From the NCBI GenBank assembly GCA_028694995.1, contig JAQVJU010000002.1, forward strand, positions 67,503-131,502: a stretch of DNA of 64,000 nt. Reading direction: 5' to 3'. This document shows positions 1 to 64,000 of this stretch, in pieces; position 1 is the stretch's first letter; each line of letters opens with the position of its first letter. The position numbers were made by a program, and so were the translations under genes. The stretch comes from Minisyncoccota bacterium (lineage in GTDB: Bacteria > Patescibacteriota > Minisyncoccia > UBA6257). Below the pieces are notes generated by a model. That model was not told the origin of the DNA. It was given only the letters and a program-made list of their open reading frames with translations, and did no database searches.

Positions 1-42
1 TCTTAATAACTATTATACCAAAAAATAACTTTCTTGAGGATA

Positions 43-996
43 TTAAGCCCTATCCCAGGGAAAATTATTGCCAAAATGACCCCATTGACTGGTTTTGAAA
101 TAGATAGGTTTTCTTAAGTCTAAGAAATCAATAATTCCTTTAGGAGTTAAATCAAATCCTTTAATTTGTATTTCCTTATTATCTATTAAAGCATTTTTCA
201 TCAAAGGTTGTTTTTGGCCAATAGCATAAGCTAATTTAACTAAAACTTCTTTTGCTTTGTATTTTTTTAAATAACTTATGGCTATTTTCCTTGCCATATA
301 AGCAGCACTACGATCAACTTTTGAAGGGTCTTTGCCACTAAAACAACCTCCACCAACAGGTATTCTTGGCCCATAACTATCAACAATAATTTTTCTTCCA
401 GTTAAACCAGTATCAGCATCAAACCCACCAATATTCCAATCACCACAAGGATTAATACAATATTCTTTTGCTTTTATTAAGGATTTTACTAATTTTTTAA
501 GATCTTTCTGGGGAACATTTTGAAAACTAACAACTACTGTTGATATCTTTTTATTTTTTATTGTTACTTGAGTTTTACCATCAAAGGGATATTTTTCATA
601 AATCTTTTGACATAAATTCCTTGCTAATTCATATTCTAAAGGCATTAAGCTTTTTGTTTCTCTGGTAGCATAGCCAATCATAATCCCCTGATCCCCTGCT
701 CCACCAATTTCTACTCCTTGAGCTATTTCTGGACTTTGTTCAACTAGATTAATACTTAAATCATAATTCTTATTAATTAAGCTATAAACAATATCTGTGA
801 TTTGTTTTTTACTAATTTTAGCTTTACTTTTAATTTCTCCAATAATGACGATTTTATTATGACCTCCGATAACTTCTATAGCGGTGCGACTATTTTTATC
901 TTTTTCTAGATAATAATCTAAAATCTTATCTGCAATTTGGTCACAAATTTTATCAGGATGTTTTGGAGAAACAAATTCTGCTGTTTTTATTTTCAT
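43..996 (-). CDS. metK: S-adenosylmethionine synthetase (short, 317 aa)
   Basis: N-term 'SPKHPDKICDQIADKILD' and 'GGGCFSGKDPSKVDRSAAYMARKIA' match MetK signature motifs; full ORF in track. Confidence 0.9.
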   Translation of the reverse strand: MKIKTAEFVSPKHPDKICDQIADKILDYYLEKDKNSRTAIEVIGGHNKIVIIGEIKSKAKISKKQITDIVYSLINKNYDLSINLVEQSPEIAQGVEIGGAGDQGIMIGYATRETKSLMPLEYELARNLCQKIYEKYPFDGKTQVTIKNKKISTVVVSFQNVPQKDLKKLVKSLIKAKEYCINPCGDWNIGGFDADTGLTGRKIIVDSYGPRIPVGGGCFSGKDPSKVDRSAAYMARKIAISYLKKYKAKEVLVKLAYAIGQKQPLMKNALIDNKEIQIKGFDLTPKGIIDFLDLRKPIYFKTSQWGHFGNNFPWDRA

Positions 997-1020
997 AATT
1001 CATATTGATTTAAAATTAAA

Positions 1021-1178
1021 ACTCCTTCTTTAGAGAAGGAGTTTCTTAAATTAAAAATCGACCTTATTATCCTTCCCTAAATTAGGGCTGGATTTAGCAC
1101 CTTCTTTAAGAAGTCATCTTAAAGGGTTGCTGCCGGATCTTAGGACCAGTTTCCTCCCCGGGCTCTTGATAACTATTA
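1021..1178 (-). ncRNA. SAM-I (S-box) riboswitch with terminator-type expression platform in metK leader
   Basis: Minus-strand read gives 'GUUAUCAAGAGCCCGGGGAGGAAACUGGUCCUAAGAUCCGGCAGCAACC...GGUGCUAAAUCCAGCC...GGAUAAUAAGG', matching SAM-I conserved blocks (AUCAAGAG, GGAGGGA, UGGCCC, CCGGCAACC, GGUGCCAAUUCC). Hairpin ACUCCUUCU-cuaaag-AGAAGGAGU + U-run (1021-1050) follows, immediately 5' of metK ATG. Confidence 0.7.
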
Positions 1179-1287
1179 ATATTCAATTATTTTGTATTAT
1201 ATTTTAGCAAAATTAAATCTTTTTGTAAATATTGATTTTTTATTTATAGCTTTATAATTAAATTATAATAAATTTTATTTTACACCG

Positions 1288-2124
1288 CTATAAAGTTTGT
1301 TCATATGATTGCTTAATCAAATCAAAAATATCGTTTACTTCATTCATTAATGTGATTTTTGCCATACCTTTATATCCCCATTGAAATGACGTTATATCGT
1401 CAACCATTTTTTTTGGATCGTTATACTTTGCTTCCCGAAGCAAAACCCTAATATGGCTTTTACCAAATTCAAACTTCACAAAACTTTTTGTTGTGCGGTA
1501 GGTAATTCCAGTTTTTTGGTTCGCAATCTCTTCTACATTTGGTAATAATTTTATTTTTTCCTGAAGCTCGTAAAAAATCTTTTTAACTTCTGGATTGGTT
1601 TTGCCAGGTGGATATTCATAACTCTTTTGTGTTTCCCCCTTTTTGGGACTATAAATATTTTCTAGGTATAAAATATCTTCTTTGTATGATGTATATTTGA
1701 CTAGTTCTACATAATTAACTTCCTGGGCGGCGATTTTAGTCCTATTATCAAAACCTTGTGAAATAAGAATGACTCGTGGATTACTCCAATTAATTTTAAT
1801 GTTTTTGCCGAGTTTATTCGCTACCAAAAGCTCAAAGTGTTTTTTGTTTTTACGAAGCCAATTAAAATAAAATAAACCTTGCGTAAATATAGCGTCATCT
1901 TGCCCCCATTTATATTCAATGATAACAGGAGCATTTGTTTCGTCTATTGCTAATGTATCAATTCTGCCACCTGTGGTCGGGTATTCTTTAGCCAAAAAAC
2001 GCATACCTAGTAAATCCTCAAGGTTATCAGCGAAAAAATCCCTCAAGCTCGCTTCATTAGTAAAATAATTTAAATCAAGTGACACTTGGTTAACTTTTTT
2101 ATCTTTTATTTTAAAAATAGGCAT
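1288..2124 (-). CDS. hypothetical protein, PD-(D/E)xK (RecB/NucS-like) nuclease fold suspected
   Basis: 'GRIDTLAIDETNAPVIIEYKW' resembles the D...(D/E)xK nuclease core of NucS/DUF91-type proteins; start placed at internal Met (MPIFKI) to avoid overlap with upstream ORF. Confidence 0.45.
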   Translation of the reverse strand: MPIFKIKDKKVNQVSLDLNYFTNEASLRDFFADNLEDLLGMRFLAKEYPTTGGRIDTLAIDETNAPVIIEYKWGQDDAIFTQGLFYFNWLRKNKKHFELLVANKLGKNIKINWSNPRVILISQGFDNRTKIAAQEVNYVELVKYTSYKEDILYLENIYSPKKGETQKSYEYPPGKTNPEVKKIFYELQEKIKLLPNVEEIANQKTGITYRTTKSFVKFEFGKSHIRVLLREAKYNDPKKMVDDITSFQWGYKGMAKITLMNEVNDIFDLIKQSYEQTL

Positions 2125-2128
2125 AGTG

Positions 2129-2443
2129 TTATTGTTTTCTAATTTTAAATATAGATACAAAGAATAACCCTGCAGCAATTAAATCTAGAATCACCCAGGC
2201 TTCTTTACTTAAATGAGTAGGTGTTAAGGGATTAAATAAAAGAGCTAATCCTCCCATTATCCAAACCCATTTGCCTTTTTTAACCTCATAGGCAATGGAT
2301 AAAACAAAAAGGGCAATTCCAGCGACTACCCATCTTAAAAAAATATAATACCAATAAGGCCAAATTCCAGAAGGAATGGCCAATAAAAGCATTATAATGG
2401 CTACAATGGATAGGATATTTTTATTTTCCATAAATTTTATCAA
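2129..2443 (-). CDS. small integral membrane protein (3 predicted TM)
   Basis: hydrophobic 104-aa ORF, no recognisable motif. Confidence 0.35.
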   Translation of the reverse strand: MIKFMENKNILSIVAIIMLLLAIPSGIWPYWYYIFLRWVVAGIALFVLSIAYEVKKGKWVWIMGGLALLFNPLTPTHLSKEAWVILDLIAAGLFFVSIFKIRKQ

Positions 2444-2524
2444 AATTTATCCCCACCACTTTCAATAAATATTATATCATTTTTTTGGAAAACAAGGAAT
2501 GCTTAGGGTATAATAAGGAACATA

Positions 2525-4102
2525 ATGAAAAATCAAGAAAAATTAGCTCAAATAATAGTAGAAAGGGCTAATAAACAACAAGTATCTACTAAACAAGAGA
2601 TTATTGAAATTCAAAGGGAAGTTAGTAAAGAATTTCATAATTTTTTTATTCCTTTTTCTGAATTATTAAAAAGCTATAAAAAATTAATTCAATTAAAGAA
2701 AATCCTATCTAATAAACAATTAGAAGGATTATTAAAAAAAGCTAGGATTCGTTCTTTATCAGGCATTGTGGCCATTACTGTAATTACTAAACCTTATCCT
2801 TGTCCAGGAAATTGTTTGTATTGCCCTGATATATCTAATATGCCTAAAAGCTATTTACCTGATGAACCAGCTTGTATGCGAGCTTTATTAAATAAATTTG
2901 ATCCATATAAGCAAATCCAAATGAGAATTCAAGCTTTAAGAGCTAATGGACATCCAACAGATAAAATAGAATTAATTGTCTTAGGAGGTACTTGGTCGTA
3001 TTATCCTAAAAAATACCAAAATTGGTTTATTAAAAGATGTTTTGATGGAGCTAATAATAAAACATCTAAAAACCTAGAATTAGCTCAAAAAATAAATGAA
3101 AAAGCTGAAAATAGGATTATTGGTCTAACAATAGAAACCAGACCTGATTATATCAATCTAGAAGAAGTTGAAAGATTAAGAAAATTAGGTGTTACTAGAG
3201 TAGAATTAGGAATTCAAAGCCTAGAAGATGATGTTTTAGAATTTAATAAAAGAGGTCATTTAATTGATAAAACCATAAAAGCAACTGAGTTATTAAAAAA
3301 TGCTGGGTTCAAGATTACTTATCATATGATGCTTAATTTACCTGGCTCTGATTTAAAGAAAGATGAAAAAATGTTTATTAAACTATTTTCCAATCCTGAT
3401 TTTCAACCAGATCAATTAAAAATATATCCTTGTGCTGTTTTACAAACCGCACCTCTGTATAAAATGTTTTTAGATAAAAAATACCAACCATATACAGAAA
3501 AACAGCTAATAAACCTTTTAATTAAAATCAAAGAGGAAATTCCTTCATATGTTAGGATTATCAGAATTATTCGTGATATTCCTGCTAATAATATTATTGC
3601 TGGGAATAAAGTTTCCAATTTAAGACAAGTCATTCAAGCTCAGATGAAAAAAGAAAACAAATCCTGTCAATGTATAAGATGTCGAGAACCTTATGATATT
3701 CCAATTGATTTTAAAAATATTAAATTAATTCATAGAGAATATATGGCTAATAATGGTAAAGAAATCTTTCTTTCTTATGAAGATGTAAAAAACAATAAGA
3801 TTTTAGCTTTTCTAAGATTACGTTTACCAAATGAATGGACTTTTCCTTATCTTAAAGATTCTGCCCTTATACGTGAATTACATAGTTATGGTATAGTGGC
3901 GCCTTTAAAAAAGGATAAGAAATCTAATATTCAACATAAAGGCTTGGGTAGTAAATTAATGAAACAAGCAGAAAAGATTGTTAAAGAACATACTCAATAT
4001 AATAAAATAGCCGTGATTAGCGGCATAGGAGTTAGAGAATATTATCGTAAATTAGGATATCGTTTATTTAACTCTTATATGATTAAAAAGATTAGAAAAT
4101 AG
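2525..4102 (+). CDS. elp3: Elp3-family radical SAM + GNAT acetyltransferase (tRNA U34 carboxymethyluridine synthase homolog)
   Basis: 'YPCPGNCLYCPD' radical-SAM Cys motif typical of Elp3, TIM-barrel middle region, C-terminal GNAT-like region; 525 aa. Confidence 0.75.
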   Translation: MKNQEKLAQIIVERANKQQVSTKQEIIEIQREVSKEFHNFFIPFSELLKSYKKLIQLKKILSNKQLEGLLKKARIRSLSGIVAITVITKPYPCPGNCLYCPDISNMPKSYLPDEPACMRALLNKFDPYKQIQMRIQALRANGHPTDKIELIVLGGTWSYYPKKYQNWFIKRCFDGANNKTSKNLELAQKINEKAENRIIGLTIETRPDYINLEEVERLRKLGVTRVELGIQSLEDDVLEFNKRGHLIDKTIKATELLKNAGFKITYHMMLNLPGSDLKKDEKMFIKLFSNPDFQPDQLKIYPCAVLQTAPLYKMFLDKKYQPYTEKQLINLLIKIKEEIPSYVRIIRIIRDIPANNIIAGNKVSNLRQVIQAQMKKENKSCQCIRCREPYDIPIDFKNIKLIHREYMANNGKEIFLSYEDVKNNKILAFLRLRLPNEWTFPYLKDSALIRELHSYGIVAPLKKDKKSNIQHKGLGSKLMKQAEKIVKEHTQYNKIAVISGIGVREYYRKLGYRLFNSYMIKKIRK

Positions 4103-4115
4103 TTTTAAAATTATT

Positions 4116-4155
4116 ATGGTAAGTTTTTACCATAATCATGGTAAACTTTTACCAT
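4116..4155. repeat. two tandem near-identical palindromes ATGGTAA-N4-TTACCAT / ATGGTAAA-N2-TTTACCAT between convergent elp3 and queH
   Basis: read directly: atggtaagtttttaccat aatc atggtaaacttttaccat. Confidence 0.5.
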
Positions 4156-4172
4156 AACAATAAACCTAATCT

Positions 4173-4733
4173 TTATTTCATAGAAAACTCACAACCACAG
4201 TATTTTTGAGAATAGAGGTTGTGTTTTTTAATTAATTCCTGTTCTTTTTGATAAGCTTGAAAAGGATCTAAATCAAAAGTTATATATTTAAGATTATTTT
4301 GTTTAGCTATCTTAAAACCATAATTATTAATAAACTTAGTATCTTTAAAACGATTAATACTTAAAGTTGTAGCAAATTCTTTAAAATCATTTTCTTTTGC
4401 AAATTCAACTGTTTTATCTAAACGAAAAGCAAAACAACTTAAGCATCTTTTATCATTTTCTGGATAAGATTCTAAAGAATGTAATAATGATTTTTTAAGA
4501 TATTCAAGCCATTTATCATGTTCATATTCATCAATAATTAATTTTAGATTATAAATCTCAGAGATTTTCTTAACTTGTTCTAATCTTTTAATACATTCTT
4601 GTTTTGGATAAATATTAGGATTGTAAAAATACAAAACAATATCTTTGTTTTGTTTTTGGTTTAATAAATATTCAATTATGGGCAAAGCACAAGGAGCGCA
4701 ACAGGTATGAATAAGCATAGAATTAAATTTCAT
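4173..4733 (-). CDS. queH: epoxyqueuosine reductase QueH (DUF208)
   Basis: 'IHTCCAPCA' N-terminal Cys cluster and size (186 aa) characteristic of QueH/DUF208; adjacent to tgt-queA. Confidence 0.75.
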   Translation of the reverse strand: MKFNSMLIHTCCAPCALPIIEYLLNQKQNKDIVLYFYNPNIYPKQECIKRLEQVKKISEIYNLKLIIDEYEHDKWLEYLKKSLLHSLESYPENDKRCLSCFAFRLDKTVEFAKENDFKEFATTLSINRFKDTKFINNYGFKIAKQNNLKYITFDLDPFQAYQKEQELIKKHNLYSQKYCGCEFSMK

Positions 4734-5832
4734 TTCTAAGTTTATGAATTAACCTCATCATGAATCTTAAATTATGAATAGAAGCTAATCTAAGATAAAG
4801 AGGCTCTTTTACAGAATAAAGATGATTAAGATAAGCTCGAGAGAAATTTTGACAAGTATAGCAATCACAATTTTCTTCTATGGGCTGAATATCTTTTTTA
4901 AATTGACTATTAGAAATACGAATATTCCCTTGTGCTGTATAAAGAGAACCATGTCTGGCAGTTCTTGTTGGGGCAACACAATCAAACATATCAACTCCCC
5001 TTTTAACAACTTCAATAATATCTTGAGCTGAAGAACCTAAACCCATAGTATATCGAGGTTTGTTTTCTGGTAATAAATCCTGAAGATAATCAAGAATTTC
5101 TAAAGTGCGAGGCATATTATAACCAATTGTTTCTCCACCTAAGGCAATGCCATCAAAATCTAAACTGGTAATAAATTTTGTTGATTCTTTTCTCAAATCT
5201 TCAAAAATACCTCCTTGGATAATACCAAAAATCAAAGGTGGTTTTTTATCTTGATTTTGATATTGCTTACTTAATTCTTGATGTTTTTTTAAAGATCTTA
5301 AAGCCCATTTATGAGTTCTATTCATGGATTTTTTAGCATATTCTTTATCATCATTATCAGGACTACATTCATCAAAAGCCATAATAATATCAACACCTAA
5401 TTTATGCTGAATTTCTATTGATTTTTCAGGAGTAATAAAATGCTTAGTGCCATCTATCGGTGAAGAAAATTCAATACCATCTTCTCTAATTTTAGCCATA
5501 TTTTTACCACTTTTAGTCCTATTTTGACCAAAACTCCATGCTTGAAACCCTCCAGAATCGCTCAGAATAGGCCCAGACCAGTTCATAAACGAATGAATGC
5601 CTCCTAGGTCATAAATTAGGTTTTCACCTGGCTGAAGAGCTAAATGAAGAGTATTAACTAAAAGGATTTCTACACCTATTTTACTTAAATCATCAGGCCC
5701 AATAGCTTTTACACTAGCCTGAGTGCCAGGGGGCATAAAAATAGGGGTTTGAAAATCTCCATGATTTGTACAAATCTTACCTAAACGAGCCCTATCTTTT
5801 TTAGATTTTTTTAATATTTTAAACATAGGCAT
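4723..5832 (-). CDS. tgt: queuine tRNA-ribosyltransferase
   Basis: 'FQTPIFMPPGTQASVK', 'LGGIHSFMNWSGPILSDSGGFQ', zinc site 'CDCYTCQNFSRAYLNHL'. Confidence 0.9.
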   Translation of the reverse strand: MPMFKILKKSKKDRARLGKICTNHGDFQTPIFMPPGTQASVKAIGPDDLSKIGVEILLVNTLHLALQPGENLIYDLGGIHSFMNWSGPILSDSGGFQAWSFGQNRTKSGKNMAKIREDGIEFSSPIDGTKHFITPEKSIEIQHKLGVDIIMAFDECSPDNDDKEYAKKSMNRTHKWALRSLKKHQELSKQYQNQDKKPPLIFGIIQGGIFEDLRKESTKFITSLDFDGIALGGETIGYNMPRTLEILDYLQDLLPENKPRYTMGLGSSAQDIIEVVKRGVDMFDCVAPTRTARHGSLYTAQGNIRISNSQFKKDIQPIEENCDCYTCQNFSRAYLNHLYSVKEPLYLRLASIHNLRFMMRLIHKLRNEI

Positions 5833-6875
5833 TATTGAATAAACATTGCATCACCAAAAGAAAAAAACCTGTATTTTTTATCAATAGCTTGTTGATAAGC
5901 TTTTAAAATTAAATCTTTATTTGCAAAAGCTGAAACTAGCATTAATAAAGTTGATTTTGGTAAATGAAAATTAGTAATTAAAGCATCTACAAACTTAAAT
6001 TTATATCCTGGATAAATGAATAAATTTGTCCAATCTTTTTTTGATTGTAATTCTGATTTATATATGCAAGATTCTAAAACTCTCACTGTGGTTGTTCCAA
6101 TAGCAATAATTCTTTTTTTCTCTTTTTTTGCTTGATTTAATTTTTTAGCAGTTTGCTCATTTAATTCAAAAAACTCTGAATGCATTTGATGATCTTGGAT
6201 ATTCTGAACCTTAACTGGAAGAAAAGTTCCTAAACCAACATAAAGAGTTACATATTCTACTTGAATATTCTTTTCTTTTATTTTATCTATCAAGTCTTTT
6301 GTAAAATGAAATCCAGCTGTAGGCGCAGCCACAGAACCATATTTTTTAGCATAAATAGTTTGATATTCTTTAAAAGAGCGTTGAGTTGGTTGAGTTATAT
6401 ATGGTGGCAAAGGAGCTTGGCCTAAAGATAAAATTTCTTTTTTTAATTCCTCACCTGTTTTATTAAAACTGATTATTCTTTCATAATTTATTTTCTCTTT
6501 GATTTCTCCAAATAAATTATCATTGAATTTTATCCTTTGTCCTGTTTTTAATTCTGGTTTGCCAATAATTATCCAATCTGCAGGCCAGGTTATAAAATCA
6601 AAAACTTGTTTATTTTGAGGACGAATAAGAAGAATTTCTACCTTACCCTGAGTATCTTCTTTTTTACCATAAATACGTGCTGGCACAACCTTACTATCAT
6701 TAAAAACCAAAACATCATTTTCTGAAAGATAATCAATAATATTATAAAAATACTTATGTTCTATCCTTCCAGTCTTTCTATCCAATATTAAAAGACGAGA
6801 ATGATCTCGCATCTCTGTTGGTTCTTGAGCTATTAATTCTTTTGGTAAATGATAATCAAATTGAGAGATATCCAT
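5832..6875 (-). CDS. queA: S-adenosylmethionine:tRNA ribosyltransferase-isomerase
   Basis: N-term 'FDYHLPKELIAQEPTEMRDHSRLLIL', 'GTFLPV', 'IAIGTTTVRVLES' QueA hallmarks. Confidence 0.9.
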   Translation of the reverse strand: MDISQFDYHLPKELIAQEPTEMRDHSRLLILDRKTGRIEHKYFYNIIDYLSENDVLVFNDSKVVPARIYGKKEDTQGKVEILLIRPQNKQVFDFITWPADWIIIGKPELKTGQRIKFNDNLFGEIKEKINYERIISFNKTGEELKKEILSLGQAPLPPYITQPTQRSFKEYQTIYAKKYGSVAAPTAGFHFTKDLIDKIKEKNIQVEYVTLYVGLGTFLPVKVQNIQDHQMHSEFFELNEQTAKKLNQAKKEKKRIIAIGTTTVRVLESCIYKSELQSKKDWTNLFIYPGYKFKFVDALITNFHLPKSTLLMLVSAFANKDLILKAYQQAIDKKYRFFSFGDAMFIQ

Positions 6876-6944
6876 TATTAATATATCTTATAATGTTTTG
6901 ATTAAATAAAAAAGGGCGTTGATTAATTTTTATTATTAACGCCC

Positions 6945-7211
6945 TTAATCTTTAAATAACCAATTTAAGGGTTTTTCTAGTAGTAAGACAAACTTTTCTG
7001 AAATTTCCTCAACCCATTCTTCAAATCGTTCTATTTTTTGAGCGACTTTTGGCATTTTAAGTGCTCTAAATATATCAGCCAATCCTATTGTTATCAATAA
7101 AAATAAGACAAAACAGAGTAACGCCAACTCAAAAAATATAGTAACAATATCAAACAATACATTTTTTGCCCTGGTTTTAATGTCTTTTTTAGGCTTGATC
7201 TTTTGAGCCAT
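6945..7211 (-). CDS. small membrane protein, hypothetical
   Basis: 88-aa ORF with one hydrophobic helix. Confidence 0.35.
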   Translation of the reverse strand: MAQKIKPKKDIKTRAKNVLFDIVTIFFELALLCFVLFLLITIGLADIFRALKMPKVAQKIERFEEWVEEISEKFVLLLEKPLNWLFKD

Positions 7212-7279
7212 TTAAGGTTCCTCCTTTTTCTATATATTTCAAACTACTAAATAGATTATACCCTAAATTAGCTTAATCG

Positions 7280-8209
7280 TCAATTAGATTCTTGCTCTGT
7301 TAACCATTTATCAGCATCTATTAGAGCCATGGCTCCCCAACTAGCAGCAGTGATTGCTTGCTTATACTTAGCATCACAAACATCACCAGCAGCAAAAACA
7401 CCTTGAATAGATGTTTTAGTATTTTCTGTTATTTTAATAGAATCATCTTCATTTAATTCTATTTGCCCTTTAAAGATCTCTGTATTAGGTTGATAACCAA
7501 TAGATAAGAATAAACCATTTATTTCTACTAATTTTTCTTGATTGGTTTTTACATTTTTAATTTTAATTCCATTTAAGAAATTATCTCCTTTTAATTCTGT
7601 TATTATTGAATCCCAGATAATCTCTATCTGGGGATGATTTAAAACTTGCTCTTGATTTCTTTTAGAAGCTCTTAAACTATCTCGACGGTGAATGATAAAT
7701 ACTTTTTCAGCATATTTAGTCAAAGTAATGGCATTTTTTATAGCACTATCACCACCACCAACAACAGCAACAGTTTTATTCTTAAAGAAAAAACCATCAC
7801 AAATAGCGCAAACAGAAATACCACGACCAATTAATTCTTTTTCTCTTTCCAAATCTAGCCATTTATTAGAAGCGCCAGTGGCAATAATTATGGCTTTTGA
7901 TAAATATTCTTTACCTTCATGAGTTTTTACTGAAAAAGGTCTTTTTTTAAAATCCACTGAGATAATATTTTTATCTAAAATCTCAGTTCCAAATTTCTTA
8001 GCTTGAATGGTTATTTTTTCTAAAAGCTCAGGGCCACTTAATTTTTCTGGAAATCCAGGAAAATCTTCTATGGCTTCACAAAGCATTAATTGACCCCCTG
8101 GAGGTGAACCAGTAAATAATAAAGATTTAAGCTGAGCCCGACCAGCATAAATACCTGCAGTTAAACCAGCAGGACCACCACCAATAATAATAATATCGTA
8201 TAATGCCAT
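7280..8209 (-). CDS. trxB: thioredoxin-disulfide reductase
   Basis: 'IIIGGGPAGLTAGIYAGRA' FAD motif, redox 'CAICDG', second Rossmann 'VAVVGGGDSA'. Confidence 0.9.
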   Translation of the reverse strand: MALYDIIIIGGGPAGLTAGIYAGRAQLKSLLFTGSPPGGQLMLCEAIEDFPGFPEKLSGPELLEKITIQAKKFGTEILDKNIISVDFKKRPFSVKTHEGKEYLSKAIIIATGASNKWLDLEREKELIGRGISVCAICDGFFFKNKTVAVVGGGDSAIKNAITLTKYAEKVFIIHRRDSLRASKRNQEQVLNHPQIEIIWDSIITELKGDNFLNGIKIKNVKTNQEKLVEINGLFLSIGYQPNTEIFKGQIELNEDDSIKITENTKTSIQGVFAAGDVCDAKYKQAITAASWGAMALIDADKWLTEQESN

Positions 8210-8451
8210 GAATTTATTCTACCAGTTTTGGGTTTATAATAGCAAATAAGCCTTTTGTTAAATAAAAAGAGAGACAATTTACAAAGTAAATTATCTCTCT
8301 GGTGACTCTCTTCTGCAAGCAGAAGAGAGAGCCCCACCGTTTGACGATCAAAAGATCGTCAAGAATATTATGGCAAATATGATTGAAAAGTCAAGATTTT
8401 TTAAAATATAGTATTCTAAATTTAAAATTGCTAAAATATGTTTAATATATC

Positions 8452-9885
8452 ATGGAAAGTAAAAAAGAATTTATTAAAGATAAAAGGATATTAATTGTTG
8501 GCTTAGGCTCTTTAGGTGGTGGTATTGCTACTAGTCTTTGGTTTTTAAAACAAAAAGCCAATATTACCATTACAGATTTAAGAGATAAAAAAGACTTAAA
8601 ACAATCTTTAAATAAATTAAAACAATATTCTTCAAGAATAAAATTATCTCTTGGCGGCCATAATAAGAAAGATTTTAAAAATCACAATCTTATAATTATC
8701 AATCCTGGAGCTAAAATCAAAAACAATCCATATCTTCAAATGGCAAAAAAAGAAAAAAACCTGATAGAAAATGAGATAAGTTTGTTTTTGAGATTTAATC
8801 AAACTCCTTTAATAACAATTACTGGCACCAGAGGCAAAACAACAATTACTAATTGGATTGGATATTTATTAAAAGAAAAATATCCTCAAACCATTATTGG
8901 CGGTAATATGCCTGAAAGTCCAGTTTTATCTTTTTTGAATAAAACTAAAGCAAATATCCCAGTTGTTTTAGAATTATCTAGTTTTCAATTAGAGATATTA
9001 AAAAATAAATATCAAGGACCTAATATAGCCATCATTACTAATTTATACCGAGATCATCTTAATCGCCATGGCAATATGAAAAATTATGCAATGGCTAAAG
9101 CTAATGTATTTAAAAATCAACAAAAAACTGATTATTTGATATTAAATTATCAAGACAGATGGACTAAATTCTTTCTCTCTTTAAAACCTAAAAGCCAAAT
9201 TTATTTTATATCAAATAAACCCCTTCCTTTGAATAAAAATGGGGTTTTTAATCAAAATAATAATATATATTTCCAAGACAATAAGAAAAAACAATTAATG
9301 TTAAATACAAAAAGGTTTTCCAAACAATGGGGAGAGCATAATTTGAATAATTTAATGTTTTCTATTCTAGCAGCTAAGTTATTTGGCTTAAGTTTTACTC
9401 AAATTAAAAAACAAATACCAAGACTACCTCAAATGACATTTCGTCAACAAATAGTATATCAATCAGGTACAAAACTCTTAATAATTAATGATAGTTGCGC
9501 TACAACCCCAGAGGCAACAATAGCTGCTTTAAAAAGGTTTTCTAATAAACAAAATAACCTTGTTTTAATTACTGGAGGCACTGATAAAGATTTAAAATAC
9601 AATGAATTAGCTAAACAAATTAAAAAAACCATATCACCAAAGAACCTAATTATTCTCAATGGTTCTGCTAGCAAAAAATTAATCAAAGAATTGATTAAAA
9701 TAAAATATTCCAATAATTATTCTGTTTTTGAATCATTAAGTGAATGTTTATCTTATAGCTTACATTTAAGAAAATACAAAAGGGATATTATTCTTTTTTC
9801 TCCAGGAGCTACCAGTTTTGAAAAGTTTCTAAATGAATTTGATAGAGGAAAAGCTTTTAACAATTTAATTAAAAAGATAAAATAA
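8452..9885 (+). CDS. murD: UDP-N-acetylmuramoylalanine--D-glutamate ligase (Mur ligase family)
   Basis: N-terminal Rossmann 'ILIVGLGSLGGGIA', P-loop 'ITGTRGKTTIT', C-terminal Mur ligase domain; isolated from dcw cluster. Confidence 0.65.
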   Translation: MESKKEFIKDKRILIVGLGSLGGGIATSLWFLKQKANITITDLRDKKDLKQSLNKLKQYSSRIKLSLGGHNKKDFKNHNLIIINPGAKIKNNPYLQMAKKEKNLIENEISLFLRFNQTPLITITGTRGKTTITNWIGYLLKEKYPQTIIGGNMPESPVLSFLNKTKANIPVVLELSSFQLEILKNKYQGPNIAIITNLYRDHLNRHGNMKNYAMAKANVFKNQQKTDYLILNYQDRWTKFFLSLKPKSQIYFISNKPLPLNKNGVFNQNNNIYFQDNKKKQLMLNTKRFSKQWGEHNLNNLMFSILAAKLFGLSFTQIKKQIPRLPQMTFRQQIVYQSGTKLLIINDSCATTPEATIAALKRFSNKQNNLVLITGGTDKDLKYNELAKQIKKTISPKNLIILNGSASKKLIKELIKIKYSNNYSVFESLSECLSYSLHLRKYKRDIILFSPGATSFEKFLNEFDRGKAFNNLIKKIK

Positions 9886-9919
9886 AAAAGGAGGTATGCC
9901 CTCCTTTTGTTTTATTCTT

Positions 9920-10108
9920 TTACCACCGAATTGATGCTATATACAAGTTATAAATGAATAAAGCTACGGCAGCAAAAATAAAAAAGATAAAAAACTTCCA
10001 ACTCAGTTCCTCTTCCTTTGTTAATATGACGAAGAATGTTATTACCCCAAGGGCAATAAATAAAAAGAAAAAAAGAATTTGTTGAGGCAATAAACTCAAA
10101 ATAAACAT
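9920..10108 (-). CDS. small hydrophobic peptide, hypothetical
   Basis: 62-aa ORF, 2 TM segments; no other support. Confidence 0.2.
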   Translation of the reverse strand: MFILSLLPQQILFFFLFIALGVITFFVILTKEEELSWKFFIFFIFAAVALFIYNLYIASIRW

Positions 10109-10378
10109 TTTACACCTCCTATCTGGATATAATTACCAGCGTCTGCCCTTACTACTAAATAAGCTGCTAAAAATTTTCTTTAAAATATGCGAAATCTTGT
10201 TTAAAATCCTTTCAACAAAATCCATTATCTATTCCTCCTTTTTAACTGTAATGTCCCTATTATTATCCCTGAAAACAAAAAGAAAAACATCATTTCTAAG
10301 CTTGGAGCAAAAAACATTGAGATTAATAATACAATCATGATACCGGCTGTTATTATATTACCCCTCCTTTTCTTCTCC

Positions 10379-10828
10379 TCAATAATTAAATTTTCTATTG
10401 TTTTTTGTATTAACCTTTTTCGATTTCTTTTTCTCTCTAAATAGTAAAGATCCATTTTTAAAATTACCTCCTTTTAATTTAGATGATAGCACTTTATCAA
10501 AAACCTTATCCTTAATTTCCAACTTTAAATCATTTTTTATTTGTTTATAAATTCCAGGAATTGATTCATTGCAAACATTTAGAAGCTTACATTCTTCAAT
10601 CAATTTTCCAACCTTTTGTTCGTGTACTAGGATAACCTCAAGATAACCCGAAGTACCTGGACCGTTTTTAGGCCCTAACTCTCTCTTGCCCCTTCTGGTG
10701 TATAAATAGTGCTCGAGATTATGAGCAGATAATACAGCATTCCCAACTCCATGCAATAAAAGCAAGTTAATTTTTTTCCTTTTTTTGTTCAGACATCCGT
10801 TAAACCTAACCAGGAAATAACGTTCCAT
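10379..10828 (-). CDS. hypothetical protein
   Basis: 149-aa ORF, basic C-terminus; no motif recognised; overlaps small ORF 10225-10455. Confidence 0.35.
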   Translation of the reverse strand: MERYFLVRFNGCLNKKRKKINLLLLHGVGNAVLSAHNLEHYLYTRRGKRELGPKNGPGTSGYLEVILVHEQKVGKLIEECKLLNVCNESIPGIYKQIKNDLKLEIKDKVFDKVLSSKLKGGNFKNGSLLFREKKKSKKVNTKNNRKFNY

Positions 10829-10949
10829 CTTTTACCCCTTTCTTTTTTGTATTTTCAAAGTACATTTGTTGTATATAATAACATTGAATAAATAAATTGT
10901 CAAATCAAAAAATGGCCTTATTATCAGCCATTTTTTGTTTATCTAAACT

Positions 10950-11198
10950 TTAATTTTCTAAATCGTCTTCTTCTATTTCATAAAATTTACCAATATCATC
11001 AACCACATCAACTCTTTCTATCTGGCCTTCTATATTTACCTTGATATAACCTTCTTCATCTGGTTCAATGCCTTTTTCTTCTAACCATTCTTCAACCATT
11101 TCTCTTTCACCACCACCAAAAATTTCTAGAAATTCTTCATTAGTTATCAAAGGCATTTCTGTTTGTTTTTCTGGAACAGGAATAGTTTCTAAAGCCAT
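10950..11198 (-). CDS. small acidic hypothetical protein (start at internal Met MALETIP)
   Basis: ORF track gives 10950-11315, but its upstream part overlaps promoter/hairpin elements. ATG at 11196-11198 follows a hairpin+U-run leader. Confidence 0.4.
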   Translation of the reverse strand: MALETIPVPEKQTEMPLITNEEFLEIFGGGEREMVEEWLEEKGIEPDEEGYIKVNIEGQIERVDVVDDIGKFYEIEEDDLEN

Positions 11199-11448
11199 AT
11201 TTTTATTAAAAATAATTTTAAAGCCGACCTTTTTATAAAAAATGCTGCTATCCATTGAAGCAAGCTTCCCTAAATAGCAGCGTCCTAAGTATAGCAAATG
11301 GAAAGTATTTGTCAAGAGGTATAAGACTCATAGGGGAATAAAGCTGGGATTAAAAAAATGCTGCCGCTTCTGGCAAGCCAAAAACGACAGCATTATTAGT
11401 ATAGCAAATTCAAAATCCTTGTCAAGTCTATTGTGGATAACTTAAAAA

Positions 11449-11727
11449 TTAATGTTTAATGATTTTTATTGCTTTTCCATTGACAAGAGCCTCTGCTATT
11501 TTTTTATAAGCTGAATAAAGTATTCTTTGATAAGTGCTGGTTGAAGTATGCATTTTTTCAGCAGCTTCTTTTTGTTCTAAATCATCCAAATGCCGCAAGC
11601 GATAAGCTTCCAATTCTTCTGTGGTTAATTCAATAATTTCCAAAAACCTCATTGGAACACCTTGAGGTTTAAAATAAGTAACATCTGGATCAAAATTCAC
11701 TTTGCGATAAAGTCTTGGTCTAGCCAT
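11449..11727 (-). CDS. DUF134 family predicted DNA-binding protein
   Basis: 'MARPRLYRKVNFDPDVTYFKPQGVPMR...ELEAYRLRHLDDLEQKEAAEKM...ALVNGKAI' matches the DUF134/UPF0251 pattern. Confidence 0.65.
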   Translation of the reverse strand: MARPRLYRKVNFDPDVTYFKPQGVPMRFLEIIELTTEELEAYRLRHLDDLEQKEAAEKMHTSTSTYQRILYSAYKKIAEALVNGKAIKIIKH

Positions 11728-11811
11728 AAATACTAATTTAATAACAGAAAAAAGAAACTGGCCCCTTAATATATATTAATTAATACAGAAGAAGAGGCCA
11801 ATAATCTTTTA

Positions 11812-12069
11812 TTATTTCTGACCCTTGAGTTCGGTTAGTCGTTGTTTGATATCTTTCAATTCTTCTTCAAGATCTTCAGCTTCTTCTTCAAGTATTTCCA
11901 TTTCTTCTTCCTTAGTTATCCTAGTTGGATAATAAGGGCCATAACCCCAACCACGACCAAAACCTCTGCCATATCCTCTTCCCCAGCCACGACCAGCGCC
12001 ACAAGGCCCTAAGCCCCAACCGGTTCCAGGACCCATTCCCCAAGGACCAGTTCCATCAAATCTTGGCAT
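11812..12069 (-). CDS. DUF5320 family protein (Gly/Arg/Trp-rich N-term + coiled-coil)
   Basis: 'MPRFDGTGPWGMGPGTGWG...GRGYGRGFGRGWGYGPYYP' then acidic coiled coil; typical partner of DUF134. Confidence 0.65.
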   Translation of the reverse strand: MPRFDGTGPWGMGPGTGWGLGPCGAGRGWGRGYGRGFGRGWGYGPYYPTRITKEEEMEILEEEAEDLEEELKDIKQRLTELKGQK

Positions 12070-12158
12070 ATTTTTATTATTGTTAATATTTTAGATTTGA
12101 GATAGCCGACTTACTATCTGTTATGAGTATATACCCATAATTAGAAAAAGTCAAGTCT

Positions 12159-12749
12159 TTAAATTTCTCTTAATTCCCCTGTTTTAATATCCTTATCTTT
12201 ATTCATTTCTTCTAATAATTCTTCTTGAGTTTTATTCTTTAAATATCCTTCTAAGAGCCACAAAGGATCTCCGTGAGAAACAATCAGAATATTCTTGTTT
12301 TCATATTTGTTTTCTATTTCATTAAGAACAGCAACCATTCTTTCTTGGCATTGATTCCAGCTTTCGCCTTTAGGCACTCCCATTTCAAACTTTTTTATTT
12401 TATCATTGTCATAATATGCCCAAGCTTCTCTTTTATTCTTGCCACCAAAAATTCCCCAATTAACATCTCTTAATCTTTTATCATAAATAACCTTTTCTAA
12501 ATTATAACCTATTATTTTAGCTATAATTTCAACAGTTAACTTTACCCTTAGAATATCAGAGGCAAATATGTAATCTATGTTTTTTTCTTTTAATTTCTCA
12601 CCTACTAATTCTATTTGTTTTATACCTTCTTCTAATAAATCACAAGGAGGATTATCATCTGGATATTCATAGATAATATCTTTTTTTTCAGCCTGGTGAA
12701 TAGTTTTACCATGTCTTAATAAAAAATATTTATTTTTAAAAATTCTCAT
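12159..12749 (-). CDS. histidine phosphatase family protein (PGAM/SixA-like)
   Basis: 'YFLLRHGKT' RHG catalytic motif, C-terminal 'SHGDPL'. Confidence 0.7.
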   Translation of the reverse strand: MRIFKNKYFLLRHGKTIHQAEKKDIIYEYPDDNPPCDLLEEGIKQIELVGEKLKEKNIDYIFASDILRVKLTVEIIAKIIGYNLEKVIYDKRLRDVNWGIFGGKNKREAWAYYDNDKIKKFEMGVPKGESWNQCQERMVAVLNEIENKYENKNILIVSHGDPLWLLEGYLKNKTQEELLEEMNKDKDIKTGELREI

Positions 12750-12755
12750 AACATA

Positions 12756-13010
12756 CTAAATTTTAACTTTTTCTGATTTTAAAAGTTGTCTCTTTTTAGC
12801 TGTTCCATGTCTAAAACCACCTATTTCTCCATTATTTCTTATTACCCGATGACAAGGAACAGTTGGATCATCATTTTTATTTAAAACATTACCTACTGCT
12901 CGATAAGCCTTAGGTCTCCCTATTAATATAGCTACTTGTTTATAACTTAAAGTTTCACCTTTAGGAATTTTCCTAACTACTTGATAAACACTTTCTTTAA
13001 AACTTTTCAT
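12756..13010 (-). CDS. MGMT/Ogt-family DNA-binding domain protein (stand-alone C-terminal domain)
   Basis: 'PCHRVIRNNGEIGGF' active-site PCHRV motif; only 84 aa. Confidence 0.65.
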   Translation of the reverse strand: MKSFKESVYQVVRKIPKGETLSYKQVAILIGRPKAYRAVGNVLNKNDDPTVPCHRVIRNNGEIGGFRHGTAKKRQLLKSEKVKI

Positions 13011-13390
13011 ATTTAATTGATATAATTTTTCATAAAAACTCTAAAATAGGTCACTTTTAGCGAAGCTCTAAGTTTTACTTAATTTAGTGATAAATCTTTT
13101 ACAACTTTTGGCAGATTTCTTTCTGTGGCGATTTTTGTTTATCTATGTAGTATTCGTCTACTTTTTTATCTGTCATGTTATTTATACTCAATAAACAATA
13201 GTGTTTTTTAATAACTCAGCATATATATGAATCAATAAATTAAATTTTGTGTCTAAAATCACCTAACAAGCATCTGCAGGGAGAGATCAACAAAAACATT
13301 TTCCATCTAGCGGTACCTTTTGGTTAAAATCCGAATTTTTTTTCGGCGGATTTCGAGAGCGTGCCAATATCATTGGCGCGCCGCTTCAAA

Positions 13391-16297
13391 TTAAGAAAAT
13401 ATCTTCACAAAATCATTTGTCCAATATCTTCTGTATTCTTCCTTAATTTCTCTGCCCGGCTGTTGCTCGTTGAAATAATACAAATCAACCCTTTCAAGCT
13501 TCTTACTTCTCAGTTTATCTAAATCATCCACAAAATCAATGAATCCGTCAATTTTGTCAGCAGAATTGGTCGTATATTCAACGCCGTGCGGATCAATAAA
13601 CTTGATATAATATTGATTGTCTTTTTTAAGCCAAAAGATGAAATCCGGATAAAAATTATCATATTGGCTTTTATCCGAATTAAAATAAGGAATTCCAACT
13701 CTATCTATTGTTTCATCAATTTTTGAAAAGTACCACCAATCAAAATCTTTCAGCAGATTATCGTCTTGCGTTAAGTATTCTTTCAGAGTGTGCAAAAATT
13801 CTATTTCGCTTTGCTTTTTGATAATATGCTGAAAATGTTCCGTATCTTGCTTAAACAAAATAGGCGCATAGTAATGCTCCTCTAAAATTTCAAAATCCAA
13901 ATAATTTCTCAGAATATCCAAATTTTTGCTATCGGCTACATCTTTTATCAATTCTTTATATTTACTTCTGTCAATTTTCCCTTCGTCAAACATTTTATCT
14001 ATCTCTTTTTCGGTCAATCTTGGTTTGATGATTTTTAAAATATCTTTTTCTAATTTTTCTACCTCGTTTTTATCAATGTTTGTTTTAACTTTTTTGTAAT
14101 GCAAAATTTCGTCGTCCAAAATTTTTATCTCGCTTAATTTTTTAACATTTTCATTGAAATAGTTATCTGAAATAAACAATATATTCTCAATTGATTTTTT
14201 TCTTCTTCTTTCTCCAGTTTTGAAATTGTCCCTATTACTTACTTTGTTGAAAGTCCTTAATTTTATCCCTTGTTTTAACAAAAGCACTTTTGGTCCATTT
14301 TTCTGAACGAGCTGTGAAAGTTCGTTATACTCATTCGTGCCAATCCAAAACGGCTTATTATTCACTCCACCGTCTTCAAAAAATGGTATGAAAATTGGCA
14401 ATTCTTTTTCGTTTATTCCCTCATTTTTCTTTATTCCTTCTATTTTAATCCAATCCGGGTTAACTTGTTTTCCCAATCCTTCTAGAATATTCTTTACCAC
14501 CTCTTTATTGGTAGCGAAAATAAACAAACTCTCTAAAACATTATTTTCTTTTTTTATTTTTTCAACTTCGGAATTTGAAAAAAGCGAATTCTCTAAATAG
14601 TCAAATCTTTTCCTTTGGTTGATAGTCGGTTCAATTCTTACGCCACGCCCGATTGACTGCAATACAAATTTTTTGGCGTCGTCGCTTACACCGATATTGA
14701 TAAAGTTAATCACATTGGGGCGGTTCGTATCCCAACCCTCGGTAAATATTCGGCTTCCGAGCAGAATATTTATGTCATTTCTTTTGTTTATATCGTCAAA
14801 AAAACTTTCTCCGATAACTCGCCCGAATTCATACCCCTCTAAAACATTGCTTTCCCATTTGATAATATCGCTTGCGACAATAAGCATAAAATATTTACTC
14901 GCTCCGACCAGCTTAAAGGCAAGCTCCCTAGAATTATCCCTGAATTTTACAATTTCTATATTCCCTTGATTATCGGCATTAAAAACGGCCTTAAAAAAAT
15001 TCGCTTTTTTCAAATTCCTGATTTCAGAAATTAAATTTTGATCTATATCTCCAAGCCCGAATAAATAATCCTTGTTGTTTTTCAACTTTACGACTAAATT
15101 GTTTTTTGCCACTTCAAAATTAAATTTTCCACGCGCAATTTCAGCCAAAAGTTTATAGAAAATTTTTAAATCAGCTTCTTCTGTATTTACGCTATTGGCC
15201 AAAGTGATTAAAAGAGGGGCATGATATAAATTTTTACTTATCGTCTGCATTTTATGAAAATGCTCTTTAGCCAAAGCAAAAATAATTAAAGTTTGAGCGA
15301 TAATATCCTTTTTTTCATTTGTTGAAAAATCATCATCCATTCCCTTTTTAAAATTCTTGAAGTCAGAATTTGCTATGTATAATTTTTTTCCGTAGCCTTC
15401 TTTCAAAAAAGTATCCAATTTATAATCAAAAATGGTTGTCGCAATATCCAAATCATCCGTAAAGGTAGCGGAAAAATTAAATAAAAATCCGTTTTTGGTG
15501 AGAGCCATAAAATATTGCTGTCTTTTTGAAGTTTCTTTTTCTCCTTTATGCGCCTCGTCCAAAATCAAATACCAATTGCCGCTGTTATAAATACTTTCGT
15601 AATTTATTCTTGAGCCGTTTAATTTTTTTGCGATTGTTTCTTTGTCAGCGATATTATCCGCCCGATAATAAAAAACATTGATTTCGCTTTTATTAAAAAT
15701 ATCCTGCTGATTTTTTATTTTTTCCCACTCCTTCAAATTTCTAAGATTTATTGTTATTTCCGCGCCCTTATTGAATTTGTTTATATGCTCTTTAATTTGG
15801 GATAGAATTTCGTCTTTTGGAGCCAAAATCAAAATATCCTTATGAGGAATTAAATTTTTATTCATTAAATCAGCCAAAATCGCTAAAAGTTTTACCATTA
15901 CTAAAGTTTTACCGCTTCCGGTCGCCATCCAAAAAGCGGCGCGGTTTATAAAACTTTGAAATGAAATGCGAGTGCCGGCTGGAAAATAATTTGCCAAAAA
16001 TTTAAAATTTTCGTTTTCTTCCTTAATATCAAGCTGATCATTTAATTCTTGTGTCAAGCCGAAATCACGATACAACTGTAAAAATTCTTGTTTGCTTCTG
16101 TCTAATGCCAAGCCGTTATTTTGCTTAAAATCTTTGTAAAGCAAATACAAAACGGCGGTTATGTTTTCTAACGCCTTTTTTTGGTATGGAAAGAGTTCCC
16201 AGTCTAAACCGAATTTACTCAAATCTCGGTAAATCCATTCAGGCGGAATATCCAAACTTTTCCATTTATTTTCAATTATTTTTTGTAAGATTATCAT
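13391..16297 (-). CDS. res: Type III restriction enzyme Res subunit (SF2 helicase + nuclease)
   Basis: Walker A 'ATGSGKTLVM', DEAH box 'LILDEAHKGE', 968 aa, immediately downstream (3-nt gap) of a DNA methyltransferase. Confidence 0.75.
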   Translation of the reverse strand: MIILQKIIENKWKSLDIPPEWIYRDLSKFGLDWELFPYQKKALENITAVLYLLYKDFKQNNGLALDRSKQEFLQLYRDFGLTQELNDQLDIKEENENFKFLANYFPAGTRISFQSFINRAAFWMATGSGKTLVMVKLLAILADLMNKNLIPHKDILILAPKDEILSQIKEHINKFNKGAEITINLRNLKEWEKIKNQQDIFNKSEINVFYYRADNIADKETIAKKLNGSRINYESIYNSGNWYLILDEAHKGEKETSKRQQYFMALTKNGFLFNFSATFTDDLDIATTIFDYKLDTFLKEGYGKKLYIANSDFKNFKKGMDDDFSTNEKKDIIAQTLIIFALAKEHFHKMQTISKNLYHAPLLITLANSVNTEEADLKIFYKLLAEIARGKFNFEVAKNNLVVKLKNNKDYLFGLGDIDQNLISEIRNLKKANFFKAVFNADNQGNIEIVKFRDNSRELAFKLVGASKYFMLIVASDIIKWESNVLEGYEFGRVIGESFFDDINKRNDINILLGSRIFTEGWDTNRPNVINFINIGVSDDAKKFVLQSIGRGVRIEPTINQRKRFDYLENSLFSNSEVEKIKKENNVLESLFIFATNKEVVKNILEGLGKQVNPDWIKIEGIKKNEGINEKELPIFIPFFEDGGVNNKPFWIGTNEYNELSQLVQKNGPKVLLLKQGIKLRTFNKVSNRDNFKTGERRRKKSIENILFISDNYFNENVKKLSEIKILDDEILHYKKVKTNIDKNEVEKLEKDILKIIKPRLTEKEIDKMFDEGKIDRSKYKELIKDVADSKNLDILRNYLDFEILEEHYYAPILFKQDTEHFQHIIKKQSEIEFLHTLKEYLTQDDNLLKDFDWWYFSKIDETIDRVGIPYFNSDKSQYDNFYPDFIFWLKKDNQYYIKFIDPHGVEYTTNSADKIDGFIDFVDDLDKLRSKKLERVDLYYFNEQQPGREIKEEYRRYWTNDFVKIFS

Positions 16298-16300
16298 AAA

Positions 16301-19132
16301 CTACCAATAAATAAGTTTCTTCAGCGGTACGTATTTTGCAAAGTCAAGATTATTCAAATCTACTTCTGAATCGTCTTCAAAAATAATTTTGTCCTTACCT
16401 ATTTTCTTAATCTTTTTGCCGAAAAGATTAGAAATCGTCTCGGCAATATCAACATCGGGATATAATTTTTCAAAAACAAATCGCGCTTTTTCTTTCTTTA
16501 AGTCGATTTCCAAGCCTTTGTTCGCCAATTTTTCCGACAAAGAAAAAGAATCTTCAATTTGTTTTCTCTTTTCTGCCTTTGCGCCGTTTTCCAATCCGGC
16601 AAAATCAATTTTTTGCAATTCTTTTTCGGTAGGATTATAGTTTGCTCGTTTCAAAACATCTTCGTATTGTTCCAGCTCATAATATTTAAAAAATCCGCCA
16701 CCTTGCCAATTAACATCTTTTGATAAGTGGGGCTTTCTTACAACGGGGCTATGTATGGCTTTAAACTCCTTATCTCCTTTCAAAACTATTTTCATTCTTC
16801 CCAATACTCCTATTTTTTTCATAACAACTTTCGCTTTTGAATTCGTTTCTGACAAGATTTTTACTATCGCAGGATTATTTTTTATATCTATTTTTTCCGC
16901 ATTTTCTTCTTCATCCATATCTTCCAAAGAAGTTTTAGTGCTACCATTTTTATTTATTTCAACCTCATCTAAATAAATCTCGTTGAAAAAATCACCCATT
17001 TCTACGCCAATCCATTTTCTATTTATTTTTTGACATACGGCGCAAGTAGTTCCACTTCCGACAAAAAAATCAAAAACTATATCCTTTGGCTCCGATGACG
17101 ATTGCACAATTCTCCTAATTAAATTTTCTGGCTTTTGATTGCTGACGAAAGATAAGCTCTCAGTAATTCGCGGCTCGGAATATTGAAAAGAATAAATATC
17201 ATTCCAAATTGTACCCTTAGCTTTAACCTTTTTATCAACTTTAATTTTTTCAAAAACACCATTGACCCATTTTTCTATGAATAGATCATTTTTGTCTTTT
17301 CCTAAAATATCTAACCAACCAAAATCACTTGATTTTTTTAATAATTCGTAAGATTTGTAAAAGAGGTATTTTTCACTCTTTGAATAAAAATGAATAAAAT
17401 CAGCTTGCCGAATCCAGTTTAATGCTTGAGATTTGAATCCTGAAATATTATCACCGGTATTCCATGTAATTTTGGCTTTAAAATTATCCGGCCCAAAATT
17501 TTTATCTAAAAGTATTTTTGCATAATGTTCGGCAATATGATCAAGGTGGAGATAAAAATTACCCTCATCTTTTAAGAAAGGTTTTGAAAATTCTATTCGG
17601 TTATCCATTAAAGTTAGCCACGTTGAATCTTGAAAAGTATCAATAAAATCAAAATCATTTCCGGTATTAAACGGCGGGTCAATATAAATTGTCTGCACTT
17701 GTTCTTTGTATTTTGGCAATAGCGTGTTTAACGCTTGGAAATTGTCGGATTTTATAAGTCTACCGTCCAGCGCTTCGTCCAAGTCGTCAAAAAGACTAAT
17801 AATTTCAATTTCTAAATCTTTAAAATGTTTCGTATCAATCGGCAAAGTTTGCCAATCTTTATTTAGCTGTCCGTCTTTTATAATTTCTTTTGGATTGAAT
17901 TTTTTATCAACTATTCCAAGCTCCAGCCACTCGGAAAACTGCTTATTAAAACCTTTATATTTCAAAATTTTGGCGATAATTTCTAAACCGTTTTTTGTGT
18001 TGGCAATTCTATCCAAAGTTATTACATAATTTGAATTTCGGGCAAATTTTGGTTTCAGCCAAATCTTTTTTAGTTCATCTTCAAAATTACCGATAAAATC
18101 AATCGTTAAGTGCGCTATATCTTTTATTTTCTTTATTCTGTCCAGCGATTCTTGGCTGAAAACAGTATCCATGCTTCCCGCCAAATGCTGGTACATATAT
18201 AAATCAAACTGCTCGCGCAAAAATCCTTTCGCGTCTTTATGGATAAAATAATCAATTTCTGTCTGTTTCTTATAAATCTTAAAAGCTTTTTCTATTTCTT
18301 CCGAGCTTAAATCTGTGCCTTTTAACCTTAAATATTTTCCAATTTCTCCGGTTTCAGAAATTGCCGGTTCAATTGATACGCTTCCGTACAAATCTTTATT
18401 GTCCGAAACGATAAATTCCACTTTAGCCTTATTCCTTGCTCCTTTATCACTTAATTTTGCAAAATCCAAACCAGAATTTAATAAAACGATTTTAGGATTT
18501 TTTAACTTTTCTATATTTTCCAAAAGATATTTAACGATTTTAACTTTGTCTTTAATTTTTAAGATCTCTTGAAGTTTTGTATATTTATTATCGTTTTTAT
18601 AAAGAACACGGAATTTGACAATCTTTTTCCCGCCTCTCTTTTGAGTGCCGGTGAAATAAAATTCCAGCTCCTTTTTCTCATTGGCTTGCTTGTGTTTCAA
18701 AAGCGAAGCGTCAAAAGCAAAATCAAAAGCAATTTCAGGGTCAGAATCAATTGATAAGTTTTCTATCGTTTTATAATTTGCTTCGGATTTTACATAGTAC
18801 AGCTTTGCGGTTTTCCAAAATAAAGCCGTGTCCTCTCTGTCGGAATAGACTTTGGCATAGATATTTTTATAAACAGGAGTTGAAGAAAAGAAAATTGCCC
18901 CGCCGTCAGAGAAATAGGAGTCAAAAAATGTATAAAGTTTGTCAAAAAGGTCTTCCGGCTGGTCTTTGCCAAATTTGGCTTTGACTTCTTTTTTTATTCT
19001 CTCTCGGATTTTATTAAAATAGTCCGTCTTGATATTCATCAAGTTGATATATCCGCTTTCGCCTTCTAATTTGGCGCCGACAAATAAGTCCTTCAAAATG
19101 CTATAAAATTTTTGTTCTTTATTATTATTCAT
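16301..19132 (-). CDS. mod: Type III-like DNA methyltransferase Mod (beta-class N6A/N4C), 943 aa with long N-terminal extension
   Basis: motif IV 'IYIDPPFNTG' upstream of motif I 'FFVGSGTTCAV' (beta-class order), followed by Res gene. Confidence 0.75.
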   Translation of the reverse strand: MNNNKEQKFYSILKDLFVGAKLEGESGYINLMNIKTDYFNKIRERIKKEVKAKFGKDQPEDLFDKLYTFFDSYFSDGGAIFFSSTPVYKNIYAKVYSDREDTALFWKTAKLYYVKSEANYKTIENLSIDSDPEIAFDFAFDASLLKHKQANEKKELEFYFTGTQKRGGKKIVKFRVLYKNDNKYTKLQEILKIKDKVKIVKYLLENIEKLKNPKIVLLNSGLDFAKLSDKGARNKAKVEFIVSDNKDLYGSVSIEPAISETGEIGKYLRLKGTDLSSEEIEKAFKIYKKQTEIDYFIHKDAKGFLREQFDLYMYQHLAGSMDTVFSQESLDRIKKIKDIAHLTIDFIGNFEDELKKIWLKPKFARNSNYVITLDRIANTKNGLEIIAKILKYKGFNKQFSEWLELGIVDKKFNPKEIIKDGQLNKDWQTLPIDTKHFKDLEIEIISLFDDLDEALDGRLIKSDNFQALNTLLPKYKEQVQTIYIDPPFNTGNDFDFIDTFQDSTWLTLMDNRIEFSKPFLKDEGNFYLHLDHIAEHYAKILLDKNFGPDNFKAKITWNTGDNISGFKSQALNWIRQADFIHFYSKSEKYLFYKSYELLKKSSDFGWLDILGKDKNDLFIEKWVNGVFEKIKVDKKVKAKGTIWNDIYSFQYSEPRITESLSFVSNQKPENLIRRIVQSSSEPKDIVFDFFVGSGTTCAVCQKINRKWIGVEMGDFFNEIYLDEVEINKNGSTKTSLEDMDEEENAEKIDIKNNPAIVKILSETNSKAKVVMKKIGVLGRMKIVLKGDKEFKAIHSPVVRKPHLSKDVNWQGGGFFKYYELEQYEDVLKRANYNPTEKELQKIDFAGLENGAKAEKRKQIEDSFSLSEKLANKGLEIDLKKEKARFVFEKLYPDVDIAETISNLFGKKIKKIGKDKIIFEDDSEVDLNNLDFAKYVPLKKLIYW

Positions 19133-19138
19133 AAATTT

Positions 19139-19348
19139 TTATTTCATTAAATCATCTAAACTTACGCCAAGAGCTTTGGCGATTTTTTGGACAGTATTAA
19201 TGGTCGGACTTTGTATTCCGCCCGATTCAATTTTAATAATTGTAGCGTGAGAAACATCCGCTAACCTTGAAAGCTTGTCCTGTGATAAATTCTTTATTTT
19301 TCTAAGCTTTTTTATGTTTTTAGAAATAGTTGGAATTGTTTTTGTCAT
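19139..19348 (-). CDS. XRE-family helix-turn-helix regulator (controller-protein-like) heading the R-M operon
   Basis: 'LSQDKLSRLADVSHATIIKIESGGIQSPTINTVQKIAKALGVSLDDL' HTH_3 pattern; 6 nt upstream of mod. Confidence 0.65.
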   Translation of the reverse strand: MTKTIPTISKNIKKLRKIKNLSQDKLSRLADVSHATIIKIESGGIQSPTINTVQKIAKALGVSLDDLMK

Positions 19349-20053
19349 TGTGATATGATAATATAGATATTAGGATATTGATATTATTCTATCGTTCGTG
19401 AGTTATCTATAATGCTATAATACCAAAAATTTTAATTTTTAGCAACGATAATAAAGGGAGTTCCTTTGCGTTGCCCGCGCACGAGAAGGGTGAGGCAACA
19501 GCAACATCATCTATGGCGGCGCATTTTGCTTTGCAAAATACGCTCTCCAAGTCCGCCGAAAAAAGGTCGGCCCAAGCTAGGGCGAGACGTAAGGGGGGTG
19601 TGGAGGGAATTCCGCCTCGCCTGAGCCGAAGCGAAGCTCCGCCGCCCTGCTCGTTCAGAGCAGACCGCTAAAGAAATCTGAAAGATTATCGATGATCTCG
19701 GTTTGAAGGGGTGGCGAGATTATTTACTTTCCGTTTCAAATTATCAATATCTTTTGCAAAATCCGTTATATTACGGATTGATAAGATATAACGGCAATTT
19801 TACGAAGAAAAGCAATAATCGGTTCAAACTCGCCGCCTGATTCATAAATACCGTAAAACAAGCCAAAATTATCGCTTTGTAAGAAAATTCCGAATAGAGT
19901 CGGGATTTTCTAAAAAAAATTGGTTCGAACTTCCGTTTGAGCGGGCAGAAATTATTTTTGGATTTCAAATTTCCCTTCAAAATCCTCGCTGAAGCCGAGC
20001 CCCGCCTTTGGCGGGGCGAGGCAACAATCGCCCAAAATTCGAATTTTGAAAAT

Positions 20054-20143
<90 letters not shown>

Positions 20144-20186
20144 ATTTCTTATCCTTGTATTTTAAAGGATAAGAAATTTATTCTGC

Positions 20187-20612
20187 TTAAAACTTAATTA
20201 AATCTGCTAAAGAACCAATTAAAGGAAGTTTTTTAGTTTTTCCTCCAACTACATTAACAATCCCTATAATAGATAGAATTGCAAAACCTAAATTTACTAA
20301 TGTTGAAACTAAGCCAATCAATCCCCATATTCCTAGAGTAGCAAAACCCATATAAGAATAAGGACGTAAAAATATTGCTGAAATTATTCTAAAGACAATA
20401 AAAGCTATAACTTCAAATCCAAATAAGACCAATCCCTGTTTAGCATGAAAATAGACAAAAGAATCATCTTTTTTAGTAAAAAGAGGAATTAAGCATAGAA
20501 TAGAGATATAGCTTAAGATACCAATTATTTTATTTTCATCTAACTTAGTTTCACCTCCTTGTTGTGATTCTGTTTGTTGTTCAGTGGGTTCTTTTTGAAT
20601 ATCTTGTTCCAT
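20187..20612 (-). CDS. small membrane protein (DUF4870-like)
   Basis: acidic N-term then 'GILSYISILCLIPLFTKKDDSFVYFHAKQG' + 3 TM. Confidence 0.4.
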   Translation of the reverse strand: MEQDIQKEPTEQQTESQQGGETKLDENKIIGILSYISILCLIPLFTKKDDSFVYFHAKQGLVLFGFEVIAFIVFRIISAIFLRPYSYMGFATLGIWGLIGLVSTLVNLGFAILSIIGIVNVVGGKTKKLPLIGSLADLIKF

Positions 20613-20695
20613 GTTTTTTAATTTATTATTTAAATTATTTTATCGACCTTTAATACTTCTAATATTTTAACAGATAAATAAGATATTTTCAATTT

Positions 20696-21577
20696 TCAAA
20701 TATCCATTTGCCTTAACATTTTAATTCTTTCTTGCACTGGTGGATGAGTCATCCAAAGCTTACTAATGCTTTCTTTCTTTAAAGGATTAGAGATAAAAAG
20801 ATGATTAGTAGCGCTAGAAGCAACTCTTAAAGGTTCTGGATCTTGAGAGATTTTTTCTAAGGCTCTAGCTAAACCTTCAGGATAACGAGTTAATAATGCC
20901 CCAGTTGCATCTGCTAGAAATTCTCTTTTTCTTGAAACAGCCAATCTCATTAATGTAGCTGCCATTGGAGCTAAGATAGCAGCAATAATACCTATTAAAA
21001 ACATTATTGCTCCTGCAGAATCCTTACTATCCCTTCTTCTGCTCCAAAAAATAGACCTCATGGTCCAATCAGATAAAATTGCAATCAAACCAGCTAAGAC
21101 AACTACAGCTGAGGCTAAAAGAATATCTCGATTACCAATATGGGCTAATTCATGAGCAATAACCCCTTCTAATTCAGATTTATCTAATTTATTTAATAAA
21201 CCCTGGGTAACACAAATTACTCCATGTTTAGGATCTCTGCCAGTAGCAAATGCATTAGGGGCTGATTCATTCATAATATAAATTCGAGGCATGGGCAAAC
21301 CAGCAGTAATAGAAAGATTTTCTACTATTCTGTATAATTCTGGATTATCTTGTTTAGTTATTAACTTAGCATTAGTCATTGAAAGAATAACTTTATCAGA
21401 ATTCCAATAACTAATAAAACTCATTAAAAAACTAATAAAAACAGCCACATATAGAATATATGGCGTTTCTAAGATATAGCTGAAAATCCAGCCAAGGAAA
21501 ATCACTAAAACAAGAAAGACAGTGATTAAAAACCACGTTTTCCAAATATTAGAACTAGCCTGAGTATAAAGGGTCAT
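20696..21577 (-). CDS. htpX: M48-family zinc metalloprotease HtpX
   Basis: 'HELAHIGNRD' HExxH, TM topology and ~290 aa size. Confidence 0.85.
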   Translation of the reverse strand: MTLYTQASSNIWKTWFLITVFLVLVIFLGWIFSYILETPYILYVAVFISFLMSFISYWNSDKVILSMTNAKLITKQDNPELYRIVENLSITAGLPMPRIYIMNESAPNAFATGRDPKHGVICVTQGLLNKLDKSELEGVIAHELAHIGNRDILLASAVVVLAGLIAILSDWTMRSIFWSRRRDSKDSAGAIMFLIGIIAAILAPMAATLMRLAVSRKREFLADATGALLTRYPEGLARALEKISQDPEPLRVASSATNHLFISNPLKKESISKLWMTHPPVQERIKMLRQMDI

Positions 21578-22125
21578 TTTTGAAAATCAACCTTGACCGC
21601 TTCTCTTTCTACAGGTTCAGTGATTTCAAATAATGCTTCTTCTTTAAAACCAAAAATACTTGCAAAGATATTTTTAGGAAAAACTTTAACTGCTGTATTC
21701 AAATCACGGACATTAGCATTGTAAAAACGACGGGCAGCTTGAATTTTATCTTCTGTGTCTACTAATTCTCTTTGTAATTCAATAAAGTTTTGATTAGCTT
21801 TAAGCTCTGGATAATTTTCAGCCACAGCAAAAAGGGTTTTTAAAGTTTGGCCAAATTGATTCTCAGCTTCTATTTTATCTTTTGCATCAACTGCTCCCAT
21901 AGCTCTAGTTCTAGCTTCTGTTACTTTTTCAAAAACTTCTTTTTCATGAGTCATATATCCTTTAACAGATTCAACCAAATTAGGCACTAAATCATATCTT
22001 CTCTTTAATTGAACATCAATATCTGCCCAAGCTTCTTTTACCCTTATTCTTAATTTTACTAAAGAGTTATAAGTAACAATAGCAAAAGCGACTAAAGCTA
22101 TTAAAACGATCCAAAAAATAGTCAT
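21574..22125 (-). CDS. lemA: LemA family protein
   Basis: N-terminal TM then 'YNSLVKLRIRVKEAWADIDVQLKRRYDLVPNLVE'; classic lemA-htpX pair. Confidence 0.8.
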   Translation of the reverse strand: MTIFWIVLIALVAFAIVTYNSLVKLRIRVKEAWADIDVQLKRRYDLVPNLVESVKGYMTHEKEVFEKVTEARTRAMGAVDAKDKIEAENQFGQTLKTLFAVAENYPELKANQNFIELQRELVDTEDKIQAARRFYNANVRDLNTAVKVFPKNIFASIFGFKEEALFEITEPVEREAVKVDFQK

Positions 22126-22148
22126 GTTTTTTATTTGTTAATTGTTTT

Positions 22149-23810
<1,662 letters not shown>

Positions 23811-23834
23811 TTATTTTTAATTCATATAAAGATT

Positions 23835-24125
23835 CTACTCTTCAATAATTGCTAAAACATCATCTTCCTTGATAACTAAATATTCTTTTTCATCTATTTT
23901 GATTTCATTAGGAGCATATTTGGTAAATAAAACCTTATCCCCTACTTTTATATTTAAAGGAATTAATTTTCCTTCATTATTAGTTTTTCCTGGACCAACA
24001 GCAATCACTTTACCAACACCAGGTTTTTCTTCAGCTGATTCAGGAATAAAAATACCGCCTTTGGTGGTTTTTTCTTCATTAACAGCTTCTACGAAAATAT
24101 TGTTAAATAATGGTTTAATATTCAT
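23835..24125 (-). CDS. groS: co-chaperonin GroES
   Basis: 'MNIKPLFNNIFVE...GGIFIPESAEEKP..GKVIAVGPG'. Confidence 0.95.
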   Translation of the reverse strand: MNIKPLFNNIFVEAVNEEKTTKGGIFIPESAEEKPGVGKVIAVGPGKTNNEGKLIPLNIKVGDKVLFTKYAPNEIKIDEKEYLVIKEDDVLAIIEE

Positions 24126-24212
24126 TGTTATTTTACTAAATTTATTTTAAGAGAAAGATATTGCTAAAAAATCAATAAAAGCTTTTTAAAGCTTTAAGCA
24201 ATATTTTTCTAT

Positions 24213-24239
24213 TTAGCAATCTTCGACTTTAATTGCTAA
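24213..24239. promoter_or_regulatory. CIRCE-like inverted repeat (variant) upstream of groES
   Basis: TTAGCAATC-N9-AATTGCTAA (consensus TTAGCACTC-N9-GAGTGCTAA); hrcA present in window. Confidence 0.5.
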
Positions 24240-24258
24240 TTACTATTTTACTCAAAAA

Positions 24259-25344
24259 TTACTCGCTGTCAATATCTGTTTCTTCTGATTCTGCTTTGGG
24301 CTTATCTAATTCCAAGATGTCAGATTCTATTTTCTTTCCTGATATCCGATAAACATCTTTATCTATCTTGCCAAATTCTTTATAAGCAGAATTATACATA
24401 TTAACCGTAGTGCCTAAATGATTGCCTAATTTTTGCATATAGGTTTCATAACTTGTCAAATGCCTTGTTAATTCTTCCACTCTTTTTTTAATCTCTTTAG
24501 CTGATTCTTCTATTTCCAAAGCCCTTAACCCCTGAAGCACTGTTTGTAAATAAGCTAAGAATGAAGTTGGGGAAACAATAATCACTTTTTTTTGACCCAT
24601 AGCATATTCTATTAAATCTCGAGTATTCGCTTTAACTGCTCCAATCTTATTAATCAATAAATCATAATAAATTGCTTCTGAAGGAATGAACATAAAAGCA
24701 AATTCCATAGTCCCTTCTTCTGGTTTAATGTATTTAGCTGTTTCATCTATCCTGGCTTTTAAATCAGATTTAAAACTATCTTCTAGTTTCTTCCTCTCAG
24801 CATCATCATTAGTTTCTAAAAGACGATTGTAATTTTCTAAACTAAACTTAGAATCAATAGGAATAATCTTATCTTTTATAAAAATCACTGCATCAACAAT
24901 TATGCCTTCTTTAAATCCATATTGCATTTGATAAGTCCCAGGTGGCAAAACATTTTTTAAAACTGTTTCTAAATAATATTCTCCTAGAACTCCTCTTTGT
25001 TTTGGATTTTTTAAAATATCTTGAAGGTTTTTAAGCTGATCAGCAAAATTAACTACCTGTTTATTAGTTTCATCTAATTTAGTTAATTTTTCTGTTACCT
25101 CTCTGATAATCTTAGCGCTTTGTCCAAATTGATTTTGAATCACATTAGGAATCTCTCCTAATTTTTGATCAAGAGTTCGATTTATCTCTTGAATTTGATT
25201 TTGCAACAACAAAAGAGATTGTTCATCTTCTTTTTTAGGTTTTCCTTTTTTTATTAAGAAGAAATATAAAATTCCAGCTATCACTAAACCAATAGCTAAT
25301 CCTAAAACAACACTATTAAATATAAAATTCATAAGGGTCATCAT
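24259..25344 (-). CDS. rmuC: DNA recombination protein RmuC
   Basis: N-terminal TM, long coiled coil, C-terminal RmuC-like region. Confidence 0.75.
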   Translation of the reverse strand: MMTLMNFIFNSVVLGLAIGLVIAGILYFFLIKKGKPKKEDEQSLLLLQNQIQEINRTLDQKLGEIPNVIQNQFGQSAKIIREVTEKLTKLDETNKQVVNFADQLKNLQDILKNPKQRGVLGEYYLETVLKNVLPPGTYQMQYGFKEGIIVDAVIFIKDKIIPIDSKFSLENYNRLLETNDDAERKKLEDSFKSDLKARIDETAKYIKPEEGTMEFAFMFIPSEAIYYDLLINKIGAVKANTRDLIEYAMGQKKVIIVSPTSFLAYLQTVLQGLRALEIEESAKEIKKRVEELTRHLTSYETYMQKLGNHLGTTVNMYNSAYKEFGKIDKDVYRISGKKIESDILELDKPKAESEETDIDSE

Positions 25345-25352
25345 CTGTTTTA

Positions 25353-26114
25353 TTATATAGAAACTTTCTCTTCAATTGAAGGAACTGCTGTTTGTATTTC
25401 TTTAGATTTCTTAAGATCTAAATAAATTAGATATATATAAATCATAGAGAAAAATGAACCAAATGTTTGCACTAAAAGACCAATAAAAGAACCAAGGAGA
25501 TTAAGAAAAGGACCAGAATAATTTTTACCAAGTGCATTTATTCCTATAGCTATTATGATTGTTAATATGATTAACATCAACCTTCTACCAAAAACTTGCC
25601 ACCAATTACCTTTAACTAAATTCCAGCTTCTTTTTATAGCTTCCATACCTTTTCTTTTTTCATCTATATAAACATATAAAGAAAAAGATAGATAAATAGA
25701 TAAAATTAATCCAGGAATTATTAAAAAGACAAAACCCAAAGATACAAAAATAGATACCAATACACCTATTATCAAATAATTCCAATAATTTTTCCAAGCC
25801 TCTTTAAACACTTCTTTTAAAGAAACCCCAACAGGCTTCATAACTAATACTAAAGAAGCTACTAATAAATAGAGAGAACAAAAAATAAATAGAAAAGGAA
25901 AAAAGAGAAAGAAATAAGTAAGAATTTTCTGAATTATTATCGCAAGAGAACTAGTTTGTCCTTTAAGCATTAAAGCGCTAAATATAGAGCCAAAAATCAC
26001 TAATATAATCATGGCTCCTAAAATAATTTCCAAAAAAACAAGCAGTAATATAGGTTTTAATTTTAACTTATAAATATGAAAAGTTTCTTTAATTAAACTT
26101 GTAAAATTTTTCAT
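25353..26114 (-). CDS. polytopic membrane protein, hypothetical
   Basis: 253 aa, ~6 TM; no motif. Confidence 0.35.
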   Translation of the reverse strand: MKNFTSLIKETFHIYKLKLKPILLLVFLEIILGAMIILVIFGSIFSALMLKGQTSSLAIIIQKILTYFFLFFPFLFIFCSLYLLVASLVLVMKPVGVSLKEVFKEAWKNYWNYLIIGVLVSIFVSLGFVFLIIPGLILSIYLSFSLYVYIDEKRKGMEAIKRSWNLVKGNWWQVFGRRLMLIILTIIIAIGINALGKNYSGPFLNLLGSFIGLLVQTFGSFFSMIYIYLIYLDLKKSKEIQTAVPSIEEKVSI

Positions 26115-26134
26115 AATATTTTTTTATTATTATT

Positions 26135-27292
26135 TTACTTTAACTCCTCTTCCAAATCTTCTAAAAGTTTTTTAACTTTAGTAGAAACTTTTTTAGGAGT
26201 TTTTATTCTTACTTTTACATAAAGGTCGCCTTGACCAGGAGCATTAAAATGTTTAATCCCCTTACCTCTTAAGCGAAAGATTTCTCCTGATTCTGTGCCT
26301 GCTGGTATCTTGAATAAAACATCTTTTTTATCAAGTAATTGTATTTCTTTTTTACTACCTAAGGTTGCTTCGGTAAAAGATATTCCTAAAGATATATACA
26401 AATCATCTCCTTGCCTTTCAAATCTTTCATGAGGCTTAATGATTATTCTGATATATAAATCACCACTTAAACCTCCTAAATACCCCGCTTCTCCTTCATG
26501 CCTAATCCTAATTGTTTCTCCATCTCTAATACCAGCAGGGATATCCACCTTGATTTCTTTATTTCCATAATAACGACCATCACCACCACACTTCTTGCAA
26601 GGTTTTTCTGGAATTTTGCCTTTACCTTTGCATTTTGGGCATTCTATTATTTGAGTAATTTCCCCTAAAAATGTCCGGCGTGACTGTCTAATTGTTCCTG
26701 TGCCTTTACAATTAGCGCATTCTTTTAACTTAGAGCCAGGCTCATAACCCTTTCCCTGGCAATGTTCACAAGAAAGATATGTTTTAAAAGAAACGTCTTT
26801 TCTAATACCAAAGGCTGCTTCTTCTAAATTAATCTCTAAACTAACTTCTATATTATTACCTTTTTTATTAGCGCTTGTTTTCTGATACCTGGTTTTCCTT
26901 GAATCCATTCCAGCTGCTCCTCTAAAAAAATCAGCTAAGATGTCATTTAAATCAATGCCTCCAGCTGAAAAACCAAAAGGAGATTGAAAATCACCTCCTT
27001 GCCAATTAAAACCTGACCAATCAAACCCACCAGCAAAACCTTCTCTAAAATCAGCACCAGGACCTTCAAAAACCCTGCCGAACTGATCATATTGAGCCCT
27101 TTTCTCCTTGTTTGATAAGATCTGATAAGCTTCATTAATTTCTTTGAATTTTTCCGCATCACCTCCTTTATCAGGATGATGTTTATGTGCTAATTTATAA
27201 AAAGCTTTTTTTATTTCTTCAGGTGTGGCATTACGACCAATACCTAAGATTTCATAATAGTCTTTCATATCAATTTCTTTATTTAAAAGCAA
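26135..27292 (-). CDS. dnaJ: molecular chaperone DnaJ
   Basis: J-domain 'DYYEILGI...HPDK', four CxxCxGxG zinc-finger repeats. Confidence 0.9.
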   Translation of the reverse strand: MLLNKEIDMKDYYEILGIGRNATPEEIKKAFYKLAHKHHPDKGGDAEKFKEINEAYQILSNKEKRAQYDQFGRVFEGPGADFREGFAGGFDWSGFNWQGGDFQSPFGFSAGGIDLNDILADFFRGAAGMDSRKTRYQKTSANKKGNNIEVSLEINLEEAAFGIRKDVSFKTYLSCEHCQGKGYEPGSKLKECANCKGTGTIRQSRRTFLGEITQIIECPKCKGKGKIPEKPCKKCGGDGRYYGNKEIKVDIPAGIRDGETIRIRHEGEAGYLGGLSGDLYIRIIIKPHERFERQGDDLYISLGISFTEATLGSKKEIQLLDKKDVLFKIPAGTESGEIFRLRGKGIKHFNAPGQGDLYVKVRIKTPKKVSTKVKKLLEDLEEELK

Positions 27293-28307
27293 TATTCAAT
27301 TCTTGTTTCTCAACGCCTATCTTTTTAATAGTCAAATACTTTATTGATAAAAGAATTTGAAGAAAAACCCAACTAAAAAAAACAAGAATCGGGTAAAACA
27401 CCAAATTTACAACCTTTAAAATACTCATTAAGGAAACAAAGATTATAATCACTAAGATAAATTTCATTGGCAAAGAAATATTAAGCCAATAATTTTTTAC
27501 CCAATCCACTATCAAGGAAGATAGTTTCTCTTCGCCAGTTAAAGGAACATTTAGCAAATCAGAAAGATTAGTCTTCATTTCTTTTAACAAAGTTTCCTTG
27601 TCTATATTATTAATCTCAATATTCTCTAAATTAATCTCTTCTGTTTCAAGGGTGCTTAAATCCAATTCTCCTAAATTAATTGCCTCTTTTTCTAAATAGT
27701 TTTTTAAAATACTATCTATGGTTCCAGTTGATTCAACATCAACAATGTTTTGGGCGCTTTCAATTTGAAGAATAATCGTTTCTATTAGCTTTTCTGAGCT
27801 TTCTTCTAGAAGATCTAATTTATTCTGAGAATAAACTAAACTAACAAACACAAAAACTAAAGCCAAGAGCAGAAAAAATGAACCTCTGAAAACAATACGT
27901 CTCAAGTTAAGCTCTAATAAATTATTGCTTTCATTTTTCATATATGCCCTAGAAATCAATAACAATAGGTACACTAAACCAATAATAACAAAGAAATAAA
28001 CATTCCATTGGCCTTTAAACAAGAAAAACAAGAAAGGCGCCAAACTAATGCCTAAATTCCAAAGCAAAAAATTAGGCAAATCAAATACCAAAAAAAATAT
28101 GGGCAATAGGAAAACTCCAATTGACCATAACAAAATAGCCATTGTTAAATTAAAACTAGAAAAATTATTTAAGCAATTAAGAATATAAACAGAACCTAGT
28201 CCAAAACAAACAATAATAACAATGGCTAAGATAAATTTTTTAATCAGTAAAACTCTATCGCTATGAGCTAACTTATAAGCTTTATAGAGATTAGATTCTT
28301 GAGGCAT
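27279..28307 (-). CDS. membrane protein of unknown function inserted between dnaK and dnaJ
   Basis: 342-aa ORF with multiple TM segments; overlaps dnaJ start by 14 nt. Confidence 0.4.
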   Translation of the reverse strand: MPQESNLYKAYKLAHSDRVLLIKKFILAIVIIVCFGLGSVYILNCLNNFSSFNLTMAILLWSIGVFLLPIFFLVFDLPNFLLWNLGISLAPFLFFLFKGQWNVYFFVIIGLVYLLLLISRAYMKNESNNLLELNLRRIVFRGSFFLLLALVFVFVSLVYSQNKLDLLEESSEKLIETIILQIESAQNIVDVESTGTIDSILKNYLEKEAINLGELDLSTLETEEINLENIEINNIDKETLLKEMKTNLSDLLNVPLTGEEKLSSLIVDWVKNYWLNISLPMKFILVIIIFVSLMSILKVVNLVFYPILVFFSWVFLQILLSIKYLTIKKIGVEKQELNIAFK

Positions 28308-28347
28308 TAATAAAATTATATCACAGGATTAATAACAAGCAAACAGA

Positions 28348-30249
28348 TTATTCTTTTTCTTCAAAATCAGCGTCTTTAGGCTTATCTTCTGGTTCTTGTT
28401 TTTCTTGTCCTTCTTGTTCATTTGGTTTCTGTTCTGAAGATTCTTGTTGTGTTTTATAAAGATATTCTCCCATTTCTGATAAAACCTGAGAAAATTCTGT
28501 TGTTTTGTTTTTTATCTCTTCTAAATCATCTTTTGCCAAAACTTCTTTCAGTTCTTTTATTTTTTCTTCAACTTTGGTTTTCTTATCTTCTGGAATTTTA
28601 TCTCCGGCTTCTCTTAAGCTTTTCTCAGCGCTATACAGTAAAGTTTCTGCATTGTTCCTTACTTCTATCAATTCTTTCTTCTTCTCATCTTCTTCTTTAT
28701 GAGCTTCAGCTTCTTGTTTTAATTTCTCTACTTCTTCCTTTGATAAACCAGAAGAGCCTTCAATTCTAATTGATTGTTCTTTATTTGTAGCTTTATCTTT
28801 AGCTTTGACATTTAAAATTCCATTAGCATCCAAATCAAAATTAACTTCAACCTGAGGCATACCTCGAGGCGCAGAAGGAATTCCATCTAAGATAAAACGA
28901 CCTAAGGATTTATTATCTGCTGCCATTGGTCTTTCACCTTGAAGAACATGAATCTCAACAGATGTTTGATTATCAGTGGCGGTAGAAAATACCTGACTCT
29001 TGCTTACAGGAATAGTGGTATTTTTTGGAATTAAAACCGTATCCACTCCACCTAAGGTTTCTATACCTAAAGAAAGAGGGGTAACATCTAAAAGTAAGAC
29101 ATCTTTCATTTCTCCACCTAAGATTCCTGCCTGAACTGCAGCCCCTATAGCCACTACTTCATCAGGATTAATTTCTTTATTAGGTTCTTTATTGAATAGT
29201 TTTTTTACCTCTTCTTGAATTTTAGGCATTCTTGTTTGACCCCCAACCAAAACCACTTCTTCTATTTCAGAAACCTGTAAACCACATTCTTCTATTGTTT
29301 GTTTAGTTATTTCTATTGATTTTTTAATGTATTCTTCTACTAATTCCTCTAACATTGAACGGCTTAAAGAATAAGAAAGATGCTTTGGCCCAGCACTATC
29401 AGAAGTAATAAAGGGAAGATTTATCTCCACCTGATTGGTAAAAGAAAGTTCTTTTTTGGCTTTTTCTGAGGCTTCTTTTATTCTTTGTAAAGCTAAGGGA
29501 TCTTTGCTCAAATCTATGCCTTCGTCTTTCTTAAAATTCTGAATGACCCAATCCATTATCTTCTGATCAAAATCATCTCCACCTAAATGTGTATCGCCAC
29601 CAGTTCCCTTAACTTCAATCGTGTCTGGTGTAACATAGAGAACAGAAATATCAAAAGTACCACCGCCAAAATCAAAAACCGCTATTTCCTGGTCTTTTTT
29701 CTTTTCCAAACCATAAGCCAAAGCTGCTGCTGTAGGTTCATTAATTACCCTTTTAACATTAAAGCCTGCTATCTCTCCTGCTTCTTTAGTGGCTTTTCTT
29801 TGACTGTCATCAAAGTAGGCCGGACAAGTAATAACCACATCAGTTATTTTTTCACCTAATTTGGCTTCAGCATCTGTTTTTAATTTTTGTAAAACCATTG
29901 CGGAAATTTCTTGAAGCTTATACCATTGATCTCCCATTTTAATTTCCACCCCTCCATTATCATCTTCTCTAATCTCATAAGATAAAAGATTTTTATCTCC
30001 TTGGATTACAGGGTCAGAAAACTTCCTGCCAATTAATCTTTTAACTGAATAAATTGTATTTTTAGGATTGGTAATTGCTTGACGCCGAGCCATAGCTCCA
30101 ACCAATCTTTCACCGCTTTTAGAAAAAGCAACTATAGAAGCTGTGGTTCTTTCACCTTCTGAATTTTCTAAAATTTTAGGTTGGCCTCCTTCTATCGTGG
30201 CCATTGCTGAAAAAGTTGTTCCTAAATCTATTCCTAATATTTTTGCCAT
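28348..30249 (-). CDS. dnaK: molecular chaperone DnaK (Hsp70)
   Basis: 'ILGIDLGTTFSAMA', 'DLGGGTFD', 'VVLVGGQTRMP'. Confidence 0.95.
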   Translation of the reverse strand: MAKILGIDLGTTFSAMATIEGGQPKILENSEGERTTASIVAFSKSGERLVGAMARRQAITNPKNTIYSVKRLIGRKFSDPVIQGDKNLLSYEIREDDNGGVEIKMGDQWYKLQEISAMVLQKLKTDAEAKLGEKITDVVITCPAYFDDSQRKATKEAGEIAGFNVKRVINEPTAAALAYGLEKKKDQEIAVFDFGGGTFDISVLYVTPDTIEVKGTGGDTHLGGDDFDQKIMDWVIQNFKKDEGIDLSKDPLALQRIKEASEKAKKELSFTNQVEINLPFITSDSAGPKHLSYSLSRSMLEELVEEYIKKSIEITKQTIEECGLQVSEIEEVVLVGGQTRMPKIQEEVKKLFNKEPNKEINPDEVVAIGAAVQAGILGGEMKDVLLLDVTPLSLGIETLGGVDTVLIPKNTTIPVSKSQVFSTATDNQTSVEIHVLQGERPMAADNKSLGRFILDGIPSAPRGMPQVEVNFDLDANGILNVKAKDKATNKEQSIRIEGSSGLSKEEVEKLKQEAEAHKEEDEKKKELIEVRNNAETLLYSAEKSLREAGDKIPEDKKTKVEEKIKELKEVLAKDDLEEIKNKTTEFSQVLSEMGEYLYKTQQESSEQKPNEQEGQEKQEPEDKPKDADFEEKE

Positions 30250-30274
30250 AATTGTTTAAATTAAATTTGTTAAA

Positions 30275-30826
30275 TTATTGTTTTTTAATATCCTTGGCGA
30301 CCAATACCCTGCAAGGACGAATTAATTTTCCATTAAGAAGATATCCCTTTTCTAACATTTCAACAATTACATGAGAATCAAAACCTTCTTTTTCCACTTC
30401 CATTATTGCCTCATGATAGGTTGGATCAAAAACATCTCTTGGATTAGCAATGATTATCTCTACTCCTTCTTTTTGTAAAATATCTTCTAATTGGCTTTTG
30501 ATTAAAGCAATGCCTTTTATATAGTTTTCATTTTGTTCTTCCTCTTGTGCTTGCCTAGTGAAACTTTGTAAAGCCAAATTAAAACTATCTAAAATAGTAA
30601 TTAAGGATTTAATCAATCTTTCATTTGAAAAACTTCTTACTTCTTTAAATCTTTCTTCTTCTCCTTTTTTATAATTACTAAAATCTGCTCTTTCTTTTTG
30701 CCATCCTTCTAAATATTCTTCTCTTTCTGTTTTTAATTTTTCTATTTCTTTAGAAAACTTATCATCTTTCTTCTTATGCTCAGTTTTTTTTGTTTCTAAA
30801 TGATCTTTGTTTTTATTCTTAGGCAT
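30275..30826 (-). CDS. grpE: nucleotide exchange factor GrpE
   Basis: coiled-coil N-term, C-terminal GrpE beta domain; position in hrcA-grpE-dnaK operon. Confidence 0.85.
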   Translation of the reverse strand: MPKNKNKDHLETKKTEHKKKDDKFSKEIEKLKTEREEYLEGWQKERADFSNYKKGEEERFKEVRSFSNERLIKSLITILDSFNLALQSFTRQAQEEEQNENYIKGIALIKSQLEDILQKEGVEIIIANPRDVFDPTYHEAIMEVEKEGFDSHVIVEMLEKGYLLNGKLIRPCRVLVAKDIKKQ

Positions 30827-30832
30827 ATAAAT

Positions 30833-31588
30833 TTATATTGTTAAATTAGTTAAAGCTCTTAAAATAGCAATATTCCTTTCATAAGGCATTCTTTTAGGAC
30901 CCAGAATACCAAAAATAGCCTTAGGTTGGGAAATTGCTGTTAAAAGAGAACTGAATTGATCTGACTTAATAAATGGATTATCTTTACCAATTAATATTAA
31001 AGGAGTTTCTTCTATCTTCATATTTTCTAATTTTATCTCTAATCTTTCTAAAGATTCAGCTATTTCTTGCAATAACTCCAAACTTAACAATTCTTCAGCT
31101 ATCATTTCAGAAAACATATATTTCAAACCTTGTTTGATTAATTCTTTTTCCTGTATCAAATAACAAAAACTAAAAGAATGACTTTTATCTGCTATCAACT
31201 CTACTAATTCTTTTATCTTTCTCCTGTTTTTTTGATTTTCAATTTGTTTAAATTTAACTTTTGCCAGTTGGTCAGAAAACATTTTTTCCCAATGATTTAA
31301 AAAATCATCATCTTCTTTAAATATTTTTTCAATAAAAAACTTCCAAGCTTTATCAGTTGGCACTCGGCCACTAGAGATATAGGGTTTATGTAAATAACCT
31401 TTTTCAGTTAAAACCACAAAACAATTTCTGATTGTTGCTGAACTAATCCCCAATTCATATTTCTCACCTAGAACATCAGAAGCCACTGGTTCTCCAGTTT
31501 GAAGATATTCTTTTACTAAAACCTCAAGGATAATTTCTTTTCTATCCTTGTCTTGCCCTGTATTTTCTATTGTAATTTTAGTAATCAT
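30833..31588 (-). CDS. hrcA: heat-inducible transcription repressor HrcA (short form)
   Basis: N-terminal winged helix 'TGEPVASDVLGEKYELGISSATIRNCFVVLTEKGYLHKPYISSGRVPTDKA'. Confidence 0.8.
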   Translation of the reverse strand: MITKITIENTGQDKDRKEIILEVLVKEYLQTGEPVASDVLGEKYELGISSATIRNCFVVLTEKGYLHKPYISSGRVPTDKAWKFFIEKIFKEDDDFLNHWEKMFSDQLAKVKFKQIENQKNRRKIKELVELIADKSHSFSFCYLIQEKELIKQGLKYMFSEMIAEELLSLELLQEIAESLERLEIKLENMKIEETPLILIGKDNPFIKSDQFSSLLTAISQPKAIFGILGPKRMPYERNIAILRALTNLTI

Positions 31589-31612
31589 TAAAACTATCCT
31601 ATATTTTACTAT

Positions 31613-31639
31613 TTAGCAGTCAAAAGTCAAGAGTGCTAA
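31613..31639. promoter_or_regulatory. CIRCE operator (HrcA binding site) upstream of hrcA-grpE-dnaK
   Basis: TTAGCAGTC-aaaagtcaa-GAGTGCTAA, 8/9 + 9/9 match to CIRCE consensus, 25 bp upstream of hrcA start. Confidence 0.8.
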
Positions 31640-31761
31640 TTAAGAATCTATTTTAAATCCTCTTTTCTCATCCCCTTTCTTTCCCCGAATCAATTTGCCT
31701 GGGTTTATGCCTCATGGTAAAATTAGAAAAATAATAAATTATTCAAAAGTTTTTTAATCTA

Positions 31762-33228
31762 ATGCTTAATTTATACAACACTTTAACTAGAAAAAAAGAG
31801 GCTTTTAAGCCTTTAAAAGGAAGAAAAGTTGGGCTTTATACTTGTGGCCCGACTGTTTATTCTTATGCTCATATTGGTAATTTAAGAACATATGTCTTTG
31901 AAGACATTTTAAAAAGAACTTTGTTATTCAATGATTATCAAGTAAATCATCTAATGAATATTACTGATGTTGGTCATTTAACATCAGATGCTGATACTGG
32001 GGAAGATAAAATAGAAAAAACAGCAAAAAAAGAAAAGAAATCCGCTTATCAAATAGCTGAATTTTATACCAAAGCTTTTTTAAAAGATTGTGAGAAATTA
32101 AATATCTTACCTCCAAATATCATTGCTCCAGCAACAGAATATATCAAGGAAAATATTTCTTTAATCCAAGTTTTAGAAAAAAAAGGCTATACATATAAAA
32201 CCAAAGATGGAATCTATTTTGACACTTCTAAATCCAAAGATTATGGAAAACTGGCTAATATGGATTTTGATAAACTGAATAAAACTCTTAAGGCTGGAGC
32301 CAGAATAGAACTTTCCCCAGAAAAAAGAAACATCACTGATTTTTCTCTTTGGAAGTTTTCATCTCCTAATGAAAAAAGACAAATGGAATGGCCTTCACCT
32401 TGGGGAACAGGTTTTCCAGGTTGGCATATAGAATGCGCAGTTATTAATTTAAAATATTTAGGTAATGCGTTTAAGAATGAAACCTTTATTCCAGAACAAG
32501 CAGAAACCATAGATATTCACGCAGGCGGCAGTGATTTAATACCTATTCATCATACTAATGAAATTGCTCAAGTAGAAGCAGCTACTGGGAAAAAATTTGT
32601 TAATTATTGGCTTCATGGAGAATTTTTGATTTTAAAAGATTTACGCATGGGAAAATCAACTGGTAATGTAATTCTAATTGATGATTTAGAAAAAAAGGGT
32701 TATTCCCCATTATCTTATCGCTATCTTGTTTTAAATGCTCATTACCGAAAGCCTTTAGAATTTTCCTGGCAAGCTCTAAACAATGCCCAACAAGGATTAA
32801 ATGATATTTCTAATTTTATCTATCATTGTTTGCTAAAAGCTAAACCTAATTCATCTATTAAGCTCTCTCCTGTTCTAATAGATATGCAGAAAGAATTTAA
32901 AAAAGCTATTAATGATGATTTAAATACCCCTCAAGCTTTAGCGGTTTTTTGGAAATTAATAAAAAAATATTACAAAGAAAAATTAGATCCAAAACAAACA
33001 TATCAATTAGCTTCAATTTTTGATACAATACTTGGGTTAGGTTTGGATAAAATTAAGGTTTTTCCTTTACCTCAAGAAATACAATTATTAAATGAAAAAA
33101 GAGAAAAAATGAGAAAATCAGCCAAATGGACAGAAGCAGATAAGATAAGAAAAGAAATAGAAGCCTTGGGATTTTCTGTAAACGACACTAAAGAAGGAAC
33201 GATTATTCAACCAAAAAATAAAATTTAA
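31762..33228 (+). CDS. cysS: cysteine--tRNA ligase
   Basis: '[17 protein letters not shown]' HIGH region, 'KMGKSTGN' KMSKS motif. Confidence 0.9.
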
Positions 33229-33234
33229 ATATTT

Positions 33235-34620
33235 ATGGCAGAAAACAATTCAAAAATAATTCAAAACAAACTGCCTCCACAAAACATTGAGGCTGAAGAA
33301 TCTGTTCTCGGAGCCTTAATGATTGACAAAAACGCTATTGCAAAAGTAGCTGATAGTTTATATCCAGAAGATTTTTATAAACCTGAACATCGCATGACCT
33401 ATGAAGCCATTTTAGATTTATACCAAAAAAATGCGCCCATAGATGTTCTTTCAGTTACTAATCGTCTTAAAGAAAAAAAACTTTTAGAAGAAACAGGAGG
33501 CGCTAGTTTCCTAACCTCTTTAGTTAATAAAACTCCTAGTAGTGCTCATGTGAGTCATTATGGTCAAATTGTGCATGAAAAAAGAGTTTTAAGAGATTTA
33601 ATAGCTGCCTCATATAAGATTGCTGAATTAGGTTGGCAAGAATCAGAAGATATTAATCAAGTATTAGATAAGGCAGAACAAATAATTTTTTCCATTTCTC
33701 AAAAATCAATTGGCTATGATTTTATCACTTTAAAAGAAGAATTAATTAAAGCCTTTGACCGCATAGACCAATTACACAAAGGAGGTGATAAATTAAGAGG
33801 CGTTGGCACTGGATTCAATGACCTAGATAATAAATTAGCTGGTTTGCAAAAATCTGATTTAATTATTATTGGCGGTCGTCCTTCTTTGGGAAAAACTTCT
33901 TTAGCTTTAGATATTGCCCGTTATGCTGCATTAAGAGAAAATGCTTCAGTGGGTATTTTCAGTTTAGAGATGTCAAAAGAACAAGTAGTTGATCGTTTAA
34001 TTGCTGCTGAATCAACAGTAGATTTATGGAAGATAAGAACTGGCGCTCTTTCAACTGCTGGAGAAACAAATGATTTTACTCTTATTCAGGACGCCTTATC
34101 TCGTTTAGCTGAAGCGCCAATATTTATTGATGACATTCCTTCACCAACTGTAATGCAAATTAGAACCATGGCTCGTCGTTTGCAAGCCCAAGTTGATTTA
34201 GGAATGATTATTATAGACTACATTCAACTTATTACCCCTACGCTTACCAGAGAAAGCACTGTCCAGCAATACAGTGAAATATCTCGTTCTCTTAAAGCCT
34301 TAGCTAGGGAATTAAATATTCCTGTGGTCGCTCTTTCTCAACTTTCTAGAGCTGTTGAACAAAGAGGTCCTCTTTGCATCCCCCGACTTTCAGATTTAAG
34401 AGAAACTGGCAGCTTAGAGCAAGATGCTGATGTGGTCCTCTTTGTTTACCGAGAAGACCGATACAGAGAAGATACAGAAAAGCAAAATATAGCAGAAATT
34501 AGAATTGCCAAACACCGAAATGGACCTCTAGGTGTAGCTAATCTGTATTTTAATGAACAATTAGCCAGTTTCCGCAATTTGGAAAAAGAAGAAGATATTT
34601 ATCAACCAGAAGAAGAATAA
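33235..34620 (+). CDS. dnaB: replicative DNA helicase DnaB
   Basis: 'PPQNIEAEESVLGALMID', Walker A 'GGRPSLGKTS', 'SLEMS', arginine finger region. Confidence 0.9.
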   Translation: MAENNSKIIQNKLPPQNIEAEESVLGALMIDKNAIAKVADSLYPEDFYKPEHRMTYEAILDLYQKNAPIDVLSVTNRLKEKKLLEETGGASFLTSLVNKTPSSAHVSHYGQIVHEKRVLRDLIAASYKIAELGWQESEDINQVLDKAEQIIFSISQKSIGYDFITLKEELIKAFDRIDQLHKGGDKLRGVGTGFNDLDNKLAGLQKSDLIIIGGRPSLGKTSLALDIARYAALRENASVGIFSLEMSKEQVVDRLIAAESTVDLWKIRTGALSTAGETNDFTLIQDALSRLAEAPIFIDDIPSPTVMQIRTMARRLQAQVDLGMIIIDYIQLITPTLTRESTVQQYSEISRSLKALARELNIPVVALSQLSRAVEQRGPLCIPRLSDLRETGSLEQDADVVLFVYREDRYREDTEKQNIAEIRIAKHRNGPLGVANLYFNEQLASFRNLEKEEDIYQPEEE

Positions 34621-34633
34621 ATTAACAATTACA

Positions 34634-35260
34634 ATGGATCTTCCAAAACCCATAAAAGATTTTGTTCAGGTTTTTAGTCAATTACCTGGCATTGGTCCTC
34701 GTCAAGCAACCCGCCTTGCCTTTTGGTTATTGCATCAAAAAAGAGAAACTCAACATGCTTTTTATCGCGCTTTTACCAATTTATTCACTAAAACCCAAAT
34801 TTGCCCAAGTTGTTTTTTTATCTCAGAGAAAGAATCAACTGGAAGTAAGCTATGTAAAATTTGCCGTCAAAAACAAAGAGACCAAAGCCTTATCTGTGTT
34901 GTTGAAAAAGAAACAGATCTTATCTCTATAGAAAACACAAATAAATACCGTGGTCTTTATCATGTCTTAGGTGGTTTGATGTCTGAACTAAATGAAAACA
35001 AGAAACAGAAATTAAATATCAATCAGTTATTAACTCGTATTAAAAAAGTTTCCAAAACCCCACAAAAGATAAAAGAAATAATTTTAGCTCTTAATCCTAC
35101 CTCTGAAGGAAACTTAACTACTTATACTTTAGAAAAAGCCATTAAAGAACTAAACTTAGATATTAAGATAACAAAATTAGGAAGAGGTTTGCCTCAGGGA
35201 GGAGAAGTGGAATTTGCTGATGCAGAAACCTTAGTTAATGCTCTTGAAGGAAGAAAGTAA
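34634..35260 (+). CDS. recR: recombination protein RecR
   Basis: 'LPGIGPRQATRLAFWLL' HhH, C4 zinc finger 'CPSC...CKIC', Toprim. Confidence 0.9.
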   Translation: MDLPKPIKDFVQVFSQLPGIGPRQATRLAFWLLHQKRETQHAFYRAFTNLFTKTQICPSCFFISEKESTGSKLCKICRQKQRDQSLICVVEKETDLISIENTNKYRGLYHVLGGLMSELNENKKQKLNINQLLTRIKKVSKTPQKIKEIILALNPTSEGNLTTYTLEKAIKELNLDIKITKLGRGLPQGGEVEFADAETLVNALEGRK

Positions 35261-35288
35261 AAAAGACGCTTAAGCGTCTTTTTTTTCC
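35261..35288. terminator. bidirectional rho-independent terminator between recR and rplU
   Basis: AAGACGC-TTAA-GCGTCTT palindrome flanked by A-run 5' and T-run 3'. Confidence 0.6.
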
Positions 35289-35653
35289 TTCAAATCCTTT
35301 TTTTTCAGATCTTTTTCTTCCTTTTCTTTCAGATCTTTTTCTTTTAAATCCTTTATTGATACTTTCATAAAAGGCTGTCGATGGCCTTTTTTCTTTGTAT
35401 ATCTGGTTTTTGATTTATAGCGAAATACAATTACCTTTTTAGACCTACCTTCTTCTTCACATTTAGCACTAATTTTCATACCAATAATATAAGGTCGGCC
35501 AATTTGTATTTCACCTTTTTCATCTGCAAAAAGAAGTACTTTATCAAAGATTATTTCATCCCCTACTTGCACTCCTTTTATTTTCTCTATTTTTAATTTT
35601 TGCCCTGGAGCAATAAGATATTGTTTACCTCCAGTTTCTACTACAGCTAACAT
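35270..35653 (-). CDS. rplU: 50S ribosomal protein L21 with Lys/Glu-rich C-terminal extension
   Basis: 'MLAVVETGGKQYLIAPGQKLKIEKI...' bL21 N-terminus; 127 aa. Confidence 0.85.
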   Translation of the reverse strand: MLAVVETGGKQYLIAPGQKLKIEKIKGVQVGDEIIFDKVLLFADEKGEIQIGRPYIIGMKISAKCEEEGRSKKVIVFRYKSKTRYTKKKGHRQPFMKVSIKDLKEKDLKEKEEKDLKKKDLKEKKDA

Positions 35654-35677
35654 AATATAAATTTTAAATCTTGTTAT

Positions 35678-36025
35678 TTATCTATTAAGAATATATATCT
35701 GAATGCTGATTAAAAGAATCAAAACAGCAATACTTATATTAGCAAAAAACAGCAACCAACTCAAGTCTTTATCTTTAATTTTTAATAATTCAGAAAGCCA
35801 AAAATTAATACTAATAAAAATCATTCCCAAAGCCGGAATAACCCAAGTTAAATTACGATGGCCTAAAAAATTAATTCCAAACTCATTAGAACGAAAAATT
35901 ACTGGAAAATTAGCAATTGTTTTATCAAAAACTAACCAATTCAAAATTAAAGAAATAATAAAACAACCTATAATTAATAGCCAGTATTTTTCTCTAATTT
36001 TATTTATAATTTTATAGAAATTCAT
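35678..36025 (-). CDS. small membrane protein, hypothetical
   Basis: 115 aa, 3 TM. Confidence 0.3.
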   Translation of the reverse strand: MNFYKIINKIREKYWLLIIGCFIISLILNWLVFDKTIANFPVIFRSNEFGINFLGHRNLTWVIPALGMIFISINFWLSELLKIKDKDLSWLLFFANISIAVLILLISIQIYILNR

Positions 36026-36271
36026 ATTTCATAGAAATCTTTTAAATTTATATAAACTTACTTTAACAAAAATTTCAAAAAAAATCTATTTACTTTTATT
36101 TAATATATAAATAATATGATTGTATTTATAAATTAATAAATTCAACATCATACTTATTGAACCTTATTACCAAACTATTCCTTATCGAATTTAAAAAAGA
36201 AAAAGCGGCAAATAAGTACTTTAACTATTGCCGCTTTAGATTATAAAGGTTGATCTCATGGCTACAGCTCC

Positions 36272-37969
36272 TTAAATCATACTGATCAAACGCTTTGCTT
36301 GTTGCTCAGCATTTGCCAAATATTCCTGGAAACCTTCCTGCCTTAAGAGTTTTCCTTTAAAAAGAATATAGGTATCAGTTGGGTGAAAATTTTCTAGGAA
36401 ACGACGGTCATGTGAAACTAGTATAATTGTGCCTTCATAGTGATTCATCACTTCTTCAAGAGCTTCAAGCGCCTCAAGATCTAGATGATTGGTAGGTTCA
36501 TCTAAGATGAGCACATTAGCAGAAAGTGCAGAAAAAAGAGCAAAAAGAAGTCGTGCTCTTCCACCTGGCGAAAGAGTTAAAATGGGTTTATCAATTTCTG
36601 TAGCTTTAAATCCAAACTTTACAGCTAGAGAATATGCTTCTTGAACCTGAAGACCAGATCGTCGTATGAGAAAATCCTTAATGCTTTTCTCTCGAGGAAG
36701 GTTATCATGTTCTTGAGTAAGATTACCAATGATAAGCGCATTTCCACAACTAACCTTGCCTTTGAGTGCTGAAAGTTCACCACTTATAGTTCGTAAAAGT
36801 GTTGTCTTTCCAGAGCCATTCAGGCCTAAAATTACCACGCGACTACCATAAGGGATAGAAAGAGACACAGGACCAATTTTAAAACCATCATCAGCATAAC
36901 CCGCTATTACATTTGAAAGGATAATATCTCGTGTTCCTCCTGGCTTCTTAGGTTGAAGATGAATCCGGAATACATTTCTCTCAACTGGTTTTTCAACAAT
37001 CTCTATTTGTTCAATGCGTTTCTCAATAGCCTTTGCTTGCTTACCTGATTTACTTGCTCGATCACGCTTAAACCCACGTAAAAACTTGTCACTATCAGTA
37101 CCTACATAGTGTGAACCAGAAATTGCTTCTTGCTTTTTCTTCCTAGCTTGTTCTTCAAGCCGCTTAATTTCTTCCTGCTGAGATTCATGTCTCCGTTTCT
37201 GTCTTGCCATTTCTTTCTCTTTTCTTATCAGATAATCAGAATACCGACCGCTTGTGATATTGAGTGCTCGAGTATGCCAATCAATTTCAAAAATCTCTCG
37301 CACAATCCGATCTAAAAAGAGACGATCATGAGAGACAATAATAGAAGTAGCATTACTCCGCATAAGAAAATTTTCCAGCCAGATAAGAGCTGGCAAATCA
37401 AGATTATTTGTTGGCTCATCAAGAAGTAAAATATCTGGATCAGATAAAAGAACTCCAATCATGAATACCTTACTTTTTTGACCAGATGAAAGAGAGTTAA
37501 TTGTTCGATCCTTGGGAATATCATCTAGCCCAAACCCTGCTAACATCACATCTAAACGATGATAAAATGCATAACCATCCCGACATTCATACTCCATCAT
37601 TGCTTCTGCTGATTTTTCCATGTTCTCTTCCAGTTCAGCCATACCTGATACTTGTCGTACATAATCAGAAATTGTTTTGTTAGAAGTTAAACTTGCATCC
37701 TGTGGCATATAACCGATAACTGCACCTTTTCTCACTAACACCTCGCCAGAATCAGGCTCAAGCAATCCAGCAAGAATCTTTAAAAGTGTTGTTTTGCCAG
37801 TGCCATTATAACCAATGAGACCTACTTTCTGCCCTCGTTCTAGAGAGAAAGAAATGCCATCTAGTACGGTTATTATTCCGTATGTTTTATGAATCTTATT
37901 TGCTTTAATTTCCATAACTGGAAAAACTTTAGTGCCCCATTCAAGACTCAGTTGGAACCAGCTTATCAA
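36272..37969 (-). CDS. ABC-F family ATPase (tandem ABC domains, no TMD)
   Basis: two Walker A 'GYNGTGKTTLLK'/'GLNGSGKTTLLR', two 'LLDEPTN(N/H)LD' Walker B, interdomain basic linker 'EKEMARQKRRHESQQEEIKRLEEQARKKKQ'; start codon appears to be TTG. Confidence 0.8.
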   Translation of the reverse strand: MISWFQLSLEWGTKVFPVMEIKANKIHKTYGIITVLDGISFSLERGQKVGLIGYNGTGKTTLLKILAGLLEPDSGEVLVRKGAVIGYMPQDASLTSNKTISDYVRQVSGMAELEENMEKSAEAMMEYECRDGYAFYHRLDVMLAGFGLDDIPKDRTINSLSSGQKSKVFMIGVLLSDPDILLLDEPTNNLDLPALIWLENFLMRSNATSIIVSHDRLFLDRIVREIFEIDWHTRALNITSGRYSDYLIRKEKEMARQKRRHESQQEEIKRLEEQARKKKQEAISGSHYVGTDSDKFLRGFKRDRASKSGKQAKAIEKRIEQIEIVEKPVERNVFRIHLQPKKPGGTRDIILSNVIAGYADDGFKIGPVSLSIPYGSRVVILGLNGSGKTTLLRTISGELSALKGKVSCGNALIIGNLTQEHDNLPREKSIKDFLIRRSGLQVQEAYSLAVKFGFKATEIDKPILTLSPGGRARLLFALFSALSANVLILDEPTNHLDLEALEALEEVMNHYEGTIILVSHDRRFLENFHPTDTYILFKGKLLRQEGFQEYLANAEQQAKRLISMI

Positions 37970-38011
37970 AGAACTACAAAAATGGCAACAGTTACAAGCA
38001 GCCTTTCTGTA

Positions 38012-39232
38012 TTATTCATAGCGTAATGCATCAATAGGATTAAGCTTAGCCGCTTTTTGAGCGGGCCAATAACCAAAAATAATACCAATAGTAGTTGAGA
38101 CACCACAAGCTAACATAATAGAGTACAAAGAAACTTTAGTTGTCATTCCAGTAAAAATAGTCACTGCATAAGCTAAACCAATCCCTAAAAGGATCCCAAT
38201 TATTCCACCTATAAAAGTAAGAAAAACTGATTCTGTCAAAAACTGTAAGCTAATATTTGATCTTTTCGCACCAACAGCTTTACGCAAACCGATTTCTCGA
38301 GTCCTTTCAGTCACTGTAGTCATCATCATATTCATTATGCCAATACCGCCAACAACCAAAGAAATTCCAGCAATTGCTGCTAATAAAATTGTCAATGTGT
38401 TTGTGATAGAAGTAACAGCTTCAGTTATATCTTCTAGTGACATAACGCTAAAATCAGCTAACGAAGAATCGCTAATGTTATGCCTTCTTAAGAGAAGGTT
38501 TGTGATACTATTTTGTACTCCTGACATCACCTCAGAGCTTATAGCTTGAACATTAAGAGTAGAAACATGATTAACCCCGGCCAAAAATTTCTGAACTGTT
38601 GTTATTGGAATAAAAATTACATCATCTTGACTACCAAAAGAGGTGCCGCCTTTAGGTTGAGTCATGCCGATAACTTTAAAATTAATACCGTTAATTCTTA
38701 TCGTTTTACCAACAGGATCAACTTCTTCTCCAAAAAGATCATCCCGAGTGGTAGGTCCTAGCACAGCTACTTTTAAACTTAATCTTGTATCTAGTTCAGA
38801 AATAAAAGAACCCAAGGCTAGTTCAACATTTTTAACTGATAAATAAGAAGAAGTCGTACCAGTTATTTGAGTATTAGTGTTCTTCCCCATGTATACTGCT
38901 TGATAACGCTGGGAAAGCTCTGGAGCTACAGCTTGAACATTAAGAATATTTTCAGCAATAGCTTCTCCATCTTCAATAGTTAAAGTCTGGGCACTGCCTC
39001 TCTGAGCCATGACTTGAGAAAAAGTCTGCTGTGATCCTGGAGTTACAGTAATTAAATTAGGACCCATTGCTTCAATATTAGATTTTATTGATCCAGCTGC
39101 ACCTTGACCAATAGACACCATTGCAATAACTGAACCAATTCCAATAACAATCCCCAAAATAGTTAAACCAGACCTAGCTTTATTAGCTGTAATGGCAAAA
39201 TATGTTTCTTCAAATAAATCACTAATAAGCAT
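38012..39232 (-). CDS. ABC transporter permease, MacB/FtsX-like
   Basis: N-terminal TM, large periplasmic MacB_PCD-like domain, C-terminal FtsX 3-TM bundle. Confidence 0.8.
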   Translation of the reverse strand: MLISDLFEETYFAITANKARSGLTILGIVIGIGSVIAMVSIGQGAAGSIKSNIEAMGPNLITVTPGSQQTFSQVMAQRGSAQTLTIEDGEAIAENILNVQAVAPELSQRYQAVYMGKNTNTQITGTTSSYLSVKNVELALGSFISELDTRLSLKVAVLGPTTRDDLFGEEVDPVGKTIRINGINFKVIGMTQPKGGTSFGSQDDVIFIPITTVQKFLAGVNHVSTLNVQAISSEVMSGVQNSITNLLLRRHNISDSSLADFSVMSLEDITEAVTSITNTLTILLAAIAGISLVVGGIGIMNMMMTTVTERTREIGLRKAVGAKRSNISLQFLTESVFLTFIGGIIGILLGIGLAYAVTIFTGMTTKVSLYSIMLACGVSTTIGIIFGYWPAQKAAKLNPIDALRYE

Positions 39233-39241
39233 AATCCTTTA

Positions 39242-39955
39242 TTATTCTTTAATTTTTTTAACTTCCTTGGAAGAAGAATGATTAAAGACATCTTCAACAA
39301 TTTCCCCATCCTTAATGCAAATTACTCGCTTTGCTTTTTCAGCAATATATTTCTCATGAGTAATTAAAATAATTGTTTTCCCCTGTTTATTTAAATCCCT
39401 AAAGGTTTCCAAGATAATATCCCCTGTTTTACTATCAAGATTACCTGTTGGCTCATCAGCTAAAATAATTAATGGATCATTAACCAAAGCTCTAGCAATA
39501 GCCACTCTTTGCATTTCTCCTCCAGATAACTGATTAGAAAGATGGGAAAAATGTTTTTCAGTTAAGCCAGCGGCTAATAAGCATCTTTTAGCAATCTCTG
39601 CTCTCTTATTTTTAGGAACATTTGCATAAACTAAAGGAAGCACTATATTCCTAAAAACAGTTGTTCTTCGCAAAAGATTAAAAGATTGAAAAACAAAACC
39701 AATCTTGTTTTTACGAATATCAGCTAACTCAGCTTCTGATAACTTGGAAACATCTTTTCCTTCTAAAAAATACTGACCATTTGTTGGGGTATCTAAACAA
39801 CCCAAAATATGCATTAGGGTTGATTTTCCTGAGCCAGAAGGACCTATGATGGCAACAAATTCACCTTCTTGAATAGAAAAAGAAACATCTTTTAAAGCAA
39901 TTGTTTCAACACTAGCTGATTGATAAATTTTAGTAATATTTTTAACTTCTATCAT
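39242..39955 (-). CDS. ABC transporter ATP-binding protein (MacB/LolD family)
   Basis: '[10 protein letters not shown]', '[15 protein letters not shown]', '[11 protein letters not shown]'; start set at internal Met ([11 protein letters not shown]), 17 nt after end of upstream gene. Confidence 0.85.
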
Positions 39956-39971
39956 TTTACTTATACACTTA

Positions 39972-41666
39972 TCAAAAACCCCTTGTTGGCCGACCTGTCG
40001 TATCACCACCCATCATACCAGTCATACCTGGCATCATTTGAAACCTTTGGTTTTGATTATTATTAGAAGTAGAGCCAACTGCAGCTTTATTAGAAATTAT
40101 GGTTGTCGTAATTACTAAATCGCCTTGTTCAATACCAGATATAATTTCAGTATGAGTGTCACTAGAAAGCCCTAGTTCCACCATTTGTTGTTTAATTTCT
40201 CCAGAAACTGATAAATTAACATAAGGATTGTCTCCTCGATAATTAATAGCGCTATTAGGTAATATTAATACTCCTTGCCTTGAATCAGTAATAATCTCTA
40301 CACTCACACTCATTCCAGGCTTAACTTGTGCTTCTTCATCGTCAAAAGCAATTGTAACTCCATAGCTGACAACACCTTGACTCACTGTCCCTTCAATATC
40401 TAAATCAATTACTTGACCAGAAATACTCAGACCTGAAAGAGCGTCAAAAGATAAAACAGCTTTTTGACCAATTTTTATTTTAGCAGCATCGATTTCATTT
40501 AAAGAAATTTTAGCTATTTTTTCTTGAGTAATAATTGTTGCTAAAGTTGTGCCTGAAGAAACTGTGTCCCCTTTTTTAACATTAACTCCTGTAATTGCGC
40601 CTTTAAAAGGAGAATAAATATAATGTTGAGCTAAATTTTCTTTAGCATCTGCTAAAGCATATTCAAGCTTACTTATTGTGTTGTTTTGGGTTTCAACTTC
40701 TAATCCTATATTAGCCATTGCTTCTTTTGTTTCTTTGAGTGATTGCTTGGCTGAAGAAAGATTATTCATAAGAGAACTGAGTGATGAAGTAAATTCTGTT
40801 AAATTTGAAGCGTGAGTTTCAGATATTACTGTTGAGATGGGTGAGATTAAATGTTCCTTTTCAACAATCACATGATATTGCTTTGTAACATTAGAAGACT
40901 GTCGAACCAAATCTAAAAGAGAACGAACTATATCATAGGTTTGATTAATTATTATTTCTATATCAACACAAGAAGAATCATAGCTCAATGCAGAATACTT
41001 TTCCCAAAGAGAATCAAGTTCTTTTTGAATCACATTATATTTTTCTTCAGCAATATTATTTAAATCATTGCCCCAAAAGGTTAAAAAACCTAAATCACTA
41101 CCATATGAATCAAGATAAAAATTAACTAAGTGTAAATAATAATCAATATCATTGGTATTATTTCCTTGGCTGCTTTCTAAAAACATGTTTTTAAGATCAG
41201 GCTTCATTGCAAATAAGCTCGTAAAGGCATTTGTTAAATTATCTAATGCACTATTGCAAGCACTTTCTAATGATTCTTCTGTCTTTTGTACAATGTCTTG
41301 GCTTGTCTCAGCATTTTTCAAATTAAGCTCTGCATCTTTAACAGCTTTCTGAGCATCTCTTGTGTCTAATTGAAACAAAAGAACTCCATTTTTAACCTCT
41401 TGATTTTTTTCAACATTAACATAAGTAATTTCGCCTGAAGTTTTTGGTTTAATATCTATCTGATCAGAAACAACTATCTGCCCAGATCCAGAAACCGAGA
41501 TAGCGAGATCCCCTTTTTCTACTTTTGTCGTGATATATTGTTCTTTATTGTTTTGCTTTTTAAATAATTTTTGATATCCAAAATATCCTACTAAAGCAAC
41601 TATTAAAATGATTATTATAACTATTATCTTCCTCTCTTTTATTTTTCTAAACAATTTTGAAATCAT
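39972..41666 (-). CDS. HlyD/MacA-family periplasmic adaptor (membrane fusion protein)
   Basis: N-terminal TM anchor, long coiled-coil, C-terminal beta-barrel/lipoyl-like segments; Gly/Met-rich C-terminus. Confidence 0.65.
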   Translation of the reverse strand: MISKLFRKIKERKIIVIIIILIVALVGYFGYQKLFKKQNNKEQYITTKVEKGDLAISVSGSGQIVVSDQIDIKPKTSGEITYVNVEKNQEVKNGVLLFQLDTRDAQKAVKDAELNLKNAETSQDIVQKTEESLESACNSALDNLTNAFTSLFAMKPDLKNMFLESSQGNNTNDIDYYLHLVNFYLDSYGSDLGFLTFWGNDLNNIAEEKYNVIQKELDSLWEKYSALSYDSSCVDIEIIINQTYDIVRSLLDLVRQSSNVTKQYHVIVEKEHLISPISTVISETHASNLTEFTSSLSSLMNNLSSAKQSLKETKEAMANIGLEVETQNNTISKLEYALADAKENLAQHYIYSPFKGAITGVNVKKGDTVSSGTTLATIITQEKIAKISLNEIDAAKIKIGQKAVLSFDALSGLSISGQVIDLDIEGTVSQGVVSYGVTIAFDDEEAQVKPGMSVSVEIITDSRQGVLILPNSAINYRGDNPYVNLSVSGEIKQQMVELGLSSDTHTEIISGIEQGDLVITTTIISNKAAVGSTSNNNQNQRFQMMPGMTGMMGGDTTGRPTRGF

Positions 41667-41693
41667 GCTAATATAATTTATTTTTATTATTTT

Positions 41694-42236
41694 TTATTTA
41701 AAAAAAGGAAAAATTGAAGGCTTGCCTTTATTAATTAATTCTTCACCATTAAAAATTCTTATTAATTTAGCTTCTATTTGTCCTTGTTCATTTGGAGAGC
41801 CAATAATAACAACCTTTTCGCCAACTTGAAGGTTTTGTTTACTAAGAGTTTCTCTACCTAATTGAATAATAGTGTTACCATTTACAACAACCAATCTTTC
41901 TGAATTATTACCCCCTCTAATAATAATGCTATCTTCATTAATTTGAATAATTTCACCAAAGACACCATGGTTTTCAACAAAATCTTCACCAGGAAAAGGA
42001 AACCTTCGCCAATTATCACCAAAAAAACCTTCTTTGGGCCCAGCAAAATTCTTATGATAGCTCTCTGCCCAAAGATAAGAAGATCTCGCTTTTAATTCAC
42101 CAACAAATATGCCTGCCCCAAATACCAAAACAATTAATGAAAAACCAATAAGCCCAATAATGACCCACTTAAGGATATCTTGTTTATTTTCTTTATTTTC
42201 TTTTTCTATAATATTATTATTTAAATCTTTATCCAT
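41694..42236 (-). CDS. hypothetical membrane-anchored protein
   Basis: 180 aa, single N-terminal TM; no motif. Confidence 0.35.
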   Translation of the reverse strand: MDKDLNNNIIEKENKENKQDILKWVIIGLIGFSLIVLVFGAGIFVGELKARSSYLWAESYHKNFAGPKEGFFGDNWRRFPFPGEDFVENHGVFGEIIQINEDSIIIRGGNNSERLVVVNGNTIIQLGRETLSKQNLQVGEKVVIIGSPNEQGQIEAKLIRIFNGEELINKGKPSIFPFFK

Positions 42237-42265
42237 AGATATAACATTTAATAAATTTATTTTAT

Positions 42266-42700
42266 TTAATAAACATTAATGATATTAGTGCCATGCATTA
42301 AATATTTTAGTAATAATCTTTTCTTAAAAAGGAATAATCTAAGCGTAAAGATAGCTAATCCTGTACTGAATAGAAATGCTGTTAATCCTATGATTGGCAA
42401 AGATTCTAGAATTGCCATACTAAAATCTTTCCATAGAATAATAAAAACGCCAAAATCGCTAATTGCCATAGAAAGAAAATAAGAAATCCCAGTACTTTTT
42501 GCTTGATTTACTAATAACGCCCATGATAAAGAGGTAGTAACCAAAGAAATGACTAAAAGAAGAAAAAAACTCATTGCTAATCTCTTTGTTTTCTGTAATT
42601 CCTGCTCCTTTCTTATTGCGGCAACTATATGATCAAAAATACCCGCAGGAGGATCTACGGGTTCAATGTAAGAAAAAAGTTTTTTAAAATCTTTCCTCAT
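42266..42700 (-). CDS. putative membrane anti-sigma factor
   Basis: small TM protein immediately downstream of ECF sigma gene; positional inference only. Confidence 0.35.
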   Translation of the reverse strand: MRKDFKKLFSYIEPVDPPAGIFDHIVAAIRKEQELQKTKRLAMSFFLLLVISLVTTSLSWALLVNQAKSTGISYFLSMAISDFGVFIILWKDFSMAILESLPIIGLTAFLFSTGLAIFTLRLFLFKKRLLLKYLMHGTNIINVY

Positions 42701-42741
42701 CGCTCCCTATCTATTAATACGAATCAGGGAGCCTTTTGGGT

Positions 42742-43302
42742 TCATTTTGTTTCCAATGATTTTTTTAATAGCTGAATTCCTCTTCGATGACGAGTTTTTA
42801 TGGTATTAACAGGCTCTTTCAGGGTGCCTGCTATTTCTTGTAAAGTAAGACCATTATTATAATAAAGAGATAGCACTTGACGATATTTTAATGAAATTTT
42901 TTCCAAAGCCACAGATACTATCTCTATCATTGCTTTCTGCTCAAAAAGTTCATTTAGTTTGGGTTCTGATCCAAAAATTCCTTGAATAATATTTTCATTT
43001 TCAAAATTCTTTATCATTGAAAAAGGCACTGCTTTTTTCTTTTTCAAAAAATCAATGGCGGTATTCTTAGCAATAACAAAAATCCAAGCTTTAAAACTCT
43101 TTTGTTGATCAAATCTTTTTAAATTTTGCCAAGTTTTTATAAATACTTCCTGAATAATATCTTCTGTTTCTTGACTATCTCTCACATATCGATAAACAAA
43201 ACTATAAAGTGGTTTTAAATATTGCTTTATTAAAATTTCTAATGATTCTTCATCACCTTTTAAATAAGCATTAACAAGTTGTTCATCTGTATGAATTTTC
43301 AT
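42742..43302 (-). CDS. ECF-type RNA polymerase sigma factor (sigma-70 family)
   Basis: region 2 'DIIQEVFIKTWQNLKRFDQQKSFKAWIFVIAKNTAIDFLKK', region 4 'LTLQEIAGTLKEPVNTIKTRHRRGIQLLKK'. Confidence 0.8.
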   Translation of the reverse strand: MKIHTDEQLVNAYLKGDEESLEILIKQYLKPLYSFVYRYVRDSQETEDIIQEVFIKTWQNLKRFDQQKSFKAWIFVIAKNTAIDFLKKKKAVPFSMIKNFENENIIQGIFGSEPKLNELFEQKAMIEIVSVALEKISLKYRQVLSLYYNNGLTLQEIAGTLKEPVNTIKTRHRRGIQLLKKSLETK

Positions 43303-43389
43303 TATCTGTTTTGCTTAAAAAGCCTTGTCCAAATTTAAATAGAGGATACGGCACCCTAGAACTAATTTTATCTACTTCTATTAATCTCG

Positions 43390-43462
43390 TGCCCTCAACC
43401 GGATTCGAACCGGTGTTACCAGAATGAGAATCTGGCGTCCTGAACCACTAGACGATGAGGGC
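43390..43462 (-). tRNA. tRNA-Glu (anticodon CUC), CCA not encoded
   Basis: minus strand GCCCTCA-TC-GTC..GGAC-GCCAGA-TTCTCAT-TCTGG-TAACA-CCGG-TTCGAAT-CCGG-TTGAGGGC-A. Confidence 0.75.
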
Positions 43463-43516
43463 AATATTAAAAATATACCATAACCAATGTGTATTATCCA
43501 GAAAACTTAAAAACCT

Positions 43517-44755
43517 TTAATTGTTTTCTAACTTTATCTCTTGGGTTATTTTCTCCATCTGCATGGCTCGAGAACCTTTAATTAAAATTAAATCCCCTTT
43601 TTGTAATATTTCTTTAATAGTTTCTCTGGCTTGTTCACTGTTTTTAAACCAAAATGTTTGTATTTTAGGATTTTTTTTCAAAGCAGATTCTCTTGCTTTA
43701 ATCATTTCTTCACCAACACCAATAAAAACATCAATATTTTTTTCTGCTATTGCCAAACCAATAAGCTGATGCGCTTGTTCTGATAAATTACCTAATTCTT
43801 TCATAGCTCCTAAGGCCACAATTCTTCTTTTAACAGGAGCTGATTCTATTAAATCAAGAGAAGCTAAAACTGAATCAGGGCTAGCATTATATGCATCATC
43901 TAAAATCCAGGTATTGTTAATTCCAGGCATAAACTTAGTTCTGCCTTCAGGTATTTGATAATCTTTCATCGCTTCTGCTATTTCCACTAAATTCATTCCT
44001 AAGGACAAACCAACAGCAGCTCCAGCAGCTAAGGCATAAGCCTGAGGTTTTCCAAAAACATTTTTTACTCTTACAGGCACAAAACTACCTTTGTGTTCTA
44101 ATCTAAAACTCATTCCTGTTTTACTCAAATCTTTACCTGAGAAGATTAACTTATAATTACTTACTTTTACATCAGCTTTTGCATCAAAACCATAGAAAAT
44201 AGTTTTAGCCATGGTTTTTTCTCTTAATCCAGCAACTGATTCATTGTCAGCATTGAGAATTAAAGTATCTTTTAATAACAATCTCTGAGGTAAATAGCTT
44301 ATTTCTTCAATAAAATGACTGGTGTTTTTAAAATGCTCCAAATGAACTGGAGGTGAACCAATAAAAGTAATAATACCAATGGTGGGTTGAGCTAAATCAA
44401 CTAAATACTTAATTACCCCTGGAGCATCTTCGGACATTTCCAAAATTAAAACCTCAGGATAATTTTTGCTCTTAAAGATAAAAAGCCTTAAAGCATGAAG
44501 GAAGTTATAAATCCAGAGCAATACATTTCTTTTTGCATCCTTGCCTTGAATAATGGTTAAAGGCAATCCAATTTCAGTATTTAAATTAAAAACATTTCTT
44601 GCTACCTTGTATTTCTTATTAAGCACAGTAAAAATCGCCTCTTTGGCAGAAGTTTTCCCCACGCTTCCAGTAACTCCAATAACTAATGGCTTATAACGCC
44701 ATAAAATTAGTTTGGCTAAGAATTTTAATTTGTATTGAATTAATTTTCTTTTCAT
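43517..44755 (-). CDS. murF: Mur ligase (MurF-type UDP-MurNAc-tripeptide--D-Ala-D-Ala ligase; MurE not excluded)
   Basis: P-loop 'GVTGSVGKTSAKEA', Mur ligase middle/C domains; follows ftsI in dcw cluster. Confidence 0.6.
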   Translation of the reverse strand: MKRKLIQYKLKFLAKLILWRYKPLVIGVTGSVGKTSAKEAIFTVLNKKYKVARNVFNLNTEIGLPLTIIQGKDAKRNVLLWIYNFLHALRLFIFKSKNYPEVLILEMSEDAPGVIKYLVDLAQPTIGIITFIGSPPVHLEHFKNTSHFIEEISYLPQRLLLKDTLILNADNESVAGLREKTMAKTIFYGFDAKADVKVSNYKLIFSGKDLSKTGMSFRLEHKGSFVPVRVKNVFGKPQAYALAAGAAVGLSLGMNLVEIAEAMKDYQIPEGRTKFMPGINNTWILDDAYNASPDSVLASLDLIESAPVKRRIVALGAMKELGNLSEQAHQLIGLAIAEKNIDVFIGVGEEMIKARESALKKNPKIQTFWFKNSEQARETIKEILQKGDLILIKGSRAMQMEKITQEIKLENN

Positions 44756-44767
44756 TTTGTATTAATT

Positions 44768-46567
44768 TTATTCTAACTGATCTGGAGGAATATTGTAATA
44801 ATTGATTAAGAAACTTTCCACTTCCCTAAAAGCCAAAGTAACAGTTTGGCTGGCAGCTCCTTCTCCCCATTGAGGTTGGTCCATTTTTACTAAGATAATG
44901 TATTCTGGGTCTGAAGCTGGGAAAAATCCCACAAAAGTATGAATTTCTTCTTCAGTATACCCTGCTTTATCTTTTAAAGGAACAAAAGCCGTACCAGTTT
45001 TTCCAGCCAGACTGTATCCTTTTACCTTAGCATTACCTCCAAATCCATTTTCAATAACTCCTACTAGCATTGAGGTTAAGGTTTCTGCTGACTCTGCATT
45101 AACAATTTGCTGAGCACTATCAGTAGAATCAGGGATACTTAAAGCTATGCTTTTACCTGCGCTATCCCTAGTGCTTTCTACTAGATAAGGAGTTACTGCC
45201 TTGCCTTTATTAGCAATAATAGCAAAAGCCCGTATAAGAGCCATCGGGGTTGTAGAAATCCCTACGCCATAAGAAGCAGTGGCAAAATAACTAGGATTTA
45301 CCTTTGGATATTCTAGATTAGACAAATCACCCATAACTTCATTAGGCAAATCAATGCCTGTTGTTTCACCAAACCCGAATTTTGTAAAATAATTCCTTAA
45401 AGTTTCACTACCCACTTGATCCGCTACAAAAATAGCTCCAGTATTAATAGAAAACTCTAAAACTTTGCGCATTGTTGATTGACCATAAACCCGCCCTTCA
45501 TAATTGATAATGTGATAACCACCAACATCATGATATCCTTTATCCACATAAGTTGTATCTGGGGTTACTGCTCCTGTATCAATACCAGCAAACATGGTAA
45601 AGGGCTTAATCACTGAGCCAGGCTCATATCTTTCTTCAACAGCATAATTTCTATAAATAGAATAATCTTTTGTTTCTGAAAATTCATTTAGATTAAATGT
45701 GGGCCAATTAGCCAAAGCTAATATCTTTCCTGTTTTAACTTCCATCACAATAATTGTTCCTTTAGATGCCTTTCTAGTTTCCACTAAATCTTCTAAGGCT
45801 TTCTGAGTTGTAAATTGAACATTTTTATCTATGGTTGTTTCTATAGAAATACCTTCAATCTCTTTTTTTTCTTGAGATGAATTAGAGCGCACTAACCTGT
45901 TAAAAGCGTCTTTAATGCCTTGAAAAATACCTGTCTGCCCAGCAAGAATCTTTTCATAATAGAATTCTAAGCCATAACGACCTCTCTTTATCTCATCTTC
46001 TTCTTGTTCAGCAATAAAACCTATTGTCTGAGCAGCAAAAGATTCAAAAGGATAATAACGTTCATATTTTTCTTCAAAATCAATGCCTTTTAATTCTAAT
46101 TCCTTTATTTCTTTGACTAAATCCTCATCTTCTATTTTTTTTAATAATAATTCATAAGGGTCATCAGATTTATTCAATCTTTCAAAAATTGCATCAAAAG
46201 ACAAAGGAATTATTTCTGCTAAGGTTTCACTCACTTCTTTTGGATTCTCTATATCCTTAGGCACAGCAAACAAGGAAAGATATTTTTTATTAATAGCTAC
46301 TGGGATATGGTCTTTATCTTTATCCTGGCAATAAATCAAACCCCTTTTAGGAGTTAAGACCTGAGTTGTCTGGTGAGTTGATTCTGCTCTTTGAGAATAT
46401 TCAAAATGTTCTTTAACTTGTAAGATATATAATTTACCTAATAATCCTAAAAAAATAGCAAAGATAAGAAAGTAAATAAAATAAATTCTTCCCTGGGAAG
46501 AATACTCTTTTCTGTTATTTTTTTGATAAAAATTCCTGTATTTTGAATATTTATTTTTCCTGGCCAT
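44768..46567 (-). CDS. ftsI: penicillin-binding protein 2/3 (FtsI-type transpeptidase)
   Basis: N-terminal TM, 'SVIKPF' (SxxK), 'AGKTGTA' (KTG) motifs. Confidence 0.85.
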   Translation of the reverse strand: MARKNKYSKYRNFYQKNNRKEYSSQGRIYFIYFLIFAIFLGLLGKLYILQVKEHFEYSQRAESTHQTTQVLTPKRGLIYCQDKDKDHIPVAINKKYLSLFAVPKDIENPKEVSETLAEIIPLSFDAIFERLNKSDDPYELLLKKIEDEDLVKEIKELELKGIDFEEKYERYYPFESFAAQTIGFIAEQEEDEIKRGRYGLEFYYEKILAGQTGIFQGIKDAFNRLVRSNSSQEKKEIEGISIETTIDKNVQFTTQKALEDLVETRKASKGTIIVMEVKTGKILALANWPTFNLNEFSETKDYSIYRNYAVEERYEPGSVIKPFTMFAGIDTGAVTPDTTYVDKGYHDVGGYHIINYEGRVYGQSTMRKVLEFSINTGAIFVADQVGSETLRNYFTKFGFGETTGIDLPNEVMGDLSNLEYPKVNPSYFATASYGVGISTTPMALIRAFAIIANKGKAVTPYLVESTRDSAGKSIALSIPDSTDSAQQIVNAESAETLTSMLVGVIENGFGGNAKVKGYSLAGKTGTAFVPLKDKAGYTEEEIHTFVGFFPASDPEYIILVKMDQPQWGEGAASQTVTLAFREVESFLINYYNIPPDQLE

Positions 46568-46579
46568 TATAAATTTCCC

Positions 46580-46987
46580 CTACCTTTGAGCTAAATTCTT
46601 ATTCCCCATGTCTAAATAAGAAATTGTCTGCGCCTTAACAAAATTATTTAATTCTGCCCATTCAGTTACTTTTTCCCTAGAAACTATTATTGCGCTTTGT
46701 TCATTCAAATAATTGATATTATCTTCTATTTGATTTAATTCTTGTTTCAAATTAATAATTTTGTAATCAGCTGAGATATTCTGCCCAAATAAAACAAGCC
46801 AAAAACCACTAATGATTATTATTGGGGCTACAAATAAAAAGACCAGTTTAATATGCCCTAAATATTGACCAGCATCATTAACAAAACATCGCCATTTTCT
46901 TTTATTATTTCGCGTTAATCTCTTTTTAGAATTCAAAATCATTGCCTGTCTGTTTTTGTTTTTAGTTGAATTGTAGATAATGGTCAT
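46580..46987 (-). CDS. ftsL: FtsL/DivIC-like cell division protein
   Basis: single TM + coiled coil, located between rsmH and ftsI. Confidence 0.5.
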   Translation of the reverse strand: MTIIYNSTKNKNRQAMILNSKKRLTRNNKRKWRCFVNDAGQYLGHIKLVFLFVAPIIIISGFWLVLFGQNISADYKIINLKQELNQIEDNINYLNEQSAIIVSREKVTEWAELNNFVKAQTISYLDMGNKNLAQR

Positions 46988-47015
46988 GATAAATATTTAG
47001 TTTTAAGATTTTGAA

Positions 47016-47933
47016 TTAATTTATTTGGGCTGCCCTTAATTTAGCTGAACGTGAACGAGGATTTTTTAATATCTCTTCTTTGGTGGGAATAATTGGTTTT
47101 TTTGTTAAAATTTGTAATTTATTAATTTTAGATTGTTCTTTAAAAAAGTTTTTTACAATTCTATCTTCTAGGGAATGAAAAGAAATTACTACTATCCGAC
47201 CATTGGTTTGTAAAATATTTATTGCTTGCTCCAAACCTTTTCTAATATTTTCCAATTCATTATTAACAGCAATGCGCAAAGCCTGAAAAACTCGAGTGGC
47301 AAAATGAATTCTTTTCTGGTCATAATTTTTTGGTAAAGTTCTGGCTAATAAATCCACTAGTTGCTGAGTGCTAACAATTCTTTCTTTTTTTCTAGCTTCT
47401 TTGATAGCCAGGGCAATGCGTTGAGAATATCTTTCTTCCCCAAATTCCCTTAATATTTTCTCTATCTCTTCTATTTCCCAAAAATTTACAATCTCAGCTG
47501 CGGTTAAATCTTGTTTTGAATCAAATCGCATATCTAAAGGTTCATCTTTTTGATAAGAAAAACCCTTTCCTGATGATTCTAAATGCCAAGAACACATGCC
47601 TAAATCAAATAAAATCCCTTGAATTAGCCCAATATCATTCTCTTTATTTATCTTTTCTAAGTGGATATAAGAATCATTGATTAAAATCAATCTATTCTTT
47701 ACACTTTCATCTGTACTTTTTAATTCAGTGACTCTTTTTAAAGTCTCAGATGAAAGATCAATACCCAATAACTTACCTTTTGGTCTAGTGAGTTCTAGTA
47801 TTTTTAATGAATGTCCTGCTTCACCAACAGTTGCATCAATAAAATTTTCATTAGGTTTTGGATTAAGGTAATAAATTACTTCTTTTAAAAGAACTGGAAC
47901 ATGCATAATACTAAAATCAAATTCCAAGATCAC
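47016..47933 (-). CDS. rsmH: 16S rRNA (cytosine1402-N4)-methyltransferase RsmH/MraW
   Basis: 'HVPVLLKEVIYYLNP...DATVGEAGHS', 'DLGMCSW'. Confidence 0.9.
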   Translation of the reverse strand: MILEFDFSIMHVPVLLKEVIYYLNPKPNENFIDATVGEAGHSLKILELTRPKGKLLGIDLSSETLKRVTELKSTDESVKNRLILINDSYIHLEKINKENDIGLIQGILFDLGMCSWHLESSGKGFSYQKDEPLDMRFDSKQDLTAAEIVNFWEIEEIEKILREFGEERYSQRIALAIKEARKKERIVSTQQLVDLLARTLPKNYDQKRIHFATRVFQALRIAVNNELENIRKGLEQAINILQTNGRIVVISFHSLEDRIVKNFFKEQSKINKLQILTKKPIIPTKEEILKNPRSRSAKLRAAQIN

Positions 47934-48348
47934 CTAATTTTTCCGCAATGCTACCTGATTCTTTTTCTGTCTTCTGTTTGTATTTTTCCCATTCTTTTTC
48001 ATCCCAAACTTCCAAACGATTATAAACTCCAGCTAAAACTATTTTCTTTCCTAAACCAGCATATTTTCTTAAATAGTCAGGTATTAAAATTCTGCCTTGA
48101 TTATCTAATTTCACATCCATGGCCCCAGCTAACATTAATCGAGCAAAGGCTCGAGAATTAGCCTGACTCAAAGGAAGGCTTTTTATTTTCTCTGCCATTT
48201 GTTGCCAATCTTTTGAAGAAAAAATAAAAAGACAATTATCTAATCCCCTGGTCAAAACAGCATTAGGCAAAAGCTGTTTTCGTAATTTGGAAGGAATGGC
48301 TATTCTTCCTTTTGGGTCTATGGTATATGAATATTCACCAATGAACAT
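47917..48348 (-). CDS. mraZ: transcriptional regulator MraZ
   Basis: 'MFIGEYSYTIDPKGRIAIPSKLRKQL' and second repeat 'DNQGRILIPDYLRKYAGL'. Confidence 0.9.
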   Translation of the reverse strand: MFIGEYSYTIDPKGRIAIPSKLRKQLLPNAVLTRGLDNCLFIFSSKDWQQMAEKIKSLPLSQANSRAFARLMLAGAMDVKLDNQGRILIPDYLRKYAGLGKKIVLAGVYNRLEVWDEKEWEKYKQKTEKESGSIAEKLGDLGI

Positions 48349-48420
48349 AATAAAACAATTTAAAATTCAAACTTCTAATCTTAATCAATATTTTAGTTAT
48401 CCCCAAAAAACATACTTTTC

Positions 48421-48476
48421 CCCACTGTTATCCACATCTATCCACTTTCCCCCATTTTACTCTTTTCAACCCCACT
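48421..48476. promoter_or_regulatory. MraZ-type operator: GTGG(G/A) direct repeats at 10-bp period upstream of mraZ
   Basis: on mraZ strand GTGGG/GTGGA/GTGGA at 48421-25, 48431-35, 48441-45 plus TGGGG at 48449-54 and GTGGG at 48471-75. Confidence 0.5.
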
Positions 48477-48611
48477 AAGTCAAGCATTAAATACCTTTAA
48501 AAAACACTTATAAGTTCAATTAAAGCTTAAGACACTTTTCGCTTAAATAAAGGTTTAATCCTTTTTTTATCATTTCCCAACTTATATAATATCCCCATAT
48601 TATCCACAAAT

Positions 48612-48645
48612 AAAAAAAGAGCTCATTTAAGAGCTCTTTTCTTTT
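48612..48645 (-). terminator. rho-independent terminator downstream of RRM protein gene
   Basis: AAGAGCTC-attta-GAGCTCTT followed by U-run on minus strand. Confidence 0.6.
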
Positions 48646-48657
48646 AAAGAAAAACTT

Positions 48658-48918
48658 TTAAAAGCTTTTCTTCATTGGCCTAGCTTCATCTACGATAAGA
48701 GTTCTTCCATCTAGTTCTTTTCCATTTAATGTCTCCACGGCTTTTTTAGCCTCTTCTTCTGAAGACATTTCTACAAAACCAAATCCTTTGGATCTGCCTG
48801 ACATTTTATCAGTGATAATAACTGCAGAAGTAACGGTTCCAGCCTGAGAAAAAAATTCTCTAAGACCATCTTCGTTTGTATCGTAAGAAAGACTGCCTAT
48901 ATATAGCTTATTGCTCAT
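48658..48918 (-). CDS. RNA-binding protein (single RRM domain)
   Basis: RNP2 'LYIGSL', RNP1 'KGFGFVEM'. Confidence 0.85.
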   Translation of the reverse strand: MSNKLYIGSLSYDTNEDGLREFFSQAGTVTSAVIITDKMSGRSKGFGFVEMSSEEEAKKAVETLNGKELDGRTLIVDEARPMKKSF

Positions 48919-49126
48919 CTTTTACGTTTACCCGTTAAATTAACTTAACGAAATTATTTAATTTACGACCTACCCCCTTAGCTATAGCCTGACAGTATCT
49001 TTCTTACCGTTTAGCACTTAATTATAGGATAAGAGAGTTAAGCTCTCTTTTTCTTATTATCTAAGAAAAAAGCTTATGGATATATACTACTCGCCTAAGA
49101 GCTTTTTGTCAAATAGAAAAATTCAA

Positions 49127-49882
49127 TTAAAATATTTCTATTCCTACTGGACAATGATCAGAACCCATTATTTTATCAAGAATAAAAGCATTTTTTATCT
49201 CTGGAACTAAAGGTTCTGAGATAAAGATATAATCTATTCTCCAACCCAGGTTTCTTTCTCTGGCTTTGGCAAAATAAGGCCACCAGGTATAATTATTTCC
49301 TTGTTGATGAAAGATTCTAAAACTATCTTCAAAACCCAATTGAATAATCTTATCTATTTGTTTTCTTTCATCTTCTGTAAACATTATACTGTTCTTGTTT
49401 TCTTCTGGTCTGGCTAAATCAATTTCCTGATGAGCAATATTAAAATCTCCAGTTAGAATAACTTTTTTGTTTTTAATTGTTTTCAAAAACTTTAAAAGAT
49501 GATTATAAACTTCTAATTTATACCCTAAGTTTTCTTTTTGTCTGCCACCATGAGGCAGATAAAGATTAATTAAAATAAAATCAGAATATTCTAATTTTAA
49601 AATCCTCCCTTCTTGGTCAAATTGTTCAAAGCCTAATTTAGAATCAACCTGCTTGGGTTTTTCTTTAGAATAAACGCCAACACCAGCATAACCTTTCTTT
49701 TCAGCTGGATTAAGGTATAAAGCATAATCATCAACTTCTATTAATTCTATTGGTAATTCTTCTCTTAGCACTCTTGTTTCCTGCAAGCAAACAATATCTG
49801 CATCAGCCATTTCTAGCCATTGCAAAAACCCTTTTTTATGAATAGCTCTTAAGCCATTAACATTCCAACAAAGAATTCTCAT
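49127..49882 (-). CDS. xth: exodeoxyribonuclease III
   Basis: 'MRILCWNVNGLRA', 'CLQET', 'GDFNIAH', 'SDHCPV' EEP nuclease motifs. Confidence 0.85.
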   Translation of the reverse strand: MRILCWNVNGLRAIHKKGFLQWLEMADADIVCLQETRVLREELPIELIEVDDYALYLNPAEKKGYAGVGVYSKEKPKQVDSKLGFEQFDQEGRILKLEYSDFILINLYLPHGGRQKENLGYKLEVYNHLLKFLKTIKNKKVILTGDFNIAHQEIDLARPEENKNSIMFTEDERKQIDKIIQLGFEDSFRIFHQQGNNYTWWPYFAKARERNLGWRIDYIFISEPLVPEIKNAFILDKIMGSDHCPVGIEIF

Positions 49883-49906
49883 AATTAAAAATGTTAATAA
49901 ATTTTC

Positions 49907-49930
49907 AAAAACCGCTCAAAAGCGGTTTTA
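49907..49930 (-). terminator. rho-independent terminator after mscS
   Basis: AAACCGCT-caaa-AGCGGTTT, U-run on minus strand. Confidence 0.5.
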
Positions 49931-49936
49931 TAGTAA

Positions 49937-50806
49937 TCATTTCCCCTTTACTTGATGAACAACTACCTGAGGCAAAGGAATCTTTATTTTCTCTTTATCA
50001 AAAGCAATTTTAATTCTCTTTCTTAATTCTCCAGTAACCGCCCATTGTTTTAAGCTTCTTGTTTCGCCAACAATCTTAACTATAATCGCAGATTCTCCAA
50101 AATTATTCACTCGTAAAAACTGAGGGGTTTTTAAAATTTTATCTGCCCATTCTGGATCTTTAGCTAAATCTTCACCAACCTTATCAATAACCTTAATAAC
50201 CTTTTCAAGATTGCAATCATAAGGCACCCGAACATCTAGATTAATCCTAGCAAAATACTTAGAAAGGTTTGAAACTTTTTTTATTTCTCCATGGGGAATA
50301 TGATGGACTACACCATCTAAATCTCTTAGAGTGGTCATCCGCATAGATATATCTTCCACACTTCCGCAAGTGCCATCAAAACAAACCACATCTCCAATCC
50401 TGTATTGATTTTCCGCAATGATAAAAAATCCTGTAATTAAATCCCGAATAAGATACTGACCACCAAATCCTAAAGCCAAGCCTGCTATTCCTGCTGCTGC
50501 TAACAAAGGACCAATGGCAATACCTATTTCTTCCAAGATAATAGCCACAGCAATAATAAAAACCAAAACATCTAATAATGAAGAAAGAACACGGATTAAA
50601 GTATCTTCTCTTTTCTTTTCTGATTCTTTTTCTTTTTTAGAAGCAGAATCAATAACAATAACCCTCCTGATAATCCTTGCCATGAGAATCTTTCCAAATT
50701 TCCTCAAAATCAAAGCGAGAACAATGGTCGCTAAAATATTTGGCCCATGGCCAGTAATCCAAGGAATAATAATATTGTGTATAATTTCTGATAACATAAT
50801 ATTCAT
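49937..50806 (-). CDS. mscS: small-conductance mechanosensitive channel MscS family
   Basis: 3 TM + 'RIGDVV..GTCGSVEDISMRMTTLRDLDG' beta domain. Confidence 0.8.
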   Translation of the reverse strand: MNIMLSEIIHNIIIPWITGHGPNILATIVLALILRKFGKILMARIIRRVIVIDSASKKEKESEKKREDTLIRVLSSLLDVLVFIIAVAIILEEIGIAIGPLLAAAGIAGLALGFGGQYLIRDLITGFFIIAENQYRIGDVVCFDGTCGSVEDISMRMTTLRDLDGVVHHIPHGEIKKVSNLSKYFARINLDVRVPYDCNLEKVIKVIDKVGEDLAKDPEWADKILKTPQFLRVNNFGESAIIVKIVGETRSLKQWAVTGELRKRIKIAFDKEKIKIPLPQVVVHQVKGK

Positions 50807-50848
50807 TTAATTAATTATAACAAAAGAATTATCAAAATCAAAAAGAAT

Positions 50849-52051
50849 CTAGATCTCACAATAATATTCACCAAACATATTTTTAACCTTCCAAGGCCTG
50901 CCTTCTTTAATAAATAACTTGGCCACCCTGGCTTTATCAGTATAATGTAAAACTTCTTCACCTATGGTATTTAATTTTTCACCAATATCTTCTATTGCTA
51001 TCTTAAGCTTTTTTGGCGCTTGTGCTCCCCAAAGAATCACTTCATCTCCTATCTTTACTTGATTAATATTAGTAATATCCACCATTAATTGATCCATGCA
51101 AACCCTACCTATAATTAGCGCTAATTTGCCTCTAATTAATACCTGACCTGAATTAGATAATAATCGTGAATATCCATCTGCATATCCCACAGGAAGAGTG
51201 GCAACAATAATATCTTTTTTTGCTTGATAGGTATTGCCATATCCAATAAAACTACCTGCCTTAATTTTTTTAATAAAAAACACTCGGGTTTTAAAAGTTA
51301 ATGCTGGAATTAAATTAATTTTTTTATCAATGTCTACAGAAGGATACAAGCCATATAAAATACATCCTGGACGCACCATATCTAACCAAGTTTCTGGTAA
51401 ATCTAATATGGCCCCACTATTAGCTGCATGAGAACAAAATGCGCTAGGTTTATTAAGACTACTGAATAAATCCTCTACTTCTTTAAAAAGTTGAAATTGA
51501 TAAAATGTATAATCTTTATTGCTTTCATCAGCTGTTGAAAAATGAGTAAATAATCCTATAATTTCAATATTATGTAATTTTTTTAATTTAGAAAAAAAAG
51601 CTTTTGCCTCAAAAGGTTTTATACCTAAACGCCCCATTCCTGTATCTATTTTCAAATGTGCTTTTATTTTTTGGTTAAATTTCTTAGCAATTTTATTAAT
51701 CTTATTAGCGCTATCAATATCACCAATAGTGGCCATTATCTGATAATCCAAATACAGTTTTATTTGTTCTTCTAAAACTGCTCCCAAAACCAATATTGGG
51801 GCCTTAATATTATTTTTTCTTAATATAATTGCCTCCTCTATTCTGGCAACTCCAAGTTGATCAACACCATTTTCTAAAATGATTCTTGATACTTCTATAG
51901 CATCATGTCCATAACCATTGCCTTTGACAATACCCATAATCCTTACTTGCTTTCCAATTAATTCTTTTATGCTTTGTGTATTATGTTTTATTGCATCTAA
52001 ATCTATTTCCAACCATGAAAACCCTAATGTTTTTACTATTTTTTGATTCAT
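50849..52051 (-). CDS. alr: alanine racemase
   Basis: PLP-Lys region 'MGIVKGNGYGHDA', C-terminal 'SMDQLMVD' motif. Confidence 0.85.
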   Translation of the reverse strand: MNQKIVKTLGFSWLEIDLDAIKHNTQSIKELIGKQVRIMGIVKGNGYGHDAIEVSRIILENGVDQLGVARIEEAIILRKNNIKAPILVLGAVLEEQIKLYLDYQIMATIGDIDSANKINKIAKKFNQKIKAHLKIDTGMGRLGIKPFEAKAFFSKLKKLHNIEIIGLFTHFSTADESNKDYTFYQFQLFKEVEDLFSSLNKPSAFCSHAANSGAILDLPETWLDMVRPGCILYGLYPSVDIDKKINLIPALTFKTRVFFIKKIKAGSFIGYGNTYQAKKDIIVATLPVGYADGYSRLLSNSGQVLIRGKLALIIGRVCMDQLMVDITNINQVKIGDEVILWGAQAPKKLKIAIEDIGEKLNTIGEEVLHYTDKARVAKLFIKEGRPWKVKNMFGEYYCEI

Positions 52052-52125
52052 TTTACCTAATGAGAAATAAATTTGTATTTATTATTATAACTTACCCAAT
52101 TCTTTATATCAAAATTAGATTTTAA

Positions 52126-52154
52126 AAGGCGCTATATTTTAGCGCCTTTTTTAA
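52126..52154. terminator. rho-independent terminator between alr and sigma factor gene
   Basis: AAGGCGCT-atatttt-AGCGCCTT + T-run. Confidence 0.5.
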
Positions 52155-52167
52155 ATTTGCCCTCCTT

Positions 52168-53094
52168 TTAAAACAAGTCAAAGTATAATTCTAAATTCTT
52201 CTTGCAACAAACCTTGTATAGTTTTTTCAAAATTTCTTCTTGGATTTGACGAATTCTTTCCCGAGTCAGCCCAAAATAGTTTCCAATTTCTTGAAGGGTA
52301 TAAATTCTCCCTTCAAAGAATCCGCACCTGGCCATAATTATAATCTTTTCTTTTTTAGTTAAATATGTATTAAATATTTTCCTTATCTCTTCTCTTAATT
52401 CTTTTTCTTCTATCTGCGCTATCACAGATTGTTCTTGTTCAGCTATAACATCTAATAGCCCTTCCCTGTCTCTTAGCTTCAGGTCCTGCTCTAAAGAAGG
52501 ATTATAAAATCCAATATCAAAAGATCTTATTAGCGCAGAACTAACTCCATCCTTTCCTTTCTTAATTGTATGCACCTCTTTATGACTCATTCCCATCATT
52601 CTTCCTACTTCTTGATCCGTGGGAATATATCCTTCTGAATGGATAATTTCCTCTTTTTTCTTGTTAAGCTTCATGATTTTCTCTCTTAAGGAAAGAGGGA
52701 TTCTGATTGTTTGAGAACTATTGCCTATGCCTCTCAGAATATAATGCCTAATCCACCAAGTAGCATAGGTAGAAAAAGCAAACCCTTTTTTCCATTTATA
52801 ACGGTTTATAGCTTCTTCCAAACCCAATAACCCTTCCTGAACTAAATCCTCATAATCCAAGCTTCCTAGAAGATTTCTAGGACAGATGATTGCAAAACGA
52901 CTTGCTGTTTTAAAAACAAGCCTTCTGTTCATTTCCCAGAGATAATTCCTTATTTCTGCTGCTTCTCTTTTGTTTCTTTTTTCCAATGCCTCCTTTTTCT
53001 GAAATAATTTCAAGGTTTCCTCACGAGTTAGGATTTTGTAATCCTTGGAGTAAAAATTACCCTGATTTTTGTTTTGTAAAAGAACAGTATTCAT
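52168..53094 (-). CDS. RNA polymerase sigma factor, sigma-70 family (regions 2-4, 308 aa)
   Basis: region 2 'LVQEGLLGLEEAINRYKWKKGFAFSTYATWWIRHYI', region 4 'YTLQEIGNYFGLTRERIRQIQEEILKKL'. Confidence 0.8.
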   Translation of the reverse strand: MNTVLLQNKNQGNFYSKDYKILTREETLKLFQKKEALEKRNKREAAEIRNYLWEMNRRLVFKTASRFAIICPRNLLGSLDYEDLVQEGLLGLEEAINRYKWKKGFAFSTYATWWIRHYILRGIGNSSQTIRIPLSLREKIMKLNKKKEEIIHSEGYIPTDQEVGRMMGMSHKEVHTIKKGKDGVSSALIRSFDIGFYNPSLEQDLKLRDREGLLDVIAEQEQSVIAQIEEKELREEIRKIFNTYLTKKEKIIIMARCGFFEGRIYTLQEIGNYFGLTRERIRQIQEEILKKLYKVCCKKNLELYFDLF

Positions 53095-53183
53095 TAGAAT
53101 ATTCCTCCTTTTAGTTTCTAATGATTTATTTAAAATAATAACACTTTTATCTTAAAATGTAAATAGTTGAAAAAGAAATTACT

Positions 53184-53579
53184 TTATCCTTCTTTAATAG
53201 ATTTTGGCACAACTAAACCTGTATTTGGATCTAAATCACAAATCGCTGTTATCTTTTTTATAAATTGATCCATGGTTGCTATAGCAGTAATGGTAATCTC
53301 ATTTCCTTGTTTATTAATACTTATCCCAACATCATTATCTTTATAAATACTTAGATGATAAAATCCGAGAAAATCTTTCTTCCTTTCCAATCTTATTAAA
53401 GCATCTTGAATCCCTGAGTATGCACTATAATAAGCGCTTAAGCTTTTTTGATTAGCATTTACATTTTGAATACTCCAATAGGTTAAAACTGCCGTTGATA
53501 AACTAATGATAAATACAAGAGAGCCGAGTGAAATAACGGTAATTAATGCAGCCACACCTTTTAATTTTCTCTTTTTCAT
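53184..53579 (-). CDS. hypothetical exported/membrane-anchored protein
   Basis: N-terminal hydrophobic segment; no motif. Confidence 0.3.
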   Translation of the reverse strand: MKKRKLKGVAALITVISLGSLVFIISLSTAVLTYWSIQNVNANQKSLSAYYSAYSGIQDALIRLERKKDFLGFYHLSIYKDNDVGISINKQGNEITITAIATMDQFIKKITAICDLDPNTGLVVPKSIKEG

Positions 53580-53632
53580 ACCCTATCCTTTATTTTACAT
53601 ATTATAACACAAAACCTTAGCAATCATATTTC

Positions 53633-53824
53633 CTAATCATTAAGAAATAATTTATCTATATTTGTTTTTAAAACTCTAGCTATATTCATAGCTAATTTTA
53701 AAGAAGGATTGTATTTTCCTTGTTCTAAAAAAACAATGGTTTCTCGTCTGACCTTTACTTGATTTGCTAATTCTTCCTGAGTCAAATTAAACTTTTGTCT
53801 GAATTCCTTAATCCTGTTTTTCAT
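53633..53824 (-). CDS. XRE-family HTH transcriptional regulator (63 aa)
   Basis: '[40 protein letters not shown]'. Confidence 0.7.
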
Positions 53825-53825
53825 T

Positions 53826-54212
53826 TTAATTGTCTTTTTTACTTAAATACTTGAACAATAAAACATATAAAAACATTAAGAAACAAACGCTAAGAGCTAA
53901 ATATTGACCTAAGAGATATAAAAAACCTTGTCCTTTAGGTATTGCCATTAAAATAAAAGCCCCTAGAATGCCTATCCAGCTATAAATTTGAATTGTGTAG
54001 TAAGACGCTTTTCCAGCAACATGATAATCTCTTTCATCTGCTAAAACTTGTTCAGATTGAACTTGCGTATAGCAATAATACATTGCTATTCCAGCGATGA
54101 GCGTAAAAATAATAGGTAAATAATAGTTTTGTAAACTAACTGAAGCGCTAATCAATATTGAAAGCAGCATAACAATTATTAAACGATAAATTTTGTATTT
54201 TTTTAATGTCAT
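53826..54212 (-). CDS. small membrane protein (DUF2178-like partner of HTH regulator)
   Basis: 4 TM, 2-nt spacing from downstream HTH gene; family call by arrangement only. Confidence 0.4.
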
Positions 54213-54329
54213 TTTGTTGTTTTATTATTAATTTTATCTATCTTAATGTTATATTATTCTAACATCAAAGTCAAGATTAATAAAACAAAAACGAGCTTAG
54301 AATTAAGCCCGTTTTTATTCTTATTGTTT

Positions 54330-55007
54330 CTATTTGCCTAGCTTCTTATAGCACAACCACCAATCATAACATTCAAATTCCCCTTTTTTACTTCTTTCTA
54401 ATCTTTCTTTTGCTGCTTGAACATCAGTTGCTGGAGGAATAATTACTTGATCATCAATGATTTCATTTTCTGGCCAATTAGCTGGCATAGCTACCTTGTG
54501 TTTATCAGCGATTTGCATGGCTTTAACCACACGAACAATCTCATCTATATTACGACCTAATTCTTGAGGATAATACAGTATTATTCTAATCTTACCTTCA
54601 CTATCCACTACAAAAACCGCTCTCACAGTATTAGTGCCTTTTCCAGGATGAACTAAACCTAATTTATCAGCTACCTGTCCTGTATCAGCAATAATGGGAA
54701 AAGTAATCTCCACATCTAATTTTTCTTGAATCCATTCTTCCCATTTGATATGGGAAAAAACCTGATCCACGCTCATGCCTATTAATTCACAATTCAATTC
54801 TTTAAATTGTTCATATCTTTTTTGAAAAGCCACAAATTCTGTTGTGCAAACAGGCGTAAAATCTGCTGGATGGCTAAAAAGAACAAACCATTTACCCGAA
54901 AGATCATGAGGCAACTTCATTGTGCCTCTAGTAGTTACCACTTCCATTTCTGGAAATTTATCACCTAATAAAGGCATACTTTTTTGTTTTTCTAAGTTAT
55001 TATCCAT
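54330..55007 (-). CDS. peroxiredoxin (1-Cys Prx/Prx6-like)
   Basis: '[17 protein letters not shown]' peroxidatic Cys motif. Confidence 0.85.
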
Positions 55008-55139
55008 TTTTAATTTAAAATTAATGTTTAATAACGACCCTTATCGATAAATATCGATAATATTTAATAAGGATACCAGAAATGGTTTTTTTATCAAGCT
55101 ACTTATTCTATCTTTTAGATTGCATTTTTCAAACAATTA

Positions 55140-55496
55140 TTGTATAATCTCAACAAAGAATATTTAACTAAATCTATGTTTAAACCTAATTTTGAAAATA
55201 TACCTGAAAAAGGAATGGCCTTAAATAATAATGAACAGGAAGCACCAATAAATCCAGAAATAGATAAAACATCAGAAACAGAACAACAATCAGAAAATCA
55301 AACAAACCTCATTAATTTAAATATCGGTGATGAGTTTTTAATCCCAGAAACAAATATTGAATACAAAGTTTTAGTAAAATACGCAAAAGACAGAATCACC
55401 GCCAGAGAAAAAGGAACAGCAAATATCACTACTTTTAACGGAGAATTAAAAGTTATCCCTATTTCAACAAAAAAACAAGAAAAACCTGAAGAATAG
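55140..55496 (+). CDS. hypothetical protein
   Basis: 118-aa ORF followed by terminator; no motif. Confidence 0.35.
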   Translation: MYNLNKEYLTKSMFKPNFENIPEKGMALNNNEQEAPINPEIDKTSETEQQSENQTNLINLNIGDEFLIPETNIEYKVLVKYAKDRITAREKGTANITTFNGELKVIPISTKKQEKPEE

Positions 55497-55515
55497 ATTT
55501 TAATTATTTATTATT

Positions 55516-55545
55516 AAAAACCGCCCAAAGGCGGTTTTAATTTTT
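55516..55545. terminator. bidirectional rho-independent terminator
   Basis: AAAACCGCC-caaa-GGCGGTTTT-aattttt. Confidence 0.55.
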
Positions 55546-55547
55546 AT

Positions 55548-55847
55548 CTAACCTTTCTTATCAAGCTTATCCAGTTTCAACCATTTAAACCCAAAATACA
55601 CAACAAAAGCAATTATGAGAAAATCTATAATCACACTGATAAAATCCCCGTATAGGATTTGAGCTGAACCAAGATTAAAACTTGCTGTTTTTAAACCTTC
55701 AGCCACACCAAGAACCAAACCAAGAATTGGATTAATGATATCAGTAACCAAGGCTGAAACAACCTTAGAAACTGCGCCGCCAAGGATAAACCCTATTGCT
55801 AACCCAATCACTCCTTGTTTGCGAATAAAATCTATAAATCCTTCCAT
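55548..55847 (-). CDS. mscL: large-conductance mechanosensitive channel
   Basis: 'FIDFIRKQGVIGLAIGFILGGAVSKVVSALVTDIINPI'. Confidence 0.9.
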   Translation of the reverse strand: MEGFIDFIRKQGVIGLAIGFILGGAVSKVVSALVTDIINPILGLVLGVAEGLKTASFNLGSAQILYGDFISVIIDFLIIAFVVYFGFKWLKLDKLDKKG

Positions 55848-58543
55848 ATTTTTAATTTTTTAATTACGACCTTTTGATTGTTTGTTATAAAATATTTCTG
55901 TTTATAAAACTCAATTAATAAAATCTCTATAAAACTAAAACATAGTATCACTATCCAGGCGCTAACACCTAAGGGTTGAGTGGCTAAGATTTTCTGCAAA
56001 GGCGGAACATAAATGGCAACTAAGATTAAAAAGAGAGCAATGATTACGGCACCAGTTAAATACCAATTAGAAAATATGTCTTTTCTAAACATGGTTTTCT
56101 TTAAAGAACGAATACTAAAGATAAGAAGTAAAGGATCTAAGCATAATAAAACAAAAGTCATTGTTTGAGCCAAACCCAAATCTCCTGTAAATTTCCATAA
56201 GGCAAAGAAAAAGAAAAAAGCCGCTAAGCCAGAAATGAAAAACAAAGAAATCATCCATTTTTTCATTGGTTTGTTTAACATAGATTCTTTAGGATCTCTT
56301 GGTTTTTCTTCCATCATTCCTTCAATCTCCTGCTCTGCTGTTAAGGCAATATCTGGAAAACCATTAACCACCAAATTAATCCAAAGAATTTGAGCTGGAA
56401 TTAAAGGCAAAGGCAACCCCACTATCATGCAACCTAAAAATAAAACTAATTCAGCAAAATCATCTGATACCATATAAATAAAAAGCTTACGAATATTTTG
56501 AAAAATCACCCTACCCTGTTCAATAGCTTTTAAAATTGTCTTAAAGTTATCATCAATTAAGACCAGGTCAGCGACTTCTTTTGCCACATCAGTGCCTGAA
56601 CCAACAGCAACTCCAATATCTGCTGTTTTTAATGCTGGGGCATCATTTACTCCGTCGCCAAACATAGCCACTACCTCATCATTGTATTGTAAAGCCCTGA
56701 CAATACGAAGCTTATGATAAGGCGAAACCCGAGCATAAATTGTCACATATTTAGATTTCTCTCTTAATTCCTCATCACTCATTGTTTCTAATTCTTTTCC
56801 CTCTATTATCTTATCTTCAGTGGCTTCAATGCCTATCTCTTCAGCAATGGTTTTTGCTGTTAATTTATGATCTCCAGTTACAATCACTGTCCGAATACCT
56901 GCTTTTTTAGTAATGAAGATAGATTCTTTTGCATCTTGGCGAAGAGGATCTTTTAAAGCTATAAAACCAACCAAAGACAAACCATCAACTAAATCTATTA
57001 AGTTTTTGTATTCTGTTTGAGCATCATAATTCCTATAAGCGCAAGCAAGCACTCGCAATCCTTTTTTAGTCAAAGTTTCCAACTTATCAATTAATTTATT
57101 AGCCTCTTCTGTGCCTAATTTTACTTTTCTTCCATCAATATCTAAATTAAATGAACGGGCAATAATTTCTTCTGGGGCGCCAACAACATAAAGAGCGCTT
57201 TTGTTTTTTTCTATCCTATGAAAAGTAGCTGTAAATTTATTTTCTGATTCAAAACTGATTCTATCCATTATTGGATATTGTTTTTCAAGTTTCTTTTTAT
57301 TCAAACCCAAATGCATTCCTGCTAATAGTAAAGCGGTTTCTGTTGACCTCCCTCTAACTATCCATTGTTCTAATTCTTCTTCTGGATTTTCCACATAAGA
57401 ATCATTAGCCAAAGTAGCAATCTTTAAGGCTAAGATATAAGATTCAGCGCCTTCAATATTTTCATCTTTAATAAATTCATCAAAATCATTACCCATTAAT
57501 TCCTTACTACTAGTTAATACATGACTAACTTGCATCTTACCTTCAGTTAAAGTTCCTGTTTTATCAGTACAAATAACTGTTACCCCACCCAGAGTTTCAG
57601 CGGCTACTAATCTTTTAACCAAACCATTTTGATTAAATATCCGCCTCATTCCTAAAACCAAAACCACAGTAATTGCTGGAGGCAATCCTTCTGGTATTGC
57701 TGAGACTGCCAAAGCCAAAGCAGCTACAAATATATCAGTAAAAGGTTTCCCAGTTAAAACACCAACAACAACAATTACAAAAATAACAGAAAGAATAAAC
57801 ACACCAGCTATCTTTGCTAATGAATTAATCTGTCGTTGAAAAGGCGTATATCGTTCTTTAGTTTCTTTTAAAAGAGCCACTATCTTACCCATTTCTGTAT
57901 TAATGCCTGTGGCTACAATTATTACTAAAGCCCGTCCTTCTTCCACTATCGTCCCCATAAAAACCATATTGGTTCTTTCTGAAACAGGAGTATTTTTATG
58001 TAGATTATCAACTGTTTGTTTATCAACTGCTTGTGATTCTCCAGTCAAACTGGCCTCATTCATTTTCAATCTCTTTGATTTTATTATCCGCCCATCTGCA
58101 GGCACTCTATCCCCTGTCCTGAGGATAATCACATCACCAACCACTAACCTTTCACTGTCAATTTCTCTCTCATTGCTATTTCTAAAAACCCTGGCCTTGA
58201 TTTTCATCATTTTTTTTAAAAGAGACAATGATTCATTGGCCTTATATTCCTGATAAAAACCAATGGTGGTATTAATCATCAAAACAATAATAATAAAAAC
58301 AGAATCAAAGTAGTGCTTTAAGAAAAAAGAAATCAAAACTATAATCAACAAAAAGTAGATTAAAGGATTATTAAACTGACTGAAAAACAACTGTATTTTT
58401 GAATAAGGTTTTTCTTGAGGTAAAAGATTAGGTCCATCTTTTTTAAGACGACGGGCAGCTTCTTTTTTTGTTAACCCTGTTTCCTTGCTTCTAGTCTCAA
58501 AAAAAACATCAGCAATGGATTTTGAATGCCATTTTTTACTCAT
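55832..58543 (-). CDS. P-type ATPase, cation-transporting (P2-type, Ca/Mg-like)
   Basis: 'ICTDKTGTLTEG' phosphorylation site, 'VTGDHKLTA', 'MFGDGVNDAPALK'. Confidence 0.9.
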   Translation of the reverse strand: MSKKWHSKSIADVFFETRSKETGLTKKEAARRLKKDGPNLLPQEKPYSKIQLFFSQFNNPLIYFLLIIVLISFFLKHYFDSVFIIIVLMINTTIGFYQEYKANESLSLLKKMMKIKARVFRNSNEREIDSERLVVGDVIILRTGDRVPADGRIIKSKRLKMNEASLTGESQAVDKQTVDNLHKNTPVSERTNMVFMGTIVEEGRALVIIVATGINTEMGKIVALLKETKERYTPFQRQINSLAKIAGVFILSVIFVIVVVGVLTGKPFTDIFVAALALAVSAIPEGLPPAITVVLVLGMRRIFNQNGLVKRLVAAETLGGVTVICTDKTGTLTEGKMQVSHVLTSSKELMGNDFDEFIKDENIEGAESYILALKIATLANDSYVENPEEELEQWIVRGRSTETALLLAGMHLGLNKKKLEKQYPIMDRISFESENKFTATFHRIEKNKSALYVVGAPEEIIARSFNLDIDGRKVKLGTEEANKLIDKLETLTKKGLRVLACAYRNYDAQTEYKNLIDLVDGLSLVGFIALKDPLRQDAKESIFITKKAGIRTVIVTGDHKLTAKTIAEEIGIEATEDKIIEGKELETMSDEELREKSKYVTIYARVSPYHKLRIVRALQYNDEVVAMFGDGVNDAPALKTADIGVAVGSGTDVAKEVADLVLIDDNFKTILKAIEQGRVIFQNIRKLFIYMVSDDFAELVLFLGCMIVGLPLPLIPAQILWINLVVNGFPDIALTAEQEIEGMMEEKPRDPKESMLNKPMKKWMISLFFISGLAAFFFFFALWKFTGDLGLAQTMTFVLLCLDPLLLIFSIRSLKKTMFRKDIFSNWYLTGAVIIALFLILVAIYVPPLQKILATQPLGVSAWIVILCFSFIEILLIEFYKQKYFITNNQKVVIKKLKIWKDL

Positions 58544-58579
58544 GAATCTATTTTATCAAAAAATCATTTTTTTATACAA

Positions 58580-59482
58580 TTAATCAACAGCAAATAATTC
58601 ATTTTCTCTAATAGAAGACTCTAAAAGACTTTTTATAAAAGGATTTTTAAATTGACTTTGATATATTCTTAAAGCTTTTTCCTTGTTTTCTTTAATTTCT
58701 GGAGAAAGCATAAATTTCTCCCAACCTCCATCAATAGTAATCAAATTCAAAGGCGGTAAAACAAATAAATCAGGGGCATATTTCTTAGGTTGAGGAAAAT
58801 CTTCATGATGAACTAAGTATTTATAAGAAAAGAGTTTTTGAGTAAATTCTTCTATTTTCTCTAATTCTTCCCATTTCTCTTCTTTGATTAAATCTTCATA
58901 TTCTTGTAAAGATTCTTTAAGATCCGATTGAGTTTTTTTATCTTTTAAAATCTCTTCAATCACCTTACCAATTATTGAATGATCTTTATGACTATCATCA
59001 GGATGAGGATAAAAAAGAACATTTGGTTGAATTTTTTCAATCTGTTTTAATAAAACTTCTTTCAATTCTTCAGAATTAACCTCATTTACTTTACTGTCTT
59101 GATAATTTAAATAAATTAAATTTTCCTTAGGAACTCCTAATATCTTAGTTGCATTTTCAAATTCTTGATAACGTTCAACTTTTAAATTATGACGATTGCC
59201 ATCGGTGACTAAAACAATATAAACTTCAGCTCCATTTTTAATAGATTCATTAATATATCCCCCACAAGCAATAGTTTCATCATCAGGATGAGGAGCAAAG
59301 ACTAAAACCACATCTTCTGACTGAGGTAAATAAACTTCATTTAAAAAATGAATGGCTAGCTGAGGTAAAACTGGATTAACTTTAAAATATCCAAAAACTG
59401 ATAATCCAATTATTAAAAGCAAAAACAATACTAATAATTGCCATTTATGACTAGCTTTAATTTTCTTTAATATTTTTCCCAT
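58580..59482 (-). CDS. PIG-L/LmbE family deacetylase with N-terminal TM anchor
   Basis: 'FAPHPDDETIACGG' and downstream 'HPDDSHKDH'. Confidence 0.7.
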   Translation of the reverse strand: MGKILKKIKASHKWQLLVLFLLLIIGLSVFGYFKVNPVLPQLAIHFLNEVYLPQSEDVVLVFAPHPDDETIACGGYINESIKNGAEVYIVLVTDGNRHNLKVERYQEFENATKILGVPKENLIYLNYQDSKVNEVNSEELKEVLLKQIEKIQPNVLFYPHPDDSHKDHSIIGKVIEEILKDKKTQSDLKESLQEYEDLIKEEKWEELEKIEEFTQKLFSYKYLVHHEDFPQPKKYAPDLFVLPPLNLITIDGGWEKFMLSPEIKENKEKALRIYQSQFKNPFIKSLLESSIRENELFAVD

Positions 59483-59826
59483 TATAATCCTAATATTTTC
59501 TTTAAAGCTACAGCATTGTTATATTTCATATCAACAGCAGAATATAATAAAGTTACCTTTTTCTTTTTTTTAATAATTTCTTTTAATTCGTTTACAATTT
59601 CTTTTTTCAATTTTAATTCTTCTTTGTATTTTTTTTGAAATTCTAACCATTTCTCTGGATCATGATTAAACCATTGACGTAATTCATTACTGGGTGATAT
59701 TTCTTTAAACCATAAATCTATCTTAGCTTTTTCCTTAGATATTCCTCTAGGCCAGAGATGATCTATTAATATCCGATACCCATCATCTTCTTCTAATTTC
59801 TCATAAATTCTTTTAATTTTAACCAT
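59482..59826 (-). CDS. DUF488 family protein
   Basis: 'MVKIKRIYE...DGYRILIDHLWPRGISKEKA...WFKEISPSNELRQWFNHDPEKW' pattern. Confidence 0.65.
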   Translation of the reverse strand: MVKIKRIYEKLEEDDGYRILIDHLWPRGISKEKAKIDLWFKEISPSNELRQWFNHDPEKWLEFQKKYKEELKLKKEIVNELKEIIKKKKKVTLLYSAVDMKYNNAVALKKILGL

Positions 59827-59957
59827 ATTTTAAAAGTTTTATTAAACTTTGTTGTAATTCTATCAAAAAATCACCAAAAAGGCGATTTTTTATTATATAA
59901 TATAAAAATATTGTAAATATTATTTTAATAGAAATTTTTATTATTACCTAGGGAGGC

Positions 59958-59986
59958 TTGACAAAATCATAAAAAAGTTCATAATA
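59958..59986 (+). promoter_or_regulatory. sigma-70-like promoter for rSAM cassette
   Basis: TTGACA-17 nt-ATAATA about 40-70 nt upstream of rSAM start. Confidence 0.4.
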
Positions 59987-60025
59987 ATTATATAAAGAAC
60001 CTTGAAAATTTAAATAGGAAAGAAG

Positions 60026-61129
60026 GTGATAAAAATGTTTTACCAACCAGTTACAACTCCCATTATTAAACCAGTTAATGGAATGTGTAATTTATCCTGT
60101 TTATACTGCTACACACTAAATCTAAAGAAATATACTGATAAAAATATGATGTGCCCAAAGACACTAAGAGCGACTATTGATTTCTTTTGCGCTGATCAAG
60201 ATGATATTGAATTTATTTGGCATGGCGGCGAACCTTTACTTGCAGGACTAGAGTTTTATCGTAAAATAATAAAAATTCAAAAAAACTGGAAATTAAAAGG
60301 AAGAAGAATAACAAATACCCTTCAAACTAATGCTACCCTTATCACCCCTGAATGGGTTAAATTTTTTGCTGAAAATGATTTTTTTATTGGTGTAAGTTTA
60401 GATGGACCGAAAGAGTTTCATGATCAATTACGCACTTACCCCAATGGTAAAGGATCATATGATGACGTTATGAAAGGTATTAATTTATTACGTCAAGCTA
60501 AAATATTCAATGGAGTTATTTGTGATATAAGTACTGTTAATTACAAATTTCCTAAAGAAATTTTTAATTTTTTTATCCTAGAAGATATAAAAAAATTAAA
60601 ATTCACTAGAGTAAAAAGTATTGGTCATTGTAATAATGTATCTTCGCTAGCTATTTCCCCTGCGCAATACACAGATTTTATGATTACTATCTTTGATCAT
60701 TGGCTTGATTTAGATGATCCAGAAATTGAAATTCGGGATATACAAAGTGTTGTTAATTTAATTTTAGGAGGAAATAGACGTGAATGCATCTATATGGGAC
60801 AATGCGATCAATTTGTTACTGTTTATTCCGATGGTTCAATTTACGGCTGTGATTCTTTTCCTAAAATAGATGAACTGTATTTTGGCAATATATTTGAAAA
60901 GCCAATTAAAGTTAGATCAAGCCCTCATTTACTAGCTTTTCGAAAACTACTAAAGGAAAGAAAGGAATTTTGTCAAACCTGTGATTGGTACTTTATATGC
61001 CAAGGAGGGTGTGCAAAAGATAATTACGACCAATTAAACTCTATTCAGCCACTAGATGAGATATGTAAGAATTTACAACGATATTTCAAGCATATATCAA
61101 CTAAAATACAATCATATAACCTTGTTTAA
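60026..61129 (+). CDS. radical SAM enzyme with C-terminal SPASM domain (anSME-like peptide-modifying maturase)
   Basis: 'CNLSCLYCY' CxxxCxxC, 'WHGGEPLL' SAM motif, SPASM 'CIYMGQCDQF...GCD' and 'CQTCDWYFICQGGC'; true start may be ATG at 60035 after RBS AGGAAAGAAGG. Confidence 0.85.
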   Translation: MIKMFYQPVTTPIIKPVNGMCNLSCLYCYTLNLKKYTDKNMMCPKTLRATIDFFCADQDDIEFIWHGGEPLLAGLEFYRKIIKIQKNWKLKGRRITNTLQTNATLITPEWVKFFAENDFFIGVSLDGPKEFHDQLRTYPNGKGSYDDVMKGINLLRQAKIFNGVICDISTVNYKFPKEIFNFFILEDIKKLKFTRVKSIGHCNNVSSLAISPAQYTDFMITIFDHWLDLDDPEIEIRDIQSVVNLILGGNRRECIYMGQCDQFVTVYSDGSIYGCDSFPKIDELYFGNIFEKPIKVRSSPHLLAFRKLLKERKEFCQTCDWYFICQGGCAKDNYDQLNSIQPLDEICKNLQRYFKHISTKIQSYNLV

Positions 61130-61185
61130 CTAAAAATTACCTTATTTCATTTAACTAAAAAGGAGGTAAAGAATTATGTTAAATG

Positions 61186-61353
61186 ATGCTTGCACCTTAA
61201 AGGAGAATCCCATCATTATTCCTAAGGTTTTAATTGAAGCAAAAAAAGAAGTAAATATCCTAACTTCAAACAAAAGACAGCCTTGGGATAAAGCTTGGGA
61301 AAAAGGCCCTTGGGATAAAGGACATTGGGCTAATAGAAAGTAATGCTCTTTCT
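61186..61353 (+). CDS. putative RiPP precursor peptide (55 aa), core PWDKAWEKGPWDKGHWANRK
   Basis: not in ORF track (below size cutoff); AGGAGG at 61171-76, 9 nt before ATG; same strand, 56 nt after rSAM stop; terminator follows. Confidence 0.55.
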
Positions 61354-61370
61354 TCTCCAAAGCCTCTTCT

Positions 61371-61407
61371 AAAGATTCAGAAGAGGCTTTTTCTTTTAAT
61401 ATTTTAT
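61371..61407. terminator. bidirectional rho-independent terminator closing the rSAM-peptide cassette
   Basis: AGCCTCTTCT-aaagattc-AGAAGAGGCT-TTTTCTTTT. Confidence 0.65.
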
Positions 61408-62259
61408 GGCTCCTAATAAATCTCTAAGATAATCTTCATCAATTATTTTATAATCTTTTAGGTATAATCCTGTGATTTTATATAATTTATATGCAATAAA
61501 CTTCCTCCATTCTAATAAATCCTTGGGTTTTGATTTAAAAGGAATAACTATTGTTTTTAAATATTTCTCACTTAGATAACCTTCTGGAATAAATGAACTA
61601 ATCAATAATTCTTCTAGAAACATTTTGGCTGGCATATTTTTACTTAGTTTTATCAACAATTCATTATTTTTCTCAGCTATCTTAGTAATTTTCAAAAATA
61701 AATCTTCATTCTTTCTTAATATTAAATGAAAAAATTCATGGGCTAAAACTGCTAAAGGAAAAAAATCCTTAGGGATTTGAAGATTAAAAGGAATTTCAAC
61801 TACAATAAAACTATTTTTTGGTTCCCAGGAAAACCAAGCATTTATCTCTTTATCTTTACTTGTTAAATCAGAAACAAGATAAATAGGTACTCTAGAAATT
61901 AAAAAATTATTTATTCCACTTAATTTTTTTATTTTAAAGATTACTTTTTGAAACAACGATTCATTATCTAGAAAATATTGTTGCCATGAAAGTAAATGCT
62001 TATATGCTTTATGCCAATATATATCAAATTCTTTATCTAATAAAATAATTGAATTTTGTATTTCTTTTACATTATCTTTCCCAATATTCTTTTCAATTTG
62101 TTTCCATATTTTATCCTCCTTTTCCCCATAAAAAGACAAACTAACCTTTTCATCTAGCAAATATTTTTGTAAATCTGATTTATTAAACTTTACTCTATTT
62201 GATTTTTGAGTAAAAAATAAGAGATTAGATAAACGAGAAATTTTAATTGATAAACTCAT
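61396..62259 (-). CDS. hypothetical protein with HExxH motif (possible zinc peptidase)
   Basis: 'LAVLAHEFFHLI'; convergent with cassette. Confidence 0.45.
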   Translation of the reverse strand: MSLSIKISRLSNLLFFTQKSNRVKFNKSDLQKYLLDEKVSLSFYGEKEDKIWKQIEKNIGKDNVKEIQNSIILLDKEFDIYWHKAYKHLLSWQQYFLDNESLFQKVIFKIKKLSGINNFLISRVPIYLVSDLTSKDKEINAWFSWEPKNSFIVVEIPFNLQIPKDFFPLAVLAHEFFHLILRKNEDLFLKITKIAEKNNELLIKLSKNMPAKMFLEELLISSFIPEGYLSEKYLKTIVIPFKSKPKDLLEWRKFIAYKLYKITGLYLKDYKIIDEDYLRDLLGAIKY

Positions 62260-62595
62260 ATTTTAAAAATATATATTAAGTTTAACAAACTTTAATAAGC
62301 CTTTAGATAAAAAACTAAAATTTTCCGCCAATCGGGTTTTAAAAATTTACTTATGTTTTTTTTCATATTATCTGATTATAACAAAAATAAACTTTTTGTC
62401 CCAGATTTTGCTAGCTCAGAGCCGTGAACAACGTTAGAACTATTATACAACAGCAAAATGAATATACCTATATACCAAATCTAAGAAAATTTGGTAAGAA
62501 ATAGATTTTACCCCACCTCCTAGCTCACTATTGTTTTGAAACAAAGAACTCCCAAAAATTGAGAATTCTTTACAAGATAACGAATAATTTTTTGC

Positions 62596-63588
62596 TTAAA
62601 AAGTTTCTTTACTACCGTCTTCGTAAATAATGGTATTAACTTCCCATTTGTATTGCAGATTCTGTAATTCTGTATTCTTTAGCTTAACGTCTTTATCAAT
62701 AAACTGATTATAATCTGTTCCCACATTCAACCAGGTATTACTTCCATTAGCTGAGATTACTTGGTCATAGCCTACGTTTACTGCCTTAATTTTATTGTCA
62801 AAAATATCATAAAATGTAAGCACCCCCTGGACCCCTCTTATATTCTTATCTGTCTTATTAGTGAATTTCAAATCCATAGTGATTTTGTCTTGGTAATCAC
62901 CTGACATATAATCGGCTTCGTGAAATCCTTTTTTGGTAATTTCAAGTATAACTTTATCTACTTTTACTTGATTCTGATCAAAGCCCGATATATCGGTCTG
63001 ACCCGCACCACCTTGTTGCAGATTTTTATTTACTTCGGATGCCTTACTTAAGTTCTGCACGCTTGCCACGAAACCCATAATAATTGCCAAAACGACGATG
63101 GCAACTAAGGAAAGGACAAGACCGTGTTTATTGGACAAAGTTTCAGGCTGTTCAATCTCTGACGCCTCTGCCTTCTTATCATACTTGTTTGCTATCAAAT
63201 GCAGAATAACTCCCCCCGTAAGACCAATTACAAAAGACAAAACTATTACAAACATCCCGCCAATCGCTGTCCCAAACGCCGCTCCAACTTGCTCAAATTC
63301 GTTAGTGGTTGAGATTATAGCTTTTGAACCTAAAACAAATGTAAACACCAAAGAAGACACGGGGAGCAAGAAAAAAGATATTTCGGTTGAACGGAAAAGT
63401 CTCTCCACAATATGATTCTTTTCAGTAAATTGCCAAACGCTCCAAATCATTAAAACCCAAATAATCAAAAACGCCCAGCCAAGATAGGTATTAAGTGTCA
63501 TCAAAGCATAATTTTGCGTAAAAATAAGAGCTGGCAACAGAGCCAAAAGAATTTTAAGAACTATGTGTTTTTTATATTGATTTTCCAT
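62596..63588 (-). CDS. membrane protein with C-terminal extracytoplasmic domain, hypothetical
   Basis: ~5 TM then 150-aa soluble domain. Confidence 0.4.
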   Translation of the reverse strand: MENQYKKHIVLKILLALLPALIFTQNYALMTLNTYLGWAFLIIWVLMIWSVWQFTEKNHIVERLFRSTEISFFLLPVSSLVFTFVLGSKAIISTTNEFEQVGAAFGTAIGGMFVIVLSFVIGLTGGVILHLIANKYDKKAEASEIEQPETLSNKHGLVLSLVAIVVLAIIMGFVASVQNLSKASEVNKNLQQGGAGQTDISGFDQNQVKVDKVILEITKKGFHEADYMSGDYQDKITMDLKFTNKTDKNIRGVQGVLTFYDIFDNKIKAVNVGYDQVISANGSNTWLNVGTDYNQFIDKDVKLKNTELQNLQYKWEVNTIIYEDGSKETF

Positions 63589-63826
63589 AATTTTTTTATA
63601 GCTTTATTTTAATAACGAAAAAACCCAAGAAAGTCATTTTAAGCCTTGCAAAAATACAATGGGAACAATGACCTCCTAAGAATACGACCATATTTCATTA
63701 TCTATAATGATATAATTATTAATAAATTATGTCAATTTTTACTTTACTATCCATTTTTATGATAGACTAGAGCACCATGAGTCTATATTGTAGGCAATAT
63801 TAAAATCTATTTAATAAAAATCTAAC

Positions 63827-64000
63827 TTATCCCTCATTCTTATCCGATATTTTTTTACTACCATTAATAATATTATAAATAGCGATTGAGATATCTTGAA
63901 TATTATATTCTCTTTTATAATTTATTCTGAGTAGGTTTACCCCAGCATCCTTGAATGCTTTCTCGACAAAAATGTCTCTTTCTTTCCTTTTTCCATAACT
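63827..64000 (-). CDS. partial CDS (C-terminal 57 aa; extends beyond window)
   Basis: open frame to window edge '...RDIFVEKAFKDAGVNLLRINYKREYN...' (DUF559/DUF2726-like tail, weak). Confidence 0.25.
   Translation of the reverse strand, partial: SYGKRKERDIFVEKAFKDAGVNLLRINYKREYNIQDISIAIYNIINGSKKISDKNEG

Follow-up and report, generated by a model that had tools for sequence, protein, structure and literature searches.

Does a gene for a radical SAM enzyme, followed by an open reading frame (ORF) of only 55 residues in the genome of a CPR bacterium, encode a ribosomally made and enzymatically modified peptide (RiPP)? The question was raised by a 64-kb stretch of DNA (the window) for which a sequence-only reading had suggested a possibly CPR-like origin, and which belongs to a Ca. 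Pacebacteria/Paceibacterota MAG. CPR bacteria, whose genomes are tiny, are believed to attach themselves to other microbes, and their interaction molecules are scarcely known. They are regarded as almost free of natural-product pathways, and loci of this kind have rarely been reported from them. The same reading had described a candidate undescribed RiPP cassette of four elements, namely a sigma-70-like promoter, a radical SAM (rSAM)/SPASM enzyme, a 55-residue ORF led by AGGAGG, and a hairpin terminator. All four are present between 59958 and 61400, and neither a curated family nor a publication in the literature searched covers the rSAM-peptide system. The computational checks suggested along with that reading all turned out in its favour, and no outcome named there as a refutation was seen. 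The pair of genes, usually joined by a gene for an HExxH protein, is found again in many related genomes and seems to represent a RiPP family that has not been described before. Judged from the sequence features described below, the enzyme most probably cross-links the 55-residue peptide.

The putative promoter (TTGACA-16 nt-CATAAT; 59958..59985, + strand) matches the consensus at 11 of 12 positions, lies about 50 nt 5' of the rSAM start codon and is the top-scoring promoter-like match within 59700..62400. Promoter-like sites are not in excess in this AT-rich stretch (18 compared to 17.5 in shuffled sequences); the site was therefore judged on its own quality and position only, and it is its position that suggests a promoter function. 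The ribosome-binding site AGGAGG (61161..61166, + strand) precedes the ATG of the peptide gene by nine nucleotides. An intrinsic terminator hairpin with a 12-bp stem and a subsequent T-run (61359..61390, + strand) is situated between the convergent stop codons of the peptide gene and the HExxH gene. Its folding energy of -17.5 kcal/mol (z = -3.8) was equalled by none of 200 shuffled sequences.

The rSAM enzyme (MDD3488110.1, annotated as 'radical SAM protein'; Pfam Radical_SAM) had been described as a protein of 367 residues. An ORF of this length does exist from a GTG (60026..61129), but the homologues comprise 364 residues and a Shine-Dalgarno sequence (GAAGGTGA) is located 5' of the ATG at 60035, so that the likely coding sequence is 60035..61129 (+ strand, 364 aa). 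The CX3CX2C motif of the SAM-cleaving [4Fe-4S] cluster (CNLSCLYC; 60086..60109, + strand) contains the conserved residues C21, C25 and C28. The twin-Cys SPASM tail noticed earlier proved to be a region (60785..61066, + strand) whose eight cysteines (C254/260/275/329 and C316/319/325/347) are predicted to hold two auxiliary [4Fe-4S] clusters; the motif CQTCDWYFICQGGC...C spans 60971..61066. These residues align one-to-one with the ligands of anSMEcpe, which we take to be C255/261/276/330 and C317/320/326/348. Across 89 aligned rSAM homologues, each of the 11 cluster cysteines is at least 97% conserved, and D276 is conserved, too. The enzyme has the cluster cysteines and, as described below, the adjacent and co-conserved precursor gene of a radical SAM/SPASM peptide maturase.

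Comparison with NCBIfam gave the highest score for the anSME model TIGR03942 (286 bits; cut-off 349.45), followed by DynA NF041298 (269 bits; cut-off 450). Since anSME is no peptide cyclase, its top rank speaks against a cross-linking function. The ranks below the anSME models are occupied nearly exclusively by maturases that form cyclophanes or other cross-links (DynA, DarW, GrrM/OscB, YhhB, DarE, FxsB, AmcB). None of the NCBIfam scores reaches a curated family cut-off; for cyclophane families the values are (bits/cut-off) 153/445 for YhhB, 170/310 for GrrM/OscB, 136/370 for FxsB, 130/425 for AmcB, and 96/450 for XyeB. A scan of 42 diverse rSAM members gave the same result, as none reached the cut-off of anSME or of any named cyclophane synthase; the lowest E-value for TIGR03942 was 5e-88. 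The AF2 model of the enzyme (pLDDT 92) resembles anSMEcpe with a TM value of 0.87 and the rSAM domain of ChlB with a TM value of 0.86; anSMEcpe is also the best match among PDB sequences (178 bits, 29% identity). The rSAM enzymes offer a new clade, which lies between anSME and the cyclophane synthases.

The small ORF (61176..61343, + strand) encodes the peptide MLNDACTLKENPIIIPKVLIEAKKEVNILTSNKRQPWDKAWEKGPWDKGHWANRK (MDD3488111.1, 'hypothetical protein'), for which Pfam and NCBIfam contain no family. A six-frame scan of the window for two close W-x-K/R units retrieved this ORF; the sole other match lay in a stop-riddled frame and corresponds to no ORF. The database contained 31 homologues, all with an invariant GPWDKGHWANRK, and 70 distinct peptides were available overall. 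Between loci whose GC content spans 28-52%, almost every degenerate codon of the core shows synonymous changes, and the small ORF is regarded as a genuine gene under purifying selection. The leader carries the conserved motif P16-K-V-L-I/L-x-A-K-K-E with variants of the form P-K/R/Q-V-L-L-x-A-K-K-E, and the core comprises roughly residues 36-55 (PWDKAWEKGPWDKGHWANRK). Conservation of the core is well above that of the enzymes, as identity drops to 43% for the rSAM and to 17% for the HExxH protein.

Three consecutive Trp-x-Lys units had been regarded as the hallmark of the core. Aromatic-x-x units are indeed present, but it is the C-terminal 11-mer that is constrained and not the Lys. All 70 peptides terminate in W-D-x-G-H/R-W-x-N-R, whose commonest form is the near-invariant PWDKGHWANRK (61308..61340, + strand). 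W-D occurs in 70 of 70 peptides and an Ala between Trp and Asn in 67 of 70, whereas K occupies the third position of the last unit in 60 peptides and is replaced by Q in three, by D in three, by E in two, and by R and N in one each. Upstream of the 11-mer, zero to four additional units are found per peptide, which consist of W, Y or H, then D/E/N, then K/N/R (e.g. YEK, YDK, HDK). These units follow the aromatic-x-x logic of cyclophane RiPPs; they correspond to the aromatic(1)-x(2)-x(3) motifs that define triceptide precursors, which frequently have a basic residue in third place (PMC11499958). The alignment suggests W-D-K and W-A-N (or H-W-A) of the 11-mer as the most probable cross-link sites. 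Thioether chemistry is excluded, because the core contains no Cys. The Asp, Gly, His, Ala, Asn, Arg and Lys residues that do not vary in the 11-mer exceed the needs of an aromatic-x-x motif, and other or additional chemistry is therefore possible.

Each of the 17 non-redundant rSAM-anchored loci has the rSAM and peptide genes side by side, and nearly all of the 70 distinct peptides adjoin an rSAM orthologue. In L020 and L024 (44-47% rSAM identity) the order is inverted such that the peptide gene is upstream, and adjacency is kept. The genes flanking these loci are not conserved. The surroundings of the cassette are variable regions with restriction-modification and transposase genes, and another neighbour is a gene that weakly matches the abortive-infection domain HEPN_AbiV. 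No exporter was found in any of the 17 loci, in line with the missing transporter noted for the window. In L027 (GCA_028718665.1, contig JAQULI010000001.1), whose flanks are about 90% identical to the window, a blastn comparison showed that exactly 59897..61399 is missing: 16 bp replace this 1503-bp unit, which contains the promoter, the rSAM and peptide genes and the terminator, and the HExxH gene is retained. The cassette had been called self-contained. As a discrete two-gene indel it is, but an HExxH gene accompanies it in 16 of the 17 rSAM-anchored loci; the exception is the pair of L024, on whose 4.4-kb contig there is no HExxH gene. Seen from the HExxH side, an rSAM gene is adjacent in 46 of 80 metagenome loci, and about 12 of some 60 informative loci (approximately 20%) are orphans that lack the rSAM and peptide genes nearby; most of these HExxH genes are intact. 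Such orphans are difficult to reconcile with a leader peptidase or tailoring enzyme that serves this peptide alone. Decayed copies of the cassette are common (L004, L039, L081, L022). The module occurs in Parcubacteria-type lineages with genomes of 28-52% GC, and the proposed RiPP family is confined to Patescibacteria (CPR).

The convergent gene (61396..62259, - strand) encodes a protein of 287 residues (MDD3488112.1, 'hypothetical protein') with a zincin-like fold in the structural model. Its HEFFH motif (H174, E175, H178; 61726..61740, - strand) is predicted to bind the metal and to form the catalytic centre. E217, which is located 39 residues C-terminal of HEFFH in the segment EExxxSSFxPEGY, is the probable third ligand. 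Among 53 sequences (17-64% identity), no variation occurs at H174, E175, H178, E217 and G227, and conservation of E155, Y266 and D274 amounts to at least 90%. The family thus contains the HExxH motif and the downstream Glu by which zincins of the gluzincin type are recognized. In the model, an N-terminal helical domain of about 120 residues is present, and the active-site helix comes after a three-stranded sheet. The protein lacks both a signal peptide and membrane segments, and its N-terminus belongs to the folded part of the model. In Pfam and NCBIfam it belongs to no described family, peptidase families included; SprT-like, DUF2201_N and Wss1 gave only weak, sub-threshold signals in distant members or in the profile search, and Foldseek yielded no significant match. 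The family comprises 213 clusters at 50% identity. An exhaustive HMM search showed every member to be a stand-alone protein (about 260-350 aa); fusions to an rSAM were not detected.

From the gene arrangement, the conservation and purifying selection, the cluster ligands, the folds and the indel, all determined computationally, we infer a chemistry, modification sites and a role for the HExxH protein and for the product. We consider it reasonably probable that the locus is a RiPP locus, whose rSAM enzyme cross-links the peptide in the form of aromatic-x-x cyclophanes and whose HExxH protein acts on the peptide. The promoter at 59958 would drive a joint transcript of the rSAM and peptide genes that stops at the hairpin at 61359..61390. 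The leader segment P-K/R/Q-V-L-L-x-A-K-K-E would dock the 55-residue product onto the enzyme, which is predicted to contain one SAM cluster, two auxiliary [4Fe-4S] clusters and, being as compact as anSME and ChlB, no separate recognition domain. SAM would be cleaved reductively, and the 5'-deoxyadenosyl radical would take a side-chain hydrogen, most likely from the C-beta two positions beyond an aromatic residue. The carbon radical may then attack the indole ring (alternatively a phenol or an imidazole), whose aromaticity would be restored by a base together with the auxiliary clusters. Each aromatic-x-x unit would thereby be converted to one three-residue cyclophane with a mass change of -2 Da. 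Up to four units may react (W37-D-K, W41-E-K, W46-D-K, and W51-A-N), the obligatory ones being those in PWDxGHWANRK. The HExxH protein would be a cytoplasmic metalloenzyme of the zincin type that acts on the peptide. Our preferred role for it is that of a peptidase, which may remove the leader or destroy the peptide for self-protection. As a second reading, it may be a ChlH-like Fe/alpha-ketoglutarate enzyme that hydroxylates the beta position of the invariant Asp/His. The locus contains no exporter gene, and a dispensable, interaction-type role of the product appears more likely than an essential one.

It is rather unlikely that the rSAM modifies the adjacent peptide by a chemistry other than three-residue aromatic-to-C-beta cyclophanes. 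Candidates are a dynobactin-like link from His nitrogen to carbon, a two-bond Trp-Lys annulation of the WgkB/tryglysin type, a darobactin-like ether, epimerisation, or oxidation of the invariant Asp or Asn. Dynobactin has both a Trp ring and a His ring, a combination similar to W-D-x-G-H-W-A-N. By analogy, the likeness of the core to the ring patterns of dynobactin and darobactin, the latter with its Trp-x-Lys C-C ring (PMC9055067), may serve as a lead. The models of the 'bamabactin' makers DynA, DarW and DarE all score on the CPR enzyme, DynA being second-best; His stands beside Trp and invariant non-aromatic residues are left unexplained by a plain cross-link; the enzyme stays under all cyclophane-family cut-offs; and the conserved D276 is the counterpart of the catalytic Asp of anSME. 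However, the enzyme is far under the cut-offs of DynA (450) and DarE (650), and the dynobactin precursor is unrelated to the CPR peptide except for the Trp...His pattern. The CPR core has no C-terminal aromatic residue and ends with N-R-K, a transporter or protease-transporter gene is missing, and the producers of dynobactin and darobactin are Gammaproteobacteria and not CPR bacteria. Moreover, the exchange of W, Y and H and the free third position fit a ring-to-C-beta bond best (PMC11499958), thioethers are ruled out by the Cys-free core, and a multiple cyclophane synthase, ChlB, is the enzyme's neighbour in structure. The same neighbour raises the second reading of the HExxH protein, namely that of a diverged, stand-alone alpha-KG-HExxH beta-hydroxylase, which would hydroxylate the Asp of the invariant W-D-x and/or the His after cyclisation. 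In the ChlA/ChlB system of Chlorogloeopsis (PDB 9gm3, 8s5f), the rSAM is likewise compact and free of a separate recognition domain, the precursor likewise contains several aromatic-Asp-basic units, and a native ChlB motif is Y-D-R (PMC11499958). PMC12636437 cites beta-hydroxylases of the ChlH type as IPR026337, and ChlH is reported there to hydroxylate Asp and His of a pre-cyclised peptide. Asp and His are also invariant non-aromatic residues of the CPR peptides, and in structure the CPR rSAM is equally close to anSME and to the rSAM domain of ChlB. We nevertheless consider a hydroxylase unlikely. The NCBIfam model for alpha-KG-HExxH gave zero matches in 40 close and 10 distant members at E-values up to 1-10, a profile search of PDB sequences with the HExxH family did not retrieve ChlH (8s5f), and sequence similarity between the two proteins is not detectable. 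ChlH is fused to the rSAM of ChlB, whereas the CPR proteins are encoded by separate convergent genes, some of which are orphans. An invariant Arg or Lys for the distal carboxylate of alpha-KG is not found, as R252 occurs in 37 of 53 sequences. A mostly fermentative metabolism without a TCA cycle, as is usual for CPR bacteria, also counts against this reading. ChlB shares only 23% identity with the CPR rSAM, its host is a cyanobacterium, and an invariant C-terminal 11-mer distinguishes the CPR core.

It is similarly doubtful that the HExxH protein is mainly a peptidase for self-protection or resistance, directed against the mature peptide of the cell itself or of a neighbour and without a part in biosynthesis. 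Its gene is convergent and has its own upstream region; L027 has cleanly lost the rSAM and peptide genes and kept the HExxH gene; and the further orphans L025/L045, L053, L062, L085 and L086 stand in unrelated contexts that have the HExxH gene alone in common. The dN/dS value between the copies of the window and L027 is 0.33 and falls within the range of linked copies (0.13-0.34), so that there is no sign of relaxed selection, although this value blends the time before and after the loss. Compared to the flanking housekeeping genes (omega 0.03-0.10), the HExxH gene evolves faster (0.2-0.3). On the other hand, a protein that has neither signal peptide nor membrane segment could act on intracellular peptide only, premature stops are present in two of 12 partnerless copies (L084, L089), and orphan genomes may carry the rSAM and peptide genes at another site. 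The predicted cytoplasmic location would also suit a precursor of an intracellular, cofactor-like molecule that is not secreted. A small peptide whose C-terminus is invariant, together with an rSAM/SPASM enzyme and a metalloprotease, is reminiscent of PQQ and mycofactocin, the core is far more conserved than either enzyme, and exporters are missing. Such a function is nonetheless very improbable: the cassette is present or absent between near-identical genomes, frequently decayed, variable in the number of upstream repeats, and located in variable regions beside the mobile and defence-like genes mentioned above, all of which argues for an accessory trait rather than a cofactor pathway. Finally, the rSAM might be an ordinary anSME and the small ORF a coincidental neighbour. 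TIGR03942 is its top NCBIfam match and anSMEcpe (PDB 4k36-4k39) its best PDB match, and the two enzymes have equal length, three clusters and the C275-D276 pair in common. However, all 42 members score below the cut-off of 349, and a signature of Cys/Ser-type sulfatases (C/S-x-P/A-x-R), be it PS00523 or a relaxed form, is absent from all ORFs of at least 150 aa in the window. The neighbour is instead a Trp-rich peptide without C/S-x-P-x-R, which is conserved and selected at every locus and is gained and lost jointly with the rSAM as a 1.5-kb unit. These findings effectively refute an ordinary sulfatase maturase.

If the enzyme forms an ordinary Trp-to-C-beta cyclophane, the locus adds a useful yet incremental new RiPP family. 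A bolder view, which we put forward tentatively, is that CPR bacteria widely carry a lineage-specific polycyclic Trp/His RiPP with a frozen PWDxGHWANRK 'warhead', made by a new clade of anSME/ChlB-like rSAM enzymes and accompanied by a new HExxH family. That family would then serve as a protease in immunity or processing, or would be a second HExxH hydroxylase lineage of independent origin. A core frozen across classes would imply a conserved molecular target, which might reside, for example, on host cells that bear epibionts or on competing CPR cells. The module of two or three genes is small enough for direct synthesis and testing in E. coli. The role of the HExxH family bears on the reuse of the zincin fold in RiPP pathways, be it as peptidase, immunity factor or oxygenase.

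Two groups of known systems share single features with the locus. YhhA/YhhB/YhhC, XyeB, GrrM/OscB, FxsB, AmcB and HtkB likewise combine a maturase with an adjacent precursor of repeated aromatic-x-x units, and in YhhC systems a separate tailoring enzyme acts on Asp (PMC12186529). YhhC is a classical Fe/2OG enzyme, whereas the CPR partner is an HExxH protein. With gluzincins such as M1 aminopeptidases, thermolysin and Wss1/SprT-like proteins, and with peptidases for resistance to, or processing of, peptide natural products, this partner has the HExxH motif, the downstream Glu and the sheet-helix layout in common. It differs from them by scores under all thresholds, by the distance of 39 residues between HExxH and Glu, and by its own N-terminal helical domain of about 120 residues.

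The cassette consists of two co-oriented genes, each with its own ribosome-binding site, and ends with a terminator. The open reading frame of the radical SAM (rSAM) enzyme spans 60026..61129 (+); because the homologues are 364 aa long and a Shine-Dalgarno sequence precedes the ATG at 60035, the gene is likely to occupy 60035..61129. The 55-aa peptide is encoded 46 nt past this frame, at 61176..61343 (+), and is preceded by AGGAGG at 61161..61166 (+). A 12-bp hairpin with a T-run follows at 61359..61390 (+; -17.5 kcal/mol, z = -3.8). The promoter-like sequence TTGACA-16 nt-CATAAT at 59958..59985 (+) matches in 11 of 12 positions and is the top match in 59700..62400; since such sites are as frequent in the region as in shuffled sequence (18 versus 17.5), it is plausible by position only. 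These four elements read as the sequence-only reading had described them. That reading had also regarded the cassette as self-contained, which holds for the rSAM-peptide unit but misses a convergent gene at 61396..62259 (-), which codes for a 287-aa protein with an HExxH motif and recurs, likewise arranged, in 16 of the 17 non-redundant rSAM-anchored loci. The exact proteins are deposited as MDD3488110.1 ("radical SAM protein"), MDD3488111.1 and MDD3488112.1 (both "hypothetical protein") and originate from a 170 kb contig of a Candidatus Pacebacteria/Paceibacterota MAG. In a six-frame translation of the whole window, whose GC content is 31%, two closely spaced W-x-K/R units occur in the peptide ORF and in one stop-riddled frame that contains no ORF.

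A database search identified 31 peptide homologues with a length of 44-60 aa, which share an invariant C-terminus GPWDKGHWANRK and a conserved leader segment P-K-V-L-L-Q-A-K-K-E-A. In all rSAM-anchored loci from GTDB genomes and public assemblies, a short ORF with Trp units adjoins the rSAM gene, which is the co-occurrence expected from the initial proposal. In two loci with rSAM enzymes of 44-47% identity (L020, L024) the peptide lies upstream instead of downstream of the rSAM gene; the linkage of the two genes therefore outlasts rearrangement. Among loci of 28-52% GC, synonymous differences affect nearly every degenerate codon position of the last 12 residues. Pooling of all loci gave 70 distinct peptides, so that the small ORF is clearly conserved. 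These patterns argue that the peptide is encoded by a real gene which is under selection and linked to the enzyme. Several peptide ORFs (L016, L017, L022) lack an in-frame ATG and require an alternative start codon. Gene callers will miss such peptides, which explains why the protein database holds only 31 of them compared to more than 120 rSAM orthologues.

The 70 peptides served as the basis for all motif counts. The last core unit begins with W-D in every case; its third residue is Lys in 60 peptides, Gln in three, Asp in three, Glu in two, and Arg and Asn in one each. The following unit is W-A-N in 67 of 70 peptides and W-S-N or W-E-N in the remainder. The number of Trp residues per core is two (16 peptides), three (17), four (35), five (1) or six (1), and upstream units may drop the Trp (PLDK, PRDK) or carry a Tyr (YEK, YDK) or a His (HDK) in its place. 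The threefold W-x-K repeat originally emphasized is thus one common form of the core, but not its constrained feature. The constrained element is the terminal block W-D-x-G-H/R-W-x-N-R, which reads PWDxGHWANRK in most peptides. A variable copy number, an exchangeable aromatic residue 1 and a free residue 3 are the features that characterize cyclophane motifs of the type aromatic(1)-x(2)-x(3) in the literature (PMC11499958). A divergent precursor with five W-x-x units (EWNKGKEWTKSWDNKGPWSQQWKNKN) and without the otherwise invariant GHWANRK end is encoded in locus L078 at 1239..1535 (-), between an rSAM gene (66% identical) and an HExxH gene.

The only Pfam domains of the rSAM enzyme are Radical_SAM and Fer4_12. 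Among the NCBIfam models, the highest score was obtained for the anaerobic sulfatase-maturating enzyme (anSME) TIGR03942, with 286 bits at a cut-off of 349; the model of the dynobactin maturase DynA yielded 269 bits (cut-off 450). Two more anSME models, followed by DarW, GrrM/OscB, PapB, YhhB, DarE, FxsB and AmcB, ranked further down and remained well under their cut-offs. The enzyme displays the general features of rSAM/SPASM RiPP enzymes, as had been proposed, and reaches the curated threshold of none of the named families; this applies equally to the 42 diverse family members scanned. In 89 homologues, conservation reaches at least 97% at all eleven cluster cysteines (C21/25/28; C254/260/275/329; C316/319/325/347) and at D276; the cysteines align with the ligands of anSMEcpe, an anSME of known structure. 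An AF2 model (pLDDT 92) superimposes with TM values of 0.87 on anSMEcpe and 0.86 on the rSAM domain of the triceptide "multiple cyclophane synthase" ChlB, and is farther from CteB (0.76) and SuiB (0.63-0.67). The protein is therefore a complete, compact SPASM enzyme with three clusters that lacks an N-terminal recognition domain. Cysteines and superpositions place it at equal distance from a protein-modifying (anSME) and a peptide-cyclising (ChlB) enzyme. Closest by score is anSME, followed by DynA and the darobactin-type enzymes. The reading as an actual anSME was rejected: the scores stay below the cut-off in 42 of 42 members, no window ORF of at least 150 aa contains a sulfatase signature, and the neighbouring peptide is conserved. 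The proposal had named clustering with anSME next to another substrate as the outcome that would speak against it; this was not observed.

The HExxH protein matched no entry of Pfam, NCBIfam, PHROG or PADLOC and no PDB sequence. One database contains 166 homologues, and an exhaustive HMM search yielded 213 clusters at 50% identity; the best 150 of these 213 are stand-alone proteins of about 260-350 aa, with no rSAM-HExxH fusion among them. In 53 sequences of 17-64% identity, H174, E175, H178, E217 and G227 are invariant; conservation is 90% or more at E155, P225, Y266 and D274, and the invariant positions include neither Arg nor Lys. The confident AF2 model (pLDDT 91, pTM 0.90) begins with a helical domain, which is followed by a three-stranded sheet, the helix with the HExxH motif and further helices at the C-terminus, and a Foldseek search against the PDB gave no significant hit. 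Distant members produce sub-threshold SprT-like and DUF2201_N matches, and the family profile reaches Wss1p at E = 0.04. Based on model and motif, the protein is a predicted zincin-like metalloenzyme of a new family. A 246-aa HELLH protein encoded just upstream of the rSAM gene in L019 (3098..3838, -) is unrelated (hhalign probability 5%) and was rejected as a paralogue.

The syntenic sister genome L027 (GCA_028718665.1) is 86-93% identical to the window in the HExxH gene, the DUF488 gene and the ATPase-MscL stretch, and has 16 bp in place of 59897..61399, which comprises exactly promoter, rSAM gene, peptide gene and terminator. The rSAM-peptide pair is therefore a discrete unit, whose loss the HExxH gene has outlasted in intact form. 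A second, independent indel relative to L027 (~58697..59460) affects a PIG-L/BshB-like deacetylase gene (58580..59482, -) that is not conserved beside the cassette elsewhere. In a census of 80 HExxH-anchored metagenome loci, the rSAM gene is adjacent in 46 (37 with a canonical core, nine with variants such as cores ending in GHWSNRK or GHWTNRK or the divergent EWNKGKEWTKSWDNKGPWSQQWKNKN), and the peptide occurs alone in five (a contig end accounts for three of these and a deletion for one, and one is unexplained). In twelve loci, the next 1.7 kb or more downstream contain no partner, and in eight of them this is true of both sides; 17 are too short to judge. Two of the 12 partnerless copies contain premature stops (L084, L089), one lacks the N-terminus (L086) and two are cut by a contig end (L106, L108); five of those checked are intact (L045/L047, L053, L056, L062, L085). 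Homology shared by partnerless copies is limited to the HExxH gene itself. The dN/dS value of the window HExxH gene versus the orphan copy of L027 is 0.33, compared to 0.13-0.34 for linked copies and 0.03-0.10 for flanking housekeeping genes, so that this weak test gives no sign of relaxed selection on the orphan. Decay is also seen within cassettes: the rSAM gene is frameshifted in L004 (445..1556), a deletion in L039 (5924..6178, -) has left a fusion of rSAM N-terminus and peptide C-terminus (LLAGLEFYRKAVEIQHTWEKQDPWDKGHWANRK), the peptide is deleted in L081, and the HExxH gene is shortened in L022 (5326..5706) and L023. Patchy presence and decayed copies identify the cassette as an accessory trait.

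The computations establish a leader-core peptide, a three-cluster enzyme, conserved aromatic-x-x units and a conserved metalloenzyme partner. As a working analogy, the ChlA/ChlB(-ChlH) triceptide system comes closest. In the proposed mechanism, the leader would dock on the rSAM enzyme, and the 5'-deoxyadenosyl radical would abstract a side-chain hydrogen, most likely from C-beta of residue i+2. The resulting carbon radical would add to the aromatic ring, and oxidation through the auxiliary clusters together with deprotonation would restore aromaticity. Each unit would thereby lose 2 Da, with up to four rings in the window peptide and two in minimal cores.

The HExxH enzyme may act on the peptide after the rSAM enzyme. 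We lean slightly towards a peptidase, counting leader removal and self-protection together; the orphan copies shift the balance within this reading towards self-protection. The appeal of a hydroxylase of the invariant Asp or His, resembling ChlH, the HExxH domain fused to ChlB, is that Asp and His are the residues which ChlH hydroxylates once its peptide substrate has been cyclised (PMC12636437), and that Y-D-R is a motif on which ChlB acts (PMC11499958). This reading is nevertheless rather unlikely, as the protein has no invariant basic residue and neither the single sequence nor profiles of 40 and 53 sequences revealed a link to ChlH or the curated HExxH-domain model. The same searches gave no link to peptidase families. 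Other roles take up the remaining probability.

All-against-all clustering of ORFs from 17 loci revealed no fourth conserved gene for a transporter, protease or recognition protein; the sole other recurrent "family" is an antisense ORF within the rSAM gene. The absence of a transporter from the operon, pointed out before, thus extends to exporters in all 17 loci. DUF488, the PIG-L deacetylase, a P-type ATPase and orf330 are missing from other loci and were discarded as cassette members. In L019, a gene for an S9 (prolyl-oligopeptidase family) peptidase at 610..2646 (-) lies just upstream of the rSAM gene, and was seen in this locus only; most cores have a Pro in front of the W-D-x units, and some cyclophane RiPPs are processed by S9 proteases (PMC12957482).

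Neither the peptide nor the HExxH protein nor this rSAM clade is represented by a curated model, the core motif strings were not found in the literature searched, and the titles and abstracts of the triceptide papers retrieved do not mention CPR bacteria. The cassette is classed as an rSAM-modified RiPP of predicted chemistry, whose core is exceptionally conserved and whose HExxH partner is unusual and unclassified. Where family members carry a source name, it is Parcubacteria, Paceibacterota, Minisyncoccia, Portnoybacteria, Wolfebacteria or "Patescibacteria group". The locus occurs in groundwater and bioreactor samples, among them the "Hain-H4x 0.1 um" assemblies. Some members are labelled Pacearchaeota (L025/L026, protein cluster P0187), or Nanoarchaeota or Heimdallarchaeota (L023 and L015). 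The Pacearchaeota-labelled cluster is probably mis-binned, since its neighbours are bacterial (DNA polymerase III gamma/tau = DnaX, UvrA, UvrC, CysS), and the remaining two contigs do not have the length needed to judge the label; the archaeal labels are thus doubtful, and an archaeal distribution was dismissed. Carriage by phages was rejected, as IMG/VR viral contigs contain neither an HExxH homologue nor DNA of the core motif, and their rSAM proteins are generic (at most ~30% identity over full length). A defence system was likewise rejected: in PADLOC, the rSAM enzyme hits only the viperin model pVip, with a similarity that is generic for rSAM proteins.

The cassette tends to occur in variable regions where defence or mobility genes are found. 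In the window, orf330 (62596..63588, -) codes for a 330-aa membrane protein with a C-terminal match to phrog_16659. Locus L001 is near-identical to the window but runs past its end; near its cassette lie this 330-aa membrane protein, a DUF2726 gene and a weak HEPN_AbiV match (L001 8652..10028). A restriction-modification pair and a serine recombinase gene (L005 10360..13095) are found near the cassette of L005, and methyltransferase and helicase genes (L025 4401..9356) lie beside the orphan HExxH gene of L025. In the genome of L011/L030, a second RiPP-like pair (L029, 7326..8473, +) is located beside the cassette, with an IS1595 transposase gene in between; a 50-aa Cys-rich ORF (...GRPCCGGSCIGGNCKAVPKIAAAFK) is paired there with a 305-aa rSAM protein of ~23% identity to the one studied here. 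This CPR genome thus seems to contain a small RiPP island. Far from the cassette, at 1064..1175 (-), the window contains a full-length SAM riboswitch (RF00162, 76.8 bits), whose target is probably a methionine or SAM metabolism gene.

Follow-up and report, generated by a model that had tools for sequence, protein, structure and literature searches.

Gene content of the locus

In the window, by which we mean the whole stretch of 64,000 nucleotides that was analysed (G+C 27-36%), a gene for a radical SAM (rSAM)/SPASM enzyme is followed on the same strand by a gene for a 55 amino acid peptide, and a gene for a protein with an HExxH motif converges on the peptide gene from the other strand. These genes and the features within and around them are as follows.

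59958-59985, plus strand: promoter-like site, TTGACA-16 nt-CATAAT, upstream of the rSAM-peptide operon (11 of 12 consensus matches; a consensus match only)
60035-61129, plus strand: radical SAM/SPASM peptide maturase gene, 364 aa, Pfam Radical_SAM 3.6e-18, ending 46 nt upstream of the peptide gene
60086-60109, plus strand: CX3CX2C radical SAM cluster motif (C18, C22, C25), invariant in a 15-sequence alignment
60785-61066, plus strand: SPASM domain with eight conserved cysteines (C251, C257, C272, C313, C316, C322, C326, C344)
61151-61360, minus strand: 69 aa ORF with a TTG start, antisense to the peptide gene, open in the window
61161-61166, plus strand: Shine-Dalgarno sequence AGGAGG, 9 nt ahead of the peptide-gene ATG, seen in the sequence
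61176-61343, plus strand: precursor peptide gene, ATG start, 55 aa and TAA stop; translation MLNDACTLKENPIIIPKVLIEAKKEVNILTSNKRQPWDKAWEKGPWDKGHWANRK
61221-61253, plus strand: conserved leader element P16-K-V-L-I-E-A-K-K-E-V26 (family consensus (I/V)P(K/R)VLLQAKKEA)
61281-61340, plus strand: putative core, PWDKAWEKGPWDKGHWANRK, with four aromatic-X-X motifs
61311-61340, plus strand: family-defining C-terminal decapeptide W-D-K-G-H-W-A-N-R-K, single copy in the window
61359-61390, plus strand: intrinsic terminator hairpin (12-bp stem, 8-nt loop, then a T-run) between the two convergent genes
61396-62259, minus strand: HExxH protein gene, 287 aa, predicted zincin-like fold, no assigned family; convergent with the peptide gene and its cassette partner
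61726-61740, minus strand: HEFFH motif (H174, E175 and H178 in full-length numbering), with H, E and H invariant

The peptide was initially reported as an unannotated ORF at 61186-61353. The sequence given for it was exact, but the coordinates were wrong, the true ones lying 10 nt upstream, and it is unannotated only in a relative sense, since the identical protein is already public as hypothetical protein PHH35_02045 [Candidatus Pacebacteria bacterium], from a Candidatus Pacebacteria MAG, and occurs on 11 contigs. Pacebacteria are placed in the Minisyncoccota in current taxonomy.

The Shine-Dalgarno sequence claimed for the plus strand was found at the spacing listed above, and the corresponding AAAGGAGGTG box precedes the peptide gene in all six related loci examined. 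The terminator hairpin begins 16 bases past the peptide-gene stop and has a minimum free energy of -17.5 kcal/mol (z = -3.9 against shuffles); in the six related loci it lies at the same place with a different sequence in each. In a consensus scan, the total number of promoter-like sites in the region was not above shuffle expectation. The ORF lister began the rSAM gene at GTG 60026, a codon that lies within the AAGGTGA ribosome-binding site of ATG 60035. For this reason, and because the close homologues are 364 aa long and begin with MF(Y/C)Q at the equivalent of ATG 60035, that ATG was taken as the start.

The peptide gene is conserved at the protein level

A search of 5.8 billion clustered proteins returned 31 relatives of the 55 aa peptide, nearly all of 51-60 aa, and a profile search of 1.84 billion representatives returned 68 matches at E<=1e-3, nearly all of 36-87 aa. 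Two of the profile-search matches, P0312 and P0319, are unrelated repeat proteins and were rejected. About 90 distinct homologues of 36-87 aa are known in all. The DNA pattern of the core occurs once in the window and in none of 100 shuffles, and the occurrence of the ORF and its homologues is far beyond chance. A search for additional precursor copies, which had been suggested as a check, found no second core in the window and one copy per locus across 68 loci.

The last eleven codons were compared in 26 distinct DNA versions. All synonymous codons of Pro and Gly are in use, both codons of Asp, Lys, His and Asn occur, and four Arg codons are present; synonymous sites are thus free to vary while the amino acids are fixed, and the third-position variation fits the plus frame. 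This combination demonstrates purifying selection at the protein level in that frame and shows the small ORF to be a genuine and strongly conserved gene.

The antisense ORF of 69 aa at 61151-61360 is present as the original prediction described it, and the views that it has no ribosome-binding support and that the plus strand is the coding one were both borne out. Its frame is open in this window only, with stop codons in six of six related loci, its TTG start lies inside the terminator hairpin sequence with no spaced Shine-Dalgarno sequence ahead of it, and the codon variation fits the opposite frame. On account of the stop codons it was rejected as a gene. A structured RNA at the peptide locus was likewise rejected, since no Rfam family matched there, the only Rfam matches in the window being a SAM riboswitch and two tRNAs. 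That the product of this region is the antisense ORF, a reading already refuted by the stops, or an RNA is therefore given almost no credence.

Leader, core and signature of the peptide family

In the leader element, P16 and L19 are invariant and K17, V18, A22 and K23 are at least 90% conserved; a [PS]x[VT]L motif is found in 83 of the 89 distinct peptides. The element from P16 to V26 is presumed to be the segment that the enzyme recognizes. The leader/core architecture proposed originally is strongly supported, but the boundary drawn between Q35 and P36 was a guess. The conserved leader element comprises residues 16-26, and a variable linker comes after it. The C terminus is as Trp-dense as claimed, with 4 Trp among the last 20 of the 55 residues. 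They make up the aromatic-X-X motifs W37-D-K39, W41-E-K43, W46-D-K48 and W51-A-N53, the last of which is overlapped by H50-W-A52. The core contains neither Cys nor Ser.

PWDK and W[DE]K repeats, which the original prediction had singled out, are present in the window peptide but are not the conserved feature. The number of W-x-[KNRQED] motifs ranges from 0 to 6 among the 89 distinct peptides; 86 of them have two or more, and in the shortest members the final module is preceded by no repeat. It is instead the last ten residues that are near-invariant, the form W-[DE]-x-G-H-W-x-x-R-x ending 83 of the 89 peptides. Among these 83, the third residue of the first putative ring is K in 62, Q in 14, E in 5 and D and N in one each, the middle residue of the last is A in 80 and S, T and E in one each, and the third residue of the last is N in 81, R in one and K in one. 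Within the signature, both Trp and the Asp, Gly, His and Arg are constant, and the third positions of the putative rings vary only among residues with a beta-methylene. The signature of the family is therefore the C-terminal W-D-x-G-H-W-A-N-R-K rather than the PWDK repeats.

The peptide belongs to no Pfam or NCBIfam family, even when 31 members were tested at E<=10. In the literature, the core strings GHWANR, WDKGHW and WDQGHW were not found as peptide sequence, the matches being unrelated medical papers.

A three-gene cassette

Loci were gathered by way of the peptide, from a scan of species-representative genomes (25 loci) and from metagenomes scanned for a degenerate pattern of the core (62 loci), and gene order was counted over 68 distinct peptide loci. 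The rSAM gene lies directly upstream on the same strand in 51 of the 57 assessable loci, is nearby in another order in 4 and is absent from 2. The HExxH gene is convergent and directly downstream in 62 of 64 assessable loci. Loci in which the rSAM gene is lost or the HExxH gene is broken include L005/L006 and L032. The flanking genes around the cassette differ between loci. The conserved unit is thus a three-gene cassette: radical SAM/SPASM enzyme, peptide and convergent HExxH protein, the last with a predicted zincin fold.

All-against-all clustering of the ORFs in 36 loci revealed no third recurrent gene family besides those of the enzyme and the HExxH protein, and no transporter, RRE protein or immunity candidate. 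A third ORF cluster that did appear was an antisense ORF inside the rSAM gene and not a cassette gene. No sulfatase or cofactor-using partner enzyme recurs within about 5 kb of the cassette in these 36 loci. Several longer rSAM/HExxH homologues (P0024, P0072, P0085, P0023, P0202 and P0193) were considered as natural fusions, but their extra length appears to come from mis-called starts or read-through or frameshifted C-terminal ends.

The core stays unchanged where the maturase falls to about 45% identity and the HExxH protein to about 29%. Judged by record title, almost all hosts are Patescibacteria (Parcubacteria group, Paceibacterota, Ryan-, Portnoy-, Jorgensen-, Kuenen- and Wolfebacteria), and no paper was found that links Patescibacteria or CPR to this rSAM system. 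The original prediction had read the peptide as leader plus core, the organization of a RiPP precursor, and the context strongly supports this: an rSAM/SPASM gene ends 46 nt upstream, and the enzyme-peptide-HExxH trio is kept in dozens of otherwise unrelated neighbourhoods. The peptide is very probably the substrate of the adjacent rSAM enzyme.

The radical SAM/SPASM maturase

The cysteines of the maturase were examined in an alignment of 15 sequences with 44-76% identity. Besides the invariant CX3CX2C motif, seven of the eight SPASM cysteines are invariant and C344 is at least 90% conserved, which by sequence would be enough for two auxiliary Fe-S clusters. By its sequence, the enzyme is a complete rSAM/SPASM protein. 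There is no N-terminal extension able to hold a separate peptide-recognition domain.

In a PDB search the maturase aligned full-length with the anSME structures 4k37/4k36 (E about 3e-51) and matched the rSAM domain of the triceptide synthase ChlB (1.5e-25). Against NCBIfam it scored 286.1 bits on the anSME model TIGR03942, whose equivalog cut-off is 349.45, and 268.7 bits full-length on the dynobactin maturase DynA (NF041298; cut-off 450). Scores were lower on the models of cyclophane-forming enzymes, to which the homology is likewise full-length: GrrM/OscB (TIGR04261; 170 bits, cut-off 310), YhhB (NF041707; 153, cut-off 445), FxsB (TIGR04269; 136, cut-off 370), AmcB (NF041718; 130, cut-off 425) and XyeB (TIGR04496; 96, cut-off 450). 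Since every score is below its threshold, the window maturase falls in none of these curated families.

The HExxH partner protein

We found 158 homologues of the HExxH protein, all unnamed and without Pfam domains. In addition to the H, E and H of the motif, E216, E217, S221, S222 and E226 in the helices that follow, and R252, are invariant. In a confident AlphaFold2 model built with 43 sequences (pLDDT 90.5), helices at the N terminus are followed by a sheet of three strands, then by the HExxH helix and by more helices that bear invariant Glu, with E216 and E217 on the helix 210-220. The arrangement that characterizes zincins, an invariant HExxH on a helix after a small beta-sheet and a conserved Glu on a later helix, is present in this model, which suggests a gluzincin-like zincin.

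The 43 members tested had no Pfam or NCBIfam match (E<=10, noise aside) and no PDB sequence match. The noise-level Pfam matches, DUF5700 (0.099) and Peptidase_M48 (0.016), came from 2-3 of the 43 members and do not amount to membership in a peptidase family. Nor did NCBIfam, Pfam and PDB place the protein by sequence in the alpha-ketoglutarate-dependent HExxH beta-hydroxylase family (IPR026337; ChlH, BpmH, PflC). The best hit of a Foldseek search against the PDB had E 0.49.

The same core with a second leader and maturase

The profile search also returned three peptides, P0304, P0307 and P0328, with a longer and different leader (..VSRVLxxD....EGLIxSY..) and the same core, ..WDKGPWD[EQ]GHWANR[KR]. 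Their contigs have 49-54% G+C and so do not come from the same kind of organism as the window; the lineage is not Patescibacterial. The order at these loci is peptide followed directly by rSAM gene, and a homologue of the HExxH protein is absent from all three. The two rSAM enzymes that were scanned, those of L099 and L101, scored 360.6 and 354.5 bits on TIGR04261 and pass the cut-off of 310, which makes the same core the presumptive substrate of a bona fide member of a characterised three-residue-cyclophane family. The window maturase is only about 27% identical to these GrrM-type enzymes. The window precursor matched no curated Gly-rich-repeat model and no other precursor model.

By analogy, this second pairing gives the strongest argument that W-D-x and W-A-N would form rings in the window peptide too. 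It also bears on the role of the HExxH protein, which tracks the type of leader and not the core and has the layout of a gluzincin; removal of the leader is its most likely task. Proteins of the HExxH kind are not all proteases, recent work having shown some to be oxygenases. A ChlH-like oxidation of the invariant Asp or His in the rings, for which there is a real precedent (PMC12636437), may be considered as the alternative; the absence of the partner beside the same core with the other leader fits a leader-linked role better.

Proposed product and alternative explanations

The best reading of the cassette is probably that of a new triceptide-like RiPP family, and our confidence in triceptide-type rings specifically is moderate. 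Type and positions of the cross-links, leader boundary, HExxH role and biological function are what we infer in the following scheme. The operon, consisting of promoter-like site, rSAM/SPASM gene, peptide gene and terminator, would yield enzyme and substrate together. The rSAM enzyme would bind the leader and take a beta-carbon hydrogen from the third residue of each Trp-X-X (K39, K43, K48 and N53), and each beta-carbon would bond to the indole of its Trp, so that strained cyclophanes of three residues, of the triceptide type, would follow one another along the chain. Each ring would entail a loss of 2 Da, and four Trp cyclophanes would take about 8 Da off the computed monoisotopic mass of the 55 aa precursor, 6449.44 Da. 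The HExxH protein would then most likely cleave off the leader or, alternatively, oxidise ring residues. The product would be a small, cationic, polycyclic peptide with its last ten residues fixed across the family.

Triceptides are defined by an aromatic-to-Cbeta link on aromatic-X-X motifs (PMC11499958). The window precursor has four W-x-x motifs together with H50-W-A, and a maturase with a SPASM/twitch domain is found next to the precursor at 51 of 57 loci, and nearby at 4 more. The window enzyme does not belong to a characterised 3-CyFE family; the L099 and L101 enzymes do. Other chemistries act on W-x-K/R, such as those of WgkB and WprB (C-gamma) and of StrB on another spacing (PMC11851443), so that the ring topology is not readable from the motif. 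Ring formation alone does not account for the R-K tail or for the invariance of Gly and His.

The peptide could also be a RiPP modified by the upstream rSAM enzyme in the manner of darobactin or dynobactin, with a C-C link from Trp to position i+3, an N-C link from His or an ether bridge, and possibly fused rings across G-H-W-A-N. In dynobactin, Trp C6 is joined to Asn Cbeta (i, i+3) and a His nitrogen to Tyr Cbeta (PMC11002830). DynA is the best NCBIfam match after anSME and scores well above GrrM/OscB and XyeB, and the core, like that of dynobactin, is a C-terminal decapeptide that opens with Trp, includes Asn, His and another aromatic residue, and has Arg as its ninth residue. Simple W-x-x rings leave the invariant His unexplained, and the overlap of H-W-A with W-A-N makes fused rings conceivable. 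However, the DynA score of 268.7 is below the cut-off of 450, the residue at i+3 of W46 is Gly, which lacks a beta-carbon, that at i+3 of W51 is Arg, and a His-Tyr link would lack its Tyr. In addition, the other lineage pairs the same core with enzymes of the GrrM/OscB family, and OscB makes i, i+2 rings (PMC11002830). We consider a dynobactin-like product rather unlikely. The ORF could also be an ordinary small protein, or non-functional, and merely lie beside an anSME-type enzyme with an unrelated substrate, as might be suggested by anSME being the top NCBIfam and PDB match of the enzyme and by the lack of a curated precursor family for the peptide. This is largely refuted and very improbable: the anSME score of 286 is below the cut-off of 349, the core lacks the Cys or Ser that formylglycine formation would require, neither a sulfatase nor any other gene was recurrent around the cassette in the 36 loci clustered, and a peptide under strong protein-level purifying selection adjoins the enzyme in 51 of 57 loci, with 4 more rearranged.

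A different possibility is that the peptide is not secreted and is the precursor of a fixed functional molecule, for instance a cofactor derived from it or a peptide that binds metal or has a structural role inside the cell (compare PqqA/PQQ and MftA/mycofactocin), with the HExxH protein as processing enzyme. The near-invariance of the last ten residues, despite the divergence of maturase and HExxH protein and across two leader types and two maturase clades, is in its favor, as are the single copy per locus, with one in the window, the absence of a linked exporter, immunity gene or regulator in 36 loci and the retention of the cassette in many reduced Patescibacteria genomes. Known cofactor precursors such as PqqA and MftA, however, need far fewer than ten fixed residues, and the variable number of extra upstream W-[DE]-K units suits a multi-ring product better. 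The loss of the rSAM gene or breakage of the HExxH gene in L005/L006 and L032 indicates that the cassette is dispensable, and no cofactor-using partner enzyme recurs nearby. Such a precursor is decidedly unlikely. A broader proposal, speculative and improbable as it is, would have the cassette make, instead of a variable antibiotic, a functionally fixed molecule: the decapeptide module W-D-x-G-H-W-A-N-R-K, which in cross-linked form would have one conserved target or role in Patescibacteria and no dedicated exporter. The HExxH partner would be non-hydrolytic (Fe/alpha-ketoglutarate-type) and act on the invariant Asp or His of the rings, and two leader/maturase pairs that are unrelated to each other, in bacteria that are likewise unrelated, would have acquired the same core. 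The molecule might, for example, help the cells to attach to their hosts or to manipulate them, bind metal or serve as a cofactor derived from a peptide.

The genomes of Patescibacteria, the Candidate Phyla Radiation, are tiny, and the general view is that they hold few natural-product pathways. That a three-gene cassette is kept across many of their lineages, with a core of ten residues that is near-constant, points to a product important to their biology. The pairing of one core with two unrelated leaders and with two maturase clades of only about 27% identity bears on what sets substrate specificity in these enzymes, and the HExxH partner would add an unclassified, predicted zincin-fold family to RiPP pathways. 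At about 2.3 kb the cassette is minimal and easy to synthesise, which makes it suitable for tests of rSAM cyclophane chemistry. Darobactin, dynobactin and the xenorceptides are related Trp-cyclophane peptides and BamA-targeting antibiotics; a likeness to them makes the product of the triceptide-like reading worth making, and bioactivity is possible by analogy.

Comparison with known systems

In HMM and PDB searches alike, the window enzyme is most similar to anSME (TIGR03942, 286 bits; PDB 4k36-4k39, E 3e-51), with which it shares its size, the lack of an N-terminal RRE extension and a comparable set of eight auxiliary-cluster cysteines. The anSME reaction also begins with abstraction of a C-beta hydrogen. 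The window system differs in that the score falls short of the cut-off of 349, a Cys/Ser-x-Pro-x-Arg site is missing from the adjacent peptide and no sulfatase gene is linked in the 36 loci clustered.

With the GrrM/OscB triceptides the cassette has in common a short precursor with several aromatic-X-X motifs separated by Gly, an rSAM/SPASM maturase of about 360-380 aa and a lineage in which the identical core is paired with an enzyme that passes TIGR04261. In that family, OscB joins Trp C7 to the Cbeta of Asn or Asp at i+2 (PMC11002830). The window maturase, in contrast, reaches only 170 of the 310 bits of the TIGR04261 cut-off and has about 27% identity to the L099/L101-type enzymes; the HExxH partner is standalone, the host belongs to the Patescibacteria and the precursor matches no curated model.

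The xenorceptides carry three-residue rings from Trp C6 to Cbeta on W-x-N and W-x-K in a C-terminal core, for example WVNAFARWSKSF (bioRxiv 10.1101/2024.12.16.628070). The window peptide shares such motifs in its C-terminal core, and the XyeA-XyeB/XncB peptides are multi-ring, as is proposed here. The aspartic protease, HlyD protein, protease-transporter and Gly-Gly leader site of XYE clusters (bioRxiv 10.1101/2024.12.16.628070) are all absent from the window cassette, and the maturase scores 96 bits on XyeB against a cut-off of 450. For dynobactin the likeness lies in DynA (NF041298), the best-scoring peptide-maturase model for the window enzyme, and in the core, a decapeptide at the C-terminal end of the precursor that has Trp as its first residue and includes Asn, His and Arg. 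The Trp-Asn i+3 and His-x-Tyr pairs of dynobactin (PMC11002830) have no counterpart here, where i+3 of W46 is Gly and Tyr is lacking.

ChlB is a fusion of an rSAM cyclophane synthase and an alpha-ketoglutarate-dependent HExxH beta-hydroxylase (ChlH domain, PDB 8s5f/9gm3), whereas the window partner is encoded by a separate convergent gene. ChlH hydroxylates Asp and His within pre-formed cyclophanes (PMC12636437). The rSAM domain of ChlB matches the window enzyme, and the core here has an invariant Asp (at the second position of a putative ring) and an invariant His; the window HExxH protein, however, has no sequence match to the alpha-KG-HExxH family or to any other model.

The peptide family is previously undescribed, with no curated model for the peptide or the HExxH protein and no paper found with the core. 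The kind of system is known, since rSAM/SPASM enzymes acting with Trp-X-X precursors are established and there is precedent for an HExxH-fold partner. This one is set apart by the group of its hosts, by a layout pared down to three genes with no exporter among them, and by a near-invariant decapeptide that two unrelated leader/maturase pairs have in common.

The maturase gene and its surroundings

The mechanical ORF call places the start of the radical SAM (rSAM) maturase gene at a GTG at 60026 (stretch 60026-60037). The 364-aa length of the homologues, together with the AAGGTGA box, points to the ATG at 60035 as the true start. Within the encoded enzyme (60035-61129, plus strand), two more cysteines, C52 and C163, belong to neither the CX3CX2C nor the SPASM motif but are invariant across the maturase family at 44-76% identity. 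The rSAM-peptide operon (60026-61343) is among the few plus-strand units in the window: the minus strand carries nearly every long ORF, and the GC skew of the window is negative over its whole length. In 60001-62000 the skew is approximately zero.

Three other features of the window were recorded:

1064-1175, minus strand: SAM riboswitch (RF00162, 76.8 bits)
19771-20145, minus strand: 124-aa ORF from the mechanical list
62596-63588, minus strand: predicted 330-aa membrane protein, adjoining the gene of the cassette that encodes an HExxH protein

The riboswitch lies upstream of a minus-strand ORF of 317 aa (43-996). The 124-aa ORF overlaps tRNA-Ser(GGA) (20054-20143, minus strand) and is probably spurious. 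The membrane protein gave family matches at noise level only, and since its gene does not recur beside the cassette at the other loci, it is probably unrelated to it.

Cassette variation at related loci

Among the fetched loci with related peptide genes (L-numbers, with coordinates counted within each locus), some carry the cassette in rearranged form and others are candidates for decay:

L033, 5001-7343: rearranged; peptide, convergent HExxH gene, then rSAM
L067, 960-2990: rearranged; peptide, rSAM, then HExxH gene on the opposite strand
L089: rearranged
L005, 5379-7086: candidate decaying cassette
L006: candidate decaying cassette
L032, 4900-6050: candidate decaying cassette

At the three rearranged loci, identity is just 39-45% for the maturase and 29% for the HExxH protein, yet the peptide core is still unchanged. 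The other three look like cassettes in decay: the peptide gene is intact with a normal core, no upstream rSAM was detectable, and the HExxH gene is broken up into fragments (L005 and L006) or truncated (L032).

Whole or partial cassettes also occur on contigs of 2.4, 2.6 and 10.3 kb (L013, L025 and L027) deposited within MAGs labeled Heimdallarchaeota or Gammaproteobacteria. Two of them, L013 and L025, carry the rSAM, which shares 70-72% identity with the enzyme of the window. These labels probably reflect binning contamination and not the true hosts. On TPA assemblies, many of the labels reading 'uncultured Candidatus Saccharibacteria' may likewise be generic.

The same core behind another leader

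A second lineage, with a G+C content of 49-54%, was found at three loci:

L098, 153-1648: other-leader peptide and rSAM
L099, 1588-3195: other-leader peptide and rSAM
L101, 145-1657: other-leader peptide and rSAM

No HExxH partner was found at these loci, and the downstream genes of L099 (334, 448, 219 and 277 aa) were without a match to any family. The leader is different and longer, and the C-terminal core is the same as in the window family. In all three the peptide gene precedes an rSAM of the cyclophane-forming GrrM/OscB family, as assigned from the two enzymes scanned (L099 and L101), both of which passed the TIGR04261 model.
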